A stretch of DNA of 64,000 nt, filler included, from Acidimicrobiia bacterium (GTDB taxonomy: Bacteria > Actinomycetota > Acidimicrobiia > Spongiisociales > CAZKJJ01): assembly GCA_046759765.1 (NCBI GenBank). It is 3 parts of 3 records of this genome, joined end to end, with 100 filler letters (N's around TTAATTAATTAA, not from the genome) between each part and the next. Parts side by side here need not be neighbours in the genome. Positions count along the whole stretch, not along the records: positions 1 to 24,874 come from JBHICV010000022.1; 2 more parts are not named here. One strand, given 5' to 3'. The position numbers were made by a program, and so were the translations under genes. Shown here piece after piece: positions 1-64,000 of the stretch. Numbering within the stretch: position 1 is the stretch's first letter; every line of letters starts with the position of its first letter. The notes below the pieces were generated by a model. The model searched no databases, had not been told where the DNA came from, and saw only the letters and a list, made by a program, of their open reading frames with translations.

Positions 1-1846
1 AGGGAGGAGCCACCTTGTTCTTGGCGACTTTGGCTCTCACCCGGTTGCCAATCGCTTCCTGGCCTTGCTTGAGCGTCTCGATCCGCCGGAGGTCGATCCG
101 CACTGAGGAGTAGAACTTGAGCGCCCGACCACCGGGGGTCGTGACAGGGCTGTTGTGAACCATGACGCCGCCGGCGAAGTAGTTATGACCTTTCTCGACC
201 TCTATGTCGTATCGATGTTTCCAATTTGTGGGTCTGAACCACTTGATCTTGCTGATGGGCATCGGTATGAGAACGTGACGCGAGTCAGCGAACTCTGGAA
301 CTAGCTGGAAGCGTCCCCGAAATACTGGAAGTAGCTTGTACTCCATTGAGGGGTGGACGTACTTAGCGATCAACGCCTGGAACCGCCTGGTGGCGTCTAC
401 GCCAAACAACAGGAAGGCCTTACGAGCCTTCCCCTTCTTGGTCAGCCTTGCCTCAATGCCCCACGTCTCTTCGAGATAGTCCCTAAGGCGATGGCGCGTA
501 TCTGGTGACATCGCCTCGACACAGATTTCTATGCGACCGGACCCATCTCGAGTGCGGGCCTGCAATCCCTTGCTGCGCTCGGTGAAGCATGCATCGTCCA
601 TGTACCAGACCGCCAGAGCAAGTGGGGTAAGCCGCTTCAAGTAGTCGTGGTCGAAAACCTTTGCCCCTGGGAGGAGATAGACGGCCTCTCGCAGTTGTGC
701 AAGCTCCGCCAGAGGAGGAGCATCATGGAAGACGGCACCTTTTGTATTCGTGGTTCGACTGGTTCCGATATTCGAAATGAGCGATGCCTTCCAGTCGGCG
801 TACGCAACTTGTTTCACGCCATGGCCGAATCTGAATCGTGCTCCTAATCCGTTCTGGGAAGGTGACAAGGCGCCATCCCCCATGAGCGAGCCGAGGATGA
901 CCTCCCGCTGTTGGTTCGAGAGCCTCTGCTCGGCCACTCTTAGGACGCGGTCACCTACTGACAGATCAGCAGCCTGCGTCCAGCCGGCAGGCGTCCGCAC
1001 GAGATGGTTGGGTGTGCATGCGAAGCTCGGCGGCAGCCCCTTTCCCATAGCTCGCGGAACCGTGATCCGAAGAAACTGCTCCGTGACCCCGTTGTCAAAC
1101 CAGTTGACCACACGTCTTGGGACCACGGCGTCGAGGACCGAATCGTAGGACAGAACCTGGACATCCAGTCGTTGGTTGACGATCTTGCCGATCTTCTCTG
1201 TGCTGCCGTCTGCTAGCAGCACAGGCGTGTCCCAGGACAGGCACCCGAACATGACACCGATCTTCTCCCGCAACTGGTTGATGAAGATCGTGATCGTCCG
1301 CGACCGGCTGACCGAGGCCGTGATCTTGCGCAGTGCCTGCGACATCAGGCGTGCTTGCAACCCGACGTGCGAGTCCCCCATCTCCCCTTCGATCTCGGCC
1401 CTGGGCACCAGCGCCGCCACCGAGTCGATGACCAAAACGTCCAAGGCTCCCGAGCGAATGAGCGTGTCGGCGATCTCGAGCGCTTGCTCGCCGGTGTCGG
1501 GCTGAGAGATGAGCAGGTCGTCGATGTTGACTCCGAGCGCCTTGGCGTAGGTCGGATCGAGTGCGTGCTCGGCGTCGATGAACGCGGCGATGCCGCCGTT
1601 GCGTTGCGCCTCGGCGATCACGTGCAGCGCCAAGGACGTCTTTCCGCTCGCCTCCGGACCGTAGATCTCTACGACCCGCCCCCGCGGCAACCCCCCGACG
1701 CCCAACGCCAGGTCCAGAGACAGCGCCCCGGTTGAGACAGCCTCCACCGGCTGCACGGCATCTTCGCCGAGTTTCATGATGGCGCCCTTGCCGAACTGCC
1801 GCTCGATTTGGGTCATTGCCATCTCGAGGTTCTTGTCGTGATCCAC
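1..1846 (-). CDS. recA: Recombinase RecA, intein-containing; 3' end runs off the window
   Basis: Translated by hand (absent from the ORF track). GTG at 1846 follows AGAAGGAG. The frame reads [27 protein letters not shown]...[24 protein letters not shown]...[11 protein letters not shown]...[12 protein letters not shown][intein][28 protein letters not shown]...KNKVAPP. Confidence 0.97.
152..1243 (-). mobile_element. RecA intein (364 aa) with LAGLIDADG-type homing endonuclease domain
   Basis: In-frame 1092-nt insert between IGVMFG and SP. It starts with Cys ([13 protein letters not shown]), has block [12 protein letters not shown], endonuclease motifs [10 protein letters not shown] and [11 protein letters not shown], and ends [20 protein letters not shown] followed by +1 Ser. 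This is the same site as the Mycobacterium leprae RecA intein. Confidence 0.95.
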
Positions 1847-1871
1847 CGACTTCTCCTTCTCCGATCCCAGA

Positions 1872-1893
1872 ACGCTACCGACTACCTGTGACA
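1872..1893 (-). promoter_or_regulatory. Candidate PafBC-dependent (RecA-NDp-like) promoter of recA
   Basis: Minus strand TGTCAC-AGGTAGTCGG(N10)-TAGCGT compared with the actinobacterial motif TGTCRG-N10-TAnnnT (one mismatch). It lies 25 nt upstream of the recA start. Confidence 0.55.
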
Positions 1894-1925
1894 GAAACTA
1901 CACGGATGTGATCTGTCATGTTAGG

Positions 1926-1939
1926 CGAACAGGTGTTCG
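1926..1939. promoter_or_regulatory. LexA SOS box upstream of recA
   Basis: CGAACAGGTGTTCG matches the Gram-positive/actinobacterial GAAC-N4-GTTC box. On the minus strand it fills the 17-bp spacer between TTTCAA (-35-like) and TAACAT (-10-like). Confidence 0.88.
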
Positions 1940-1947
1940 ATTGAAAG

Positions 1948-2499
1948 TCATGTACGAAGCGGGAACGACTCCAGTTCCTCATACGTAGCTGACGGCCGGC
2001 CGAGGTGGCTTCGATAGACGACCACCCTGTCGACCGGCATTCGGACGTCCAGGCTCGGAGTGCCATCGACGATCACCTCCACGGACTCCCGGGGCCTGAC
2101 CCGGGCCAGCGTCAAGTGACCACGAAACGGCCGGTCCTCGGGCGGAAATCCGGCGGTCTCAAGGGCTACCTCCACCTCGCCGGCCAGCTCTTTCAGCGGC
2201 TCGGCTCCGTCCCCTACCGCCACCCACAGCACAGCCGCCCGCCGTGGCTTGGGAAACGCCCCCAGGACCGTAAAGCTGATCCCAAAGGCCTCCCCCAGCT
2301 CAGCTTCGGCCAGCGAGGCAACCACCTTGTCATAGGTCACCTCGTCCGTCTGACCGAGGAACCGAATGGTCAGGTGCCAGTTCTCCGGCGGGACCGCCTT
2401 ACCGGGAACTTCTACTCCGGTGTCCGACAGGCGAGCCACGAGGCCGTGGCGGGCCTCGTCTGTCAATGGCACGGCAACGAACAGCCGTCCTACCACCAC
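1948..2499 (-). CDS. thpR: RNA 2',3'-cyclic phosphodiesterase (2H phosphoesterase)
   Basis: RLFVAV N-terminus and two HxT motifs (WHLTIRFLG, GHLTLAR). It sits between cinA and recA. Confidence 0.9.
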   Translation of the reverse strand: MVVGRLFVAVPLTDEARHGLVARLSDTGVEVPGKAVPPENWHLTIRFLGQTDEVTYDKVVASLAEAELGEAFGISFTVLGAFPKPRRAAVLWVAVGDGAEPLKELAGEVEVALETAGFPPEDRPFRGHLTLARVRPRESVEVIVDGTPSLDVRMPVDRVVVYRSHLGRPSATYEELESFPLRT

Positions 2500-3731
2500 A
2501 GTCCTTGGACGGCCAACCTCACGAGGTGAATCCCGGCTGTTGCTCCGTAAGTGCGGACTCGTTCGCGGTCCCCGGGAAGTCGGATGGTCCGGGACCGCAG
2601 GTCCTCAGGAGTCCCCACCGCAAAGACCATCGTCCCCGCAGGCTGTTCGAGCTCATCGGGCCCGGCGGAGCCCGTGACGGCCAAGACCACATCGGCCTCT
2701 AGCGCCTTCGCAGCACCCTCGGCCATCTCGCGGGCGACCTCCTCGCTCACGACGCCGAAGCGGGCAATGACGTCGCTCGACACTCCCACGAGACTCTCCT
2801 TGAGGTCGGCGGAGTAGGCGATGACCGACCCTTTGAACACCTCCGAAGCCCCGGGAACCTGCGTCAGCCGGGCCGCCACCAGGCCGGCCGTGGCGGATTC
2901 GACCGTGCCCAGGGTCCAGCCCCGAGCTTTGCACTCACGGAGCACTACCTCCTCGACCGTCTCATCATCCAAAGCAAAGACGGAGGATCCGAGCCGCTCC
3001 CGAACCTCGTGCTCGAGAGGGGCGAGCAGCTCGGCCGCGGCTTCGGGAGTGCCGGCCTGGGCGGTCAGCCGGACCTTTATCTCCCCGGCCGACGCGAGAT
3101 ACGCCACCGACGGGTTGGCGGACCGCTGGTAGAGGTCGTCCAGCATCTCCGACACCGCGGACTCGGACGCCCCCCAAGTTCGCAAGAGACGCGACACCAG
3201 CGCCTCGCTCTCGCCCCGGAAGTCCCAGAGCTTCGGGAGAACATACTCAGCCAACATCTGGTCCATCTCGGCCGGGACGCCTGGCACGGCGAAGACGAGG
3301 GTGTCATCGACCATCATCGAGAGCCCCGGCGCCGTGCCCTTTGGGTTGGGGAGACGGCTGGCCCCCCGTGGGTACTCGGCCTGACGAAGATTGTTGGAGG
3401 GCATCCGTCGTCCGATGGATGAGAACCGGCGGCGCAGCTCGTCGGCGTAATCGTCGTCGAAGTCCATCGGGACGCCAGCCAGGTCAGAGAGCGCCTCGCG
3501 GGTCAGATCGTCCGGGGTCGGTCCTAGTCCACCAGTGATGATGACAGAGTCAGATCGCTCGACCGCCTGGCGAAGTGCAGCCACCAGCCTTTCGCGGTTG
3601 TCTCCCACCACGGTCTGGAAGTGAGCATCGAAGCCGGAGGAGGCCAGGTCCTCACCTATCCGGGCCGCGTTGGTGTTGACGATCTGACCCAAGAGCAGCT
3701 CCGTCCCCACGGCAACGACCTCGACAATCAC
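2490..3731 (-). CDS. cinA: Competence/damage-inducible protein CinA (MocF domain plus NMN deamidase)
   Basis: VGTELLLGQIVNTN, GGLGPTPDDLT, GTAPG and ESATAG...PGASEVF motifs. Confidence 0.93.
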   Translation of the reverse strand: MIVEVVAVGTELLLGQIVNTNAARIGEDLASSGFDAHFQTVVGDNRERLVAALRQAVERSDSVIITGGLGPTPDDLTREALSDLAGVPMDFDDDYADELRRRFSSIGRRMPSNNLRQAEYPRGASRLPNPKGTAPGLSMMVDDTLVFAVPGVPAEMDQMLAEYVLPKLWDFRGESEALVSRLLRTWGASESAVSEMLDDLYQRSANPSVAYLASAGEIKVRLTAQAGTPEAAAELLAPLEHEVRERLGSSVFALDDETVEEVVLRECKARGWTLGTVESATAGLVAARLTQVPGASEVFKGSVIAYSADLKESLVGVSSDVIARFGVVSEEVAREMAEGAAKALEADVVLAVTGSAGPDELEQPAGTMVFAVGTPEDLRSRTIRLPGDRERVRTYGATAGIHLVRLAVQGLWW

Positions 3732-4246
3732 TTGTCGAGGCTCTCGTACGAGCCGCGGAAATAGACCAGGGGATCCGAGAGATCGCCCAGCTCGATCCGG
3801 TCGATGAAGCCCTCGATCAGGGCCAGATAGCCAACATCGCGCGTGTCACCCAGACTGCAGAAGGCGCGGGTCGGCACCTCCTCGAGAACAGGCCCCCAAT
3901 CGCTGTCCGATACCTCTCTCGTCTCAAACGGCCCGCCCGGAGCAGGCCTGAGGCCCGCGAACTCATCGGACAGCTGCCGATCCGCAGACGCCAGAACGTG
4001 AACGACGAAACGCTCCGAATTCACGAGCTCCCCAAAGAAGTCACTGGCGGGGTTCACGAGAGCCAGAACGACGGAGGGGTCGCCCTCGGCAACCGTTATC
4101 GCCGAGACCGTCAAGCCGGCCGCGTCGCCGGCCTTGGAGGTGAGCACGGTCACACCCGATGCAAGCCGCCCCCGAAACTGGCGCGAGGGATCGCGTTCGC
4201 TCGCGGGCGTCGCGAACGGATGGTCGCCGTGAATGCCGCTGGTCAT
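3728..4246 (-). CDS. Flavin reductase family protein
   Basis: FRGRLASGVTVLT...GLTVS...DP...PLVYFRGSY. Overlaps both neighbours by 4 nt. Confidence 0.85.
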   Translation of the reverse strand: MTSGIHGDHPFATPASERDPSRQFRGRLASGVTVLTSKAGDAAGLTVSAITVAEGDPSVVLALVNPASDFFGELVNSERFVVHVLASADRQLSDEFAGLRPAPGGPFETREVSDSDWGPVLEEVPTRAFCSLGDTRDVGYLALIEGFIDRIELGDLSDPLVYFRGSYESLDK

Positions 4247-4515
4247 CGGCGAAGGTCGTCGACCTTGGCTGCCAGCGGGCCGGGTCCCAGGGAAGCAGCC
4301 ACCGACTCCCAGTGTTCGGCTGTTATCTCATTGCCGGCGTCGAGATCGGCGGCCGCGACATCAACCGCCAGACATACTGATTCATAGATTCCGAGCTGGT
4401 CGAGCTCGACCGCCCTCTCCATTGCTCTTCGGGCAGACTGCGGGTCGCCGTTACCCAAGGCCGACAGGGCCCGCTCGACCGCAGTCAGTGCGTTGCGTTG
4501 CTTCTTGCCGTTCAT
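4243..4515 (-). CDS. Small helical hypothetical protein
   Basis: 90-aa ORF with 4-nt overlaps to both neighbours, exactly filling the gap. Confidence 0.7.
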   Translation of the reverse strand: MNGKKQRNALTAVERALSALGNGDPQSARRAMERAVELDQLGIYESVCLAVDVAAADLDAGNEITAEHWESVAASLGPGPLAAKVDDLRR

Positions 4516-5660
4516 AGGAACGTGGACGGATCTTCCAGGTTCTCGGAGAGCTTGCCGATGAACCGTCGTCCGAGAGCTCCGTCGATAACACGGTGATCGT
4601 ACGAGAGTGACAGTGGCACCATGGGTGCGATTCTCACCTCACCGTCTTCAACGACCGGTTTGTCCTGCGCCCGACCGAAGGACAAGATCGCGGTAGTTCC
4701 ATAGGGAACGATCGGGGTTCCGTGGCCGCCACCGACGGCCCCGATATTGGACACCGTGAAGGTTGCTCCCCGCACCTCGTCCGGAACCAGCGATCGGGCA
4801 ATGGCGGCTTCGACCAGGCGAGAGACTTCCTGGGCCAGTTGCTCTATCGCCAGCTCGTCGGCCCGTGATGCTACCGGCACTATCAACCCGGCCGGAGTGT
4901 CGACCGCGATGCCGATGTCGTAGTGACGTTTGAGGATCAGGTCCTCTCCGTCGAGCGAAGCATTGAACTCCGCGAACTCGACCAGGACGGGAAGCACCGC
5001 CTTGATCACCAGCGCTTCAATGGGAAAGTCGCCGTGCGCATCAGCAAGCGCACGTCGAGCCTCCAGCAGCGGCCTTCCGTCGATGTCGTCGAAGGTCGTT
5101 ACGTGCGGAATCTCCGTCCACGACTTGCTGAGGTGTTCCGAGATGGTGCGCCGCAGCTTCGAGAGCCTCACACGCTCCTCGGGAGCATCTGTGGCGGCGG
5201 TTGAGGCCCTTTCAACATCCTCGCGGGTGATCCGTCCGCCGGGCCCTGTACCGGGAACGGTCGCCAGGTCGACGCCCATCTCACGGGCCAGCTTCCGAAC
5301 CACAGGCAAGGCTTGCACCGCCGCGGTCGGGTCAGCCGGGGCCGTCTCGTTGGCCGAAGTCAGAACTTCGGCCTCTTCCGGCAGCGTTCCAACGATGGGG
5401 GCGTCGGGCTCCCACGTCTCGTCCGCCGCCCCGATGACGGCCAGGATCTCGCCCACTCGTATCACATCGCCCTCGGCGCCTCCTCGATGCAGGAGGATCC
5501 CGGAGGCGGGGGCCGGTATCTCGACTACAGCCTTATCGGTCTCCACTTCGACCAGGGGTTGATCGGCCTTGACCTCGTCACCGACGTCCACCAGCCATCG
5601 GACGATCTCGCCTTCGGTCAGGCCCTCTCCTATGTCAGGGAGTCGAAACTCGTGTGCCAC
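4512..5660 (-). CDS. pdhC: 2-oxoacid dehydrogenase E2 (dihydrolipoamide acyltransferase)
   Basis: Lipoyl domain (VETDKAVVEIP), E3-binding domain (GTGPGGRIT) and catalytic DHRVIDG. Confidence 0.9.
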   Translation of the reverse strand: MAHEFRLPDIGEGLTEGEIVRWLVDVGDEVKADQPLVEVETDKAVVEIPAPASGILLHRGGAEGDVIRVGEILAVIGAADETWEPDAPIVGTLPEEAEVLTSANETAPADPTAAVQALPVVRKLAREMGVDLATVPGTGPGGRITREDVERASTAATDAPEERVRLSKLRRTISEHLSKSWTEIPHVTTFDDIDGRPLLEARRALADAHGDFPIEALVIKAVLPVLVEFAEFNASLDGEDLILKRHYDIGIAVDTPAGLIVPVASRADELAIEQLAQEVSRLVEAAIARSLVPDEVRGATFTVSNIGAVGGGHGTPIVPYGTTAILSFGRAQDKPVVEDGEVRIAPMVPLSLSYDHRVIDGALGRRFIGKLSENLEDPSTFL

Positions 5661-6637
5661 TAGCCCTCCAGGGTCTTGCGCACCGCGCTCAGGATCCGTT
5701 CAGGGTCGGGCAGGTAGTGGTGCTCGGCGCGCTTGAGCGGGAATATGGTATCCCAGCCCGTTACCCGCTCCACCGGCGCCGCCAACGAATAGAGACACTG
5801 TTCCTGGATCTGAGCGACTATCTCGGCGCCCAGTCCGGCGGTACGGGGAGCTTCGTGCACCACGACTGCTCGGCCGGTCTTGGACACCGAGGCCACAGCT
5901 GCACCCATGTCGAGCGGCGCCAGCGTGCGCACGTCGATCACCTCGGCCGAGACACCCTCTTCTGCCAGGCGCTCAGCCACCTGACGGACCTCTTTCATCA
6001 TCGCGCCCCACGAGATGATCGTGACATCGGTTCCTTCGGCCGCCACCTTCGCGACTCCGATCGGAACCATGTGAGTGCCCCGGGGAACCTCCTCCTTGAC
6101 GGCGCGATAGAGACGGATCGGCTCCAAGAACACAACCGGATCCGGATCGGCCACGGCGGATAAGAGCAGACCCCTGGCGTCGGCAGGAGTCGACGGAACG
6201 ACAACCTTCAGCCCTGGGATATGAGCGTATATCGCCTCGGTGGATTCACTGTGATGCTCGGCCGCCCCGATGCCCCCGCCGTACGGCATCCTGATGACGA
6301 GCGGCGCAGTGAAGCGGTGTCGGGAGCGATTCCTGATCCGACTGACATGACTGATGATCTGGTCGTATGCGGGGTACGAGAAGCCCATGAACTGCATCTC
6401 CGCCACGGGACGCATCCCCCCAACTGCCAGGCCAAAAGCAGCCCCGACGATGCCTGCTTCGGCTACGGGTGTGTCGACGACCCGGTCGGAGCCGAACCGC
6501 TCCTGGAGGCCATCGGTGATCCGAAACACCCCTCCCGTCCGTCCGACGTCCTCCCCGAGGATTAAGACTCGCGGGTCCTCCGCCAACGCATCCGACAGAG
6601 CCTGGTTGAGAGCCTGAGCAAGGTTGATCGCAGTCAT
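5660..6637 (-). CDS. pdhB: 2-oxoacid (pyruvate or branched-chain) dehydrogenase E1 beta
   Basis: GEDVGRTGGVFRITDGL, DTPVAEAGIVG, EMQFMGF and EHHSES motifs. Confidence 0.9.
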   Translation of the reverse strand: MTAINLAQALNQALSDALAEDPRVLILGEDVGRTGGVFRITDGLQERFGSDRVVDTPVAEAGIVGAAFGLAVGGMRPVAEMQFMGFSYPAYDQIISHVSRIRNRSRHRFTAPLVIRMPYGGGIGAAEHHSESTEAIYAHIPGLKVVVPSTPADARGLLLSAVADPDPVVFLEPIRLYRAVKEEVPRGTHMVPIGVAKVAAEGTDVTIISWGAMMKEVRQVAERLAEEGVSAEVIDVRTLAPLDMGAAVASVSKTGRAVVVHEAPRTAGLGAEIVAQIQEQCLYSLAAPVERVTGWDTIFPLKRAEHHYLPDPERILSAVRKTLEG

Positions 6638-7647
6638 GCTCGCTCCCGTTGCTCCAACAAGGGCAGGGTCGGCTCTTCGAACATGGCATCGAACGTATCG
6701 GCCGCCTCGAGGGGAGCGAGGGACTCGGCCTCAATCACTGCCCGATCGATCTCCTCGGTGGCGGCGGCCTTCGTCTCTTTCTCGAATTGCTCATCCCATC
6801 CCCGGTTGGCCGCCAGGAAGAGTCGGACCCGCTCAACAGGGTCGCGGTCACGCCACTCATCCGGCTCGGTGTCGGGTCGGTACCGGGAGGGATCGTCCGA
6901 GGTGGTGTGCGGCCCAAGCCGGTAAGTAACCGCCTCGATCAGGGTGGCTCCCCCGCCGCTGCGGGCCCGGTCGACGGCCTCGCTCGTTGCCTCGAAGACA
7001 GCGAAAAGGTCGTTGCCGTCGACCTGTGTGCCTGGCAACCCATAGGCATCGGCTTTCTGAGCAATCGTCTCGGACGCGCTCTGGCGCTCGCGCGAAAGCG
7101 AGATGGCGTACTGATTGTTCTCGCATAGGAAAACTGTTCCCAGCTCGAACACACCGGCGAAGTTCATGGCCTCGTGGAAGTCACCTTCTGAAGTTGCCCC
7201 GTCACCGAAGTAGGTGATGGCTACGCGGTCCCGGCCCTGTAGGCGCTCGGCCCATGCCAGGCCCACCGCATGGAGCATGTGGGCTCCGACAGTGATCGAC
7301 GGAGGAAGCACCCGCACGCCCTCAGGAGATGACCCGCCCCGTTCGTCCCCGGTCCGACCCAGTATCAGAAGGCTCCACGGGTAGCCGTGCAGCCACATGG
7401 CGGCGGCGTCCCGGTAGGTGGCCACCATCCAGTCGTCGGCGCGAAGGGCGGCGGCACTTCCGATCTGGGCCGCCTCCTGCCCTTCTAGCGGGGCATAAGT
7501 CGCCAGCCGGCCCTGCCTCTGAAGGCTGGAGCCCTTCCGGTCGTAGGTTCGTGCCGCCACCATCGCCGCGTACAGTCGACGGGTCTCGGCAAGATCGAAG
7601 GGAGCCTCGCCGGTCAAGGTGCCGTCGGGCGCCAGGATCTGACGCAT
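6634..7647 (-). CDS. pdhA: 2-oxoacid dehydrogenase E1 alpha
   Basis: LQRQGR, GQEAAQIG, TPP motif GDGATSEGDFHEAMNFA...ENN and HTTSDDP. Start trimmed to ATG 7647 (MRQILAPDG) because the longer ORF overlaps the MFS gene and TACTCT lies 7 nt upstream. Confidence 0.9.
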   Translation of the reverse strand: MRQILAPDGTLTGEAPFDLAETRRLYAAMVAARTYDRKGSSLQRQGRLATYAPLEGQEAAQIGSAAALRADDWMVATYRDAAAMWLHGYPWSLLILGRTGDERGGSSPEGVRVLPPSITVGAHMLHAVGLAWAERLQGRDRVAITYFGDGATSEGDFHEAMNFAGVFELGTVFLCENNQYAISLSRERQSASETIAQKADAYGLPGTQVDGNDLFAVFEATSEAVDRARSGGGATLIEAVTYRLGPHTTSDDPSRYRPDTEPDEWRDRDPVERVRLFLAANRGWDEQFEKETKAAATEEIDRAVIEAESLAPLEAADTFDAMFEEPTLPLLEQRERA

Positions 7648-7664
7648 CGGCGGAAGAGTAGCGA

Positions 7665-8879
7665 TCAGCCTGTGGCCGCCCGGGCGGCGGCGATGGTCCG
7701 GTTGTTCACTATTCCCGCCGTGACGGCGAGCAGCAAGAACCATGCGGCGGCGGCCAGGAAGAAAGGTGCTCGAATTCCCAGCGCGGCGGCGACGAAGCCT
7801 CCGACGAGAGCCCCTATGGGTTGCGTTCCCCACGCCAGAAGACGGGCCACGCTGGCAACTCGACCCCGGAGCTCGTCGGGTGTCAGCTCTTGACGGAGGG
7901 TGACCGAGACCACATTCCAGGAGGTCGTCGAGAGTCCGTAAAGACCCGCGATCACCCCGACCATCAAGGTCGACCGGGCGAACCCCATCGCCAATGACAG
8001 GATTGCGGACAGGCCCACAATGCCCTGAATCGTGAAACCCGGACCGAGAAGCCGGATGGTGCGAGGCGCGTTGAGCGCGCCGATCAGACCCGTGAAACCG
8101 ACGATCGAGAGCAGGATCCCGTACCCGAATTCGCTCAGTCCAATCTCCTGAGTGATGAACAGAACGAAGACCGCGAATATGGCCGAACCGAATAGGTTGA
8201 TGGTTCCTGCCATCAGCGCCAGCGTGAACAGCACTTTCTGGTGGTAGAGCCATCGCAAGGCCTCACCGACATCGGCCGTTATCGAACGGTCATCCGAGGC
8301 GCGGTCTGCTCGGTACTTTCCTCCGATGAACGCCACCAGAACCGCGGCGAGCACAAACGACGCCGAGTCCAGGAAGAAGGGCAACGTGGCGACAGTGGCG
8401 AACAGGAAGGCTCCCAGGGGGGGACCAAAGAACGAGCTGGTCACCCAGACGGTGCCTTGCAGTCGGCCGTTGGCGTCGGGCAGCGCGCCCTCGGGGACGA
8501 GATTGGGAATGATCGCCTCGGACGAGGTATCGAAGAGCGTTTCGGCGGAGCCGAGCAGGAATGCGACGACATAAATGAGGGGAAGGGAAACGACGTCAGC
8601 CAGCACGGCGACAGCCAACAATCCCACTAGTACCGCCCGCGCCAGGTCGACGTAGACCATTACCAGGCGGCGATCGAGCCGATCGGAGAGCGCCCCCGCC
8701 AAGAGTGCGAAGAGAAACCAGGGCAGTGTTCCCGCGAAGGACGCCAGGGCCACGGCGACGGGATCGGTCGTGAGCGATACCACCAGAAGCGGTAGCGCCG
8801 CGAAGAAGATCCCGTCTCCGAGATTCGATACCCCTGCGGCCGCCCAGAGAAGTGAAAACCGGCGACCCGGCTTGGCCAT
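7665..8879 (-). CDS. MFS transporter (macrolide-efflux/DHA3-like)
   Basis: About 12 hydrophobic segments, GALSDRLDRR motif A and RQELTPDELRGRV. Confidence 0.88.
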   Translation of the reverse strand: MAKPGRRFSLLWAAAGVSNLGDGIFFAALPLLVVSLTTDPVAVALASFAGTLPWFLFALLAGALSDRLDRRLVMVYVDLARAVLVGLLAVAVLADVVSLPLIYVVAFLLGSAETLFDTSSEAIIPNLVPEGALPDANGRLQGTVWVTSSFFGPPLGAFLFATVATLPFFLDSASFVLAAVLVAFIGGKYRADRASDDRSITADVGEALRWLYHQKVLFTLALMAGTINLFGSAIFAVFVLFITQEIGLSEFGYGILLSIVGFTGLIGALNAPRTIRLLGPGFTIQGIVGLSAILSLAMGFARSTLMVGVIAGLYGLSTTSWNVVSVTLRQELTPDELRGRVASVARLLAWGTQPIGALVGGFVAAALGIRAPFFLAAAAWFLLLAVTAGIVNNRTIAAARAATG

Positions 8880-8892
8880 CAGGGGCCCGTTT

Positions 8893-11124
8893 CTACACCT
8901 GGATCGGCTCCTCCGTCGACTCGGCGAGTTCCTCCGGTGTTACCAGCACCGCCCGGGCTTTCGATCCCTCGGAGGGCCCAACCACGCCCTTGAGCTCCAG
9001 AATGTCCATCAGCCGGCCGGCGCGCGCGAAACCCACGCGGAGGCGTCGCTGGAGCATCGACGTAGAGCCGAGTTGGGACCGCACCACGAGCTCCATCGCT
9101 TGCCGTACCAGCTCGGGATCCTCACCTTCATCCTCGCTGCGGGAACGTCTGGTCTGAGCAACTGTCTGCTCAATGACCTCATCCTGATATCGAGCATCCT
9201 GCTGTGACTTCACCCACTCCACGATGGCCTTTGTCTCGGATTCGTCGACCCAGGCTCCCTGGATTCGTTCCGGCTTGGACGACGTGGCCGTGACCATCAG
9301 CATGTCGCCCATCCCTACGAGTTTCTCGGCGCCACCCTGATCGAGGATCACCCTGCTGTCCGCCTGGGAGGCCACCGAGAAGGCCAGGCGTGAGGGAATG
9401 TTCGCTTTGATCACTCCGGTAATCACATCCACCGAGGGGCGCTGCGTGGCGATCACGAGGTGAATCCCGACTGCTCTTGCCATTTGCGCGATTCTTACGA
9501 CCGCCTCCTCGACGTCTCGACCGGCCACCATCATCAGATCGTTGAGCTCGTCCACCATGATTACGATGAAAGGGAACCGGTCGAATCGGTCGAGATCGAG
9601 CTCTCCGGCGTCGTACCGCTGCCCGTATGAAATGATGTCCCTGGCGCCGGCCTCGGCCAGCAGCTCGTAGCGCCGATCCATCTCCTGGACCGCCCAGCCG
9701 AGGGCATCGGCTGCCTTTTTCGGATTGACGATCACCCGCGTGAGGAGATGGGGAACGCCGTTGTATTGGCCCAACTCCACCCGTTTGGGATCAACCATGA
9801 TCAACCGCACGTCATCAGGTGTGGTACGCATCAGAAGGGAGCAAACCATCGAGTTGATGCAGGAGGACTTGCCGGCTCCCGTCGCGCCGGCGATCAGAAC
9901 ATGAGGCAGGTCGGAAAGATCGAGCATCCTGGCGGTCCCCGAGATGTCCATTCCCAGGGCTACGACCAGCGGCTGGTGGTGAGAGGCCCCTTCTGCGCTG
10001 GAGAGCACGTCGCCGAGAGTTACCAGTCGCCGGTGGCGGTTGGGGACCTCGACCCCTATGGCGCTCCGGCCCGGAATGGGAGCCAGGATCCTGACGTCCG
10101 GAGTCGCCAAGGCATAGGCGATGTCCGAAGCGAGACTGGTAACCCGGGACACCTTCACGCCCGGCGCCAGCTCGATCTCGAACCGGGTGACGGTCGGACC
10201 GGGAACCACCCGGGTTAGCCGGGCATCTACATCGTGTTCCCGGAGAGCATCCTCGAGGTCCTGCGCCGTCTCCTCCAGTGAGCGACGACCGTGGCCAGGG
10301 GCGGCGGCTCCCAGCTTGAGCAAGTCCAGGGGCGGTAGCTCGTAGTCGCCCGTGCGCACCGGTTCAGGGGTAGGCGGCTCTGCGATCGGCTCGGGCAGCT
10401 CGGGCTCGGGTGGCTTGGCGGGGGGTTTTTGCTTCGGCCGCTTTCTCCCTTCCGCGACAGCTGGCCTGCTGGTCCCGCGGTAGGTGTGGTCTGTGCGTCG
10501 AACGGATTTGATTCTTCCTGCCGAGACTCGGAATCCGTCTCGGAGGGCTCTGCCCACATCGCGGACGGACGTGCGGGTGACGATCAGCACCCCCATGGCA
10601 ATGATCGTGGAGAGGACCACGAAAGCGCCCCAAAAGCCTATGAGCCTCCGCATGGGGAAGGCGAAGAGCGACCCGAGCGCTCCCCCTCGCTGAGAGACGA
10701 GTTCCACGCTCTCGGCGATTGAGACAGCCCCGGTCAGGAGATGGAATAGAGAGAGAGTCCCGACAAACACCAAGACGATGCCCGTCGTCACCCGTCCGTA
10801 GTCGCTTCGGGGCTTTCCGACGATCAGTGCGATACCTATGCCGGCCAGCAGCGCCGGCACCAGATAGGACCACTGGCCGAAAAGAAACCGAAAGAAACCG
10901 ATCAGACTCGAGCCAAGAGGTCCGGCCTGACGGAAGAAGGCCAATACGATGAGAACGGCGGCCACAACGAGGACCACGCCCCACACATCGTCGGATTGGC
11001 GCCCGAGTCGCGCTCTGATCTTGTGGCGGAGCGCCCGTAGCGCGGAGACGCCCCGCTTGGTCTTATTTGAAGACACCCGCTGCCGCCCGCCGGCCCCACC
11101 GCGGGTGGGTGCCTTCGATGCCAT
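8893..11124 (-). CDS. ftsK: DNA translocase FtsK
   Basis: N-terminal TM domain, Walker A GATGAGKS, DPKRVEL, VDELNDLMM, ATQRPSVDVITG and gamma domain LQRRLRVGFARAGRLMD. Confidence 0.95.
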   Translation of the reverse strand: MASKAPTRGGAGGRQRVSSNKTKRGVSALRALRHKIRARLGRQSDDVWGVVLVVAAVLIVLAFFRQAGPLGSSLIGFFRFLFGQWSYLVPALLAGIGIALIVGKPRSDYGRVTTGIVLVFVGTLSLFHLLTGAVSIAESVELVSQRGGALGSLFAFPMRRLIGFWGAFVVLSTIIAMGVLIVTRTSVRDVGRALRDGFRVSAGRIKSVRRTDHTYRGTSRPAVAEGRKRPKQKPPAKPPEPELPEPIAEPPTPEPVRTGDYELPPLDLLKLGAAAPGHGRRSLEETAQDLEDALREHDVDARLTRVVPGPTVTRFEIELAPGVKVSRVTSLASDIAYALATPDVRILAPIPGRSAIGVEVPNRHRRLVTLGDVLSSAEGASHHQPLVVALGMDISGTARMLDLSDLPHVLIAGATGAGKSSCINSMVCSLLMRTTPDDVRLIMVDPKRVELGQYNGVPHLLTRVIVNPKKAADALGWAVQEMDRRYELLAEAGARDIISYGQRYDAGELDLDRFDRFPFIVIMVDELNDLMMVAGRDVEEAVVRIAQMARAVGIHLVIATQRPSVDVITGVIKANIPSRLAFSVASQADSRVILDQGGAEKLVGMGDMLMVTATSSKPERIQGAWVDESETKAIVEWVKSQQDARYQDEVIEQTVAQTRRSRSEDEGEDPELVRQAMELVVRSQLGSTSMLQRRLRVGFARAGRLMDILELKGVVGPSEGSKARAVLVTPEELAESTEEPIQV

Positions 11125-11152
11125 GCGGAGAGGCAGGCTAACAGGACTGAGC

Positions 11153-11240
11153 AATCAGCCGTCAGCTATCAGCTCTCAGTCGGAGCCTTAGGTGGTCCGA
11201 AGGGCCGGAGGGGGTTACTGACTGCTGACTTCTGACGGCT
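11153..11240. repeat. Heptamer-periodic imperfect inverted repeat (TCAGnnn)n ... (CTGAnnn)n
   Basis: Left arm AGCCGTCAGCTATCAGCTCTCAGT. Right arm ACTGACTGCTGACTTCTGACGGCT, whose reverse complement is AGCCGTCAGAAGTCAGCAGTCAGT. Confidence 0.75.
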
Positions 11241-11246
11241 TGTTCC

Positions 11247-12881
11247 TCATACCTCGAGAACCACCGGCAACACCACCGGGCGCAATCCTGTCTCTGCCTT
11301 AATCACCCGCGCGGCTGCCTGTCTGATGATCCTTCGTACCTCCACGGGGTCCGCTCCACCCGACACAGCTCCTCGCAGCTCCAGCTCCACGGCTTCAGCC
11401 GCCTTGGCCAGTACCGGCTCCGGATCGTCCATCAAGCCGTGACTGTCGAGGTTCGGGCCGTGCACACAGTCCCCCGTGCGGAGGTCGAAGCCAACCGTCA
11501 CGACTACTACGCCCTCGTCGGCAAGATGAGCTCGATCTCGTATGACGGCGGTTCGGACATCGCCGAGCATGGTTCCGTCTAGGTAGACGTATCCCGCAGC
11601 AACCGCATCACGCTCGACCAGCGTGCCATCCCCGTCCAATGTGATCGTGTCGCCGTTCTCGCAGACGATTACTTCGGGAACCAGCATCTCTTCGGCGATC
11701 TCACCGTGCGTTCGCAGATGGCGGTACTCACCGTGGATTGGGACAAACGTTCGAGGCCGGAGGACATTGATGAAGGTGCGCAGCTCGTCCTGACGCGCGT
11801 GCCCCGACACATGAACATGCGCGTTCCGACCGTGGAAGACTCGCGCCCCCGACCGCATGAGGCCGGAGATCACCTTGGACACGGCTGTCTCGTTCCCAGG
11901 AATGGGCGTGGCGGAGATGATGACTGTGTCGTCGGGTCCCAGCGTCACCCAGCGATGCCGGCCCGCGGCCATTAGCGACAGGGCGGCGAAGGGTTCGCCC
12001 TGGCTACCGGTGGAGATCAGCAGCGCTTCTTCTTCTGGGAGAGCAAGGAGCTCCTCGATCGGGAGAACACGATCGGACGGCAGGTCGACAAGACCGAGCT
12101 CGGTCCCTATCGAGACGTTCCTCTCCATGGACCTTCCGACCAAAGAGATGTACCGGCCCGTCTGGATAGCTACATCGATGATCTGCTGTACCCGGTGGAG
12201 ATGGCTCGAGAAGCACGCCGCGATAACCCGCCCGGGAGCGCTCTCGAAAATGGTGAGGAGTTCAGGTCCGACCGTCCGCTCCGAAGGCACGAACCCCGGC
12301 TGCTCGGCATTGGTGCTGTCCGCCATCAGCAGACGGATACCCTCCGCGCCCAGCGCCGCAAAGGTGGGAAGATCCGTCGGACGGTCGTCGATGGGTGTCG
12401 GGTCGAGCTTCAAATCGCCCGAGTGCACGACGATTCCCTGCGAGGTCTCAAAGGCAACGCCGCAGCCCTGTGGGACACTGTGGGACACCGGGATGAGCTG
12501 GAAACGGAACGAGCCGTGGCTCACCCACTGGTCATCTGAGACAACTCGGAGGTCTGCCTCCACACCCACTTCGGACACCCGCGCTCTCGCCAGTTCGATC
12601 GAGAAAGGGGTGCCGTAGACCGGAACATTGACGTCACGAAGGAAGTATCCGAGCGCTCCGACGTGGTCTTCGTGCCCGTGAGTCAGAACCACCAACTCGA
12701 GGTCCTCGTGCCGTTGGACTACCCACTCCCAGTCGGGAAAAACGAGGTCGACACCCGGCATGTCCTCGGTCGGGAACATCAGGCCGCAATCGATCATCGC
12801 CAGGCGGCCGTCGTCTTCCAGGACCGAGCAATTGCGGCCGACTTCGCCGAGACCACCAAGAAAGGTGACCTGAACCGTCAT
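11247..12881 (-). CDS. rnj: Ribonuclease J
   Basis: FLGGLGEVGRN, THGHEDHVG, DSTNAE, GSQGEP and HVSGHA motifs. Start trimmed to MTVQV, which overlaps the dapA stop. Confidence 0.95.
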   Translation of the reverse strand: MTVQVTFLGGLGEVGRNCSVLEDDGRLAMIDCGLMFPTEDMPGVDLVFPDWEWVVQRHEDLELVVLTHGHEDHVGALGYFLRDVNVPVYGTPFSIELARARVSEVGVEADLRVVSDDQWVSHGSFRFQLIPVSHSVPQGCGVAFETSQGIVVHSGDLKLDPTPIDDRPTDLPTFAALGAEGIRLLMADSTNAEQPGFVPSERTVGPELLTIFESAPGRVIAACFSSHLHRVQQIIDVAIQTGRYISLVGRSMERNVSIGTELGLVDLPSDRVLPIEELLALPEEEALLISTGSQGEPFAALSLMAAGRHRWVTLGPDDTVIISATPIPGNETAVSKVISGLMRSGARVFHGRNAHVHVSGHARQDELRTFINVLRPRTFVPIHGEYRHLRTHGEIAEEMLVPEVIVCENGDTITLDGDGTLVERDAVAAGYVYLDGTMLGDVRTAVIRDRAHLADEGVVVVTVGFDLRTGDCVHGPNLDSHGLMDDPEPVLAKAAEAVELELRGAVSGGADPVEVRRIIRQAAARVIKAETGLRPVVLPVVLEV

Positions 12882-13753
12882 AGGCGCTGCGCGGCGCCCA
12901 CGGCCTCCTTGATCAACTGCACCGTTTCCGGTGAGGCCTCCACCAGCGGCGACCTGGGGGCGCCCACCGGCTCCCAGAGGGCGTTGAGACCAGCCTTCAC
13001 CGGGATCGGGTTGGGCTCTACGAAGCAAGCCTCGAACAGCGGCAGCAAGCCGAAGTGGAGACGCCTTGCCTCTTCGAAATCGCCCGCGGCTGCCGCCTCA
13101 ACCATCTTGCGCACCTGCGGACCGGCGAGGTGGGAAACGACTGAGATGACTCCCCGGGCGCCCACGCTCATCTGGGGAAGGGTGAACTTGTCCGAGCCCG
13201 AGAAGATGAGAAAGTCATCCGGAAGCTCGGCCCGGCTACCCATCGTGAAAGCCACATCGTCGACCGCATCCTTGACCGCCACTATCTGTGGATGCGCCGC
13301 CAGCCTGACCAGAGTGCTGATCTCGATGAGTCGCCCCGTTCTACCCGGGATGTTGTAGAGGATGACCGGCAAGTCAGAGGCGTCCGCAATAGCCGTGAAG
13401 TGGGCGATCAGTCCAGGCTGCGGTGGTCGCGAGTAGTAAGGGGTTACCGCCATCACTCCATGACAACCGGCCGCGGAGGCTTCCTTCGTGAGTTCGATTG
13501 ACTCGGCGGTGTCGTATGTCCCGGTTCCGGCCACCACCTTGGCTGTGTTCCCGGCGGCCTCGACTACGGTGCGGTAGAGCGCCACCTTCTCCTCATACGT
13601 CAGAGTGGGAGACTCGCCGGTCGTGCCGGTAACAACAAGACCCTCGGAACCGTGATCAGCCAGGTATCGGGCTAGTCGCCATGTTCGTTCGTAGTCGACG
13701 TCTCCCACATCCGAGAACGGAGTGATCATGGCCGTGAGTACGCGTCCGAACAT
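12878..13753 (-). CDS. dapA: 4-hydroxy-tetrahydrodipicolinate synthase
   Basis: TAMITPF, GTTGESPTL, YNIPGRT, Schiff-base Lys in AVKDA, and NPIPVK. Confidence 0.95.
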   Translation of the reverse strand: MFGRVLTAMITPFSDVGDVDYERTWRLARYLADHGSEGLVVTGTTGESPTLTYEEKVALYRTVVEAAGNTAKVVAGTGTYDTAESIELTKEASAAGCHGVMAVTPYYSRPPQPGLIAHFTAIADASDLPVILYNIPGRTGRLIEISTLVRLAAHPQIVAVKDAVDDVAFTMGSRAELPDDFLIFSGSDKFTLPQMSVGARGVISVVSHLAGPQVRKMVEAAAAGDFEEARRLHFGLLPLFEACFVEPNPIPVKAGLNALWEPVGAPRSPLVEASPETVQLIKEAVGAAQRL

Positions 13754-13814
13754 GCCTCGCGGCCAGCCTAGACCAGCTGGGATCCCCCGCTACCGACGGT
13801 AGTCTCAGGGCGGA

Positions 13815-14651
13815 ATGGACACACATGTAAAGAACGTCGGCGTCGGCGACTTCATGGGAGAGGTCATCGAACGCTCGCACGAGGTTCCTGTGGTCGTCGA
13901 CTTCTGGGCCGAGTGGTGTGGGCCCTGTCGTACGTTGGGCCCGATGCTCGAACAGGCGGCTGAAGCCGGAGAAGGCGCGTTTGAGCTGGCGAAAGTCGAC
14001 GTCGACCAGAACCAGGCGCTGGCTTCTCAGTTCGGTGTGCAGGGGATCCCAACGGTGGTGGGGTTCCGTGACGGCCAGGCGGTGAACCGCTTCGTGGGTG
14101 CAGTTCCGCAGTCGCGACTCGATGCTTGGCTTTCGGAGCTGGTTCCTTCCGATGACGACAAAGCCGTGGACGTGGCCCGGGACCTCCTCCTGGCCGGCGA
14201 CGAGGAGGCCGCCGAGGAGATTTACCGGGGTGTGCTGGAGAAGGATCCCCGTCACACCGAAGCGGGCGTCGGCCTTGCTTCCCTACTCATCTCCTCCGCG
14301 CGGGTCGACGAAGCGTCGGAGATTCTCGACGCCCTTCCGAACAGCGCCGAAGTTGAGCGTTTACGGGCCGCGGCGCGACTTAAGATCTCAGCTGAGTTCG
14401 ACGCGTCTGAGGCGATTACGAGGCTGGAGGAGAACCCCGGGGATCACGCGCTGCGGATGGAACTCGCCCAGTCGCAGGCGGCCGAAGGTGAGCACGAACA
14501 GGCGCTCGGGAATTGGCTCATAGTTGTCAAGGAGGACCCTGAGCTACGCGAGCAGGCCCGGCTCCTGATGCTCGATGTCTTCAAGGTCTTAGGCGCGGAT
14601 CACCCGCTCACGGCGCGCTACCGCCGCGATCTGGCCAACGCTCTGTTCTGA
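13815..14651 (+). CDS. Thioredoxin-TPR chaperedoxin (CnoX/YbbN-like)
   Basis: VDFWAEWCGPC thioredoxin domain, a helical TPR region and C-terminal YRRDLANALF. Confidence 0.88.
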   Translation: MDTHVKNVGVGDFMGEVIERSHEVPVVVDFWAEWCGPCRTLGPMLEQAAEAGEGAFELAKVDVDQNQALASQFGVQGIPTVVGFRDGQAVNRFVGAVPQSRLDAWLSELVPSDDDKAVDVARDLLLAGDEEAAEEIYRGVLEKDPRHTEAGVGLASLLISSARVDEASEILDALPNSAEVERLRAAARLKISAEFDASEAITRLEENPGDHALRMELAQSQAAEGEHEQALGNWLIVVKEDPELREQARLLMLDVFKVLGADHPLTARYRRDLANALF

Positions 14652-14655
14652 CGAC

Positions 14656-16203
14656 ATGCGGCTAGACCTGGAGCCGGTTCCTGGCTCTGCGGCGGAGCTG
14701 CAGCGGTTCGCCGAGCTGCAGCGCCGGTTCCCCCCGATGTACCGGCGTCTTTTCACCGACACCAAGGAGCCGCGCACAGTGGTGGTCGTCCCCAGTCTCA
14801 GCTTCGACCCGGCTGAGATGGCCAAGATCACGGGAGTTCTGCACTACGAAGAGCGAATGCTCTGCCTGTTGATGCTGCTTCAGATGCCGCGCGCGCGGCT
14901 GGTCTACGTCACGAGCACCCCGGTGGACCCCGCGATTGCCGATTACTACCTCCATCTCCTTCCCGGAGTTCCTACGGCCCATGCCCGCCGGCGACTCACC
15001 TTGATCTCGTGTGACGACAACGGGCTGGACCCCCTCAGCCGGAAGATCCTCGAGAGGCCCGACGTGCTCAGAAAGATTCGCGCATTGATCACCAACCCGG
15101 CCGACTCCCATCTGGCCTGCTTCAACACCACCCACCTGGAGCGAACGCTGGCGGTACAGCTCGGTATACCCCTGTATGGGTGTGATCCCGAGCTGATCAA
15201 CCTCGGGTTCAAATCGGACGGACGAAAGCTGTTCAAAGAGGCAGGAATTCCATTGCCGGAGGGACGTGAGGACCTTCGGGACGCTGACGACCTGGCCGCC
15301 GCCCTGATCGAGATGAAATCCGCCGACCCGGGCCTGCAAAGAGCGGTCGTCAAGTTGAACGAAGGTTTCTCGGGCGAGGGCAACGCCGTCTTCTCCTTCG
15401 ATCCAGTAAATCCCCTTGATGTGTACTCACGGCTTCCGGAGCTCCGCTTCGAGGCTTCTACTGAGACATGGGACGAATACGCGGAGAAGTTGCAGAAGAA
15501 AGGCGGAATAGTCGAGGCTCTCATCGAGGGTCCCGAGATCCGGTCCCCATCCGTCCAATTCCGGCTCGATCCGCTGGGGGAGATCCATCTGGTCTCTACC
15601 CACGATCAGGTACTCGGCGGTCCGAGCGGCCAGGTGTATCTCGGGTGCCGCTTCCCGGCTGACCCTTCCTACCGCTCCGACCTCCACGACATGGGGCTCC
15701 CGGTCGCAGAATTGCTCCGTAGGAAAGGCGTCCTTGGCCGGCTCGGCATCGACTTCGTCTCAGTCCGCAAAGACGACCGGTGGGAGCACTATGCCTTGGA
15801 GATAAATCTGCGCAAGGGTGGAACGACCCTGCCCCTTCTGACTCTTGAGTTCCTCACCGGCGGGACCTACGACACAGAAGACGGCCTCTATCGAACGCCG
15901 ACCGGACAAGTGCGGAGCTATTACGCCACCGACAATCTCCAGAAGCCCTCCTACGCAGGGCTGAGCCCGGAGGAGCTCATCGATCTGGTCGTGTTCTGGG
16001 ACCTTCACTGGCGCGCACCGTCTCAGACCGGCGTGGTCTTTCACCTCATGGGTGCAGTAACTGACTATGGCAAGCTGGGGATGGTTGCGGTGGCCGAGGA
16101 TCTCAGCGATGCGGAGCGCCTCTACCGCGACACGGTATCGACTCTCGATCGGGCAACTTCTGACGATCTCAGAGGCCGAGCAGCGACTCCAGTCCGACAG
16201 TAA
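14656..16203 (+). CDS. PGM1-related ATP-grasp peptide ligase
   Basis: VVVVPSLS, HYEERMLCLL, VVKLNEGFSGEGNA, SPSVQ, STHDQVLGG...YLGCRFPA and EINLRKGGTT (ATP-grasp ExN motif). Confidence 0.75.
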   Translation: MRLDLEPVPGSAAELQRFAELQRRFPPMYRRLFTDTKEPRTVVVVPSLSFDPAEMAKITGVLHYEERMLCLLMLLQMPRARLVYVTSTPVDPAIADYYLHLLPGVPTAHARRRLTLISCDDNGLDPLSRKILERPDVLRKIRALITNPADSHLACFNTTHLERTLAVQLGIPLYGCDPELINLGFKSDGRKLFKEAGIPLPEGREDLRDADDLAAALIEMKSADPGLQRAVVKLNEGFSGEGNAVFSFDPVNPLDVYSRLPELRFEASTETWDEYAEKLQKKGGIVEALIEGPEIRSPSVQFRLDPLGEIHLVSTHDQVLGGPSGQVYLGCRFPADPSYRSDLHDMGLPVAELLRRKGVLGRLGIDFVSVRKDDRWEHYALEINLRKGGTTLPLLTLEFLTGGTYDTEDGLYRTPTGQVRSYYATDNLQKPSYAGLSPEELIDLVVFWDLHWRAPSQTGVVFHLMGAVTDYGKLGMVAVAEDLSDAERLYRDTVSTLDRATSDDLRGRAATPVRQ

Positions 16204-16927
16204 CTCCACTCAACCCGCCGACACTGCGAATCGCCAGCAATACACCGGGCATGAACGATTCCCAGCTAGTTGCGTCACTCCGGATCGTCAGGGTCTGACC
16301 AGCCGCTCCGAAGATGACTTCTTGATGGGCCACCAGCCCGGCCAAGCGCACTGAATGTATGGGGACTCCCTCGACCTCCGCCCCCAGTGCACCCGAAACC
16401 AGCTCCTCGCCACGCCCGGTTCCGTCACCCTTCCACACGGCGGCGATTCTTCGGGCGGTGGCGAGTGAGGTGCCAGAGGGGGCATCAGGCTTGTCTTCGT
16501 GGTGGAGCTCGATGATCTCGACGCCGTCGAAGTGTGGCGCCGCCAGCTCGGAGAAGTGCATCTGGAGAATGGCAGACACGGAGAAGTTAGGCACTACCAG
16601 GCAATTCGGCGGTCCGTCACCCCAAAGAGATTCGAGCTCGGAGAGACGCTCGGCCGTGAACCCCGACGTCCCGATAACGGTGTGCAGACCGTATTCCAGC
16701 CAACGCGCCGCGTTGTCCATAACGGCCTCCGGTGTGGTTACCTCGACTACGACCTCCGCTGCTCGCAGAACCTCGGGATCGTCGGAGCTCGCCAGACCGG
16801 CCACCTCCAAAGAGCGCCGCCCGGGCGCGTAGAGGGCTACCAATGAGAGGTCCTCTGCCTCCAGTAAGGCGGCGGAGATGAGCCGACCCATCCGGCCTGC
16901 CGCCCCGGAAACCCCGACTTTGATCAT
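16169..16927 (-). CDS. dapB: 4-hydroxy-tetrahydrodipicolinate reductase
   Basis: GAAGRMG, GTSG, PNFS, EIIELHHEDKPDAPSGT and HSVRL motifs. Confidence 0.95.
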   Translation of the reverse strand: MIKVGVSGAAGRMGRLISAALLEAEDLSLVALYAPGRRSLEVAGLASSDDPEVLRAAEVVVEVTTPEAVMDNAARWLEYGLHTVIGTSGFTAERLSELESLWGDGPPNCLVVPNFSVSAILQMHFSELAAPHFDGVEIIELHHEDKPDAPSGTSLATARRIAAVWKGDGTGRGEELVSGALGAEVEGVPIHSVRLAGLVAHQEVIFGAAGQTLTIRSDATSWESFMPGVLLAIRSVGGLSGVTVGLESLLGL

Positions 16928-18174
16928 GTCAAGTGCTCCTCGAGCTGCTCCAGAGTCAGAGGGCCGACTGCTCCTATGACTCGAGGACCAGTCAGGAGCT
17001 GTTCGGCAACCTCAGCCACATCGCTCTCCGTGACCGCCTCCACTCGAGCGATTCTCTCCTCTGTTGATAAATGCTCAACTCCGGAGACTTCCGCCCTTCC
17101 AAGTCGGGTCATGCGGCTGTTGGCATCCTCGAGAGAGATCGCCATGCTTCCCTTGAGCGCGCCTTTGGCCCTGGTCAGCTCTTCTTCGCTGACCCCGTCG
17201 GCTTCCATCAGGTCAAGCTCTTCCGAGATCAGCCCCAATGCAGTTGACGTTAATCCGGGCGTAGTCCCCACGAACACACCCCAGCCTCCGGTATCAGCGA
17301 ACCGGATCCCGAAGCTGAACACCGCATAGGCGAGCCCTTTTTCCTCACGTATCTTGCGGAACAATCGAGAAGACATGCCGCCGCCGAGAATGTGGCTCAT
17401 AACGGCATCGGCGAACCGCCGAGGGTCATCTCTCGTCAGGCCCCGGCCACCCACCACGACGTTGGCCTGCTCAGTGTCTCGTTCTGTCAGTCTCACCTTC
17501 GGCATCACCGGGACGTCGCCGATGTCGTGCGGGACGTCACCTCCTTCCCAGCCTTCGAACAGCTCGCCCACCAGCGTGACAACGTCGTCGTGCTGGAGGC
17601 TGCCCGCCAGGGCGATGACCGTGGACGAAGCGTTGTATCGGCGTTGCCAATAGTTCGATAGGTCGTCCCTTCCCATGGAGGTGATCGAGTCCCTCGTCCC
17701 CAGCACGGGGTGAGCGAGCGAGTGGCCCTCGAACAGCGCCTCCAGGAACTGCTCGTGTGCCGTGTCGGAAGGATCGTCCTCATTCATGTTGATCTCCTCA
17801 ATCACGACCTTGCGTTCGGAGTCGATCTCGTCAGGCCGAAAAGCGGGTCGTCGGAGCATCTCCGCCAGCAGTTTCATGCCTCGGGGAAGGTCGTCATCCA
17901 GAAGCCGAGCCCAGAAGCACGTCTGCTCCTTGGAGGTGAAGGCGTTCGCCTGAGCACCCATTGAGTCGAATGCCTCGGAGATCTCCTGCGCGGAAAGGCT
18001 CTTCGAGCCTTTAAACAGAAGATGCTCGAGGAAGTGAGAGGCACCTGCCTCGTTGGGAAGCTCGTCTCTAGTGCCTGTGTCGATCCAGCAGCCGATTGCG
18101 ACGGACCTCACGCCGGTCATCTCCTCAGTGATGACGCGCAGGCCACCTGGGAGGGTGGTCAGGTCGTAGGACAC
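16924..18174 (-). CDS. M16 (pitrilysin) family zinc peptidase
   Basis: Inverzincin motif HFLEHLLFKG, NAFTSKE and GGGMSSRLF. It occupies the usual position upstream of dapB. Confidence 0.93.
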   Translation of the reverse strand: MSYDLTTLPGGLRVITEEMTGVRSVAIGCWIDTGTRDELPNEAGASHFLEHLLFKGSKSLSAQEISEAFDSMGAQANAFTSKEQTCFWARLLDDDLPRGMKLLAEMLRRPAFRPDEIDSERKVVIEEINMNEDDPSDTAHEQFLEALFEGHSLAHPVLGTRDSITSMGRDDLSNYWQRRYNASSTVIALAGSLQHDDVVTLVGELFEGWEGGDVPHDIGDVPVMPKVRLTERDTEQANVVVGGRGLTRDDPRRFADAVMSHILGGGMSSRLFRKIREEKGLAYAVFSFGIRFADTGGWGVFVGTTPGLTSTALGLISEELDLMEADGVSEEELTRAKGALKGSMAISLEDANSRMTRLGRAEVSGVEHLSTEERIARVEAVTESDVAEVAEQLLTGPRVIGAVGPLTLEQLEEHLT

Positions 18175-18233
18175 GCGCGGATCATAGGTCTCCCGGAAGA
18201 GGTCCCCAGCTGCCTGTGGGACAATGGTTGGTT

Positions 18234-20318
18234 ATGCATAATCGGGATACCTCCATCCTGGCGGAGATTCTGCCCCCTGAAGAGAGGGAGATTGAGGCCG
18301 TAGTCGGGCGCTACCAAAGGGTCGCTCCGGCCATAACCCGATTCGCCCGAACCCTGGCGGACAACGACGACCTCCGCGTGAGGCTCGGGTCGGAGGCATC
18401 AGCAAGCCCCGACGAGATTGTCATCGACCCGCGCCTCTTTCAAGCCGCCTACGCGCGCCGGGCACCGGTCACACCCGCCGAGGTCGCGCTGGCGTCCGCG
18501 CTACATGAAGCCGTGCACCTGCTCACAACGAATCTGGACGATCCCCGTCCGATTCCAGATGACTGGAAGCTCGAGGAGGCAACCTCTGAGCCCGCGGCTG
18601 TACTGGATGCCCTGAGCCTGGCGGGCGGAGCTGCCGCGGTTTCGCTCTTCTTCGCGGTCGAAGACGCTCGGCAAGAGGCCATCGGGCTCTCCACGTATCC
18701 CGGTGCCAGGTCCGTTCTCAGAGACCTGTACGCGGCCGCGCTCGGTGATGGCCTGTCCAACTCCGATGCCTTGGGCCAGTACGCCCTCAGCTGTTTCTTT
18801 CTGATCGGCGATCACGCCACGCGGGAGGAGTTGGAGAAGCGGGTTCATGGATCGGTGGCGCCTGCGCTGTCTGACGCGCTTCCGTTCATTGAGGAGGCGC
18901 GTTTGGCAACAGACCCGTGGGAGCACGCCACGCTCACCCTGCAGTTACTCGCCGTCGCGCGCATGCATGGGCTGCTGAGCGAGGCCGAGACCGACGAGAG
19001 TCCAGCCAGTCGTAAGGCCAAAGAAGACGCAGAAGCGTCCGAGATAGCCGAGGCGGTGGACCGGATCCGGCTCACAACCCCGGTTCTGCAGGACGCCCAG
19101 AGCCATGATCAGACCAAGCAAACGGCTGAGGCCGCCGCACTTTCCCAACAGCAAGGCGACATCGACACGGCCGCAGATGCGGCCACCGATCAGATCCTGC
19201 GGATCTCCACCGCTCCAACCGTCTACCTGCCCACCGGCCAGGGAGGCAAGCTCGTTGTCGACCACCTCCCCGATCGCTTTCGGCTGTTCGCACCTCAAGG
19301 GGATGCACTGATTCAGGAGACGGCTCAAGCATGGGGTGTTGCACAGCGGCACGTCTCCGGCGAGCTGTATCCGCTGTTCATCGCCAACCAGCGAAGAGGG
19401 CTCCGCTCGGGATATGACGCCGGCGATCTCTCTCCCTACGCAGCCCTGTTCATCGGCGCGGGTCTCTACCAGCGCATGTACGAGCGCCGGCAACGTCCGA
19501 CCCGACGTGCCTATGCCGTCAGCCTGCTCATCGACGGCTCCGCCAGCATGTTGCAGCCCCGGCCAACCGAGAATGGGACTCGGACCGCTCCATGGGGTCT
19601 AGCCGCGGCGACTCTCGGCGCCTGGACGCTTGCTCGTCTTTCTGACGAATTGCAGATCGACTTCGAGGTGGGGATCTTCAACCGGTCATTTGCCGCTACG
19701 GCCACCGACAGCGAAGCCAGCTTCCAAAGAAGAAGAGCCGATGCCACGGGGGGCTTGCGCCGGACACAGAGCGGAGCTGCGGACCGGCTGACTACGACAG
19801 TCAATCACTACCTCATCAAGCCTTTCGAGCAACCCTGGCGCACCGCTGAGCGTCTGCTCAGCGGCTTGTTCTGGATGGCGGCCGAGCCCAAAGAGGCCGC
19901 CGCGCAGTGTCGAAGGGACCCGAGCGAGTCTCCCCCCGTCTCCATGTTCGAGCGGGCAGCCAACGTCGATGAGTTCAATCTGACCCTGGCGGCCCAGCGC
20001 ATGGCCGCGCGAAGGGCTCGGGTGCGGGTAATGATCGTGCTTGCCGACGGCATGACCCGAGGTTCGCTGCGCGCCCTCTCCAAGGCCGTGGAGTCGGTCG
20101 AAGGATCGGGCACGACCGTGCTTGGCATCGGTATCGGCGATGACACCGTCAGCGAGGCATACGCTCGTTCGCAGGTGGTAGACGAACCGACCGCATTGAC
20201 CCGAGCCATGATCGACGGCACCAGAGCGGCGCTGCGTCGCAGTCTGGCGCTGTGGGGCTTCGACGCATGGTGGATCAGAGCCAGCCGACAGCCGGCAAGA
20301 GAGGAGACCAGTGTCTGA
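18234..20318 (+). CDS. CobT/NorD-like protein with an N-terminal HExxH metallopeptidase-like domain and a C-terminal vWA domain
   Basis: ALHEAVH and VEDARQE in the N-terminus. The vWA part has MIDAS LLIDGSASM, MIVLADG and VLGIGIG. Confidence 0.78.
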   Translation: MHNRDTSILAEILPPEEREIEAVVGRYQRVAPAITRFARTLADNDDLRVRLGSEASASPDEIVIDPRLFQAAYARRAPVTPAEVALASALHEAVHLLTTNLDDPRPIPDDWKLEEATSEPAAVLDALSLAGGAAAVSLFFAVEDARQEAIGLSTYPGARSVLRDLYAAALGDGLSNSDALGQYALSCFFLIGDHATREELEKRVHGSVAPALSDALPFIEEARLATDPWEHATLTLQLLAVARMHGLLSEAETDESPASRKAKEDAEASEIAEAVDRIRLTTPVLQDAQSHDQTKQTAEAAALSQQQGDIDTAADAATDQILRISTAPTVYLPTGQGGKLVVDHLPDRFRLFAPQGDALIQETAQAWGVAQRHVSGELYPLFIANQRRGLRSGYDAGDLSPYAALFIGAGLYQRMYERRQRPTRRAYAVSLLIDGSASMLQPRPTENGTRTAPWGLAAATLGAWTLARLSDELQIDFEVGIFNRSFAATATDSEASFQRRRADATGGLRRTQSGAADRLTTTVNHYLIKPFEQPWRTAERLLSGLFWMAAEPKEAAAQCRRDPSESPPVSMFERAANVDEFNLTLAAQRMAARRARVRVMIVLADGMTRGSLRALSKAVESVEGSGTTVLGIGIGDDTVSEAYARSQVVDEPTALTRAMIDGTRAALRRSLALWGFDAWWIRASRQPAREETSV

Positions 20319-21306
20319 GACCGTCACGTTCAGCGATCCGACCGGAGAAGGAAAGCCCATCACCCTCGATGCCTTCGAGGTGCCCAAAGACCTAGACGAC
20401 CGGGACATGCGGCTGCGCAAGATTCCCGAAGTCGACCCCCATTACGTGGATCTCGGCATGCTCTACAAGTTCGCCGCCGTCGAGCAGGTGCGGCGGGCGA
20501 CCGGCAGCGAGTTCGTCCCACTTCACGTTGCCGTTCGAGGCCACATGGGAACCGGCAAGGACCACGACATCGAGCAGTACGCAGCCACACTCCAACTCCC
20601 CTACTACCGGATCCCCCTGACCGGCGAGGTTCGCGACGTGACTCTCATCGGATCCACCCAGCTGCACGGCGATGGCAAAGGCGGCACCGAAAGCAGGTGG
20701 GAGGACGGAGAGATCACCCGGGCGCTCCGAGGCCCCGGAATCGTCAGCCTGTCCGAGCTCAACGCCGCCGGCGCCGAAACCCTATTCGCGCTGCATGGGC
20801 TCCTCGATCGGTACGGGGCGCTGGACCTCCCGACCGGTGAGACGCTTCCACTCCGTGACGACGTGCGTCTGTTCGGCACGATGAACCCAACGGACCTCCG
20901 TGACTACGCCGGAACGCAAACCCTCAACAAAGCCTTCGCCGACCGCTGGGTGATCTGGGAGAAGGACTTCCCTACTCCGGAACAGATCACCGCCATGCTC
21001 GAACGAAGGTATCCCACCCTCAAGGGAGCCTTCGTCGAGCCGATCTCTCTCCTCGCCGTCGAGGTCAACGCCTCGTTCTCGGCCTCCGATGCCGGCGTGC
21101 GAGTGGAGACACCGCTGAGCCTAAGAGCGGTCCTTGACCGGCTCCCGACGGGCCTCCGCATGTTCGCCGACGTCGAAGACCCTCTCCGATCGGCGTGGGT
21201 GGAGTTCGTACTGCCTCACATCGACGCCTTCGACCGAGATCACTATGAGACCGTCTGGAACGCAGTCGTCCGAACCGGTCCCAAGGGGCCGCCTTTCGAG
21301 GACTGA
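20311..21306 (+). CDS. CbbQ/NirQ/NorQ (MoxR) family AAA+ ATPase with variant Walker motifs
   Basis: GHMGTGKD, WEDGEITRALR, IVSLSELN, sensor-1 GTMNP and YAGTQTLNKAFADRW (Arg finger). Overlaps the vWA gene by 8 nt. Confidence 0.85.
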   Translation: MSETVTFSDPTGEGKPITLDAFEVPKDLDDRDMRLRKIPEVDPHYVDLGMLYKFAAVEQVRRATGSEFVPLHVAVRGHMGTGKDHDIEQYAATLQLPYYRIPLTGEVRDVTLIGSTQLHGDGKGGTESRWEDGEITRALRGPGIVSLSELNAAGAETLFALHGLLDRYGALDLPTGETLPLRDDVRLFGTMNPTDLRDYAGTQTLNKAFADRWVIWEKDFPTPEQITAMLERRYPTLKGAFVEPISLLAVEVNASFSASDAGVRVETPLSLRAVLDRLPTGLRMFADVEDPLRSAWVEFVLPHIDAFDRDHYETVWNAVVRTGPKGPPFED

Positions 21307-21317
21307 GCACCCCGCAT

Positions 21318-21806
21318 TCAGGCCGAGGCCTTCCACTCCTCGTAGGGCGGTACTTCGTATCCCGCCACCGAGAGCACGTAGTACGCGCCCCACCGACCCA
21401 CATACGGAAACCTCCGCAGGGCCGTGGTTCTCTCCTCGTACCCCGACAGACCATCGAGCCATCGCTTGACCGAGCCGTGCTCGTTCCTGATGGCGGCCAG
21501 GGCGATCGCGGACTCGACCACTGCCAAGATCTTGGACGGGTTTCGAATCATGCCCGGCGTCCTCATGATGCGCTCCGTGTCATCGGACCCGTAAGCGGCG
21601 ATCTTCCTCACCGAGAAGCCGTCGAAAGCCCCTCGGATGTTCGCCCATCTGGGTTCCACTGCCTGCCAGGTGAGACCCGACGAGAAGATTGTGCGAGCCA
21701 GTAGCTCCAGGAACGCGTCGGCGGTCCGCGGCGGCTTCGGCGATAGATCAAAGGTCACTTCTCCCCCTTTCTCGACTTCCCTCAACGTACGGTGCGGGTG
21801 TGACAT
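21318..21806 (-). CDS. DNA-3-methyladenine glycosylase I (Tag)-like protein
   Basis: SGLTW...IRGAFDGF...KIAAY...MIRNPSKI...FPYVG pattern. Confidence 0.7.
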   Translation of the reverse strand: MSHPHRTLREVEKGGEVTFDLSPKPPRTADAFLELLARTIFSSGLTWQAVEPRWANIRGAFDGFSVRKIAAYGSDDTERIMRTPGMIRNPSKILAVVESAIALAAIRNEHGSVKRWLDGLSGYEERTTALRRFPYVGRWGAYYVLSVAGYEVPPYEEWKASA

Positions 21807-21846
21807 TTATTACGGGACCCACGACTAAGTTGAACGACCCAGGCAG

Positions 21847-22917
21847 ATGCGTCCCTACGAACTGAACGATCCCGAGCTCAACCGGCTGATTCGTGAGCTG
21901 ATCGATGCCGCCGGCGGAAGCGGAGACGCCGACCTGGTGGCGGAGTTGATCACCACCGCAATCAAGCTCCAGCGTGACGGAGCCGACCGGGGCGAGCTCA
22001 AGCTCATGAACACCGCCCTCAAGGAGATGAGGTACAGCAACCTGGTATTCACCAAGTACCGCGACGTTCCCAAGGTCACCGTGTTCGGCTCAGCCCGGAC
22101 CGAGAAGGGAGACCCGAACTACGAGCTCACCGTACGCTTTGGAAAGGAGATGGCCCAGCGGGGCTGGATGGTGGTCACCGGCGCAGGTCCAGGGATCATG
22201 CAGGCGGCCAACGAGGGTGCCGGCTCCGACAAGTCGATCGGCGTGAACATACGCCTGCCTTTCGAGGCCGACGCCAATCCGCATATCGAGAACCCTCGGC
22301 TGATCAACTTCAAGTACTTCTTCACTCGCAAGCTCGGCTTCGTGAAGGAGTCCCACGCCTTTGCTCTCTTTCCGGGAGGCTTCGGAACGATGGATGAGGT
22401 CTTCGAGCTACTCACGCTCGTTCAGACGGGAAAGAGCGATCTGCACCCGATCGTGATGATCGAGGCTGAGGGGAGCACGTACTGGCAGACCTGGACTCGG
22501 TTCGTTCACCAGGACTTGTTGGGAAATGGGCTGATCAGCGAGTCGGATCTGAATCTGTTCGAGATCACGTCGGACGTCGAGGTGGCAGCCGACGAGATCT
22601 GCCACTTCTACGCCAATTACCACTCACAGCGTTATGTAGACGGCCGCCTCGTACTCCGACTACTGCACCAGCCGTCCCCCGAGACAGTGACCGCCCTCAA
22701 CGAAGACTTCGCGGACATCCTTACCGACGGGACCATCGAGCTGATCGATCCCACGCCGGCCGAACTTCGCGACGGCGACGCGCTCGAGTGCTCGCGGCTG
22801 GCGCTGGCGTTCAACCGCCGCGACATCGGACGCCTCCGACAGCTGGTCGATCAGCTCAACGATCTCGTCAAGGCGGAGCCCGCCGAACTCCATCCCCCAC
22901 CTCGCTTCACCCCCTGA
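21847..22917 (+). CDS. LOG family (TIGR00730-type) nucleotide phosphoribohydrolase with terminal extensions
   Basis: VTVFGSAR, TGAGPGIMQAAN, FKYFFTRK and PGGFGTMDE motifs. Confidence 0.88.
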   Translation: MRPYELNDPELNRLIRELIDAAGGSGDADLVAELITTAIKLQRDGADRGELKLMNTALKEMRYSNLVFTKYRDVPKVTVFGSARTEKGDPNYELTVRFGKEMAQRGWMVVTGAGPGIMQAANEGAGSDKSIGVNIRLPFEADANPHIENPRLINFKYFFTRKLGFVKESHAFALFPGGFGTMDEVFELLTLVQTGKSDLHPIVMIEAEGSTYWQTWTRFVHQDLLGNGLISESDLNLFEITSDVEVAADEICHFYANYHSQRYVDGRLVLRLLHQPSPETVTALNEDFADILTDGTIELIDPTPAELRDGDALECSRLALAFNRRDIGRLRQLVDQLNDLVKAEPAELHPPPRFTP

Positions 22918-22949
22918 CTGGAGCTCCACGCGGCCGCTACCATTCGGGT

Positions 22950-23678
22950 GTGCAGGAGATCCTTTCTGACCTAGTCGCGGAGGAACAGGCGCTGGACCAA
23001 TTTCTACAGCGCGTACCCATTCGCGAGTGGAAGAGCAACATTCCCGGTCAGTCCTGGACGATTCAGGACACGGTGAGCTATCTCGCTCTCGGCGAGGAGC
23101 TCGCGCACGCGGCGCTCGAGGGCCATGCGCACCCCAGCCTCGACGGCCACTCATATGAAGTACTGCGGGAAGCGAGCGCAGCACGAGGACGTGCGATGCG
23201 CCCGCAAGACGTGATCGAGTGGTGGCGGCACGAGCGGGCCGCCGTTGTGGATGCGCTTTCCCGGCTAGGTGAGGATGACACCGTCGTCTGGTTCGATGAC
23301 AAGGTCACTGCCAAAGCGTTCGCCAGCTCGCGGCTGGCCGACACCTGGTCTCACGGGCTCGACATCCATGCCGCCATGAGCACCGACGTCGAGGACACTC
23401 CCCGTCTTCGCCACATTGCGTGGTTGAGCTGGGAGACGCTTCCCATCGCCTTCTCCGACGCCGGTGAGCCGTACAGCGACCCTGTGCGGGTTGAGGTCAT
23501 CGGAGCCAACTATGCCAAGTGGGTATTCGGACCCCCAGACACCGATCAGCTCATCAAGGGTCGGGCAGCGGAGTGGTGCCGCGTAGCGGCACGTCGGATG
23601 GACGCCTCCAAGACATCACTGCAGGTTTCGGGAGAGACGGCCCAGCGGGCACTCGAGGTCGCCCGGGTTCAGGTCTAG
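22950..23678 (+). CDS. Maleylpyruvate isomerase family (mycothiol-dependent, DinB-like) protein
   Basis: LSDLVAEEQALD, WTIQDTVSYLA, RLADTWSHGLDI and RLRHIAWL. GTG start at 22950, 6 nt after TACCAT. Confidence 0.75.
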   Translation: MQEILSDLVAEEQALDQFLQRVPIREWKSNIPGQSWTIQDTVSYLALGEELAHAALEGHAHPSLDGHSYEVLREASAARGRAMRPQDVIEWWRHERAAVVDALSRLGEDDTVVWFDDKVTAKAFASSRLADTWSHGLDIHAAMSTDVEDTPRLRHIAWLSWETLPIAFSDAGEPYSDPVRVEVIGANYAKWVFGPPDTDQLIKGRAAEWCRVAARRMDASKTSLQVSGETAQRALEVARVQV

Positions 23679-24442
23679 TGGCCTATCGGCTGATCGGGAT
23701 GGTCCATCTCGGACCTCTACCAGGATCGCCACACTTCGAAGATCTCGATTCGGTTCTGAGGGGCGCCGTCCGGGATGCACGCGTGCTCGAAGAGGCCGGC
23801 TTTGATGCGCTGTGCGTCGAGAACTACGGAGATGCTCCGTTCAGTGCAACCTCGGTGCCGCCGTCGACCGTAGCCGGCATGACGAGAGCCATCTCCTCTG
23901 TCCTGGATGCCTGCCCCCTACCGGTGGGCATCAACGTGCTTCGCAACGACGCCACCTCCGCGTTGGCGATTGCGGCCGCTTGTAGCGCCGCCTTCATACG
24001 CGTGAACGTGTTGACGGGCTCGATGTTCACCGACCAGGGGATCATCTCCGGCCAGGCCGCCGAGGTAGCGAGAGCCAGGAGCGCGGTTGCGCCTAATACG
24101 GAGGTCTATGCCGATGTGTTTGTGAAGCACGCGGTTCCTCCACCGGGGGTGACCTTTGAGGACGCCGCCGCCGACACTTGGACGAGAGGCGGCGCCGATG
24201 CACTCATTGTCTCGGGCCCGGGTACTGGAGAGCCGGCCGATCTAGCTCTTGTTCGGGCCGCCCGCAAGGTCGCGCCCGACGCCCCTCTGCTGGTTGGTTC
24301 GGGCGTGACGGCCCAGACAGTCTCTGAGGTCTTGGCGGAGGCGGACGGGGTGATAGTCGGTACGTCCATCAAAGAAGAGGGAGTCACGTCTGCGCCGGTC
24401 AGCCTGCGGCGAGCAGCGGCTCTGGTGAAAGCCGCTTCGTGA
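23678..24442 (+). CDS. BtpA/SgcQ family protein
   Basis: IGMVHLGPLPGSP, VENYGDAPF, GINVLRND, ADVFVKHA and LLVGSGV motifs. Confidence 0.9.
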   Translation: MAYRLIGMVHLGPLPGSPHFEDLDSVLRGAVRDARVLEEAGFDALCVENYGDAPFSATSVPPSTVAGMTRAISSVLDACPLPVGINVLRNDATSALAIAAACSAAFIRVNVLTGSMFTDQGIISGQAAEVARARSAVAPNTEVYADVFVKHAVPPPGVTFEDAAADTWTRGGADALIVSGPGTGEPADLALVRAARKVAPDAPLLVGSGVTAQTVSEVLAEADGVIVGTSIKEEGVTSAPVSLRRAAALVKAAS

Positions 24443-24867
24443 CGCCGTCTGTAGGCGAAATCCAGGCGGTTCATCTCTTTCGACTGCCGACGGGCAGCGA
24501 CCTGTATGAGGAGATCACTTCCTATGTCACGGAACGCAACATTCGGTCGGCCTCTTTGACGTTCCTCGGTGCCGTGCGCAAAGCTTCGCTCCGCTACTTC
24601 GACCAAGACGCCAAGCAGTACCTCGACTTCACCCTCGACGAGCACCTGGAAATCCTCTCCGGCGTCGGCAATATCTCGGTTCTGGAGGACCAGCCGTTCC
24701 TCCATGCCCACGCTTCGCTCGGAGATAAGGCCGGACGCGCCTACGGCGGCCATCTCAACGTGGGCACCGAGGTCTTCGTGACCGAGGTGACGCTCTGGGA
24801 GCTGACCGGGGATCCTCCTGTTCGGGAGTTCGACGAGACCTGCGGCCTTTCCCTATGGCCCGTCTAG
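24439..24867 (+). CDS. PPC/DUF296 domain protein
   Basis: RLPTGSDL, LGAV, EILSGVGNIS and FLHAHASLG...GGHL. Confidence 0.85.
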   Translation: MTPSVGEIQAVHLFRLPTGSDLYEEITSYVTERNIRSASLTFLGAVRKASLRYFDQDAKQYLDFTLDEHLEILSGVGNISVLEDQPFLHAHASLGDKAGRAYGGHLNVGTEVFVTEVTLWELTGDPPVREFDETCGLSLWPV

Positions 24868-24874
24868 TTCTTGT

Positions 24875-24974
24875 NNNNNNNNNNNNNNNNNNNNNNNNNN
24901 NNNNNNNNNNNNNNNNNNTTAATTAATTAANNNNNNNNNNNNNNNNNNNNNNNNNNNNNNNNNNNNNNNNNNNN
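24875..24974. other. Artificial contig linker (N44-TTAATTAATTAA-N44)
   Basis: 100-nt gap with a six-frame stop linker at 24919-24930. Confidence 0.95.
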
Positions 24975-25047
24975 GTGGGCGCTACTGGGATCGAACCAGT
25001 GCCCTCTGCCGTGTGAAGGCAGCGCTCTCCCGCTGAGCTAAGCGCCC
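24975..25047 (-). tRNA. tRNA-Val (anticodon CAC)
   Basis: Minus strand GGGCGCTTAGCTCAGCGGGAGAGCG-CTGCC-TTCACAC-GGCAG-AGGGC-ACTGGTTCGATCCCAGT-AGCGCCC-AC forms an intact cloverleaf. The contig ends within the CCA. Confidence 0.95.
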
Positions 25048-25099
25048 GGAATCGATGATTGTACCCAGGCCCTGGCACCCGCCCTGGTTGAATGCCGGC

Positions 25100-25444
25100 A
25101 TGGATCCCGACGAGTTCGAGCGGCTCGTCGACGAGTCTCTAGAGGACCTGCCGGACTGGGTGCTCGAGCGCCTTGACAACGTCGCGGTCGTGGTCGAAGA
25201 GACGCCGCGTGAGGGCATGGAGCCAGATCTTCTGGGCATATATGAAGGTGTCTCGTTGCTCGACCGCGGGATCGACTACTCCGGAGTGCTACCCGACCGC
25301 ATCACCATCTTTCGGGAGCCGCACCTCGACCTGGGACTATCGCGCGACATGCTCCGACATGAAATCCGCCGGACCGTCCTGCACGAGATCGCCCATCACC
25401 TCGGTATCGAGGACGACCGCTTGCACGAAATCGGCTACGACTAG
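25100..25444 (+). CDS. Minimal zincin-like metallopeptidase (Zincin_1/DUF1025-type)
   Basis: LLGIYEGV, PDRITIFR and TVLHEIAHHLGI. Confidence 0.85.
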   Translation: MDPDEFERLVDESLEDLPDWVLERLDNVAVVVEETPREGMEPDLLGIYEGVSLLDRGIDYSGVLPDRITIFREPHLDLGLSRDMLRHEIRRTVLHEIAHHLGIEDDRLHEIGYD

Positions 25445-25830
25445 GTCCGCCGCGTACGGGGAATCCCGGCCTTCCGCAGGGTCGCAGCCGGCACGCCGGA
25501 GTCCCGCCAGGCCGTATAAGAGATTCCTTTCCGCTCCGAGTACGAGCCGGCGTACTTCACGAACTCGGCCTCGAGATCCGAGAAGCCGGCCTGCGCTTTG
25601 ACGTCCTTGAGGGCGTCTTCGGCATCTAGTTGTTGCTGACGTAGCTCGAGGCGCGCCAGCGGGTCAGTTTCGGCAGCGATCTTCTGCTCGAGCGCCGCGA
25701 TTCTCTGCTGAAGCGACTCCGGGGTCACAGGACGGCCCGGCTTCCTGGACTCGAGCGCCTGGAGATAGGCCTTGATGGCCCGCGCCTCCGTTCGACCCTG
25801 TGCCAGGGCCGCTTTGTGCTCCGCTGACAT
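25441..25830 (-). CDS. Small coiled-coil hypothetical protein with basic patches
   Basis: GAGGAGGT upstream. Sequence MSAEHKAALAQGR...KPGRP...YSERKGISYTAWR...LRKAGI. Confidence 0.75.
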   Translation of the reverse strand: MSAEHKAALAQGRTEARAIKAYLQALESRKPGRPVTPESLQQRIAALEQKIAAETDPLARLELRQQQLDAEDALKDVKAQAGFSDLEAEFVKYAGSYSERKGISYTAWRDSGVPAATLRKAGIPRTRRT

Positions 25831-25938
25831 CGCCACCGAGAGACCTCCTCGTAGTCCAGACATTGTGGCACAGACGGTCGAGGCTCATCGGGCCGGACCG
25901 GTCGACAATCCGGGCGGATCTCCCGCTACGGTCGCTCC

Positions 25939-27030
25939 ATGCGGCTGGCGATCACGACTGGCGGAGGCGACGCCCCCGGTCTGAATGCTGTTATCCGCGC
26001 CGTCGTGGTAACGGCTCTCGGTCGGGGCTGGAAGTGCTTCGGCATTCGCGATGGTTACCTTGGCCTCCTCACGCCCGATCCCTATGACGGCCAAGGACTC
26101 ATACCGCTCGGTCGGCAGGAGGTACGGGGAATTACATTTCTCGGGGGAACGATCCTCGGAACCACCAACAAGGGCGACCCCTTCAATTTCCCCTCTCATA
26201 ACGCGTTGGGCGAACTCGAAGAGGTGGATCGCTCGGACGACCTCGTCGACGCCTTCACGAGCCATCAACTTGACGCTCTCATTGCCGTCGGTGGAGATGG
26301 CTCGATGATCATCGCGCACCAGCTGGCACAGAAGGGGCTACGGGTAATCGGCGTTCCCAAGACGATCGACAACGACCTCGAACAGACCGTGGTGACGTTC
26401 GGGTTCAACACGGCCGTGACAGTCGCCACTGAGTGCATAGATCGGCTCCACACCACCGCCGAGGCACACGACCGGGTCATGGTGGTCGAAGTGATGGGCC
26501 GGTATGCGGGCTGGATAGCGCTCCATGCAGGGTTGGCGAGCACCGCCGATGCCATCCTCATTCCTGAGATCCCATACGACTTGCAGACAGTGGCCGACAA
26601 GATCCATCAGCGGGAGGAGCGTGGGCGTGACTTCTCTCTCGTGGTGGTCGCCGAGGGAGCGGCCGCCAAGGGCGGAGAGCGATCAGTACTCGAAAAGGAG
26701 GTGGGCAAGCTCGAGCGTCTGGGCGGCATCGGGCGGAAGATCGCCGACGAGCTGGCGGAACTGACAGGCAAGGACACTCGCTCCGTGTCGCTCTCCTACC
26801 TGCTGCGAGGAGGCACACCGTCGCCGACGGATCGGGTCTTGGCCCTACGGTTCGGGGGGGCGGCCGTGCGAGCCTTGGCTGAGGGATACTCGGACATCAT
26901 GGTGGCTCTCGATCCACCCGAAGTCCGGTACGTCCCTCTCGAGTCCACTGTTAGGCGGCTGAAAGCGGTTCCGCTCGACGGAGACACGATCGAAACGGCC
27001 CGCGGCTTGGGGATTTGCCTGGGCGACTGA
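25939..27030 (+). CDS. pfkA: 6-phosphofructokinase (PfkA family)
   Basis: GGGDAPGLN, GGTILGT, GGDGS, PKTIDND and VEVMGR motifs. Confidence 0.92.
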   Translation: MRLAITTGGGDAPGLNAVIRAVVVTALGRGWKCFGIRDGYLGLLTPDPYDGQGLIPLGRQEVRGITFLGGTILGTTNKGDPFNFPSHNALGELEEVDRSDDLVDAFTSHQLDALIAVGGDGSMIIAHQLAQKGLRVIGVPKTIDNDLEQTVVTFGFNTAVTVATECIDRLHTTAEAHDRVMVVEVMGRYAGWIALHAGLASTADAILIPEIPYDLQTVADKIHQREERGRDFSLVVVAEGAAAKGGERSVLEKEVGKLERLGGIGRKIADELAELTGKDTRSVSLSYLLRGGTPSPTDRVLALRFGGAAVRALAEGYSDIMVALDPPEVRYVPLESTVRRLKAVPLDGDTIETARGLGICLGD

Positions 27031-27035
27031 ACGTT

Positions 27036-27872
27036 TCAGGCCATGAGTGTGGGTGAAGCCAGATCGAAGACCGCTCGTGCGTAATCGGCCAGCTTCTGCC
27101 CCGCGTCGGGATCGCCCTCCAGCTGGTCGTAGTAGAGGATCGTGCCTTCCCAGCCCTCGGTGAACCACTCAGCTCCCGAGGGCAGGGGCTTTCCGAGCAA
27201 TAGCTCCCTCTCGAACGGCCACGGGTTGGAGTAGAAGTAGGCCCGGTCGTTCGGGAAGTAACCCAGGTTGAGCTGTGAGGGGTAGTCGATGTCCTCGTAA
27301 GTCTCCACCCGGGTTCCAAACCACTCGAACGAGAGGTCGAAACCGTGCGGCCAGAGTTGGACCGGGCCCCGGTCTCCGGGCAGCGTTTCACGATGCTCCT
27401 TGAACAAGGAATCCACCCCTCTCAACACTGCATAGAAGCGCTCGGCGGCTTCGGGTTCGTAACCCCGCGGTTCGTCGCTTTCGTACTTCTCAGCCAAGTA
27501 GTCGCCTTCGAAGCCCAAGTCCGCCGCCCTACGGATGAGCTCCTCCGCGAGCTCCGTGCCGGTGAGACCCTTTGTCATTCCGAACTCAGCCTCGGCGTCA
27601 CCCTCCATAACCACTACGTGCTCGGAGAGGTCCATCCGAAGCCGAAAGGAGCCCCCACCTGGAATCCCGATCTGGTCTGTGATCAAACCTTCTCGTCGGA
27701 CCTTCAGGCTGACGTGCCACCACTTGGGATGGGGAGGAACATGTGCTCTCGGTAGAGCGGCTACGGCCCTCGAATAAGCATGCAGACTGGCTCTAGTTGA
27801 CTCCCAGTCACCAAGCGAAGGCAGAACGAGTCTCGGCATGGATTCATTCGTCATCAACGGTCGGACACGCAA
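27036..27872 (-). CDS. DUF5996-like hypothetical protein
   Basis: W..TRASLH, WWHVSL, PVQLWPHGFDL and AYFYSNPWP. The start may be at a downstream Met. Confidence 0.65.
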   Translation of the reverse strand: MRVRPLMTNESMPRLVLPSLGDWESTRASLHAYSRAVAALPRAHVPPHPKWWHVSLKVRREGLITDQIGIPGGGSFRLRMDLSEHVVVMEGDAEAEFGMTKGLTGTELAEELIRRAADLGFEGDYLAEKYESDEPRGYEPEAAERFYAVLRGVDSLFKEHRETLPGDRGPVQLWPHGFDLSFEWFGTRVETYEDIDYPSQLNLGYFPNDRAYFYSNPWPFERELLLGKPLPSGAEWFTEGWEGTILYYDQLEGDPDAGQKLADYARAVFDLASPTLMA

Positions 27873-27912
27873 GAACCTTCCCAGCTCCGACGTGCCCTAA
27901 CCGCCAGCGTTA

Positions 27913-28446
27913 ATGTCCACACCTGTGACTGAAGCCCTCGATGCTGCCCTTCTTGTGGTTCGCGTCACCGTCGGAATCGTGTTTATCGCTCACGGCGTGA
28001 AGCACGCACTGGGCCGCGTGAAGACCACCGCTTGGTTCAAATCCCTGGGCTGGAATGCGCCAGGCTTTCAATGGTTCATGTCCACTGGCACCGAGATCGG
28101 CGTGGGAATTCTGTTGATTTTTGGCTTCCTCACGTCTTTCGCCGCGGCCGGGCTAATAGGCATCATGTTCGTCGCCTATTGGACCGTCCATCGTTTCGCC
28201 GGCTTCTTTATCACGGCCTTCATGCAGGAAGGCATCGAGGTCGAGGGGTGGGAATACGTCTGGGTCCTGGCCATGATCGGAGCGGCGCTCGCCATCTCCG
28301 GTCCAGGCTCGATTTCGGTGGATGATGCCATTGGACTGGCCGACCAGTTGGACGCCTGGGTAGGCCTAGCTATCGCCCTGGCCGGGGTCGTTCTCGGCTT
28401 GGGATTGGTCGCGACCTTTTGGAGGCCGAAGACAGCCGACACTTGA
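27913..28446 (+). CDS. DoxX family membrane protein
   Basis: LLVVRVTVG...HG, EIGVG, GWEY and GPGSISVD. Confidence 0.88.
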   Translation: MSTPVTEALDAALLVVRVTVGIVFIAHGVKHALGRVKTTAWFKSLGWNAPGFQWFMSTGTEIGVGILLIFGFLTSFAAAGLIGIMFVAYWTVHRFAGFFITAFMQEGIEVEGWEYVWVLAMIGAALAISGPGSISVDDAIGLADQLDAWVGLAIALAGVVLGLGLVATFWRPKTADT

Positions 28447-28449
28447 GGC

Positions 28450-29829
28450 TCACGTGCTCCGCTGGCACAGATCCGGTGCCGGCTCTAGCTCTGGAAAATC
28501 GAAGCTCCAGAGCTCGGCTGCCAGTGCAACCGAGCTGGCCGCGTACGGCGCGACTGACCTCCCGACATCGAGTCGATCCGCCTCCATGCGCATGCGGATA
28601 AAGGAGCCTGAGCTGGACGGGCCAACCTCCATGGTGGCGTCAGGGTCGTCCTCGGCGTCCACTGGTTGGGCTTTCGTGCCCACGAATCGAATCCCAGTAG
28701 AGGTGGGATCGATTTGCAGCGTGACCGGGACGCCCATCCCGCCGAGTCGGTTGGCGTCGGCGCCCGTGACAATCACCTCTTCGAGCCTCGCCGCCTCGAC
28801 CTCGATCTCTCCCGCAAGAAAAGCTCTCGTTAGGGTGCCCAGAGGAAGCTCCGCTTTGAGGGCCTGAATGCCGAGCCCCGCACTGAGACGCGGGTTCAGC
28901 TCCGTAGGCCGGAACCCATCTGCCGTGCAGACGCCGTCGATGCCGAACGGACCGCGATAGTCAACCCGCTGTTGGAGCTCGGTCGCTACCGCGCTGGCAG
29001 CGGCTCTCATCTCGGAACGGATCCCGCTCGGTGGATCCCATATGCTGGCCACGCCTCCATAGACGAGACCTCTCTCGTCCTTGCGTCGGAGGATCACGAT
29101 TTCGACCGGTCGGAACGTAGCGATCCCGTCCGAAGCGATGTAGGCGTGGATCGAACAAGGTATGCCGTCAAGAAACGGCATGACCCTCACGTGCCTTGCC
29201 CGGGCCGCGAACCAATCGACCGCTTCGCCGTGGAGATCCGGGCCTCGCACCCAGCGTGTGTAGTCCCCTCCTCCGTGCCAGCCTTCGGTGTTGTCGGCTA
29301 CCCACACCGTTCCCAGCCCGCTGGCCAGCCGGGTCGCGGCGGCGGGAGCATCCGCCACGAGCACTATTTCGGACGGCGCTCGCTCCACGCCGGTCGAGTC
29401 CCACAGCTCGTCAACGAGCATCTTGTTCTCGAGGGATGCCCACTCCGGCCTCCTGTCTCCGTATACCCGACGGCCCACCACCTCACGACCCAGGTCACCG
29501 AAGGGAGGCAGGATTACGAGCGCTTCGTGATCGGAGTCGAATGCGTCCAGTGCCTCGACCAAGTCAGCCGAGGGATCCCGGAGAGCAGCAAAGAACGCTC
29601 GGAAGCCTTTCATGACCGTCGGGCCGCGGCTGCGCGTGTAGTAGATGGGGATGTCCTCCGGCAGGTCGCCGACGCCTTCTGTGGAAGCGACCAACATGAC
29701 GTCCGGAGCCCCCCATTCCCGGAGCGTTTTGATCAATTCAGTTGCCCCGGCCGCCGCGTCTATCGCCACCACCCACTTGCGGCCTTGGTGCAGCTCAGCC
29801 AGGCGCTGCTCGATCCGGTTGCGGCTCAT
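28450..29829 (-). CDS. Uncharacterised ATP-grasp-like protein
   Basis: LENK, VMPFLDGIPCSIH and C-terminal YRGPFGIDGV...TELNPR (ExNxR). Confidence 0.65.
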   Translation of the reverse strand: MSRNRIEQRLAELHQGRKWVVAIDAAAGATELIKTLREWGAPDVMLVASTEGVGDLPEDIPIYYTRSRGPTVMKGFRAFFAALRDPSADLVEALDAFDSDHEALVILPPFGDLGREVVGRRVYGDRRPEWASLENKMLVDELWDSTGVERAPSEIVLVADAPAAATRLASGLGTVWVADNTEGWHGGGDYTRWVRGPDLHGEAVDWFAARARHVRVMPFLDGIPCSIHAYIASDGIATFRPVEIVILRRKDERGLVYGGVASIWDPPSGIRSEMRAAASAVATELQQRVDYRGPFGIDGVCTADGFRPTELNPRLSAGLGIQALKAELPLGTLTRAFLAGEIEVEAARLEEVIVTGADANRLGGMGVPVTLQIDPTSTGIRFVGTKAQPVDAEDDPDATMEVGPSSSGSFIRMRMEADRLDVGRSVAPYAASSVALAAELWSFDFPELEPAPDLCQRST

Positions 29830-29886
29830 ACCAAGAGCGTATGACTTAGGGCTCCGATCGGCGCTCGATTATTTGATCCCTCACGC

Positions 29887-30075
29887 TTACGTGCGTCTCC
29901 GGCTCCAAACGACCAGCGCAATTCCCACCGCCACTGCGGCTCCCCCGAGAAAAATCCACTCCTGGTTGCCCGTCATGAAGCTCTTAGGAGCAAACGAGAC
30001 GTCGAAGCCCTGCAGTATCCAGACGGTCCCACCGAACGCCAGAGCGACACCGACCACCAAACCCGCCGTGCGCAT
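29887..30075 (-). CDS. Small two-TM membrane protein
   Basis: MRTAGLVVGVALAFGGTVWILQG...SFMTG...W...VWSRRR. TACCAT lies 6 nt before the ATG. Confidence 0.7.
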   Translation of the reverse strand: MRTAGLVVGVALAFGGTVWILQGFDVSFAPKSFMTGNQEWIFLGGAAVAVGIALVVWSRRRT

Positions 30076-30133
30076 AGGCGAATGGTACGGAGCCACGCTT
30101 GCTGGATGCCTCGGTGGGCCCGAAACTGGACCC

Positions 30134-30346
30134 ATGTGCCGTTCTATCAAGAGACTGAGAGAGGGCTCCATGCATTCGCCCCGCCAGGAGATAGAGGACG
30201 CTGCTCTTCAATACGTCCGCAAGGTGAGCGGGTTCCACCAGCCGGCCGCCCACAATCAAGCCGCGTTCAACCGTGCGGTGGCCGACATCGCCGACGCAAC
30301 CGAGACGCTTCTGGACGGGCTGGTTATTCGGGGAGTTACCTCCTGA
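30134..30346 (+). CDS. DUF2277 family protein
   Basis: MCRSIKRLR...EIEDAALQYVRKVSGF...NQAAF, found as the C-terminal part of ORF 29645..30346. Confidence 0.85.
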   Translation: MCRSIKRLREGSMHSPRQEIEDAALQYVRKVSGFHQPAAHNQAAFNRAVADIADATETLLDGLVIRGVTS

Positions 30347-30404
30347 CCGAGTCCGCACGGGACGTCCCGACAGGCTCATCGTCAGCCGGCAGTAGGGTCG
30401 CGCG

Positions 30405-31778
30405 GTGGCCACAGAGAGCACCCGCACCTTCCTGCTTCCACGCGAACCCGTTCGCACCCTGGCTCAATATGTGGAATCTGGGGGTGGCCAGGGTCTGAAA
30501 CGGGCAATCGAGATCGGGCCCCGGAAGACGATCGCCCAGGTTCGTGAGTCCCGGCTCCGAGGAAGAGGCGGCGGAGGGTTTCCCACTGGTATGAAATGGG
30601 CTTCCGTCGCCGACGCTCCTGAGGGTCAGCTTCGATTCGTGGTCTGCAACGCGGCTGAAGGCGAGCCGGGCACCTTCAAGGACCGCGCCCTGATCCGCGC
30701 CAATCCATACCAAGTCCTTGAGGGTCTGGCCATCGCTGCGTTCGCGGTGGGCGCCGAGCAGGCCTACATCGGAATCAAGGAGAAGTACGAGCTCGAGATT
30801 GGTCTGCTGGCCGGTGCTGCCAGCGAAGCGACCGCGGACGGCTTTCTCGGCGACGTCCCCGTCGAGGTAGTCCTGGGTCCCGACGACTATCTGCTCGGGG
30901 AGGAGAAGGCACTGCTCGAGACAATCGACGGCCGTGATCCGCTCCCCCGCTGGTATCCGCCCTACATCCTCGGCCTGCAGACCGGGCTGGTGGCGGGAGT
31001 CGGCGCCTCCTCGATTGGGCCCGACGACAGATACAACCCCACGGTGGTCAACAACGTCGAGACGCTGGCCAACGTACCTCACATCCTCCGCCAGGGACCG
31101 GATTGGTTTCGGGATATCGGCACCCCGGACAGTCCGGGAACCATGGTCTTTACCGTGTGCGGAGACGTTCAGCGAGAGGGGGTGGCAGAGCTTCCCATGG
31201 GTACCCGGCTCTCTTACCTCGTTTACGGGATCGGAGAGGGCGTGGCGGCAGGCAGGAGCGTCAAGGCTGTGTTCCCGGGGGTGTCTAACTCGCCGATTCC
31301 CAACACTCTGCTGGAGACGCAGCTCGACTTCGATTCGATGAGAAGAATCGGTTCTGGCCTCGGTTCAGGGGGCATGATCGTCTATGACGACACTGCCTGC
31401 GTGGTGGGTGCGGCGGCGGTGCTCTCGGAGTTCCTGTTCCGCGAATCGTGCGGACAATGCCCGCCCTGCAAGCTCGGGACACAGAACATCAGCCGCCTGC
31501 TCGCCGAGCTGGAAGCGGGGGAGGGAGAGGAGACGGTGATCAACGAGATCGCGGCCTGGGCAGAGAACGTAACCGATGCCAACCGCTGTGGGCTTGGTGC
31601 CGGCGAGCGTGCTGTGGCGGCGGGGCTCTTGCAGAACTTCATCGAGGAGATCGTTTCTCACCTCGATCGGCCGTGCCCTTACGAGCGGACGCTCGCCCTT
31701 CCGAAGATCGTCGACCTGGATGTCGAAGCTGGCCGGATGACCTACGACGCTGACTACTTCGACTGGCGGACTGCCTGA
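30405..31778 (+). CDS. Stand-alone NuoF-like FMN/[4Fe-4S] NADH oxidoreductase subunit
   Basis: LRGRGGGGFPTGMKW, CNAAEGEPGTFKDR, YLLGEE, NNVET and ESCGQCPPC...C. Confidence 0.88.
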   Translation: MATESTRTFLLPREPVRTLAQYVESGGGQGLKRAIEIGPRKTIAQVRESRLRGRGGGGFPTGMKWASVADAPEGQLRFVVCNAAEGEPGTFKDRALIRANPYQVLEGLAIAAFAVGAEQAYIGIKEKYELEIGLLAGAASEATADGFLGDVPVEVVLGPDDYLLGEEKALLETIDGRDPLPRWYPPYILGLQTGLVAGVGASSIGPDDRYNPTVVNNVETLANVPHILRQGPDWFRDIGTPDSPGTMVFTVCGDVQREGVAELPMGTRLSYLVYGIGEGVAAGRSVKAVFPGVSNSPIPNTLLETQLDFDSMRRIGSGLGSGGMIVYDDTACVVGAAAVLSEFLFRESCGQCPPCKLGTQNISRLLAELEAGEGEETVINEIAAWAENVTDANRCGLGAGERAVAAGLLQNFIEEIVSHLDRPCPYERTLALPKIVDLDVEAGRMTYDADYFDWRTA

Positions 31779-31827
31779 GAATGAAGGTCACGACCTTCAG
31801 ACTGAGTTGTGAGAGTCTGCACTTATC

Positions 31828-32745
31828 GTGTCGATCGTGTCTCGCCCGCGAACTGCGCTGCTGGTCGGGCTAGTCGTCGGGATGTCCGGCTGCTCCGGAC
31901 CAACCACCCAGCTGAGCAACACGCAGCAGCAGCCGCCTCTGCCCGCGACGACCTTCCAAACCGGCACAACGGCGAGTGCAGCACCCTCGACGGCTAGCGC
32001 CTCGACATCGAGCGCCCCAACAACAACGGCCCCTGTGTCGCCATTCGCACGCCCTTCATGGCTGGGGACAAGGAGCCTTCCAACCCGTCCTGACGGATAC
32101 GGCGAGGTCCAGCCAACACCGCCCGAGCTTCGAGATCGACAACTGGAGACACTCGATCTGTTACCGCCTCCGGGCGGCAGCGAGTTCCAATGGACGATCG
32201 AAGCCGTGCCAGATGAGGTAGTGCTGCGTTCGACTTGGGGATCGGATTGTCCCGTGTCTCGTGACGAGCTGGCCTACGTCACGATCTCCCACTTCGGATT
32301 TGACGGCGGCTTCCACACGGGCGAGCTGCTGGTCAACGCCGACGCCGCATCGGGACTGGTGGCAGTTTTTCGACGCCTGCACGAAGATCGATTCCCCATT
32401 GAGCAGATGCGGGTCATTCACGCTGAGGAGCTGAACGAACCCCCTACGGGCGATGGGAACGTGACCACTTCTTTCGTGTGCCGTCCTGCGGTCGGATCGA
32501 CCCGATGGTCTCAGCATGCTTTTGGGCTGGCAGTGGATATCAATCCGTTCCACAACCCATACTCCAAGGGCGACCTCGTCCTACCTGAGTTAGCGACTGC
32601 ATACACGGACAGGACCGAAGTGCGGTCCGGCATGGTCGTTCCGGGTGACGTCGTCACCGATGCTTTCGTGGACATTGGCTGGGGATGGGGCGGGAATTGG
32701 AACACCCTCAAGGACTGGATGCACTTCTCGCGCAACGGGAACTGA
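31828..32745 (+). CDS. M15 family metallopeptidase lipoprotein
   Basis: Signal peptide with a lipobox-like MSGC, a Thr/Ser linker, SQHAFGLAVDINP and WGGNW...DWMHF. Confidence 0.85.
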   Translation: MSIVSRPRTALLVGLVVGMSGCSGPTTQLSNTQQQPPLPATTFQTGTTASAAPSTASASTSSAPTTTAPVSPFARPSWLGTRSLPTRPDGYGEVQPTPPELRDRQLETLDLLPPPGGSEFQWTIEAVPDEVVLRSTWGSDCPVSRDELAYVTISHFGFDGGFHTGELLVNADAASGLVAVFRRLHEDRFPIEQMRVIHAEELNEPPTGDGNVTTSFVCRPAVGSTRWSQHAFGLAVDINPFHNPYSKGDLVLPELATAYTDRTEVRSGMVVPGDVVTDAFVDIGWGWGGNWNTLKDWMHFSRNGN

Positions 32746-32960
32746 AAACCGCCGCACCTCCTGGGCTATCTCCGAGGTTCCCGAATATTGGAGGGAGCGG
32801 GGCGGCTGCTCCCTGATCAGAGGAAGGTAGAGGCGGTATGAATGTCATCCGCGGCACGCTTGATCCTGGGTATCAGCGTGACACTGGTCCGAGGCGCCGC
32901 GAATCTCCAACGATCGATTAGATCACCTCGCTACGTCACCGGATTGGTTCGCTGAAACGC

Positions 32961-32990
32961 GCCGGGGACCATCAGTCGACGGCCCCCGGC
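32961..32990. terminator. GC-rich hairpin between convergent genes
   Basis: GCCGGGGACC-N10-GGCCCCCGGC lies immediately after the stop of 33001..33294. Confidence 0.45.
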
Positions 32991-33000
32991 AGAAAATTGG

Positions 33001-33294
33001 CTAGCGGAGCTCGGCTGCGGCCACTTCGAAGCGCTCCACGCTCACGATTTCGCCTCCGGTAGCGACGGACTCGTCTTCCCTGATCTGGTTGGCTGCTTCC
33101 TCGCTCCTATGCATGGCGTCTTGTGTATCCCACAGGGTGATGGCCACTGATTTGCCTGAGGACCGATCTACCAGGTAGTACAAGCCCTTGAAACCTGATA
33201 TCGCGTCGGCTTTCTCCACAACCTCCGAGTTTCTCTCGAGAGACTCCGCGATGCCCTCGGGTGTCTCTTGGAAAGTGCTGACTCGAGCAAACAT
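33001..33294 (-). CDS. Antibiotic-biosynthesis-monooxygenase-like (dimeric alpha-beta barrel) small protein
   Basis: AAGGAA RBS. Sequence MFARVSTF...GFKGLYYLVDRSSGKSVAITLWDT...VERFEV. Confidence 0.75.
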   Translation of the reverse strand: MFARVSTFQETPEGIAESLERNSEVVEKADAISGFKGLYYLVDRSSGKSVAITLWDTQDAMHRSEEAANQIREDESVATGGEIVSVERFEVAAAELR

Positions 33295-33370
33295 TTCCTT
33301 CCTTTCTGATCCCGTCGATCCCAATTGAAGGACCGTCACCCTGATCATGCAGAAGGGCGCAGAAGCTCGC

Positions 33371-33388
33371 ATCGGTAGATCTACCTAT
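33371..33388. promoter_or_regulatory. Palindromic candidate operator (LuxR/NarL-type)
   Basis: ATCGGTAGATCTACCTAT has a perfect 12-bp core GGTAGATCTACC and lies between the HD-LuxR gene and the ABM-like gene. Confidence 0.55.
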
Positions 33389-33392
33389 TTCG

Positions 33393-34937
33393 CTAGGAGC
33401 GGAGCAGGTCGTGCTCCATGGCGTAGACAGCCGCTCCTGCTCGGCTAGAGACCCTGATCTTGTGGTAGATGTGCTGGACGTGGTGCTCGGCAGTTCGAGG
33501 AGACACAAACAGCTCCTCGGCAATCTTCTTGTTCGACAGACCCTTCGCAACCAGGCGCAAGACTTCGACCTCTCGGTCACTCAACCCGGCGGGCCAGGCA
33601 GAGACCACGCGCTGATCCTGACCGGCAGCGGCCAACACCGCCTTGGTGCACTCGCTGTCCAGGAGTCCGGACGCTGCCTCGGCGGTGAGCAGCTCCGCCG
33701 CCTGGTCGGCAGGGAGAGCGGGACGGTGAGGGCGTTCCTGAGTCATCGCCTGGAAGGCGTCGGCCGCCGCGAGGAGTCGAGCACCCACCGGGATCTCGCG
33801 CCCCGTGGCCTGATGGTGATAGCCGCTCCCGTCCTGACGCTCATGGTGCATCCCCGCCAGCCGAGCCAGCGGCTGCAATGCCACAGAACGGGAGAGGATC
33901 CTTTCTGTGAAGTAGGGATGGAGCCGTACTTGTTCCCAGTCGACGCTATGGAGGGCACCGGTCTTCTCCCATATCCCGTTCGACACGCCGGCCCGCCCGA
34001 CATCGTGCAGAAGGGCAGCTCGTCGCACAGCTGCGATCTGGTCGTCATCCAGCCTCAGCTCTTTGGCAGCGTTCTCGGCCAGCTCGGCCATCTGAGATGA
34101 GTGGCCCAAGGTGAAAGGAGTCTTGAGGTCGATCATGTCCGCGAAGGCGCGCCCTACGTCGTCCAGCCGCCATTCGGGGATCTCCCTTGGAGGCTCAGGC
34201 TCCACCTCCAGCACCATTTGCCAGACATCACCCGCTTCGACCTCCGCCAGCAGATCCGTTCCCACTTCAGCGAAGACCTCACAGGCCTTAGGGTCGAACC
34301 ATCCCCTTGCCCGTCGCCCGACCACGTCTATCGCCGCTTCTGGACCGTCGATACGCTCGAAGATCACGACCTGGTGAGCCAGTTCCGCCAATCTGGCAGG
34401 CAGACCTATCTCCTCACCTTGCAAGCCTTGGGGAAATCCGGTTCCGTCCCACCGTTCGAATACTTGGTAGACGCCAGCAACGACCGCCTCGTCGAGATCC
34501 AAGCGCTGCGCCAGGCGGGCTGCTACCTCGCATAGGGATCCGAACAACACCCGGTTGACGTCCGAGCCTGCCCGTAGGACTCGGGCGAGATACCGAAACC
34601 GGTCCATACCCGTACCTCTGCCGGTCCCAGCGAACAGGGCCATCATCTCCGACCGGCTGCCGAAATCGGTCCGTTCACCGTCCGGCCGTGATCCCAGCTC
34701 ATCCCCGCCAAAAAGATACGTCTCTTCGTGCGAGGTCGCCGTACATCCGAGGTGCCGAAGCAGACTCGTGTAATAGACATCCCGGACCTCGCCCTCGGCA
34801 GCACCCATCTGACGGGCAAGACCGGTGGCCACCAGACACGAACGAACAGCCTTCTCCGGGCTCTGACCCGTCCCCAGGTCCGTCACCACTGACAACGCGG
34901 CCAGCAATTCCGTAAGCCGCAGACTCGCTTCAGTCAT
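33393..34937 (-). CDS. Tandem HD/HD-GYP-like domain protein with C-terminal LuxR HTH
   Basis: FERWDGTGFP, LLHDVG, HHERQDGSGY and LSDREVEVLRLVAKGLSNKKIA. Confidence 0.88.
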   Translation of the reverse strand: MTEASLRLTELLAALSVVTDLGTGQSPEKAVRSCLVATGLARQMGAAEGEVRDVYYTSLLRHLGCTATSHEETYLFGGDELGSRPDGERTDFGSRSEMMALFAGTGRGTGMDRFRYLARVLRAGSDVNRVLFGSLCEVAARLAQRLDLDEAVVAGVYQVFERWDGTGFPQGLQGEEIGLPARLAELAHQVVIFERIDGPEAAIDVVGRRARGWFDPKACEVFAEVGTDLLAEVEAGDVWQMVLEVEPEPPREIPEWRLDDVGRAFADMIDLKTPFTLGHSSQMAELAENAAKELRLDDDQIAAVRRAALLHDVGRAGVSNGIWEKTGALHSVDWEQVRLHPYFTERILSRSVALQPLARLAGMHHERQDGSGYHHQATGREIPVGARLLAAADAFQAMTQERPHRPALPADQAAELLTAEAASGLLDSECTKAVLAAAGQDQRVVSAWPAGLSDREVEVLRLVAKGLSNKKIAEELFVSPRTAEHHVQHIYHKIRVSSRAGAAVYAMEHDLLRS

Positions 34938-35060
34938 GGCGCCAGAACGCTATCCCAACCTTTGTAATAGGCATAGCCAACACCGGTCGAACAACCAGCT
35001 CTCCGTAACGATCTCGTAACGGCACTACGGCACGATTCCGGCAAGACGGAGGTGATGTAC

Positions 35061-35831
35061 ATGGTCAAAGTACGCGAAACAACTCCGATATTCGAAACAC
35101 CGGAGGAGCCCCGCCGGGAAGGCGCCGGCGGCCGGGACTGGACGTGGCTGATGGCTGCGGCGGGCGTGGCCATCGTCGTCTGGGCCGTGGGTCTCACCTT
35201 GTTTATTGGTGAGCTAATCCCGCCCATAGTTCTGTACGGGCTGCTGTTCCTGATCTCCATCCCGTTGTCTCTGCGAGGTGTCAAGGGAGCGCGTGTCTAC
35301 TTGCTTGTGATTTCCATTCTCGGGCTACTGACCACACTGCTGTTCTCCGGGCCCGATCTGCTGCACCCAGAATCGGCGCTGGGGTTCATCTTCGGCCTGG
35401 TTCCAGCCGTCGGGACCGGGCTCGGCATCACCGCCGCGCTGGGAGGCATGCAACGGTGGAGCATGATTTCGGCCAGGAGGGTTGGCAGCGCAGCCGTGGC
35501 AATACTGATCGGCGGCATTGCCGTCAGCCTCGTTGCCGCTGCTTCACTCACGAGCGATGTTGCCCAGCCCGGTGACGTCGTCGTGAGGGCGTTGGAGGTC
35601 GAGTTCCGACCGACGGCGATAAGCGCGTCGCCGGGCACGGTCGGAGTCCTGGTGGACAACGAGGATCCGTTCCGCCATACCTTTGCGATCTCGGAGCTGG
35701 GAGTGAACGTCGAGTTGCCCGCCGGGACCGCTCGCCGAGTCGAGCTCCAAGCGGAAGCCGGCACCTACACGTACGTGTGCACAGTCCCCGGCCATGAGGA
35801 CATGCGAGGCACCCTGGTCGTTGACGGCTGA
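35061..35831 (+). CDS. Multi-TM membrane protein with C-terminal cupredoxin (type 1 Cu) domain
   Basis: About 5 TM segments, then N..HTF...YTYVCTVPGHEDM (His/Cys/His/Met). GGAGGT lies 7 nt before ATG 35061. Confidence 0.82.
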   Translation: MVKVRETTPIFETPEEPRREGAGGRDWTWLMAAAGVAIVVWAVGLTLFIGELIPPIVLYGLLFLISIPLSLRGVKGARVYLLVISILGLLTTLLFSGPDLLHPESALGFIFGLVPAVGTGLGITAALGGMQRWSMISARRVGSAAVAILIGGIAVSLVAAASLTSDVAQPGDVVVRALEVEFRPTAISASPGTVGVLVDNEDPFRHTFAISELGVNVELPAGTARRVELQAEAGTYTYVCTVPGHEDMRGTLVVDG

Positions 35832-36367
35832 GATACCACGAGGCGGCGAGCCTCCACTCGAAGGCTGCTCTTGGCCGTTTCAGGCGATACGCCGTACCGC
35901 GTAGGGACTAGCTAGATCGTCCAGAGATCGTTCGGTGGGCGGATGCCTATAGGTTCCGCGCCGGGTACGGTCAAACAGCGTGAGCTCGTTTTTCGTTCTC
36001 GCGCTGCCCAAATGCTGCCCAAGAATGGTCATTCGCAGCGCCTCGCTCGACTGCCCTCCCGTCGCGGCAGCTGTGGATCGACATTGCGTGATCGCCATCT
36101 CGCCGAAGACCCGAGCTCCGAGGGTCTGTTCTATGCCTGACCCGATGTAGTAGAGCCGAGGTGGAAGAACGATACGGCCCGTATCTCGCTCGGCTCTCCA
36201 GAAGCGGAATCCCAGTAGCGGCGTCATGTGGGCTCCGGCGAGATGACCGATAGGGTCCGGGATTCGAAATGGGAACAGAACACGGACTCCGCGTCCGATA
36301 GCGGCCGCGGGATGGGTTAGGTCGCAAAGCCGGATCCGACACAACGAGCCATCGACTCGTCGCGTGC

Positions 36368-36562
36368 CTACGAATCTGGCGCTTCTCTATTGGACGGCTC
36401 GGAGTCCTCGGAAGCGCCTTCCTCCCGAACGCCCTTTCGGAATTCTCCGGCGGACCGTCCGAGTGAACGTGCCAATCCGGGAAGCTTCCGCGCTCCGAAA
36501 AGAAGCAGGATCACCGCGAGGATGATGATTAGCTCCGGACCGCTGAGCTGTCCTCCGAACAT
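36368..36562 (-). CDS. tatA: Twin-arginine translocase TatA/E subunit
   Basis: ELIIILAVILLLFGARKLPGLARSLGRSAGEFRKG. Confidence 0.9.
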   Translation of the reverse strand: MFGGQLSGPELIIILAVILLLFGARKLPGLARSLGRSAGEFRKGVREEGASEDSEPSNREAPDS

Positions 36563-36853
36563 GGGCTCATGTTAGGTATTGTCGGTTCCCGCTGAGTTAG
36601 AAGCCTGCGCGAATCATCCCCAAACAGCGGAAGAGAATCAAGGGCAGGTGAGGGTGTCGGTTCCCCGGCTGGGTTTCCGGGCACCCCCACGAGGACCTCG
36701 GCCGAATTGCTCCTTCTCATGATCAATCTCGGCGGTCTCGTGCTTGCTGATTCAGAGCGTGCGCACGGACCGCTAGCCGTCGGACATTGCGATAGCTCAA
36801 GGCCTGCCTCGGAAGGCCCGCCGACGATTCCTGCGCTGCCGGGCCCAATCGCA

Positions 36854-38290
36854 TTAGACCCGCATGGGCTCGGTGGTGCGATCTAGAACAAGCGGGTCGA
36901 TGGGACAGATTCCGGGGGTATCGACTTCGATGACCCGAGCGGCCACGTCACCGTAGGCGGACCGCCAGGCGATGGCTCCCTTGGCTGTGATGATGGACGC
37001 CTCGGCGGGGTCTATCCCCACCGATAGGAGCTGCTCGGCATGGAAGGGCGGAGTAGCGCGCTCCATGACCACGAGTGTCACCCCGCCCACCTCAAGCACC
37101 GCGGTGCTTCCCATTGAGAAGTCCCTCCCGGTCTGCCAAGTGCCCGCCGACCGGTAGCGACCATCCGTAAGCCTGTGAACCCGGCCACGGATGGACACCG
37201 GATCACCATGACGCTTGTCGGTCTTTCCGCCCACCTCCGCCTCCAGGGTTGTTCCCTCGCCGAGCTTGTCGGCCTGAAGCGCCACGTCGGCATCGGCAAT
37301 GCAGACAACTGCTCCCGTGGCTCCTTGGGCAACCAGCTCCCCCAACAGAGCCGTACCGTCACCCGGTGAGCCGCCGCCGATATTGTCGGCAACATCGACC
37401 AGCACCACCGGTTGTTCAGCCGAGTCGATGGCCTCTCTAACAGCAGTGGCGGGTCCGTTACGCTCCACTAACCAGTCTTCACTGTGCTTCTCGACGTCGG
37501 TGGCTAGCTCATCCCCGACCAGCCGTGCCTGCTTCTCGGCTCCTTCTGCGTAGACGACCACGACGCTGAAACCTGCCCGCGCAACGTCGGCATATGGAAA
37601 CCCGGGCAGAAGCGAGATACGCCGGATGCCTTTGCGTCCTTCCAACACAGAGGCGCGAGCTTTCAAGTCACTCATTGGCGAGGTATCGGTCCCTTGAGCA
37701 AGTGGGGAGATCAGCATCGGAACCTTGCTCACGAGCGTACGGAGACGGGCACCATTGAGAATCTGCTGAAGTATCTCGGCCGCTTCCCGCCCGCGCTCTC
37801 GCATGTCGACGTGTGGGTAGGTGTCGTAGGCGATCAGAGCGTCGCACAGACCAACGAGCCCAGGTGAGGGATTCCCGTGAAGGTCGTGAACAGCCACAAC
37901 TGGGATGTCTCCGACAGCCCGGCGAACCAATGTCACAATCGCCTTCTCCGTGTCGTCTTGCCCCTCCGAGACCATGGCTCCATGTAGGTCGAGGAGCAAT
38001 CCGTCCAACTGGCCGGCCCGTCGGAGCTCGGTGTCCAGGGTTGCGAAATGGTGGTCGATCGCGGCTCTGGTCACTCGACCGGCCGGCCACGCGCCGGCCG
38101 TCATCAGCGGTACCGGGTCGAACCAGTCGTGGTCCAGCATTCCGCCGATCACACTCCCTTTTTGTTGGTGGGCACCTAAAATCTGCTCTCCAGTCAGATG
38201 CTCAAACGCTTCGAAGGCGTCGAGGTCGGTTGGGCGCACCGAGTACGTGTTTGTCTCGTGCCAGATGCCGGCGATGCCGATCCGAGTCAC
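36854..38290 (-). CDS. M81 (MlrC) family metallopeptidase/amidase
   Basis: HETNTYS, DLHGAM, DLHGN, YPHVDM and DNIGGGSPGD. Confidence 0.9.
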   Translation of the reverse strand: MTRIGIAGIWHETNTYSVRPTDLDAFEAFEHLTGEQILGAHQQKGSVIGGMLDHDWFDPVPLMTAGAWPAGRVTRAAIDHHFATLDTELRRAGQLDGLLLDLHGAMVSEGQDDTEKAIVTLVRRAVGDIPVVAVHDLHGNPSPGLVGLCDALIAYDTYPHVDMRERGREAAEILQQILNGARLRTLVSKVPMLISPLAQGTDTSPMSDLKARASVLEGRKGIRRISLLPGFPYADVARAGFSVVVVYAEGAEKQARLVGDELATDVEKHSEDWLVERNGPATAVREAIDSAEQPVVLVDVADNIGGGSPGDGTALLGELVAQGATGAVVCIADADVALQADKLGEGTTLEAEVGGKTDKRHGDPVSIRGRVHRLTDGRYRSAGTWQTGRDFSMGSTAVLEVGGVTLVVMERATPPFHAEQLLSVGIDPAEASIITAKGAIAWRSAYGDVAARVIEVDTPGICPIDPLVLDRTTEPMRV

Positions 38291-39543
38291 AGCGTTCGCA
38301 AGGCTGCTTCAGCCCGCTCCAGGGTGACCTCCAACTCCCGTTCGCCATGGGAAGTGGAGACGTACCAAATGCCCCGGGGCGCCACCCATACGCCGGCCTC
38401 GACGAGCCGCTCAGCCAGCTTTCGGTACTGGCCGGTGTCGAGTAGCTGCAGATCGCGGAAATCCCACACCACAGTGTCTTCCCCGAAAGACGCGTGAAAG
38501 GCCATCGGAAGGCCCTGAAGGCGAAGCGGGTGATCTACCTCCTTGCTGACCTTCTGCAGGCCGTCCATCAGGCGCCGGCCTACCCGCTCGACCTTGTCAT
38601 AAGGGGGCTCGTCAGCAAAGAGCCGCAACGTCGCGGCCACTGCCGCCATCCCCATGATGTTGGCATTGAAGGTCCCGGAGTGGTTGACCTCGCCGGTGCC
38701 GAACCGCTCCATGAACCCGGCCTTCCCGGCGAGGGCACCCACCGGCCAACCGCCGGCCAGGGCTTTCCCGTAGGTAGCCAGGTCTGGGACCACCGCAAAC
38801 CTCTCGGCCGCTCCGCCCGGGCCCAGCCGAAACCCGGTGATCACTTCGTCAAAGATCAGTAGCGCGCCATGGCGATCGCAGAGCTCGCGGACGCCGGCCA
38901 GGTAGCCGGGACGAGGTTCGATTGCTCCGGCATTCATCATCACCGGCTCCATGATCACTGCGGCGATGGCCCCCTCTTCAAACACGACCCGGACAGCGTC
39001 TAGATCGTTCCATGGCAGGATGACCGAGTCCGCCAAGGCTTCAGCAGGCTGCCCTGCACTCGCCGGTCCGGATATCCCGTCTTCCATAGCGATGAGCACG
39101 TTGTCCAACCAGCCGTGATAGTGCCCCTCGAAGCGGACGAACTGTCGCCGGCCGGTGATTGCCCTTGCCAAGCGGAGAGCCGCCTGGACCATCTCGGTTC
39201 CAGAAGATCCGAATCGAACCATCTCGGCCCACCCGAGCATCTCGCACATTCGCTCTGCGGCCTCGAGCTCGAGAGCATTCTGGGCCCCATACACCATCCC
39301 CTTCCGACAAGCCTGTTCCACAGCTTCGAGGATTCGCCTTGGCGCGTGGCCTAAGAAAGCGGGTCCCTGGCCCAGCAAATAGTCCACGTAGTCGTTGCCG
39401 TCCACGTCCCAGAGCCAGGCTCCCTGACCGCGCTCGAAAAAGATGGGCGGGCCATCGAGCCGCACGTTGGAGTTAACTCCACCCGGCACCCTTCTTCGAG
39501 CTCGAGAAGAGAGCTCGGCGGAGCGCTCCAACCGCCTCATCAT
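38287..39543 (-). CDS. Class III aminotransferase (glutamate-1-semialdehyde aminomutase-like)
   Basis: PGGVNSNVR, SGTE, FEGHYHG, IFDEVITGFR, PLP Lys in TYGKALAGG, and GTFN. Confidence 0.88.
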   Translation of the reverse strand: MMRRLERSAELSSRARRRVPGGVNSNVRLDGPPIFFERGQGAWLWDVDGNDYVDYLLGQGPAFLGHAPRRILEAVEQACRKGMVYGAQNALELEAAERMCEMLGWAEMVRFGSSGTEMVQAALRLARAITGRRQFVRFEGHYHGWLDNVLIAMEDGISGPASAGQPAEALADSVILPWNDLDAVRVVFEEGAIAAVIMEPVMMNAGAIEPRPGYLAGVRELCDRHGALLIFDEVITGFRLGPGGAAERFAVVPDLATYGKALAGGWPVGALAGKAGFMERFGTGEVNHSGTFNANIMGMAAVAATLRLFADEPPYDKVERVGRRLMDGLQKVSKEVDHPLRLQGLPMAFHASFGEDTVVWDFRDLQLLDTGQYRKLAERLVEAGVWVAPRGIWYVSTSHGERELEVTLERAEAALRTL

Positions 39544-39555
39544 CGTGCTCCGGGC

Positions 39556-41004
39556 TCAGTCCACATCGACCGTGATGAGCTTGATCTGAGTCATCTCTCG
39601 CAGGGTGTACATGCCCCCGATCCGGCCCATTCCGCTGCCCTTGCCCGTGAATCCCCCAAACGGCGTGTGGGCCTGCCAGTAGGCGGAGGTTTCGTTGATG
39701 TTCACGACGCCGGTCTGAAGACGTTCGGCCATTCGTACGGCTCGCGCAATATCTCGAGTGAATACGGAGCTGACCAGTCCCAATGGTGAGGCATTCGCCC
39801 ACTGCAGCGCCTCTTCCTCGGCAGAAAAAGTGGCCACCGGAGCCACGGGCCCGAAAGTTTCCTCGCCATGTAGCTTCATCATGGGGGTCACGCCGTCGAC
39901 CACCGTGGGTTGGTAAAAGAGCTTGGTAGGCAGACCGACCTCCCGAGAGCCCCCGAATACGATCTCCGCTCCGCCGTCTATTGCGTCCTGGAGGTGTTCG
40001 TCCATCTTCGCCGCGGTAGGTTCATTCGCCACCGGGCCCATGGTCGTCTCGTCGTCGAACGGCGAACCGAGCTTCACTTCCTTTGCCTGTGCGACCAGGC
40101 CCTCGACCACCTCTTCGTGCACGGAGCCGTGCACCATGATCCGCTCGGTGGAATCGCAGATCTGGCCTGCATTCGCGAATGACCCAAAGGCTGTCTGACG
40201 TGTGGCCTTCGGCAGATCGGCGTCCTCGAAGATAATGGTGGGCCCGTTTCCACCTAGCTCCAACAGCATCGGCTTACCGGCTGCGCGCCGAGCAACGATC
40301 TGGCCGGTCCGGCTGCTGCCGGTCAGTCCGATGGCAACCACCCCGGGGTTGGCGGCGACCTCGTCCCCTACCTCCGCCGGATCGCCGAGCAGCATGTTGA
40401 GCGTTCCCTTGGGCACCCCCGCATCGACGAAGCACCGTGTGAGGTGCCACGCTGACACCGGGGTCCACTCCGATGGCTTCCAGACCATCGCGTTTCCGGA
40501 CGCCAGGCCGGCCGACAGGTACTCGCTCGGTATCGCGACGGGGAAGTTCCCCGGTGTCATGATTCCGTAGACGCCGCGCGGTTGGCGGATCGTGATGATC
40601 CGCTTCGCCTGATCGGATGAGGGTATGACGGCGCTCTCTAGGCGTTTGGCGCCCTCGGCCGCATCTCGGAACATCTCAGCCGCCACCTCTACTTCCGGAA
40701 CAGCTTCCAACAGGTAGGGCTTGCCTTGCTCGGCCGCCAGGTCTTGCGCGATCTCCTCCTTACGTTCGTCGAGAAGGTCCGCCACCGCGTGAGCGAGTGA
40801 CGCTCGGTCAAACGCCGTCATGTCGCTCAACCGCGCATGCGCATCCCAAGCGACGTCCACTGCGCGCTTCACGTCCTCGCGCGTTCCTTGACTGGCCTGA
40901 GCAACTGCCTCACCAGTGGCAGGGCTGACGATCTCGAGGGGTTTCATGCCGCCTTCAACCCACTCGCTGCCAATGCCCAGTGGGATCTGTCTGATCTCAG
41001 CCAT
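39556..41004 (-). CDS. Aldehyde dehydrogenase
   Basis: PGNFP, KPSE, TGS, ELGG, catalytic Cys in GQIC, EETFGP and PFGG. Start trimmed to MAEIRQ. Confidence 0.92.
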   Translation of the reverse strand: MAEIRQIPLGIGSEWVEGGMKPLEIVSPATGEAVAQASQGTREDVKRAVDVAWDAHARLSDMTAFDRASLAHAVADLLDERKEEIAQDLAAEQGKPYLLEAVPEVEVAAEMFRDAAEGAKRLESAVIPSSDQAKRIITIRQPRGVYGIMTPGNFPVAIPSEYLSAGLASGNAMVWKPSEWTPVSAWHLTRCFVDAGVPKGTLNMLLGDPAEVGDEVAANPGVVAIGLTGSSRTGQIVARRAAGKPMLLELGGNGPTIIFEDADLPKATRQTAFGSFANAGQICDSTERIMVHGSVHEEVVEGLVAQAKEVKLGSPFDDETTMGPVANEPTAAKMDEHLQDAIDGGAEIVFGGSREVGLPTKLFYQPTVVDGVTPMMKLHGEETFGPVAPVATFSAEEEALQWANASPLGLVSSVFTRDIARAVRMAERLQTGVVNINETSAYWQAHTPFGGFTGKGSGMGRIGGMYTLREMTQIKLITVDVD

Positions 41005-41776
41005 CGCTTGCTTCTTCACCATCAGGCAAAGGCCGGTGAGCAAACCGCTGAGCGAACGAAAGAGCTCGGTCATAGGCGGCTTCCACAATCTCAGCCCCCA
41101 GCTCGGGCTTCGCCAGGGTCGGGTCCCCTAGAGCCCCGTCCTCGGTCCACTCGTCGAAGGCAACCGCCTGGTCGACCTGAGCCCAGGGTGGGTCCGTTAG
41201 CGGATCAGCCGAGCGCCTCCCCTTGGGCGCAGCGATTCGCTCCGAGAACACACGGTCCGGAGCGAGGACCAGAGCCACCGAGGTCTCGATCTCGCAGGCG
41301 TGCCCGTACTGAGGGCTCTGAGCACGAGCCGCGATCTCTTCGGCGGCCAGCTGCGCCCACATGACGCTGGCCACGAGCACTCGGCGGTCCCGACGGGCGA
41401 TCCTGCTGACCAGACGAAGGGCATCGATGTTTCCTCCGTGGCCGTTGACGATGAGCAGTCTTCGGAGTCCCCAACGGGCAGCGCTGTCTACTAAGTCCAT
41501 GAAAACTCCGATGAACGTCTCGGGCCGGAGCGTCACGGTCCCCGGGAACCCCATGTGGTGCTCCGAGAGCCCGTACGCGACTGGCGGGTAGAGGATCGCC
41601 GAGTCACCCAGGTCGTTGGCAAGCCGCCGGCTCAAGGCATCAGCGATAGCCAAGTCAGTGTCCAGCGCCAGGTGAGGACCGTGCTGCTCGCAGCTGCCTA
41701 CCGGTACCAATCCCAGCCGCGCGTTCCTCAGGGCCTCGCCGGCGTCCTCCCATGTCAGGCCGGCGAGCTCAACCAT
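40997..41776 (-). CDS. Creatininase family amidohydrolase
   Basis: GSCEQHGPHL..DTD, SEHHMGFPGT, NGHGGN and HACEIETS. Confidence 0.9.
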   Translation of the reverse strand: MVELAGLTWEDAGEALRNARLGLVPVGSCEQHGPHLALDTDLAIADALSRRLANDLGDSAILYPPVAYGLSEHHMGFPGTVTLRPETFIGVFMDLVDSAARWGLRRLLIVNGHGGNIDALRLVSRIARRDRRVLVASVMWAQLAAEEIAARAQSPQYGHACEIETSVALVLAPDRVFSERIAAPKGRRSADPLTDPPWAQVDQAVAFDEWTEDGALGDPTLAKPELGAEIVEAAYDRALSFAQRFAHRPLPDGEEASDG

Positions 41777-41779
41777 CGG

Positions 41780-42544
41780 TCATCCCTTCTCCGGGGCAAT
41801 GCGAGCGGCGGCGTCGACGAGGGCGTCGGCGACATCAGGAATCGCGCTCGGCTTCAGACGCGTGGCCGGCGCTGACAAGCTGATAGCGGTCGGCACACTT
41901 AGTCCCTTAACGGGCGCAGCTACGCAGCGTCCGTCATAGACGTTTTCCCGATCATCGACTGCGTACCCGCGCAGCCCGACCTCCGCTATCGCCTCGAGCA
42001 ACGTCTCAACGTCGGTGATGGTATTCGGCGTGAGCTGAGGCATCCCCTCCGTCATCAGAATCCTTCGGACCTCTTCTTCGGGCAGCCCCGCGGCAATGGC
42101 CTTGCCCAACGCCGTGGAATGTATCGGGTCGCGGTCGCCCCCCCGGGCGGCCATGCGCGTGGTTCTCGGACTCTCCACGATCTCGAGATAGGCCACCCGA
42201 CTACCGTCGAGGACGCCCAGATTGGTCGTCTCCTCAAAGCGATCGCGCAGCTCCCTCAGAATCGGCTTGGCCCGGTTTCCGAGCACCTCGAACTGCCGAG
42301 TGTGAAAGGGAAGGAAGGCGAGCCCCAAACGAAAGCTCCCTGTGTCTTCCTCCCGCTCGACGTACCGCCGTGACTCGAGAGTGCTGAGATAACGAAACGT
42401 CGAGCTCTTGGGAAGCCGAGCGCCTTCAGCCACCTCGCCCAGCGAAACGGCACCCGAGGCGCGTTGGAGGACGTCCAGAATGTCGAGCACACGTTCCACG
42501 GCGCGGACCGAATAGACAGTCTCGGCGCCCGATTCTTGTCTCAT
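41780..42544 (-). CDS. IclR family transcriptional regulator
   Basis: SVRAVERVLDIL, LPKSSTFRYLSTL, HSTALGKA and RGYAVDDRE. Confidence 0.92.
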   Translation of the reverse strand: MRQESGAETVYSVRAVERVLDILDVLQRASGAVSLGEVAEGARLPKSSTFRYLSTLESRRYVEREEDTGSFRLGLAFLPFHTRQFEVLGNRAKPILRELRDRFEETTNLGVLDGSRVAYLEIVESPRTTRMAARGGDRDPIHSTALGKAIAAGLPEEEVRRILMTEGMPQLTPNTITDVETLLEAIAEVGLRGYAVDDRENVYDGRCVAAPVKGLSVPTAISLSAPATRLKPSAIPDVADALVDAAARIAPEKG

Positions 42545-42596
42545 CAGCTGAAATCTCCGTATCGACCGTCAAAATAGACGCGCCATTGGGGGGCCG

Positions 42597-43607
42597 TCAA
42601 TCCCGTGTCAGAATTACAGGTTGGCGTGTTCGCGCCGATTCCTCCATCGCCAGGCTGACCCGAACCGCCTCAGTGCCGTCGGACGCGCTGCAGAGAGGAA
42701 TGGCAGTCCCCTCCACGCATCCGATGAAGTGGTCCACCTCGATCCCCAGGGCTCCGAACAGCCGTCCGCCGACTTCAGGCGAGTAATGAACGTCCTCATA
42801 AACTGGACCTTCTTTGGTCACTTTGAGAAACCCGAGGTCGCCCTGGACGACCCTGAGAACCGCCTCCTCGCCAATAACCATGAAGCTGGCCATCCCCCAT
42901 CCAGGGGTGGCCTTCGGCAACGACCACCCCACCATCGCGGTCCCCTGGGCGCCCTGGACGAAGCTGAGAGTGGCCGAGTAGAGGTCTTCTATATCGAAAC
43001 CTCGAGCTGTCAGCACGCCTGTGCCGCTCACGGCGAAGATCCGCTCGACATCACCGGCGTACCACCGGGCCAGGTCAAACTCGTGAACGCCGTAGTAGAG
43101 CGCGATCGAGGTCCGGCCTTGGAGGATCTCCTGGTCGCTTACCAGTCCGATCCGCTCGCTCCGTATGGCCTGGACGGCTCCGATCTCCCCGGCTTCGACA
43201 CTGCGCTGAATGGCCGAATAACGGGGCTCAAAACGGAGAATGTGCCCAACCAGTACGGGGATATCACGCTCCGCGGCACGGTCGCGTATCCGCTCGGCAC
43301 CTCTGACGGTGTGGGCTAGTGGCTTCTCCACCATGAGCACCTTTTCCGCCGCAAGCGCTGACAGCGCCGTCCCGACATGGAGATGCTCGGGGGTGCACAC
43401 TGCCACTCCTTGCACGTCAGAATCGGCAGCCGCCTCCAGCGGGTCTTTCACGTATTTGGCACCCGTCTGGTCCGCCCATTGCCGGCCTATTTCCTCCCGA
43501 ATGTCGCTCACTACGGCCAGGCGGGCAGCCGGGTGTTCGTGGACGGCGCGGGCCCATCGAGACCCCATGAACCCGAGCCCAATCACGGCGACGGAGACCG
43601 CGCTCAC
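42597..43607 (-). CDS. Gfo/Idh/MocA family oxidoreductase
   Basis: IGLGFMG, CTPEHLH, VEKPLA, VGHILRF and GVHEFD. Confidence 0.9.
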   Translation of the reverse strand: MSAVSVAVIGLGFMGSRWARAVHEHPAARLAVVSDIREEIGRQWADQTGAKYVKDPLEAAADSDVQGVAVCTPEHLHVGTALSALAAEKVLMVEKPLAHTVRGAERIRDRAAERDIPVLVGHILRFEPRYSAIQRSVEAGEIGAVQAIRSERIGLVSDQEILQGRTSIALYYGVHEFDLARWYAGDVERIFAVSGTGVLTARGFDIEDLYSATLSFVQGAQGTAMVGWSLPKATPGWGMASFMVIGEEAVLRVVQGDLGFLKVTKEGPVYEDVHYSPEVGGRLFGALGIEVDHFIGCVEGTAIPLCSASDGTEAVRVSLAMEESARTRQPVILTRD

Positions 43608-44626
43608 CCCGGCGTTCCTGCGACTGGCTCACCTTCTGCCGCGGCAACAGGCCCCTCGGTCCCAGCGGTATCCAGAGCAAAGTGACAGGACGCCACGCGC
43701 CCGGGTAGCCATTCTCGAAGCTTGGGCGCCTCCTCCCTACAAATGGGTTGGGCGAGCGGGCACCGAGGGTGGAATGTGCAACCGGAGGGGGGGTTGGCCG
43801 GGTCTGGAGGCTCCCCTGCCAGCCGGATACGTCGCCCGCCCCTCTGCCTGACGGACGGGACCGCCGACATCAAGGCGCGCGTGTACGGATGAAGGGGGCT
43901 GGAGTGAAGCTTGTCAGCCGAAGCGAGCTCAACGATCTGTCCCAAATACATGACGGCGATGCGGTGGCTCATGTACTTGACCACGCCCAGGTCGTGCGAG
44001 ATGAACAGGAAGGCCAGCCCGTGTTCCTTTTGAAGATCCTTGAGCAGGTTGAGGATCTGCGCCTGGACGGACACGTCGAGTGAGGAGACCGCCTCGTCCG
44101 CCACGATCAGCGACGGCTGCACTGCCAGGGCGCGGGCGATGCCCACTCGCTGGCGCTGGCCTCCGCTCAGCTCGTGGGGCAGTGCGGCGATCATCTCCTG
44201 CTTGAGACCGACGTCTAGCAGAAGCGCCGCCAGCCGATCCTGGATCTCCGCTCGATCCACCACGCCGTGGATCAGGAGTGGCTCGGCCAGAATCTTTCCC
44301 ACCCGCATACGCGGAGGGAGCGAGCTGTAGGGGTCCTGGAAGACTATCTGCGCGCGACGCCGCAGCTGCATGGCATCTCGGTCGGAAAGGACCTTTCCCT
44401 GGAAACGGATCTCCCCGCTGGTCGGCACTTCGAGAAAGAGCAGGGTTCGGGCCAGGGTCGACTTGCCGCAGCCGCTCTCCCCTACCAACCCCAGCGTCTC
44501 GCCTTCGTCGATCGTGAAGGAAACTCCCTCCACCGCCTTCACTGTCCTGGTCTGCCGGGACATTCGGCCGGCCTTGGTGACGAAGTGCTTACGGAGGTCT
44601 CGGACCTCGGCCAGTGGCTCGCTCAT
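43604..44626 (-). CDS. Oligopeptide/dipeptide ABC transporter ATP-binding protein (OppF/DppF-like)
   Basis: GESGCGKS, LSGGQRQR, DEAVSSLD and Cys-rich C-terminus GCTFHPRC. Confidence 0.93.
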   Translation of the reverse strand: MSEPLAEVRDLRKHFVTKAGRMSRQTRTVKAVEGVSFTIDEGETLGLVGESGCGKSTLARTLLFLEVPTSGEIRFQGKVLSDRDAMQLRRRAQIVFQDPYSSLPPRMRVGKILAEPLLIHGVVDRAEIQDRLAALLLDVGLKQEMIAALPHELSGGQRQRVGIARALAVQPSLIVADEAVSSLDVSVQAQILNLLKDLQKEHGLAFLFISHDLGVVKYMSHRIAVMYLGQIVELASADKLHSSPLHPYTRALMSAVPSVRQRGGRRIRLAGEPPDPANPPSGCTFHPRCPLAQPICREEAPKLREWLPGRVASCHFALDTAGTEGPVAAAEGEPVAGTPG

Positions 44627-46650
44627 CCCTGCACCACCTCCGCAGGTTCAGGCGACCACAGGTGACACGCAGCCAGATGTGCCGGGCCCACGGCGAACTG
44701 ATCGGGGTTGACGTCCCGACACACTTCCATGACGGATGGGCACCGCGGCGCGAACGGGCAGCCCTCGGAAATCAAGGACGGGTCAGGCAGCTCTCCTGGG
44801 ATGGCTTCCAGGCGGGTCCCACCCGGCAGGTCCGCTCGGGGTACTGACTCCAGCAACGCACGTGTATAGGGATGCTTCGGGTCGTTAACCACCTGGGAAG
44901 AGGGACCGAACTCGCATGCCTGTCCGGCGTACATGACCAGGACAACGTCGGCGTATTCGGCCACCAAAGCGATGTCATGTGTGATGAGGATGAGGCTGGT
45001 GCCGTGCTCCTGGGTGATTTCACGGAGCTGTTCGAGTATCTGAGCCTGGGTCGTGACGTCCAGTGCAGTAGTCGGTTCATCTGCAATCAGCAGCTCGGGC
45101 TCAGCCGTCATTGCCATGGCAATCATCACTCGCTGGTTCATCCCACCGGAGAGCTGGAATGGGTACTGGCGCAGAACTCGTTCCGGATCGCCGATCCCTA
45201 CGGCCCGGAGCGCATCCTGGGCCCCGGCTTTCACATCCCGGTCAGGCGCTTTCCCATGTCGCCGGATCGCCTCCCGCATCTGAAACCCGATGCTGAGGAC
45301 GGGATTGAGCGAGGCGGCAGGGTTTTGGAAGATCATGCCCATACGCGAGCCGCGCAAGGCGGCCATCTGGCGATCTGGAATGCGGGCCAAGTCCTTCCCG
45401 TCGAACAGAATCTCGCCCTGGGTCACCCGCCCAGGGGAATCGAGCAGCTGGATGATGGAGAGCGCCGTCACCGACTTCCCCGAACCGCTCTCACCTACGA
45501 GTCCGAGCGTTTGACCACGATCGAGGTCGAAGTCCATCCCGCCCACGGCGCGCACGACTCGGTCCCGCAGAGGGAACTCCACGTGTAGGTCCCGAACTCG
45601 GAGCAGGGGGAGCTTTCCTTGATGAGGAGCGATCCTGAGGTCAGGTGTCTTCTCGCGTTTGACTGTCTCGCTCTGATTCAGTCCGGCCTCCTTGTCTGGT
45701 AGCTCGGGCGGTGTAGCGGGCGAACGCAAAACGAGCCTCCGAAACGTGCCCTTCTTCAACCGAGGATCGACAATGTCAGCGGTTCCGTCCGCGAGCAGGT
45801 TGATGCTGAGAACCGTGAATACGATGGCGAGGCCGGGAAGGATTGGCAGCCAGGGAGCGATCACCATGTTCTTGCGGCCATCGGCCAGGATCAGGCCCCA
45901 GGAGGCAGCCGGTGGCTGCAGGCCTAGTCCTAGGAAGCTCAGTGTGGATTCCATGATGATGAGAAAGCCGACGTCGAGTAGCGCAATGACGAGCACGACC
46001 ATCCAAGACGAGGGCAACACGTAGCGAGCCAACCGTCGCGAAGGGCTCGCTCCAACGGCCTCAGCAGCCTGGACGTACTCTTTCTCCCGCTCCGACAGCA
46101 CCCGACTTCGGACCATCCGCGCGTAGACGATCCAGCCTGGAATGCCTAGCACGACAATCAGCAGAAGGGGCGTCCGGTCTTGGATCACTCCAAGAATGGC
46201 GATTGCCAGGAGGATGAAAGGAAAAGCAAGCTGGATATCCCCGAGACGCATGATCACAGTGTCCACGGGACCTCGGAAGAATCCGGCCAAAAGCCCAGTA
46301 AACAGCCCGAGTGTGGCTCCGATCAGCATGGCCCCGGTAGCGATGAGGAGCGAGTTGCGGGCGCCATAGACCATACGGCTGGCGACATCTCGCCCGAGCG
46401 TGTCCGTGCCGAGCGGGTGCTCGATGGTGCCACCCTCCGACCAGAAAGGCGGAGCGAGGATATTCGTCAAGTCCTGAGCGGTGGGGTCGGCCGGAGCTAC
46501 CAGTGGCGCGAAGATGGCTGCCGCCACTACGACGCCGATCCCGGCCAGACCGAACAGGGCGGTGGTCCGTCGAGCGGGTCGGCGCGCTTTATCGGCCGGG
46601 GTGACCGATGGAGCGGTCAGCTGATCGGCACCGGCTAGAACGTCGCTCAT
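44623..46650 (-). CDS. ABC transporter permease-ATPase fusion (OppC-OppD-like)
   Basis: HPLGTDTLGRD and the EAA loop (EYVQAAEAVGA) are followed by GESGSGKS, LSGGMNQR and DEPTTALD. Confidence 0.9.
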   Translation of the reverse strand: MSDVLAGADQLTAPSVTPADKARRPARRTTALFGLAGIGVVVAAAIFAPLVAPADPTAQDLTNILAPPFWSEGGTIEHPLGTDTLGRDVASRMVYGARNSLLIATGAMLIGATLGLFTGLLAGFFRGPVDTVIMRLGDIQLAFPFILLAIAILGVIQDRTPLLLIVVLGIPGWIVYARMVRSRVLSEREKEYVQAAEAVGASPSRRLARYVLPSSWMVVLVIALLDVGFLIIMESTLSFLGLGLQPPAASWGLILADGRKNMVIAPWLPILPGLAIVFTVLSINLLADGTADIVDPRLKKGTFRRLVLRSPATPPELPDKEAGLNQSETVKREKTPDLRIAPHQGKLPLLRVRDLHVEFPLRDRVVRAVGGMDFDLDRGQTLGLVGESGSGKSVTALSIIQLLDSPGRVTQGEILFDGKDLARIPDRQMAALRGSRMGMIFQNPAASLNPVLSIGFQMREAIRRHGKAPDRDVKAGAQDALRAVGIGDPERVLRQYPFQLSGGMNQRVMIAMAMTAEPELLIADEPTTALDVTTQAQILEQLREITQEHGTSLILITHDIALVAEYADVVLVMYAGQACEFGPSSQVVNDPKHPYTRALLESVPRADLPGGTRLEAIPGELPDPSLISEGCPFAPRCPSVMEVCRDVNPDQFAVGPAHLAACHLWSPEPAEVVQG

Positions 46651-47573
46651 CGCGCGCTCCTCCGCACGCGGGGATCGAGAATGCTGTAGAAGAGATCCAC
46701 CAGGAAGTTGAGGAGCACGAAGGCGACGGCTGCCACCAGCACGCCACCCTGGATCATCGGAAAGTCACGACCCGAAACAGAGTCGAGGATGAGTTCGCCG
46801 ATACCAGGCCAGTTGAAGATCGCTTCGATCACGACGGCTCCGGCCAACAGGAAGCCCATCTGGAGGCCGATCAGCGTGATGAGAGGTAGCGAGGCCACTT
46901 TGAGGCCGTGTATGAAGAACACTCGGCGCTCAGGAATACCTCGCGCCCTCGCCGCCCGGATGTAATCATCGCCCAGGGCCTCGTAGAAGGATTGTCGGAC
47001 CGTCCGGATCAGGATCGGCGAGAGCGCGATAACCAACGTCACGACCGGGAGAACGAAACTCTCAGGACCGGTCATGTCGATCGCGGGCAACCACCGTAGG
47101 CGAAGCGAAAAAACCAGCACCAGCACTACCGCCAGCCAGAAGGCAGGCGTCGCCTGAGCCAGTGCCACGTAGCCCAGGACGAACCGGTCCAGGATGCTGT
47201 TCGGCCTCCAGGCGGCGGCCATGCCGAGGATCAACGCCAGGCTCGAGGACACAACCACCGTGATGCCTGCCAGCGCCAGCGTGTTGGGGAGCGCCCGAAA
47301 AACAGCCGACCGCACCGGCTCGGACCCGTGGAATGTGGTCCCAAGGTCGCCCTGTGCCAGTCTCCACAGGTACTCGCCGTATTGGACCAGGACCGGCTTG
47401 TCGGTCCCCAGTCTCTCCCGGGTCTGGAGGATGATGTCTTCCGGGGTTCCGGGCGGGGTGACCAGCCGAGCCGGATCGCCCGTGGCGAGCCGAAGAACGA
47501 AGAAGGTGATCGTAACGACCGCCAGAACGACCAGGAACATCTGGCCGACCCGAAGGAGAACGCGACCGATCAT
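46647..47573 (-). CDS. ABC transporter permease (OppB/DppB-like)
   Basis: GDPA, GDLG, DYIRAARARG, IEAIFNWPGIG and RDFPMIQG. Confidence 0.92.
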   Translation of the reverse strand: MIGRVLLRVGQMFLVVLAVVTITFFVLRLATGDPARLVTPPGTPEDIILQTRERLGTDKPVLVQYGEYLWRLAQGDLGTTFHGSEPVRSAVFRALPNTLALAGITVVVSSSLALILGMAAAWRPNSILDRFVLGYVALAQATPAFWLAVVLVLVFSLRLRWLPAIDMTGPESFVLPVVTLVIALSPILIRTVRQSFYEALGDDYIRAARARGIPERRVFFIHGLKVASLPLITLIGLQMGFLLAGAVVIEAIFNWPGIGELILDSVSGRDFPMIQGGVLVAAVAFVLLNFLVDLFYSILDPRVRRSAR

Positions 47574-47642
47574 CCGCCGGACCGGTCTCCCGCCGGTCGG
47601 GCTCGATCAGGCCTCAGCATGGGCCCAATCTATCTGGAGCCG

Positions 47643-47813
47643 CTAGGAAGCGAGCTCGGCCTGGAAGAAGTCGGTCCTCAGCACGTTGGGCTGGACGACC
47701 AGGCCCTGCAGGTTGGCCGAGTGGGCAAGCGAGAAGTCGCTGTTGTAGAGGGGAATGTGCCACACCTGCTCCCACATGTGCTTCTGTAGGTCGTCGTAGA
47801 CCTGCGCCCGCTG
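47643..47813 (-). CDS. ABC substrate-binding protein (family 5), 3' fragment cut by the contig end
   Basis: Hand translation QRAQVYDDLQKHMWEQVWHIPLYNSDFSLAHSANLQGLVVQPN...stop, directly upstream of the permease. Confidence 0.75.
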   Translation of the reverse strand, partial: QRAQVYDDLQKHMWEQVWHIPLYNSDFSLAHSANLQGLVVQPNVLRTDFFQAELAS

Positions 47814-47913
47814 NNNNNNNNNNNNNNNNNNNNNNNNNNNNNNNNNNNNNNNNNNNNTTAATTAATTAANNNNNNNNNNNNNNNNNNNNNNNNNNNNNNN
47901 NNNNNNNNNNNNN
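47814..47913. other. Artificial contig linker (N44-TTAATTAATTAA-N44)
   Basis: Same 100-nt structure as the first gap; genes are truncated on both sides. Confidence 0.95.
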
Positions 47914-49275
47914 CAGCTCCGCGACCGAGCTGAAAGCGAGACGGATGAAATCCCAGTTGATCTCGCGTCCATCGGTGCCGAGATACTTCAGTACGTGTGC
48001 CCGTTCCCGCTGAACCTCTTCCAGCGTCTGGGTGGTCGCTGTGCCGGGCTCTGCGGTGAACCAGCCGACGGTGGTGTTGTGATCGTGGGTGCCGGTGTAC
48101 GCGACACAGTGCCGCACGTGATTGTGCGGTCGGTATTCTCGAGCCTTCGAATCCCTCCCAAACGCCATCTGCAAGATCCGCATGCCAGGGAGCCCAAACT
48201 CGTCGCGCAACGCGTCGACTTCGGGCGTAATGACTCCCAGGTCTTCGGCGATCACCGGAAGGTCACCGAGCGCACTCCGTAGGGCCTCAAACAGCGCCGC
48301 CCCTGGACCTTTCACCCATCGACCGTTGATGGCATCGGGCTCGCTTGCCGGGATCTCCCAATGGGCCTCAAAGCCTCGAAAGTGGTCGAGCCTGACCAGG
48401 TCAACCAGCAACAGGTTCGCCCGGAAACGATCAATCCACCACCGATAGCCCGACTTGGCTCTCTCGTCCCATCGGTAGATCGGATTGCCCCACCGTTGCC
48501 CGGTGGCGCTGAAATAGTCTGGCGGAACCCCGGCAACCACCGTGGGGTACCCGTTCTCATCGAGATAGAACAGCTCGGGATCCGACCAGACCTCCGCGCT
48601 ATCGTGTGCGACGTAGATAGGCAGATCACCAATGATCCGAATGCCTTTGCGATGGCAGTACTCTCTCAGGGCGGCCCATTGGTCGAAGAACAGGTACTGG
48701 ATGTACTGATGAAACTCTACGATGTCTCTGAGCTTGAGACTCCACTCTTGAAGCGCTTTCGAGTCGCGCTTGGCCAGAGCTTCCGGCCAGCGAGTCCAGA
48801 TCTTGCCCTCATGAGCTTCTCTCAGTGCCATGAACAACGCATAGTCCTCCAGCCACGCGGCATTTTTCTCACGGAATGTGCGACAGGCATCCGCGTGACC
48901 GGCCGGGGACGCAGATTTGAACCGTTCGAACGATCGGCGCAGCAATTCCAGCTTGAACTCGATTGCCGAACCGTAGTGCACGCGGTCATCAGGAAATGAA
49001 GGCGGACTCTCCAACTCACCGGGTGCGAGCAGCCCCTGCTCTACGAGCTTTTCCGGGCTAACGAGAATCGGATTCCCGGCGAAAGCGGAAAAGCACATAT
49101 ACGGAGAGTTCTCGTAGCCGGTAGGTCCGAGCGGCAGCACCTGCCACCAGCTCTGCCCTGCCGCCGCAAGGAAGTCGACGAACCGGTACGCCTCCGGTCC
49201 AACATCACCGATCCCCCAGCGCGCAGGCAGGGATGTGGGATGAAGCAAGATTCCGCTCCCCCTCGAAAGGTTCAA
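47914..49275 (-). CDS. malQ: 4-alpha-glucanotransferase (GH77), 3' truncated
   Basis: SGILLHPTSLP, WQVLPLGPT, GQRWGNP, RLDHFRGF, AEDLG and YTGTHDHNT. The start is TTG 49275 or GTG 49290. Confidence 0.95.
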
Positions 49276-49608
49276 CCTGCTTCCCCTCACCCAGTCAGTG
49301 CTTTCGCGTCCGCTTTCTCCGGACCTGGGCCTCGCGGTGGAAAGCTAGCGCTGTAGGTTGTAAAATGTCATGCAACGCGGATGCCCGTTCGAACAACCAG
49401 AAGTCAGGCCCAGCATCCTGCCGCTTTCCGCGGCTGGGCCCCTGTGTAGAACCCAGAAAAGAGAAGCTGTTCAGCGTATGCATCGCAACCTCAAGAGTAG
49501 CAGAACGATTGCACACAGAGACTCCGTGGCTGCCAAACGACGTACTCATATGATATCGCGACAAGATCGCGCCGCAAGAACCAGGCGGGCGCGTACGGAG
49601 CACACCGC

Positions 49609-50592
49609 GTGAGCGACGTGACCCTCACGCTTGCCCACCATGTCCGGACGACCGCCGGGCCGGCCGCAGACGAACTCGCGGTCATCCTGTCCCAGCTCGC
49701 CTTGGCCGGCAAGCTGATCGCCCGCGAGCTCGCCCGCGCCGCGCTGGTCGGTCAACTGGGCGCGACCGGTGAGATCAACGTGCAGGGCGAGGTGGTGAAG
49801 AAGCTCGATGTCTGGGCGGACGAGGTGGTGGTCAACGTTTTAGAGGTGACAGGGCTCGTTGGGACCCTCGTCTCGGAGGAGAAACCGGAGCCGTTCCACC
49901 TGCCTCACCGCGGAGGGGAATACATTGTTTGCTTCGACCCGGTGGACGGCTCGTCCAATCTGGACGTGAACGGAATCGTGGGGACGATCTTCTCTGTACA
50001 CCGTCGCCGAGAGCGGGCGCGCGATGCGCTCCAACCCGGGACAGGCCAAGCAGCTGCGGGCTACATCATGTACGGCCCCGGCACTCTCTTCGTGTACTCG
50101 GCCGGAAATGGCGTCCACGCTTTCACTCTCGACCCTACCATCGGGGAGTTCGTCCGCTCCCACCAGAACATTCAGATTCCCGCCCGAGGTCGAACCTACA
50201 GCGTGAACGAAAGCAACTCTCCCCGTTGGCACGCGAGTGTCCGGCGCTACATCGAATACCTCCGGACCCCAGACGTGACCACGGGCCGGCCCTACACGGC
50301 ACGCTACGTGGGCTCCCTGGTTGCCGACTTCCATCGCACACTCCTGGAGGGAGGAATCTTCTTGTACCCTGCCGAACCAACGCCCGACGGAAAAGCCACC
50401 GGCAAACTCCGGCTGCTCTACGAGGCCGCGCCCATGGCGTTCGTTGTCGAGCAGGCCGGAGGGCGCGCCAGCACCGGCACGGAAAGGATCCTGGACATCG
50501 ATCCCACTTCCCACCACCAACGAGTACCTTTCGTGATCGGAAGCCCCGAGGACGTCGCGTTGGCGGAGGAATTTATCGGGGAGCGTCGCTAA
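49609..50592 (+). CDS. fbp: Class 1 fructose-1,6-bisphosphatase
   Basis: FDPVDGSSNLD, RYVGSLVADFHR and GKLRLLYE. Confidence 0.95.
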   Translation: MSDVTLTLAHHVRTTAGPAADELAVILSQLALAGKLIARELARAALVGQLGATGEINVQGEVVKKLDVWADEVVVNVLEVTGLVGTLVSEEKPEPFHLPHRGGEYIVCFDPVDGSSNLDVNGIVGTIFSVHRRRERARDALQPGTGQAAAGYIMYGPGTLFVYSAGNGVHAFTLDPTIGEFVRSHQNIQIPARGRTYSVNESNSPRWHASVRRYIEYLRTPDVTTGRPYTARYVGSLVADFHRTLLEGGIFLYPAEPTPDGKATGKLRLLYEAAPMAFVVEQAGGRASTGTERILDIDPTSHHQRVPFVIGSPEDVALAEEFIGERR

Positions 50593-50612
50593 GACGACGC
50601 AGGAGGGTTTCA

Positions 50613-51536
50613 ATGACAGAGCGGGTGAGAGAAATCCTGAGCTGGTACGGGAGCGACAATCCCGGCACACTGACGAACCTGGCCAGGTTGCTCAATCATG
50701 GGAGCCTGGGGGGGACGGGCCGGCTTGTCATCCTCCCCGTCGACCAGGGCTTCGAGCATGGCCCGGCGCGGAGCTTCGCCCCCAATCCGCCGGCCTATGA
50801 TCCGCGCTACCACTTCGAGCTGGCTGTTGAAGCCGGGTGTAACGCCTATGCCGCGCCGCTCGGCTTTCTCGAGGGAGGTGTTCGCGAGTTCGCTGGTCAG
50901 GTGCCGCTCATTCTCAAGCTGAACGATCACGACGTTCTGCTGGAGGAGCGAGATCCCACGCAGGCCCTCACCGGCAGTGTCCGCGATGCTCTTCGTCTGG
51001 GGTGCGTCGGGGTTGGCTTCACGATTTACCCCGGTTCCCTGCACCGGCTCGAGATGTACAGCCAGATTCGTGCGCTGGCGGAGGAGGCCAAGCAGTACGG
51101 TCTGGCGGTGGTGATCTGGTCTTATCCGAGGGGGTCGGGGCTGAGCAAAGAAGGGGAGACGGCCATCGACGTCACCGCATACGCGGCCCATATCGCCGCC
51201 CAACTCGGCGCTCACATCATCAAGGTGAAGCTTCCCTCCGCCCACATTGAGCAGGCCCCGGCCAAGAAGGTCTACGAGCAGCAGGCCGTCCCGGTGGGGA
51301 CCCTCGCGGAGCGCGTCCGTCACGTGGTCCAGGCTGCCTTCAACGGGCGGCGTGTCGTCATCTTCTCCGGTGGGCCAGCCGAGCGGGATGAAGTCGTGTT
51401 CGAGGAGATCCGGGCCATTCGCGATGGCGGCGGTTTCGGTTCGATCATCGGGCGAAACTCGTTCCAACGGAAAAAGCCCGATGCTCTCAAGTTCCTGCGC
51501 TTGATCATGGACATCTACATGGGAACCGTCAAATAG
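50613..51536 (+). CDS. fbaB: Class I fructose-bisphosphate aldolase (DhnA type)
   Basis: AGGAGG before ATG 50613. Motifs ILPVDQGFEHGP, WSYPRG, IIKVK and GSIIGRNSFQR. Confidence 0.92.
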   Translation: MTERVREILSWYGSDNPGTLTNLARLLNHGSLGGTGRLVILPVDQGFEHGPARSFAPNPPAYDPRYHFELAVEAGCNAYAAPLGFLEGGVREFAGQVPLILKLNDHDVLLEERDPTQALTGSVRDALRLGCVGVGFTIYPGSLHRLEMYSQIRALAEEAKQYGLAVVIWSYPRGSGLSKEGETAIDVTAYAAHIAAQLGAHIIKVKLPSAHIEQAPAKKVYEQQAVPVGTLAERVRHVVQAAFNGRRVVIFSGGPAERDEVVFEEIRAIRDGGGFGSIIGRNSFQRKKPDALKFLRLIMDIYMGTVK

Positions 51537-51727
51537 AGAGACGCGCACGCCTCGCCCTGATCATTCTGCGACAACAGTTATTCGACGGCTCGCTCTGCTC
51601 AAGCCAGGCAGGCTTCGTGTATCGCGCGGCCATGGAGGGCGTCCTCAGGACGCGTCACAGGACGCGGATCGCCGGCAGCCATGAGGCGACCCAACGAGAC
51701 AAACGATACGGAAGGAGAGATGAAGGC

Positions 51728-52570
51728 ATGGACGTGAACACCGGGGAGATCGAAACGCTTAAGGAACGAGCCAGGCGGCTCCGCATCCTGGTCATGAAGA
51801 TGCTGGCGGCGGCGGGCTCCGGACACCCTGGGGGCAGCTTGTCCGCCGCCGACATCGTGACGTGCCTCTACTTCAGCGTGATGCGGCACCGGCCGGAGGA
51901 ACCGTTTTGGGAGGACCGCGATCGATTCATTCTGTCGAAGGGACACGCCTGCCCGGTTCTTTATGCGGCCCTCGCCGAAGCGGGCTATATCACGCACGAT
52001 CTCTTGACTTCCCTCCGGCGCTTCGGGAGCCCGCTCCAGGGCCATCCGGATCGGCGGAAGCTGGGCCTGATCGAGGCCTCCACCGGGTCTCTCGGTCTCG
52101 GTCTCAGCATGGGCATCGGGTTGGCCCTCGCCGCCCGCCTGCGAGGAAGCCCATCCCGCACATACGTGCTCCTGGGAGATGGCGAATCGCAGGAAGGACA
52201 AGTGTGGGAGGCGGCGATGTTTGCGCCGCACGTGCACCTCGGCAATCTCTGCGCGATCATCGATTACAACCGCCTCCAGCTCGACGCCGCGGTCGAAGAG
52301 CTTACCGACCTTGAGCCGCTCGCGGACAAATGGCGGGCGTTCAAGTGGCACACCATCGAAATTGATGGGCACGACATCGAGCAGATTCTCGATGCGTTCG
52401 ACCAGGCGGCCGGGATACCGGACCGGCCCACTATGATCATCGCCTCCACCGTGAAGGGAAAAGGGATTTCGTACATGGAGCATCAGCTGAAGTATCACGG
52501 GAGCGTCCCCGACAAGCCGGAGCTCATTCGCCAAGCGCTCCAGGAGCTCGGCACGGAGGTCGTGCCATGA
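51728..52570 (+). CDS. Transketolase, N-terminal subunit
   Basis: SGHPGGSLS, RDRFILSKGHA, LQGHP and GDGESQEG. Confidence 0.92.
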   Translation: MDVNTGEIETLKERARRLRILVMKMLAAAGSGHPGGSLSAADIVTCLYFSVMRHRPEEPFWEDRDRFILSKGHACPVLYAALAEAGYITHDLLTSLRRFGSPLQGHPDRRKLGLIEASTGSLGLGLSMGIGLALAARLRGSPSRTYVLLGDGESQEGQVWEAAMFAPHVHLGNLCAIIDYNRLQLDAAVEELTDLEPLADKWRAFKWHTIEIDGHDIEQILDAFDQAAGIPDRPTMIIASTVKGKGISYMEHQLKYHGSVPDKPELIRQALQELGTEVVP

Positions 52571-53556
52571 TCCGGCGGTGGCGGTCTCCGCTTGAGCTCG
52601 GCCCGGCTACCCGGGAAGCCTACGGTCGAACGCTCGCCCAGCTCGGCGAAGAGAACCCTCGCATCGTCGTGCTGGACGCGGATCTTTCCAAATCCACATA
52701 CACCGCCCTGTTCGGGGACAAGTTTAAGAAACGGTTCTTCAATGTCGGGATCGCCGAGGCCAACATGTGCTCGATCGCTGCGGGGCTCTCAGCCGGGGGC
52801 TTTGTCCCCTTCGCCTCCAGCTTTGCCTCGTTCCTCATGTGCAAGGGGTATGAGCAGCTACGGATCTGTTGCGCGTACATGGAGTTCAACGTGAACTTCG
52901 TGGGAAGCCACGGCGGCATCAGCCTCGGGGAGGATGGTCCCTCGCAGCAGTCCATCGAAGACGTGGCGCTCGCCTGCTGTCTGCCGGGCTTTACGGTCGC
53001 AGTCCCAGCCGACGAGGTCGCGACAGCGGCTCTCACCCGAGCCGCAGCCGAACACTACGGACCGGTCTATCTTCGGGTCGGACGACCGAAGGCGCTTCGG
53101 ATCTACGCTCCGGGCGAGGGCTTTTCCTTCGGCCGCGCGAAGACTTTGTCCGACGGAACGGACGTGGCGGTGATCGCCAACGGGTCCATGGTGGCCATCG
53201 CCTGCCAGGCCGCGGAGCTCGCCGAGCGCAAGGGAGTCAACGTCCGCGTCATCGACTGCCATACGGTCAAACCGCTCGATGAGGCAACCATTGAGATCGC
53301 CGCCGCGGAAACCGGGGCTCTCGTGGTCGCCGAGGAGCACCTCAGCCGACCCGGCCTAGCGAGCCTGGTGGCGCAGACGGTAGTAAACCGCCGTCCTGCG
53401 CCCATGGAGTTCGTGGGGCTGGCGGACACGTTCGCTGAGTCGGGCACGCCCCGAGAGCTTTTCCGCGCTTACGGCCTGACCGCCGAGCATATTCTCGGAG
53501 CGATCGATCGCGTGCTCGTCCGAAAGGAACAGGGCGCCGAAATATCACGCCGCTAG
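52567..53556 (+). CDS. Transketolase, C-terminal subunit
   Basis: DADLSKST, GIAEAN, GEDGPSQQ, GPVYLR and TVKPLD. Overlaps the upstream gene by 4 nt. Confidence 0.92.
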   Translation: MIRRWRSPLELGPATREAYGRTLAQLGEENPRIVVLDADLSKSTYTALFGDKFKKRFFNVGIAEANMCSIAAGLSAGGFVPFASSFASFLMCKGYEQLRICCAYMEFNVNFVGSHGGISLGEDGPSQQSIEDVALACCLPGFTVAVPADEVATAALTRAAAEHYGPVYLRVGRPKALRIYAPGEGFSFGRAKTLSDGTDVAVIANGSMVAIACQAAELAERKGVNVRVIDCHTVKPLDEATIEIAAAETGALVVAEEHLSRPGLASLVAQTVVNRRPAPMEFVGLADTFAESGTPRELFRAYGLTAEHILGAIDRVLVRKEQGAEISRR

Positions 53557-53565
53557 GAGAAACCC

Positions 53566-56418
53566 ATGCCACTCGTCGACCTCCGACAGTACGGCCAGAG
53601 CGTTTGGTACGACTTCATGAGCCGGCAACTGCTCGCTTCCGGAGAGCTCCTCCGAATGATCGCGCGTGACGGCCTGGCCGGCGTGACTTCGAACCCCACG
53701 ATTCTCGAACAGGCGGTGAACAGGTCGGATGCGTACGACGAAGAGATCGCGCTGCTTGCCCGGCGCAAGATGTCTGCTCGGGAGATCTACATCCGCGTTG
53801 TGACAGCAGACATCGCTGAAGCGGCCGACATCTTGCACTCGGTGTATGAGGCGACCGAGGGGGGGGACGGTTACGTGAGCCTAGAAGTCTCCCCCGCCGT
53901 GGCGGACGATGCCGAGAGTACCGTGAACGAGGCGCTGTCCCTCTGGCGGCTCCTGAACCGCGAAAACGTCATGATCAAAGTCCCGGGCACCGAGGCCGGC
54001 TTTACCGCCATCCGGCGACTGATCGCCGAGGGCGTGAACGTCAACGTCACGCTCTTGTTCTCTCGCGAGGATTATGAACGAGCGGCGCAAGCCTATATCA
54101 ACGGGCTCAAGGATCGGCTCGCAAAGGACGGCGACATCCGCAAGGTCGCCTCAGTCGCGAGTGTGTTCGTGAGCCGCATCGACACGATGATCGACAAGGA
54201 GCTCGACCGACTGGTCGCGGCCACGCGCGATCCAGAAACGAAGCACCGCCTGGACAGCCTCAAAGGCAAGGCGGCGATCGCCAATGCCAAGCTCATCTAC
54301 CAACGGTATAAGGAGCTGTTCGGGAGCGCCGAGCTTCAGGCGCTCGAGGCCCGAGGAGCCCGACGACAGCGACCGCTCTGGGCGTCCACCGGCACCAAGA
54401 ACCCAAAGTACAGCGACGTTCTCTACATCGAGGAGCTGGTCGGCCCTGAGACCGTTACCACGGTGCCACCAGGCGCGATGACCGCCTTTCGCGACCATGG
54501 CCGCGCGCGTCCGAGCATCGATCAGGACGTGGATGGCGCCCGCCGCGTCTTTGCCGAGCTCGACTCCATCGGGGTCGATGTCTCGCAAATCTACGCAGAG
54601 CTCAAAGCAGACGGGCTGAGAGCGTTCGCCGACTCTTTCGACGCCCTCATGGTGGGCATCGACACCAAGCGCAAGGCGGCCCTGCTCAAGGGGCGCTATG
54701 AGATTGCGGGTGCAGGCCTGGGAGAAGAGCTTGATCGCTATAGCGCCGAGCTTCAGCTGGCCGAATTCGCACGGGGAATGTGGGTCAAGCGGGCGGACCT
54801 CTGGTCGGAGGATCCGGCGGAGCAGAGACGCATCGGCAACCGCTTGGGATGGCTCGATTCTCCCGAGCGTATGGTCGCCCAGCTTCCTCGGCTCAAGCGG
54901 TTTGCCGCCGCCGTCCGGACGGATCGTTTTCGGCATGTGGTACTGCTCGGCATGGGTGGGTCGAGCCTCGCCCCGGAGGTCATGCGGGCTGTTCTAGGCG
55001 TGCAGCCCGGGTCCCCCACATTTACCGTGCTCGACTCCATCGACCCGGGCGCCGTCCGAGACGTCGAGCGCTCGATCTCGCCCCGGGAGACACTCTTCAT
55101 CGTGGCCAGCAAGTCGGGCACCACCGTCGAGCCCAACGTGCTCGCCGGCTACTTCAAGGACCGCCTCAAGGCGGCTGGAGTATCGCAGCCTGCAGGGCAT
55201 CTCGTCGCCATCACGGACGAAGGAACGCCCTTGCACGAACAGGCCCTGCAGGACGGATACCGCCAGATCTTCGTGAACCCAGCAGATATCGGCGGCCGCT
55301 ATTCCGCCCTCTCTTTCTTCGGCCTGGTCCCCGCCGCCCTCATGGGCATTGATCTCGACGGCCTCCTCGCCTGGGGCCGGGGAATGGCTCTGCTGTGCGG
55401 CCCGACTGCGGCCGTGGGCGAGAACCCGGGGGTCGCGCTTGGGATCACCATGGGGACGGCGGCGCGGAACGGACGCGACAAACTTACCCTGATTACGGGT
55501 CCGCGACTCCGCCGGTTCGGCCTTTGGATTGAGCAGCTCATCGCCGAATCGACCGGAAAGCGCGGGACGGGCATCGTGCCGGTTGATGGGGAGCCGCTCG
55601 GAACGCCCGAACTGTACGGCAACGACCGGCTGTTTGTCCGCTTGAGACTCCACGGCGGTGATCCCGAGGAGCACGACCGAGACGGCAAGGTCGAGCGGCT
55701 TCGCGCCGCCGACCATCCAATCGTGAACATCCGACTGGTGGAACCTCTGGGAATCGGGGCAGAGTTCTTTCGCTGGGAGATCGCGACGGCGGTAGCCGGC
55801 GAGCTCCTAGGGATCAACCCGTTTGACGAGCCGAACGTCCAGCAGGCGAAGGACCGGACGAAGGCCCTCCTGAGCCGGTACACGGCCGACACCCGGCTCC
55901 CGGAAGCGGCGCCACAGTTCGACGTCGAGGGCATCGGGCTGACCTTGAACCAGGTGGTGTTGGAGAAGATCGGCACGCCGAGCTCTGACCCGGTGGACGC
56001 CCTGGGCAGGTTCTTGAAGCTGATTCAACCGGGCGACTACGTCGCCCTCCTCGCCTACGCACCCCCGACCTCCGCGCTCGAGTCCAGACTCGCGACCCTT
56101 CGCCAGGGCTTTCGCAGTCGCCTCCGGGTTGCCACGACATGTGGCTTTGGGCCGCGGTATCTCCACTCCACCGGGCAGCTCCACAAAGGCGGCGTGAACA
56201 GCGGCGTTTTCGTGCTCTTCACCGCTCACCCCCGCGAGGATGCGCCCATTTTGGGCGAGCCGTTCTCCTTCGGCGTGCTCGAGCTGGCCCAAGCGCTCGG
56301 GGACTTGGAGTCGCTCGAGCAGACTGGACGCCGGGCCCTGAGGATCCACTTGCCGAGCCCGGAACCAGCGGTGCTCGATCGCGCCTGTCGCCTGCTTGAG
56401 GCGGCACTGGTCAAGTAG
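53566..56418 (+). CDS. Bifunctional transaldolase / glucose-6-phosphate isomerase
   Basis: Transaldolase part: GQSVWYD, TSNPTI, MIKVPGT, WASTGTK. Isomerase part: GMGGSSL, SKSGTT, GGRYSALS, QLIAESTGK, FDEPNV. Confidence 0.93.
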   Translation: MPLVDLRQYGQSVWYDFMSRQLLASGELLRMIARDGLAGVTSNPTILEQAVNRSDAYDEEIALLARRKMSAREIYIRVVTADIAEAADILHSVYEATEGGDGYVSLEVSPAVADDAESTVNEALSLWRLLNRENVMIKVPGTEAGFTAIRRLIAEGVNVNVTLLFSREDYERAAQAYINGLKDRLAKDGDIRKVASVASVFVSRIDTMIDKELDRLVAATRDPETKHRLDSLKGKAAIANAKLIYQRYKELFGSAELQALEARGARRQRPLWASTGTKNPKYSDVLYIEELVGPETVTTVPPGAMTAFRDHGRARPSIDQDVDGARRVFAELDSIGVDVSQIYAELKADGLRAFADSFDALMVGIDTKRKAALLKGRYEIAGAGLGEELDRYSAELQLAEFARGMWVKRADLWSEDPAEQRRIGNRLGWLDSPERMVAQLPRLKRFAAAVRTDRFRHVVLLGMGGSSLAPEVMRAVLGVQPGSPTFTVLDSIDPGAVRDVERSISPRETLFIVASKSGTTVEPNVLAGYFKDRLKAAGVSQPAGHLVAITDEGTPLHEQALQDGYRQIFVNPADIGGRYSALSFFGLVPAALMGIDLDGLLAWGRGMALLCGPTAAVGENPGVALGITMGTAARNGRDKLTLITGPRLRRFGLWIEQLIAESTGKRGTGIVPVDGEPLGTPELYGNDRLFVRLRLHGGDPEEHDRDGKVERLRAADHPIVNIRLVEPLGIGAEFFRWEIATAVAGELLGINPFDEPNVQQAKDRTKALLSRYTADTRLPEAAPQFDVEGIGLTLNQVVLEKIGTPSSDPVDALGRFLKLIQPGDYVALLAYAPPTSALESRLATLRQGFRSRLRVATTCGFGPRYLHSTGQLHKGGVNSGVFVLFTAHPREDAPILGEPFSFGVLELAQALGDLESLEQTGRRALRIHLPSPEPAVLDRACRLLEAALVK

Positions 56419-56493
56419 AAACGCACCGGTTGCCTGCTCATAGTACACTTCGTTTCGAGGCGCCGGCTGCGACCGGCTTCCAGGAGGCCAACT

Positions 56494-57399
56494 ATGGAGA
56501 TCGGATTCATCGGCCTAGGACGCATGGGCATGAACATGGTGACTCGCCTCAGGCAGGACGGCCATCGCGTGGTCACGTATGATCGGTCCCGCGAAAAGGT
56601 CAAGGAGTCAGAGGCCCAGGGAGCCGTCGGCACCGACTCGCTCGAAGGGCTGGTGCGCACCCTGGCGCCACCCCGGGGGGTGTGGCTGATGGTCCCTGCC
56701 GGGTCCCCCACCGAGGACACGGTTCGAGCCCTCACCGGCCTGCTTCAAACCGATGACGTGATCATTGATGGTGGCAACTCCTTTTACAAGGACGATGCCC
56801 GTCGGGCGACTGAGCTCCAGCGAAACGGGATTCATTATCTGGACGTCGGGACGAGCGGCGGAATCTGGGGACGTGAGGTCGGCTACTGCCAAATGATCGG
56901 GGGCGAGAAACCGATTTTCCGGCGCCTCGAACCGATCTTCAAGAGCCTCGCGCCGCCTGACGGGTATGCGTATATGGGACGGCATGGCGCAGGTCACTAC
57001 GTGAAAATGATCCACAATGGTGTCGAGTACGCCATGATGCAAGCCTACGCGGAAGGCTTCGCTCTCATGCACAAGAGCGATTTTGACCTCGACCTGCGGG
57101 CCATCGCCCATCTGTGGAACCAGGGGAGCGTGGTTCGCTCCTGGCTCCTCGAGCTGACGGAGCTCGCGCTCGAGAAGGACCCCGAACTCTCCGACATTAA
57201 GGGTTACGTGGAGGATTCCGGGGAAGGACGCTGGACCGTGTTTGACGCCATCGACAAGGACGTGCCCGCCCCCACCATTACCCTTTCCCTGTTCAGCCGC
57301 TTTCGCTCGCGTGAGACGGAGTCGTACGCCGACAAACTCCTCGCCGCCCTCCGCCAGGCGTTTGGGGGGCACACGGTGCGGCGCATGCGACAGGAGTAG
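56494..57399 (+). CDS. gnd: Decarboxylating 6-phosphogluconate dehydrogenase (short form)
   Basis: GLGRMG, DGGNS, GTSGG, VKMIHNGVEY and DSGEGRW. Confidence 0.95.
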   Translation: MEIGFIGLGRMGMNMVTRLRQDGHRVVTYDRSREKVKESEAQGAVGTDSLEGLVRTLAPPRGVWLMVPAGSPTEDTVRALTGLLQTDDVIIDGGNSFYKDDARRATELQRNGIHYLDVGTSGGIWGREVGYCQMIGGEKPIFRRLEPIFKSLAPPDGYAYMGRHGAGHYVKMIHNGVEYAMMQAYAEGFALMHKSDFDLDLRAIAHLWNQGSVVRSWLLELTELALEKDPELSDIKGYVEDSGEGRWTVFDAIDKDVPAPTITLSLFSRFRSRETESYADKLLAALRQAFGGHTVRRMRQE

Positions 57400-57405
57400 C
57401 GCGGC

Positions 57406-58944
57406 GTGGATGGCCTCACCCTGAATCCCCTCACCGCCGGTCTCCCGCAAGACCTCCTTCCTCAACCCTCAACCCTCGTCATCCTCGGGGCGGCCGGCGA
57501 TCTGTCTCGGCGGAAGCTCCTGCCTGCCCTTTATAACCTCTCCCTCGATGGCCTCCTGCCAGCCGGCTTTGCCGTCCTCGGAGTGGCAGTGGACAAACTA
57601 GACGACTCGAGCTTTCAGAGCTTCGCCCGCGAGGCCGTGGAACGCTTCTCCCGGCGGCCGCCGGAGGCCGACCAGTGGTCGGGTTTCGCACGGATGCTCT
57701 TCTATCTCGCCGGCACGTTCGAAGATCCGCAGGTCTTCGCGGCCCTTCAGCGCAAGCTTGAACAGATCGAGGAGAAATTCGGTATCCCTGGCAATCGGAT
57801 TTTCTACCTGGCAATCCCGCCGACGTTGATCGCGACGTGCGTGCAGCAGCTCAAGACCGCCGGCTTAGTCGCCGGCCCGGAGAACGGCCGGATTTCGCGG
57901 GTCATCGTCGAGAAGCCGGTTGGCCGGGACCTGACGAGTGGCCGAGCGATCAATGATACCCTCACGCAAGCCTTCGCCGAGCGCCAGATCTTCCGCATCG
58001 ACCACTATCTCGGCAAGGAGACCGTGCAGAACATCCTCGTGCTGCGTTTCGCCAACTCCATCCTCGAGCCCATCTGGAATCAGAAGTACATTGATCACGT
58101 CCAGATCACCGTTGCCGAGGAGGAGGGTGTCGGAACTCGTGCGGGTTACTATGAACAGGCTGGGGCCCTTCGGGACATGGTCCAGAACCACCTCCACCAG
58201 CTGCTCTCCCTGATCGCCATGGAGCCCCCCCGCGCGACCGATGCCGAGGTGGTGCGGGACGCCAAGCTCGAAGTCCTCCGCTGCCTCCGCCCTGTGCGTG
58301 GCCCGGACGTCGAGCGCTTCGTGGTGCGCGCCCAGTACGGTCCGGGCTACCTCCGTGGCGAGGAGGTCCCGGGATATCGCCTCGAGGATAAAGTCCGCCG
58401 CGACTCAACAACGGAAACTTACGTGGCGCTCAGGTGCTTCATCGATAACTGGCGGTGGGCGGGGGTGCCGTTCTACCTGCGCACCGGCAAACGCATGCCG
58501 AAGCGCGCCACGGAGGTCGCCATCCAGTTCAAGGAGATCCCTCAGATTCTCTTCAACGCCGACCCGGTGACTCCCCTCGAACCCAACGTGCTCGCGCTTC
58601 GGATCCAGCCCAACGAGGGCTTCTCGCTTCGCATGAGCTCCAAGCTGCCCGGGCCTAAAGTACGAGTCTATCCGGTGAAGATGGACTTCGGCTACGGCAC
58701 CGTGTTCGGCGAGGACGCTCCGGAAGCTTACGAGCGCCTCCTCTTGGACGTCATGGCCGGCGATGCCACCCTGTTCATGAGACGCGACGCGGTCGAGACG
58801 TCCTGGGCCTGGGTGACCGACATCCTCGACGCCTGGGAGCAGAGCCGAACTCGCTTCATCCCCGAGTATCCAGCGGCGAGCTGGGGACCCGTCGAGGCCG
58901 AGAGGCTCATCCAGGCGAACGGCCGGAGATGGAGAACGCTCTGA
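57406..58944 (+). CDS. zwf: Glucose-6-phosphate 1-dehydrogenase
   Basis: GAAGDL, EKP, RIDHYLGKETVQN and RDMVQNH. Confidence 0.96.
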   Translation: MDGLTLNPLTAGLPQDLLPQPSTLVILGAAGDLSRRKLLPALYNLSLDGLLPAGFAVLGVAVDKLDDSSFQSFAREAVERFSRRPPEADQWSGFARMLFYLAGTFEDPQVFAALQRKLEQIEEKFGIPGNRIFYLAIPPTLIATCVQQLKTAGLVAGPENGRISRVIVEKPVGRDLTSGRAINDTLTQAFAERQIFRIDHYLGKETVQNILVLRFANSILEPIWNQKYIDHVQITVAEEEGVGTRAGYYEQAGALRDMVQNHLHQLLSLIAMEPPRATDAEVVRDAKLEVLRCLRPVRGPDVERFVVRAQYGPGYLRGEEVPGYRLEDKVRRDSTTETYVALRCFIDNWRWAGVPFYLRTGKRMPKRATEVAIQFKEIPQILFNADPVTPLEPNVLALRIQPNEGFSLRMSSKLPGPKVRVYPVKMDFGYGTVFGEDAPEAYERLLLDVMAGDATLFMRRDAVETSWAWVTDILDAWEQSRTRFIPEYPAASWGPVEAERLIQANGRRWRTL

Positions 58945-60050
58945 GCCGAGCGGGGTTCGTCTCCCACGAGCCCAAGCGCGTGGACGCAGCTCTGATCGAG
59001 CGAGAGCTCGCCCAGCTCTGGCGGCCGACCGAGGGCCACGAGGACGAGGCGCCCACCACGCGGGCCGCCACGGCGAATGTCATCGTGTTCTGCCGGACCG
59101 AGCAGCAGCACGAAGCGGTCGCGCAGGAGATGCTGACCATCGTCGCCCGACATCCGTCGCGCGTCGTGACGCTCGTGGCCGACCCGAGCAGTCAGAGCCC
59201 CGAGCTAGAAGTCAGTGTGACCACGCACTGCCGCCTCGTGGACGGACGGCAACAAATCTGCAGCGAGGATGTCACGATCCGGACGGGCCCTCCGGGGCTC
59301 CGCCGCGTTCCCTCCATGGTGCGCTCCCTCCTCCTCGGCGATCTGCCCACAACGCTCTGGTGGGCCTCACCCGAAGCCCCACCCCTCGTCGGCGCCCTCC
59401 TGGACGAGCTCGCCGGCCTTGCAAACCAAGTGATCTACGACAGCGTCGCCTGGTCCGACCCGCTTCGTCAGCTCGTCGTCACGGCGAAGTGGCTGGCGGG
59501 CGAGCGATCTCAGGTCGTCTCCGACCTGGCTTGGCGTCGCCCAAAGCTCTGGCGTCGCCTCATGGCCCAAAGCCTCGATCCCGCGTGCGCACCTGAAGCC
59601 TTGGAGTCGATCACGGAGGTCCAGGTGGAACACGGGCCTCATGCCCTTACCCAAGCCTGGCTCCTCGTCGGCTGGCTCGCGTTGCGGCTCGGGTGGCAGC
59701 CACGCGGAGGGAAGGTGGCCCCGGGACCCGAGGTCCGTTGGTGGTTCGAGTGGCCCCACGGACAGCCGCAGGTCCTCATCCGACGCCGGGACGACGGCGC
59801 GGCGGAGATCAAGAGCCTTCAGATTCGCTCTCGAGTCTCTGGCCGACCGGTGACGTTCCGCTTTCACGCGCAAGGGCCCGGCCGGGTCAGTGTTCTCGTC
59901 GACGGACTGGCCAGTCGCGAATTGACGCTCTCGGGTCCCGTCGCTTCCCGTGGTGAGCTGGTAGCCCGGCAACTCCTCGATCTCGCGCCCGACCAGCTTT
60001 TCCGTCAGAGCGTTGGGCTCGCACGGACGATGGCCGAGGCGATCCTCTGA
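58929..60050 (+). CDS. opcA: G6PD assembly protein OpcA
   Basis: Follows zwf. Motifs HPSR, CSE, LLLGDLPTTLWW, DLAW.R...WR and GWLA..LGW. Confidence 0.85.
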   Translation: MENALSRAGFVSHEPKRVDAALIERELAQLWRPTEGHEDEAPTTRAATANVIVFCRTEQQHEAVAQEMLTIVARHPSRVVTLVADPSSQSPELEVSVTTHCRLVDGRQQICSEDVTIRTGPPGLRRVPSMVRSLLLGDLPTTLWWASPEAPPLVGALLDELAGLANQVIYDSVAWSDPLRQLVVTAKWLAGERSQVVSDLAWRRPKLWRRLMAQSLDPACAPEALESITEVQVEHGPHALTQAWLLVGWLALRLGWQPRGGKVAPGPEVRWWFEWPHGQPQVLIRRRDDGAAEIKSLQIRSRVSGRPVTFRFHAQGPGRVSVLVDGLASRELTLSGPVASRGELVARQLLDLAPDQLFRQSVGLARTMAEAIL

Positions 60051-60115
60051 GGTAGGTCCCATCGTGCGGATACCCCTCAGACATGCGCGGTGGTGACGGG
60101 TAACACCTAGCTGCC

Positions 60116-61807
60116 ATGGCTCCCGATGCGTCGATCGCGTATTTCTCGATGGAGGTCGCCCTCGAAAGTCGCATCCCCACCTTCAGTGGGGGGCTTGGGG
60201 TGCTGGCGGGCGACACGCTCAGAAGTGCGGCCGATCTCGGGTTGCCGATGGTCGGCGTAACCCTCCTGCACCGGAAGGGGTACTTCTTTCAGCGGCTGGA
60301 CGCCGAGGGTCGGCAGCACGAAGAGCCCGTCACGTGGCCGATTGACGACCTCCTGACACCGACCAAAGCGGAATGTCATGCAGAGGTCGAAGGTCGACAG
60401 GTCACTCTGCGGGCGTGGCGATATTCGATTGTCGGGGTGGGCGGCAATGTGGTTCCCGTCTTCCTTCTGGACACGGACGTCCCTGGCAATGAGCCGTACG
60501 ATCGCCGACTGACTGACCACCTCTACGGCGGCGACGAGCGCTATCGCCTCTGCCAGGAAGTGATGCTAGGTATGGGTGGCATCCGCATGCTCTGGGCGCT
60601 TGGCTACACGGACATGGCTCGGTTTCACATGAACGAAGGCCATTCGGCCCTGCTCGCCCTGGAACTGTTTGCGGAGGAACTCAAGCGAACGCCCGAGCTG
60701 GACGAGGCTGCAGAGCGGGTCAAGCGCCGGTGTGTGTTCACCACGCACACCCCTGTGCCGGTCGGACATGATCAGTTCTCGCTTGACCTGGCCTCCCGGG
60801 TGCTCGGCGCTAAGCCGATCGAAACGCTCGACACGCTTGACTGCTGTGACGGGGCCCTCAACATGACGCGGGTGGCGCTCCGGTTGAGCCACTACGTCAA
60901 CGGCGTCAGCAAGCGGCACGGTGAGGTCTCACACTCGATGTTCCCTGGCTATCCCATCGGGTCAATCACGAATGGCGTGCACTCGGCCACATGGTCCGCC
61001 CCGTCGTTCAGCAAGCTATACGACCGTCACACCCCGGACTGGCGACGGGACAATTTCGCGCTCCGCCATGCGCTGAGCATTTCCCTCAAAGAGATCCGGC
61101 AGGCGCACCAAGAGGCCAAGCACCAGCTCGTCTCAGAAGTCAACAAGCGGGCAAACGCGGGATTCGAGGCGGATGTGTTCACTATCGGGTTTGCGCGTCG
61201 AAGCACGGCCTACAAGCGCCCTGACCTCCTGTTTCGGGACACCGAGCGGCTCCGTCGACTCGGTCGTCAGGCCGGCGGGCTCCAGCTCGCTTTCGCCGGC
61301 AAGGCCCATCCCCGCGACGAGGAGGGAAAGGCGCTGATTCAGAAGGTGTTCCATTGGGGAAAGCAACTTCACCCCGAGGTGAAGATCGCCTATCTGCCGA
61401 ATTACGACCTCGAGCTCGGCGGGTTGGTGACGGCGGGTGCGGATCTCTGGCTGAATACTCCCAGGCCTCCACACGAAGCCTCGGGCACCAGCGGCATGAA
61501 AGCTGCTCACAACGGCGTGCCCAGCCTGAGTATCCTCGACGGTTGGTGGCTGGAAGGACACGTTGAAGGGATCACCGGCTGGGCCATCGGCGACCGGAGC
61601 ACCGCGGCAGTGTCCGAGCGGCACGACGAGGACGATGCCAGAGATCTCTACTCGAAGCTCGAAGACGCCATCCTGCCTCTCTACCGCGACGACCCCGTTG
61701 GGTGGGTACAGCTCATGCGCTCCACCATCGCCTTCAACGCGTCGTACTTTAACACCCAGCGGATGCTCCAGCAGTACGTCGTCATGGCGTATACACACTA
61801 TTCGTAG
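60116..61807 (+). CDS. glgP: Alpha-glucan phosphorylase (short form)
   Basis: AYFSME, SGGLGVLAGD, HMNEGH, FARR..YKR and EASGTSGMKA (PLP Lys). Confidence 0.93.
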   Translation: MAPDASIAYFSMEVALESRIPTFSGGLGVLAGDTLRSAADLGLPMVGVTLLHRKGYFFQRLDAEGRQHEEPVTWPIDDLLTPTKAECHAEVEGRQVTLRAWRYSIVGVGGNVVPVFLLDTDVPGNEPYDRRLTDHLYGGDERYRLCQEVMLGMGGIRMLWALGYTDMARFHMNEGHSALLALELFAEELKRTPELDEAAERVKRRCVFTTHTPVPVGHDQFSLDLASRVLGAKPIETLDTLDCCDGALNMTRVALRLSHYVNGVSKRHGEVSHSMFPGYPIGSITNGVHSATWSAPSFSKLYDRHTPDWRRDNFALRHALSISLKEIRQAHQEAKHQLVSEVNKRANAGFEADVFTIGFARRSTAYKRPDLLFRDTERLRRLGRQAGGLQLAFAGKAHPRDEEGKALIQKVFHWGKQLHPEVKIAYLPNYDLELGGLVTAGADLWLNTPRPPHEASGTSGMKAAHNGVPSLSILDGWWLEGHVEGITGWAIGDRSTAAVSERHDEDDARDLYSKLEDAILPLYRDDPVGWVQLMRSTIAFNASYFNTQRMLQQYVVMAYTHYS

Positions 61808-61942
61808 CCGCGTCGTCAGGCCGCGAACCCGGCGGGCGATACTTCACCCGCCCGAGGTTTCGGTGATTGCTATGCGACGGCGGCGGTCAACTGCAACCCG
61901 CCGATCGTCAGAAGTGGTTGCGCGAGTTTGTCCATCTGCGGG

Positions 61943-62950
61943 CTAGAGACGAAAGCCGTAACGTGACAGCGCCAGCTCGACGATCTCGAGGATCGTCGCG
62001 GGATAGGTCCGACCCGAGGCGCGAGCTCCCTTTGCGAACTCGGCTCCCGAGTAAAGATAGGGGTTCGGATTGGCCTCGATCAAATACATCTTGTTGTTGG
62101 GCGTGATCCGAAAATCGAAGCGAGCGTAGTCACGCAGGTGAAGCGCCTGGAAGCTCGTCAGCGCAGTGCTCTGAATCGATTCGACCACGTCTCCCGGGAG
62201 ATCTTTGGGGATCCGGTATCTGCTGCCGCGGTAGGCGCGCGTACCCTCCTGCCACTTCACTTCCGTGCCGGCGATCCGCGGCTTCCCCTTCGGCAGGTGT
62301 GAGAGATCCAGCTCGACCGGGGGAAACGCTTCGGGTCGGGCGTTGCCGATCACGCCGACGTAGATTTCCCGGCCGTCGATGAACTGCTCGATCAGCACCG
62401 GATGGTTGAAGTCCGCATGGAGCTCGTCGATGCGCTCCATCAGTTCCTTGATGCTCCCGGCCAGCGCGCTGAATCCAATGCCGATAGACCCGTCTTCGCG
62501 GACGGGCTTGACGATCACGGGAAAGTCGATGTCATGCGCCCAGTCCAGGCGACCCCGAAAGACGGTCGCGAACATCGGGGTGCGCACCCGGTGAAACGCC
62601 AGCACCTTTTTCGTCAGCGCCTTGTCCATAGCCAGCGAGAGGCCGCGCGGCCCGGAGCCCGTGTACCGCAAGCCGACGAGCTCGTAGTAGGCGGCCACGT
62701 GGGGTTCCTTGGTGTTGTCATCCCCGAAGCTCTCCACGAGGTTGAAGATGAGATCGGCATCGACCTGGGCCAGCCGCTTGAGACACTCTCGGCTCCCATC
62801 CACGGCGAGGGCGAACGTCCTGTGCCCGGCGCGCCGTAAGACCTCGGTGATCTCCTCCACGTCGCTCTTACGCCGGGAGGCCCCGTTGCGCCGCTGCGCG
62901 TCGGTCGCGTCGTCAGGGTCGTGGGTGATCCCGATCCGAAGTCGCGCCAT
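61943..62950 (-). CDS. D-Ala-D-Ala-ligase-like ATP-grasp enzyme with non-canonical N-terminus
   Basis: YTGS, AMDK, PVIVKP..EDGSIG, EQFIDGRE, YARFDFR and IEANPNP. Confidence 0.85.
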   Translation of the reverse strand: MARLRIGITHDPDDATDAQRRNGASRRKSDVEEITEVLRRAGHRTFALAVDGSRECLKRLAQVDADLIFNLVESFGDDNTKEPHVAAYYELVGLRYTGSGPRGLSLAMDKALTKKVLAFHRVRTPMFATVFRGRLDWAHDIDFPVIVKPVREDGSIGIGFSALAGSIKELMERIDELHADFNHPVLIEQFIDGREIYVGVIGNARPEAFPPVELDLSHLPKGKPRIAGTEVKWQEGTRAYRGSRYRIPKDLPGDVVESIQSTALTSFQALHLRDYARFDFRITPNNKMYLIEANPNPYLYSGAEFAKGARASGRTYPATILEIVELALSRYGFRL

Positions 62951-64000
62951 TGCTCTCCTTTGCCTTTCGGGCGAGGCCCGAGGCCCGGGGCCCTAGAATG
63001 GGCCGCCGAACTCGAGGGACGAAGCTCCCCCGCGTCAGGTAGTTCATGCTGAGGGTGGTGGCGTAGGCCGTCAGCTCGACCAGCGTTCCGTCCTCGCTCT
63101 TTGTCTCCACGTAGAGCCCCAGTCGTTCCGCGGCCTTCTCAACGTTGTCGACCAGCGCTCGCACGACGCTACGGCGAACCCCCGTCCAGTACTCGATCTT
63201 GTTGACCAGGTTCGTTCGATGCTCGCGGACGAGCTCCCACGCGGGCCGGATACCTCGTGTCCGGCGTCCTTTCCGGACGAAGAAGTCCGGGAGGTCATTC
63301 TCAAGCGCCACTTCGACGGGCGTCGCCGTGGGCTGGTTCGCCCGGAAGAACTCCTCCACCGTCATGTCCATTTCTTCCACCGTGATATCCGTGGACGCCA
63401 GGCGGACCGGCGGCTCGGTCCCACCGACCGCACGGGCCATGCGGTCGACATAGCGCAGCTTGCGCATTACCGGCCAGCCGCGATAGCGCAGACGCCAGCG
63501 CGAGCGCGGCGTCAGCCACACCGCGAACGTTTCCCCGAAGTCTTCGTCCGGATGCTTCTGCGCGTACCACCCCTCAATATGACGCACGAACTTTCGATCG
63601 AACGGCACGGGCCGGTAGCGCTCACGGTAGGGTCGGTTAAACGGGCCGAAGAGCTCTCGCCACTCGGTCGTCTCATAGAGCCTGTAGGCGTAGTTGAAGG
63701 CATGACCGGCCTCGTGGCGCAGGTACCGGCGGATCTCGCGCTCTCCCTCGATGTCATCCATCTCTTTCTCGAGCCGAGCCAGCTTCGGGTCCGCCAGATA
63801 GAAGGGAATCCCGATGATGGGTTCTCGCGAAGGGCACCCCCACTCGTCGGTGAGATAGCAGGGCGGTCGGAAGTGTGTGAGCCCCTTTCGCTCGAGTTCG
63901 CGGTAGAGCAGCCGCACGTAGCGCTCCACCGGCGACCCCTCGAGTTTCAACCCGAGCTGGCTGATACGCTGGGGCAGCAGAGCCTGGACATCTGGGGGAG
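62913..64000 (-). CDS. Putative zinc-binding metallopeptidase, 5' truncated by the window
   Basis: IGIPFYLA, LRHEAGH (HExxH) and YAQKHPDEDFGETFAVWL. The frame stays open to the window edge (PPDVQALLPQRISQLGLKLE). Confidence 0.82.
   Translation of the reverse strand, partial: PPDVQALLPQRISQLGLKLEGSPVERYVRLLYRELERKGLTHFRPPCYLTDEWGCPSREPIIGIPFYLADPKLARLEKEMDDIEGEREIRRYLRHEAGHAFNYAYRLYETTEWRELFGPFNRPYRERYRPVPFDRKFVRHIEGWYAQKHPDEDFGETFAVWLTPRSRWRLRYRGWPVMRKLRYVDRMARAVGGTEPPVRLASTDITVEEMDMTVEEFFRANQPTATPVEVALENDLPDFFVRKGRRTRGIRPAWELVREHRTNLVNKIEYWTGVRRSVVRALVDNVEKAAERLGLYVETKSEDGTLVELTAYATTLSMNYLTRGSFVPRVRRPILGPRASGLARKAKESNGATSDRDHPRP

Follow-up and report, generated by a model that had tools for sequence, protein, structure and literature searches.

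An AAA+ ATPase of the MoxR class with aspartate in Walker A and serine in Walker B, conserved throughout a bacterial order

Two residues of the Walker motifs are treated as near-universal in the catalytic sites of P-loop NTPases, the Ser or Thr that follows the P-loop lysine (position K+1) and the Asp of the Walker B strand, and the question raised by the locus described here is how an AAA+ ATPase may work when each of these positions carries the type of residue expected at the other. In this regard, Kozlova et al. (2022, PMC9599734) describe [S/T]K+1 and Asp(WB) as strictly conserved, a status that, on their comparison of 3136 catalytic sites, no other proton-capable residue shares across all P-loop NTPases; the pair is proposed to form a universal proton-trapping module, and a general catalytic scheme is built upon it. 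An abundant bacterial lineage nevertheless keeps an ATPase in which both positions are exchanged and the other catalytic residues are intact, even in genomes of ~1 Mb. Such a GKD/SE ATPase offers a natural probe of the part played by the two positions and, if the exchanged pair is active, would allow the proton-relay model of P-loop catalysis to be examined in a naturally occurring enzyme. The gene lies in what is termed here the window, that is, the whole stretch of 64,000 nucleotides that was analysed, of which only positions 1-24874 represent one contig (G000:C22); runs of N at 24875-24918, 24931-24974, 47814-47857 and 47870-47913 mark the joins, across which gene order is meaningless.

The gene encodes a CobS-like protein of the MoxR class, and its GTG start overlaps the stop codon of the ORF upstream by 8 nt (Table 1). 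Residues 73-212 match the Pfam AAA_5 profile (PF07728) with 46.6 bits, where the cut-off is 22. The AlphaFold2 model derived from the MAFFT alignment (pLDDT 90.2, pTM 0.89) has the large alpha/beta domain and the helical lid of the AAA+ fold, and the top ranks of a Foldseek search with this model are held by CbbQ2 (6l1q) and by the NorQ chains of NorQ-NorD complexes (9qh4-9qhg), with E values of 1e-17 to 1e-15 and TM scores by target of 0.82-0.86. A complex prediction with two copies of the ATPase, ATP and Mg (score 0.01, mark 0.42) speaks neither for nor against oligomerisation.

Table 1. Coordinates of the ATPase, its partner and neighbouring genes in the window, with the evidence for each feature
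Feature	Position	Strand	Evidence or remark
CobS-like/MoxR-class AAA+ ATPase gene, 331 aa	20311..21306	+	ORF, GTG start; Pfam AAA_5; AlphaFold2 model; Foldseek
Walker A, GHMGTGKD	20539..20562	+	Lys83 and glycines present; Asp84 (GAC, 20560-62) where Ser/Thr is expected
Walker B, GIVSLSELN	20737..20763	+	Ser148 (TCC, 20752-54) where Asp is expected; Glu149 (GAG) kept
Sensor 1, TMNP, Asn192	20878..20889	+	Invariant in 50 orthologues; kept in 90% or more of sequences once outgroups are added
Arg finger, ADRW, Arg212	20938..20949	+	Invariant with outgroups included; aligned to the Arg of Midasin NRF
Sensor 2, SLR, Arg272	21118..21126	+	Invariant with outgroups included
Partner, 700 aa: CobT/NorD-like N-terminal domain, linker, C-terminal VWA domain	18216..20318	+	ORF, Foldseek, Atlas, PHROG
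HEAVH (HExxH) of partner	18504..18518	+	Invariant in 17/17 aligned partners
Glu154 of partner	18675-77	+	Invariant in 17/17 aligned partners; ~53 residues after HExxH
MIDAS, DGSAS (DxSxS), of partner VWA domain	19533..19547	+	Invariant in 17/17 aligned partners
Asp611 of partner, in LADGMTRG	20046-48	+	Distal MIDAS Asp; invariant in 17/17 aligned partners
DinB/MDMPI_N-fold protein	22788-23678
BtpA-family protein	23519-24442

The Walker A motif departs from the canonical GxxGxGK[S/T] by one residue only, Asp84 at K+1, such that the motif itself is not lost. Walker B departs from hhhhDE at the Asp position, where Ser148 is found, and also has a polar residue at position -2 (Ser146; mostly Asn in orthologues). 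That these residues stand at the canonical positions was the claim of an initial annotation of this DNA, of which the coordinates, codons and residues proved exact. In a phmmer search of PDB sequences, several AAA domains of Midasin (E 2e-24) give gap-free pairings of their GxxGxGKT and hhhDE[LM]N with the stretches ghmgtgkd and vslseln, and the ATPase also matches CobS (9ujv), NorQ (9qh4) and CbbQ (6l1q). When the ATPase is aligned by MAFFT to its closest canonical relatives, the two motifs line up with GHTGTGKT and IVILDELN and their flanks are almost identical (GHMGTGKDHDIEQYAA vs GHTGTGKTEAVRQFAA; IVSLSELNAAGAETLFALHGLLD vs IVILDELNAAEPEVLFALHGLLD). In the AlphaFold2 model, helix 83-94 has Asp84 in its first turn, and strand 143-148 ends with Ser148. 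Since phmmer, MAFFT and the placement in the model agree, Asp84 and Ser148 occupy the canonical K+1 and Walker B Asp positions. The remainder of the site has the usual complement of an AAA+ ATPase, with the sensor 1 Asn, the Arg finger acting in trans and the sensor 2 Arg found as Asn192, Arg212 and Arg272, assignments that derive from alignment and spacing and not from function; the spacing from Walker B to these three elements is similar to that of the CobS motifs described in bioRxiv 10.64898/2026.10.09.757910. Lys83, Glu149, Arg212 and Arg272 are invariant even when canonical outgroups are included in the alignment, and Asn192 is conserved in at least 90% of the sequences. In other words, the P-loop Lys, catalytic Glu and Arg finger that the initial annotation called intact are kept across orthologues and outgroups alike, and the sensor 1 Asn nearly so.

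A departure from consensus could in principle signify that the gene is decaying or mis-assembled, with the odd residues no more than errors or neutral damage, although nothing beyond the departure itself favours this. Among the best 120 of 1597 homologous hits (75-100% identity), both Asp84 and Ser148 are invariant (120/120), and all of these sequences read GHMGTGKD and xxx[N/S]LSELN, with Asn at position -2 in 116 and Ser in 4. The same two residues are kept in all 50 species-level orthologous loci, at identities down to 56%, and they are kept through synonymous change, Asp84 being encoded by GAC in 34 loci and GAT in 16, and Ser148 by TCC in 23, TCG in 11, TCT in 9 and TCA in 7. In a library of representatives at 50% identity the family comprises one full-length representative and fragments, and those fragments that cover the motifs carry GKD (10/10) and SELN (10/10). 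For the 855 of 1225 pairs with a finite value, the median dN/dS is 0.14, and the six closest pairs lie at 0.01-0.09. Invariant columns number 125 of 325 in the 50 orthologues, including the runs G77-H-M-G-T-G-K-D-H-D86 and L147-S-E-L-N-A-A-G154, as well as T190, N192-P-T194, D211-R-W213 and S270-L-R272. The ATPase is under strong purifying selection, and the two residues are strictly conserved.

The nucleotide sequence is likewise reproducible. Contigs of runs X1 and X2, which are possible sources, are identical, and from a further sample (X3) there is a contig that spans 20327-20901 and shows 0 differences; strains related to this one, in X2 and X4, differ at 20562 by C>T, which changes GAC to the synonymous GAT. 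Decay and sequencing error are ruled out by this conservation, by the low dN/dS, by the near-universal presence of the gene in the lineage (below) and by the occurrence of the same sequence on independent contigs, such that virtually no weight can be given to them. The proposal that the gene represents a subfamily and not a case of decay has, therefore, held, as has the comparison of homologues and dN/dS that was suggested with it: among the 120 listed of 1597 there is no close homologue with GKT/DE. Two of the orthologue matches (G321:C58, here L020, and G276:C1) contain one in-frame TGA each, and both motifs are intact in L020.

The distribution of the gene is sharply bounded. It was found in 168 of 401 genomes sampled from the class, among them every sampled genome of the order to which the window belongs (109/109, in eight families; 108/108 without the unpublished G254) and 58 of 65 genomes of family f13, whose members have genomes of ~1 Mb, and in none of the 226 genomes sampled from all other families of the class. 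In a sample of the phylum (401 genomes), relatives outside the class appear in two genomes only, at 38% identity. The nearest outgroups, a set made up of P0146, P0238, P0246 and P0264, 20 relatives of P0146 and the genomic loci L063 and L064, have GK[T/S] in 26/26 cases and [D/E]E in all 24 with a readable Walker B. Within this set, the 20 relatives of P0146 have Thr at K+1 in 17 and Ser in 3, and their Walker B position is Asp in 14 and Glu in 4, the motif having been missed by the search pattern in 2; the two 38%-identical relatives (L063 1240-2325 and L064 1234-2454, both on the minus strand) combine GKT with LLLEELN or LLLEEMN. With Asp or Glu thus alternating among the outgroups, the Walker B acid appears from these alignments to be unusually plastic in the superfamily.

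A quick IQ-TREE analysis of 55 rows places the 30 GKD/SE rows in one clade (SH-aLRT 100) on a very long stem (4.46 changes per column), and a single change of state is enough to account for the exchange. Either the DE or the EE outgroups may be the sister of the clade. No intermediate, whether GKD with DE or GKT with SE, was found in the best 120 of 1597 homologues, in the family fragments of the 50% library, in the 20 relatives of P0146 or in the two 38%-identical relatives, which come from another family of the phylum. As for recurrence elsewhere, a survey of 117 Midasin-like proteins found no Asp at K+1 among the P-loops that its regular expression matched, though many Walker B motifs escaped that expression. 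The phylogeny and the sampled homologues indicate, then, a single origin of the exchange, on one stem branch, with both changes arriving together as far as the sampling reaches; independent occurrence of the two, which the initial annotation named as a finding that would count against it, was not encountered. A single stem event has, however, a further consequence. What looks like co-variation of the two columns is one event, and compensation cannot therefore be deduced from repeated co-variation. Two side observations concern the acid at Walker B: Glu-Glu replaces Asp-Glu in many of the nearest canonical relatives (L063, L064, P0246, P0264, P0273-P0276), and in Midasin-like AAA domains roughly one in four of those Walker B motifs that the pattern found, many having been missed by it, has Glu at the Asp position.

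The same branch carries further changes in the site. Thr to Met79, Glu to His85 and a variable residue to Asp86 are clade-specific and invariant, and the replacement of a hydrophobic residue by Asn146 is nearly so (49/50, with Ser in the window). Since four other residues of the site changed on this branch, the functional unit may be something other than the pair. The initial annotation had described a reciprocal swap of two residues; both exchanged residues are indeed real, but with at least four more site residues altered (Met79, His85, Asp86, Asn/Ser146) the alignments would make 'rewired site' a fairer name than 'reciprocal swap'.

In considering how such a site could function, it is helpful to look at natural departures from the consensus. 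Bacterial enhancer-binding proteins such as PspF and NtrC (AAA+ clade 6) are active AAA+ ATPases with an acidic residue at K+1, the Walker A of PspF being GxxxxGKE, a motif conserved in sigma-54 activators (Joly et al. 2012, PMC3419264). In that study, the PspF variant E43D has a Vmax of 22.3 per min compared with 39.5 per min for the wild type (56%) and an unchanged Km, whereas E43A has 1.37 per min and the Walker B mutant D107A 0.23 per min. Because E43D stays active, an acidic K+1, Asp included, can be said to support AAA+ catalysis; because D107A reaches only 0.23 per min, an acidic K+1 alone does not make the Walker B Asp dispensable. The genome of the window itself has an NtrC-type sigma-54 activator with GESGTGKE and FMDE (G000 contig C246, L065:1-1407, minus strand; Sigma54_activat, E 9e-68). 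The likeness is a partial one. In the enhancer-binding proteins the Walker B Asp is kept and required, the K+1 residue is Glu and not Asp, and these proteins belong to another clade, have a GAFTGA loop and have no VWA partner. Nevertheless, for one half of the exchange, the acidic K+1, there is a precedent which the initial annotation lacked, and its statement that either change alone usually cripples activity is over-stated in the light of the natural Glu of sigma-54 activators and of the activity of PspF E43D.

Other departures are listed by Kozlova et al. (PMC9599734), who give NMP kinases with Gly at K+1 and dethiobiotin synthetase with Glu at Walker B and, in the supplement, torsinA and DnaC with Asn at K+1 and very low ATPase activity, and MglA with its Walker B Asp relocated to another element. 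Sigma-54 activators apart, torsinA and DnaC are the AAA+ proteins known to lack a hydroxyl residue at K+1. TorsinA, DnaC and MglA likewise depart from the [S/T]K+1-Asp(WB) pair, but none of them has a carboxylate on K+1 together with a hydroxyl at Walker B, and MglA is a small GTPase. Within the portions of that paper drawn on here no mention of Asp at K+1 or of Ser at Walker B was found, nor, within those of its supplement, any entry for PspF or Sigma54. In the literature searched, which was of limited coverage, GKD/SE was not found described for an AAA+ protein, in accord with the earlier remark that it had not been described for CbbQ/MoxR ATPases.

Taken with these precedents, the reading that we favour, and consider probable though well short of certain, is that the protein is a working motor of the MoxR class in which Asp84 would serve as both carboxylate and Mg ligand and Ser148 would supply the hydroxyl. 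In chemical terms, the carboxylate would have moved from the tip of the Walker B strand to the Walker A helix, at K+1, where Asp84 would most likely ligate Mg2+ in the manner of the natural Glu in sigma-54 activators. The hydroxyl of Ser148 could keep the hydrogen bond that joins Walker A to Walker B, such that one acid and one hydroxyl would still bridge the motifs and the charge count of the site would be unchanged. Hydrolysis would then presumably proceed with Glu149, Asn192, Arg212 (in trans) and Arg272 as in other AAA+ hexamers, and the ATPase would act on a client together with its translationally coupled VWA adaptor, which is of the CobT/NorD type. In favour of such a motor are counted the conservation, the dN/dS, the distribution, the kept catalytic residues, the CbbQ/NorQ fold, the MIDAS of the partner, the PspF data and the plasticity of the Walker B acid; against it are counted the need of PspF for its Walker B Asp, the low activity of torsinA and DnaC, the single origin and the four co-changes. 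The description 'compensated, active' in the initial annotation is plausible. The stronger claim, that the clade is fully active and that the catalytic module of [Ser/Thr]K+1 and Walker B Asp would work in it with its members exchanged, is more tentative, and we would put it a little under an even chance.

The low activity of torsinA and DnaC also lends substance to a different proposal, namely that the protein is a nucleotide-binding switch, in which, as has been proposed for those two proteins, ATP would be bound and oligomers formed while hydrolysis would be very slow or would await a trigger; the altered site would serve to slow or gate turnover. Consistent with this are the alteration of both residues that PMC9599734 treats as near-universal for catalysis, the very low activity reported there for AAA+ proteins with Asn at K+1, and the length of the stem, which points to a change of function when the clade arose. 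TorsinA, however, has lost further catalytic elements, with Asn in place of its catalytic Glu and an Arg that is supplied by LULL1 (PMC9599734 supplement), while Glu149, Asn192, Arg212 and Arg272 are all invariant in the present ATPase, a pattern hard to explain without hydrolysis; and PspF E43D, as noted, remains active. A switch is for these reasons unlikely, albeit worthy of serious consideration.

The co-changed residues bear on another arrangement, in which roles within the site have been redistributed. Here Glu149, or the lineage-specific Asp86 or Asn146, would take over the Mg-water role, and Asp84 would do something else, for example inter-subunit sensing. The invariance of His85 and Asp86 and the near-invariance of Asn146, all three clade-specific, would fit such a scheme; PspF E43 is also assigned a role in inter-subunit communication, through an E43-Y126 'ADP switch' (PMC3419264), and MglA documents that a Walker B Asp can relocate. 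On the other hand, in every canonical site described in PMC9599734 it is K+1 that provides the Mg ligand, and we regard a redistribution of this kind as rather improbable. The preferred reading remains that of an active motor with Asp84 as the probable Mg ligand.

What the motor might act upon can be approached through its partner and its relatives. A long ORF on the same strand ends no more than 33 nt from the start of the ATPase gene in all 50 loci, always in the order adaptor then ATPase, and encodes a protein of 650-770 aa; the MIDAS is intact in the 17/17 partners aligned, which share many other invariant positions. The pair has, in other words, the two-gene arrangement of MoxR and VWA proteins. 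For the partner in the window (model pLDDT 75), Foldseek returns the NorD VWA domain and the MIDAS domains of MDN1/Rea1, and its N-domain matches CobT/NorD clusters with TM scores of 0.54-0.63 (Atlas); PHROGs name the ATPase and the partner after phage CobS (phrog_249) and CobT.

Among known systems, CobS and CobT of the cobaltochelatase CobNST (PDB 9ujv series) offer the nearest named likeness. They too consist of an AAA_5 ATPase of ~330 aa and a partner with N-domain, linker and VWA-MIDAS domain, the N-domain of the window partner resembles that of CobT, and the best named matches of the pair are TIGR01650, phrog_249 and the PHROG CobT families. The differences lie in the motifs (GKD/SE in the window vs GKT/DE in CobST), in the gene order of adaptor then ATPase and in the invariant HExxH of the window partner. 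Identification of the ATPase as the CobS of a cobaltochelatase was rejected, since it matches the CobS equivalog TIGR01650 weakly, at 52.1 bits against a cut-off of 558.55, and CobN (PF02514) was found in none of four genomes (G000, 92% complete; G023 and G089, single contigs; G057), in a search that matched 5 of 14 reference genomes as a control. Nor was a close phage relative found, the 208 matching phage records, phage CobS (phrog_249) included, having only 25-31% identity to the ATPase. The pair is, on these comparisons, what appears to be an orphan CobST-like motor without CobN, kept by streamlined genomes of marine type. In CobST the N-domain of the adaptor docks on the small domain of the ATPase and the VWA domain engages the pore of the ATP-closed hexamer (bioRxiv 10.64898/2026.10.09.757910), and by analogy the window pair may assemble in the same fashion.

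NorQ/NorD and CbbQ/CbbO provide the closest solved folds for both proteins, and their logic is alike, with a hexameric motor and a MIDAS adaptor that remodel a client or mature its metal site, although identity is only 19-24% and they have canonical Walker motifs. The neighbouring genes in the window gave no sign of a cNOR or Rubisco context. Downstream of the ATPase lie a DinB/MDMPI_N-fold protein and a BtpA-family protein (Table 1), and within 4 kb of the ATPase pair at 20 orthologous loci, ~1 Mb genomes included, the former recurs in 18 and the latter in 14, compared with 10 for LOG, 9 for DapB, 8 for an M16 peptidase and 0 for a Tag-like glycosylase. The metal-binding DinB-fold neighbour is a candidate client.

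The partner has features of its own. Its HExxH and the downstream Glu make up a zincin-like signature, and the partner has no match to a peptidase family in Pfam. To our knowledge, such a signature is not known from CobT, NorD or CbbO. A similar arrangement is present in one of the 38%-identical outgroup loci (L064), where the partner lies downstream of the ATPase and, in likeness to that of the window, has HELGH and EDAR. At one orthologous locus (L051, G062:C11), the longest frame upstream of the ATPase is of 414 aa and aligns poorly to other partners, yet tblastn with the window partner still finds a match, and the short frame may reflect a frameshift, whether of the partner gene itself or of its assembly.
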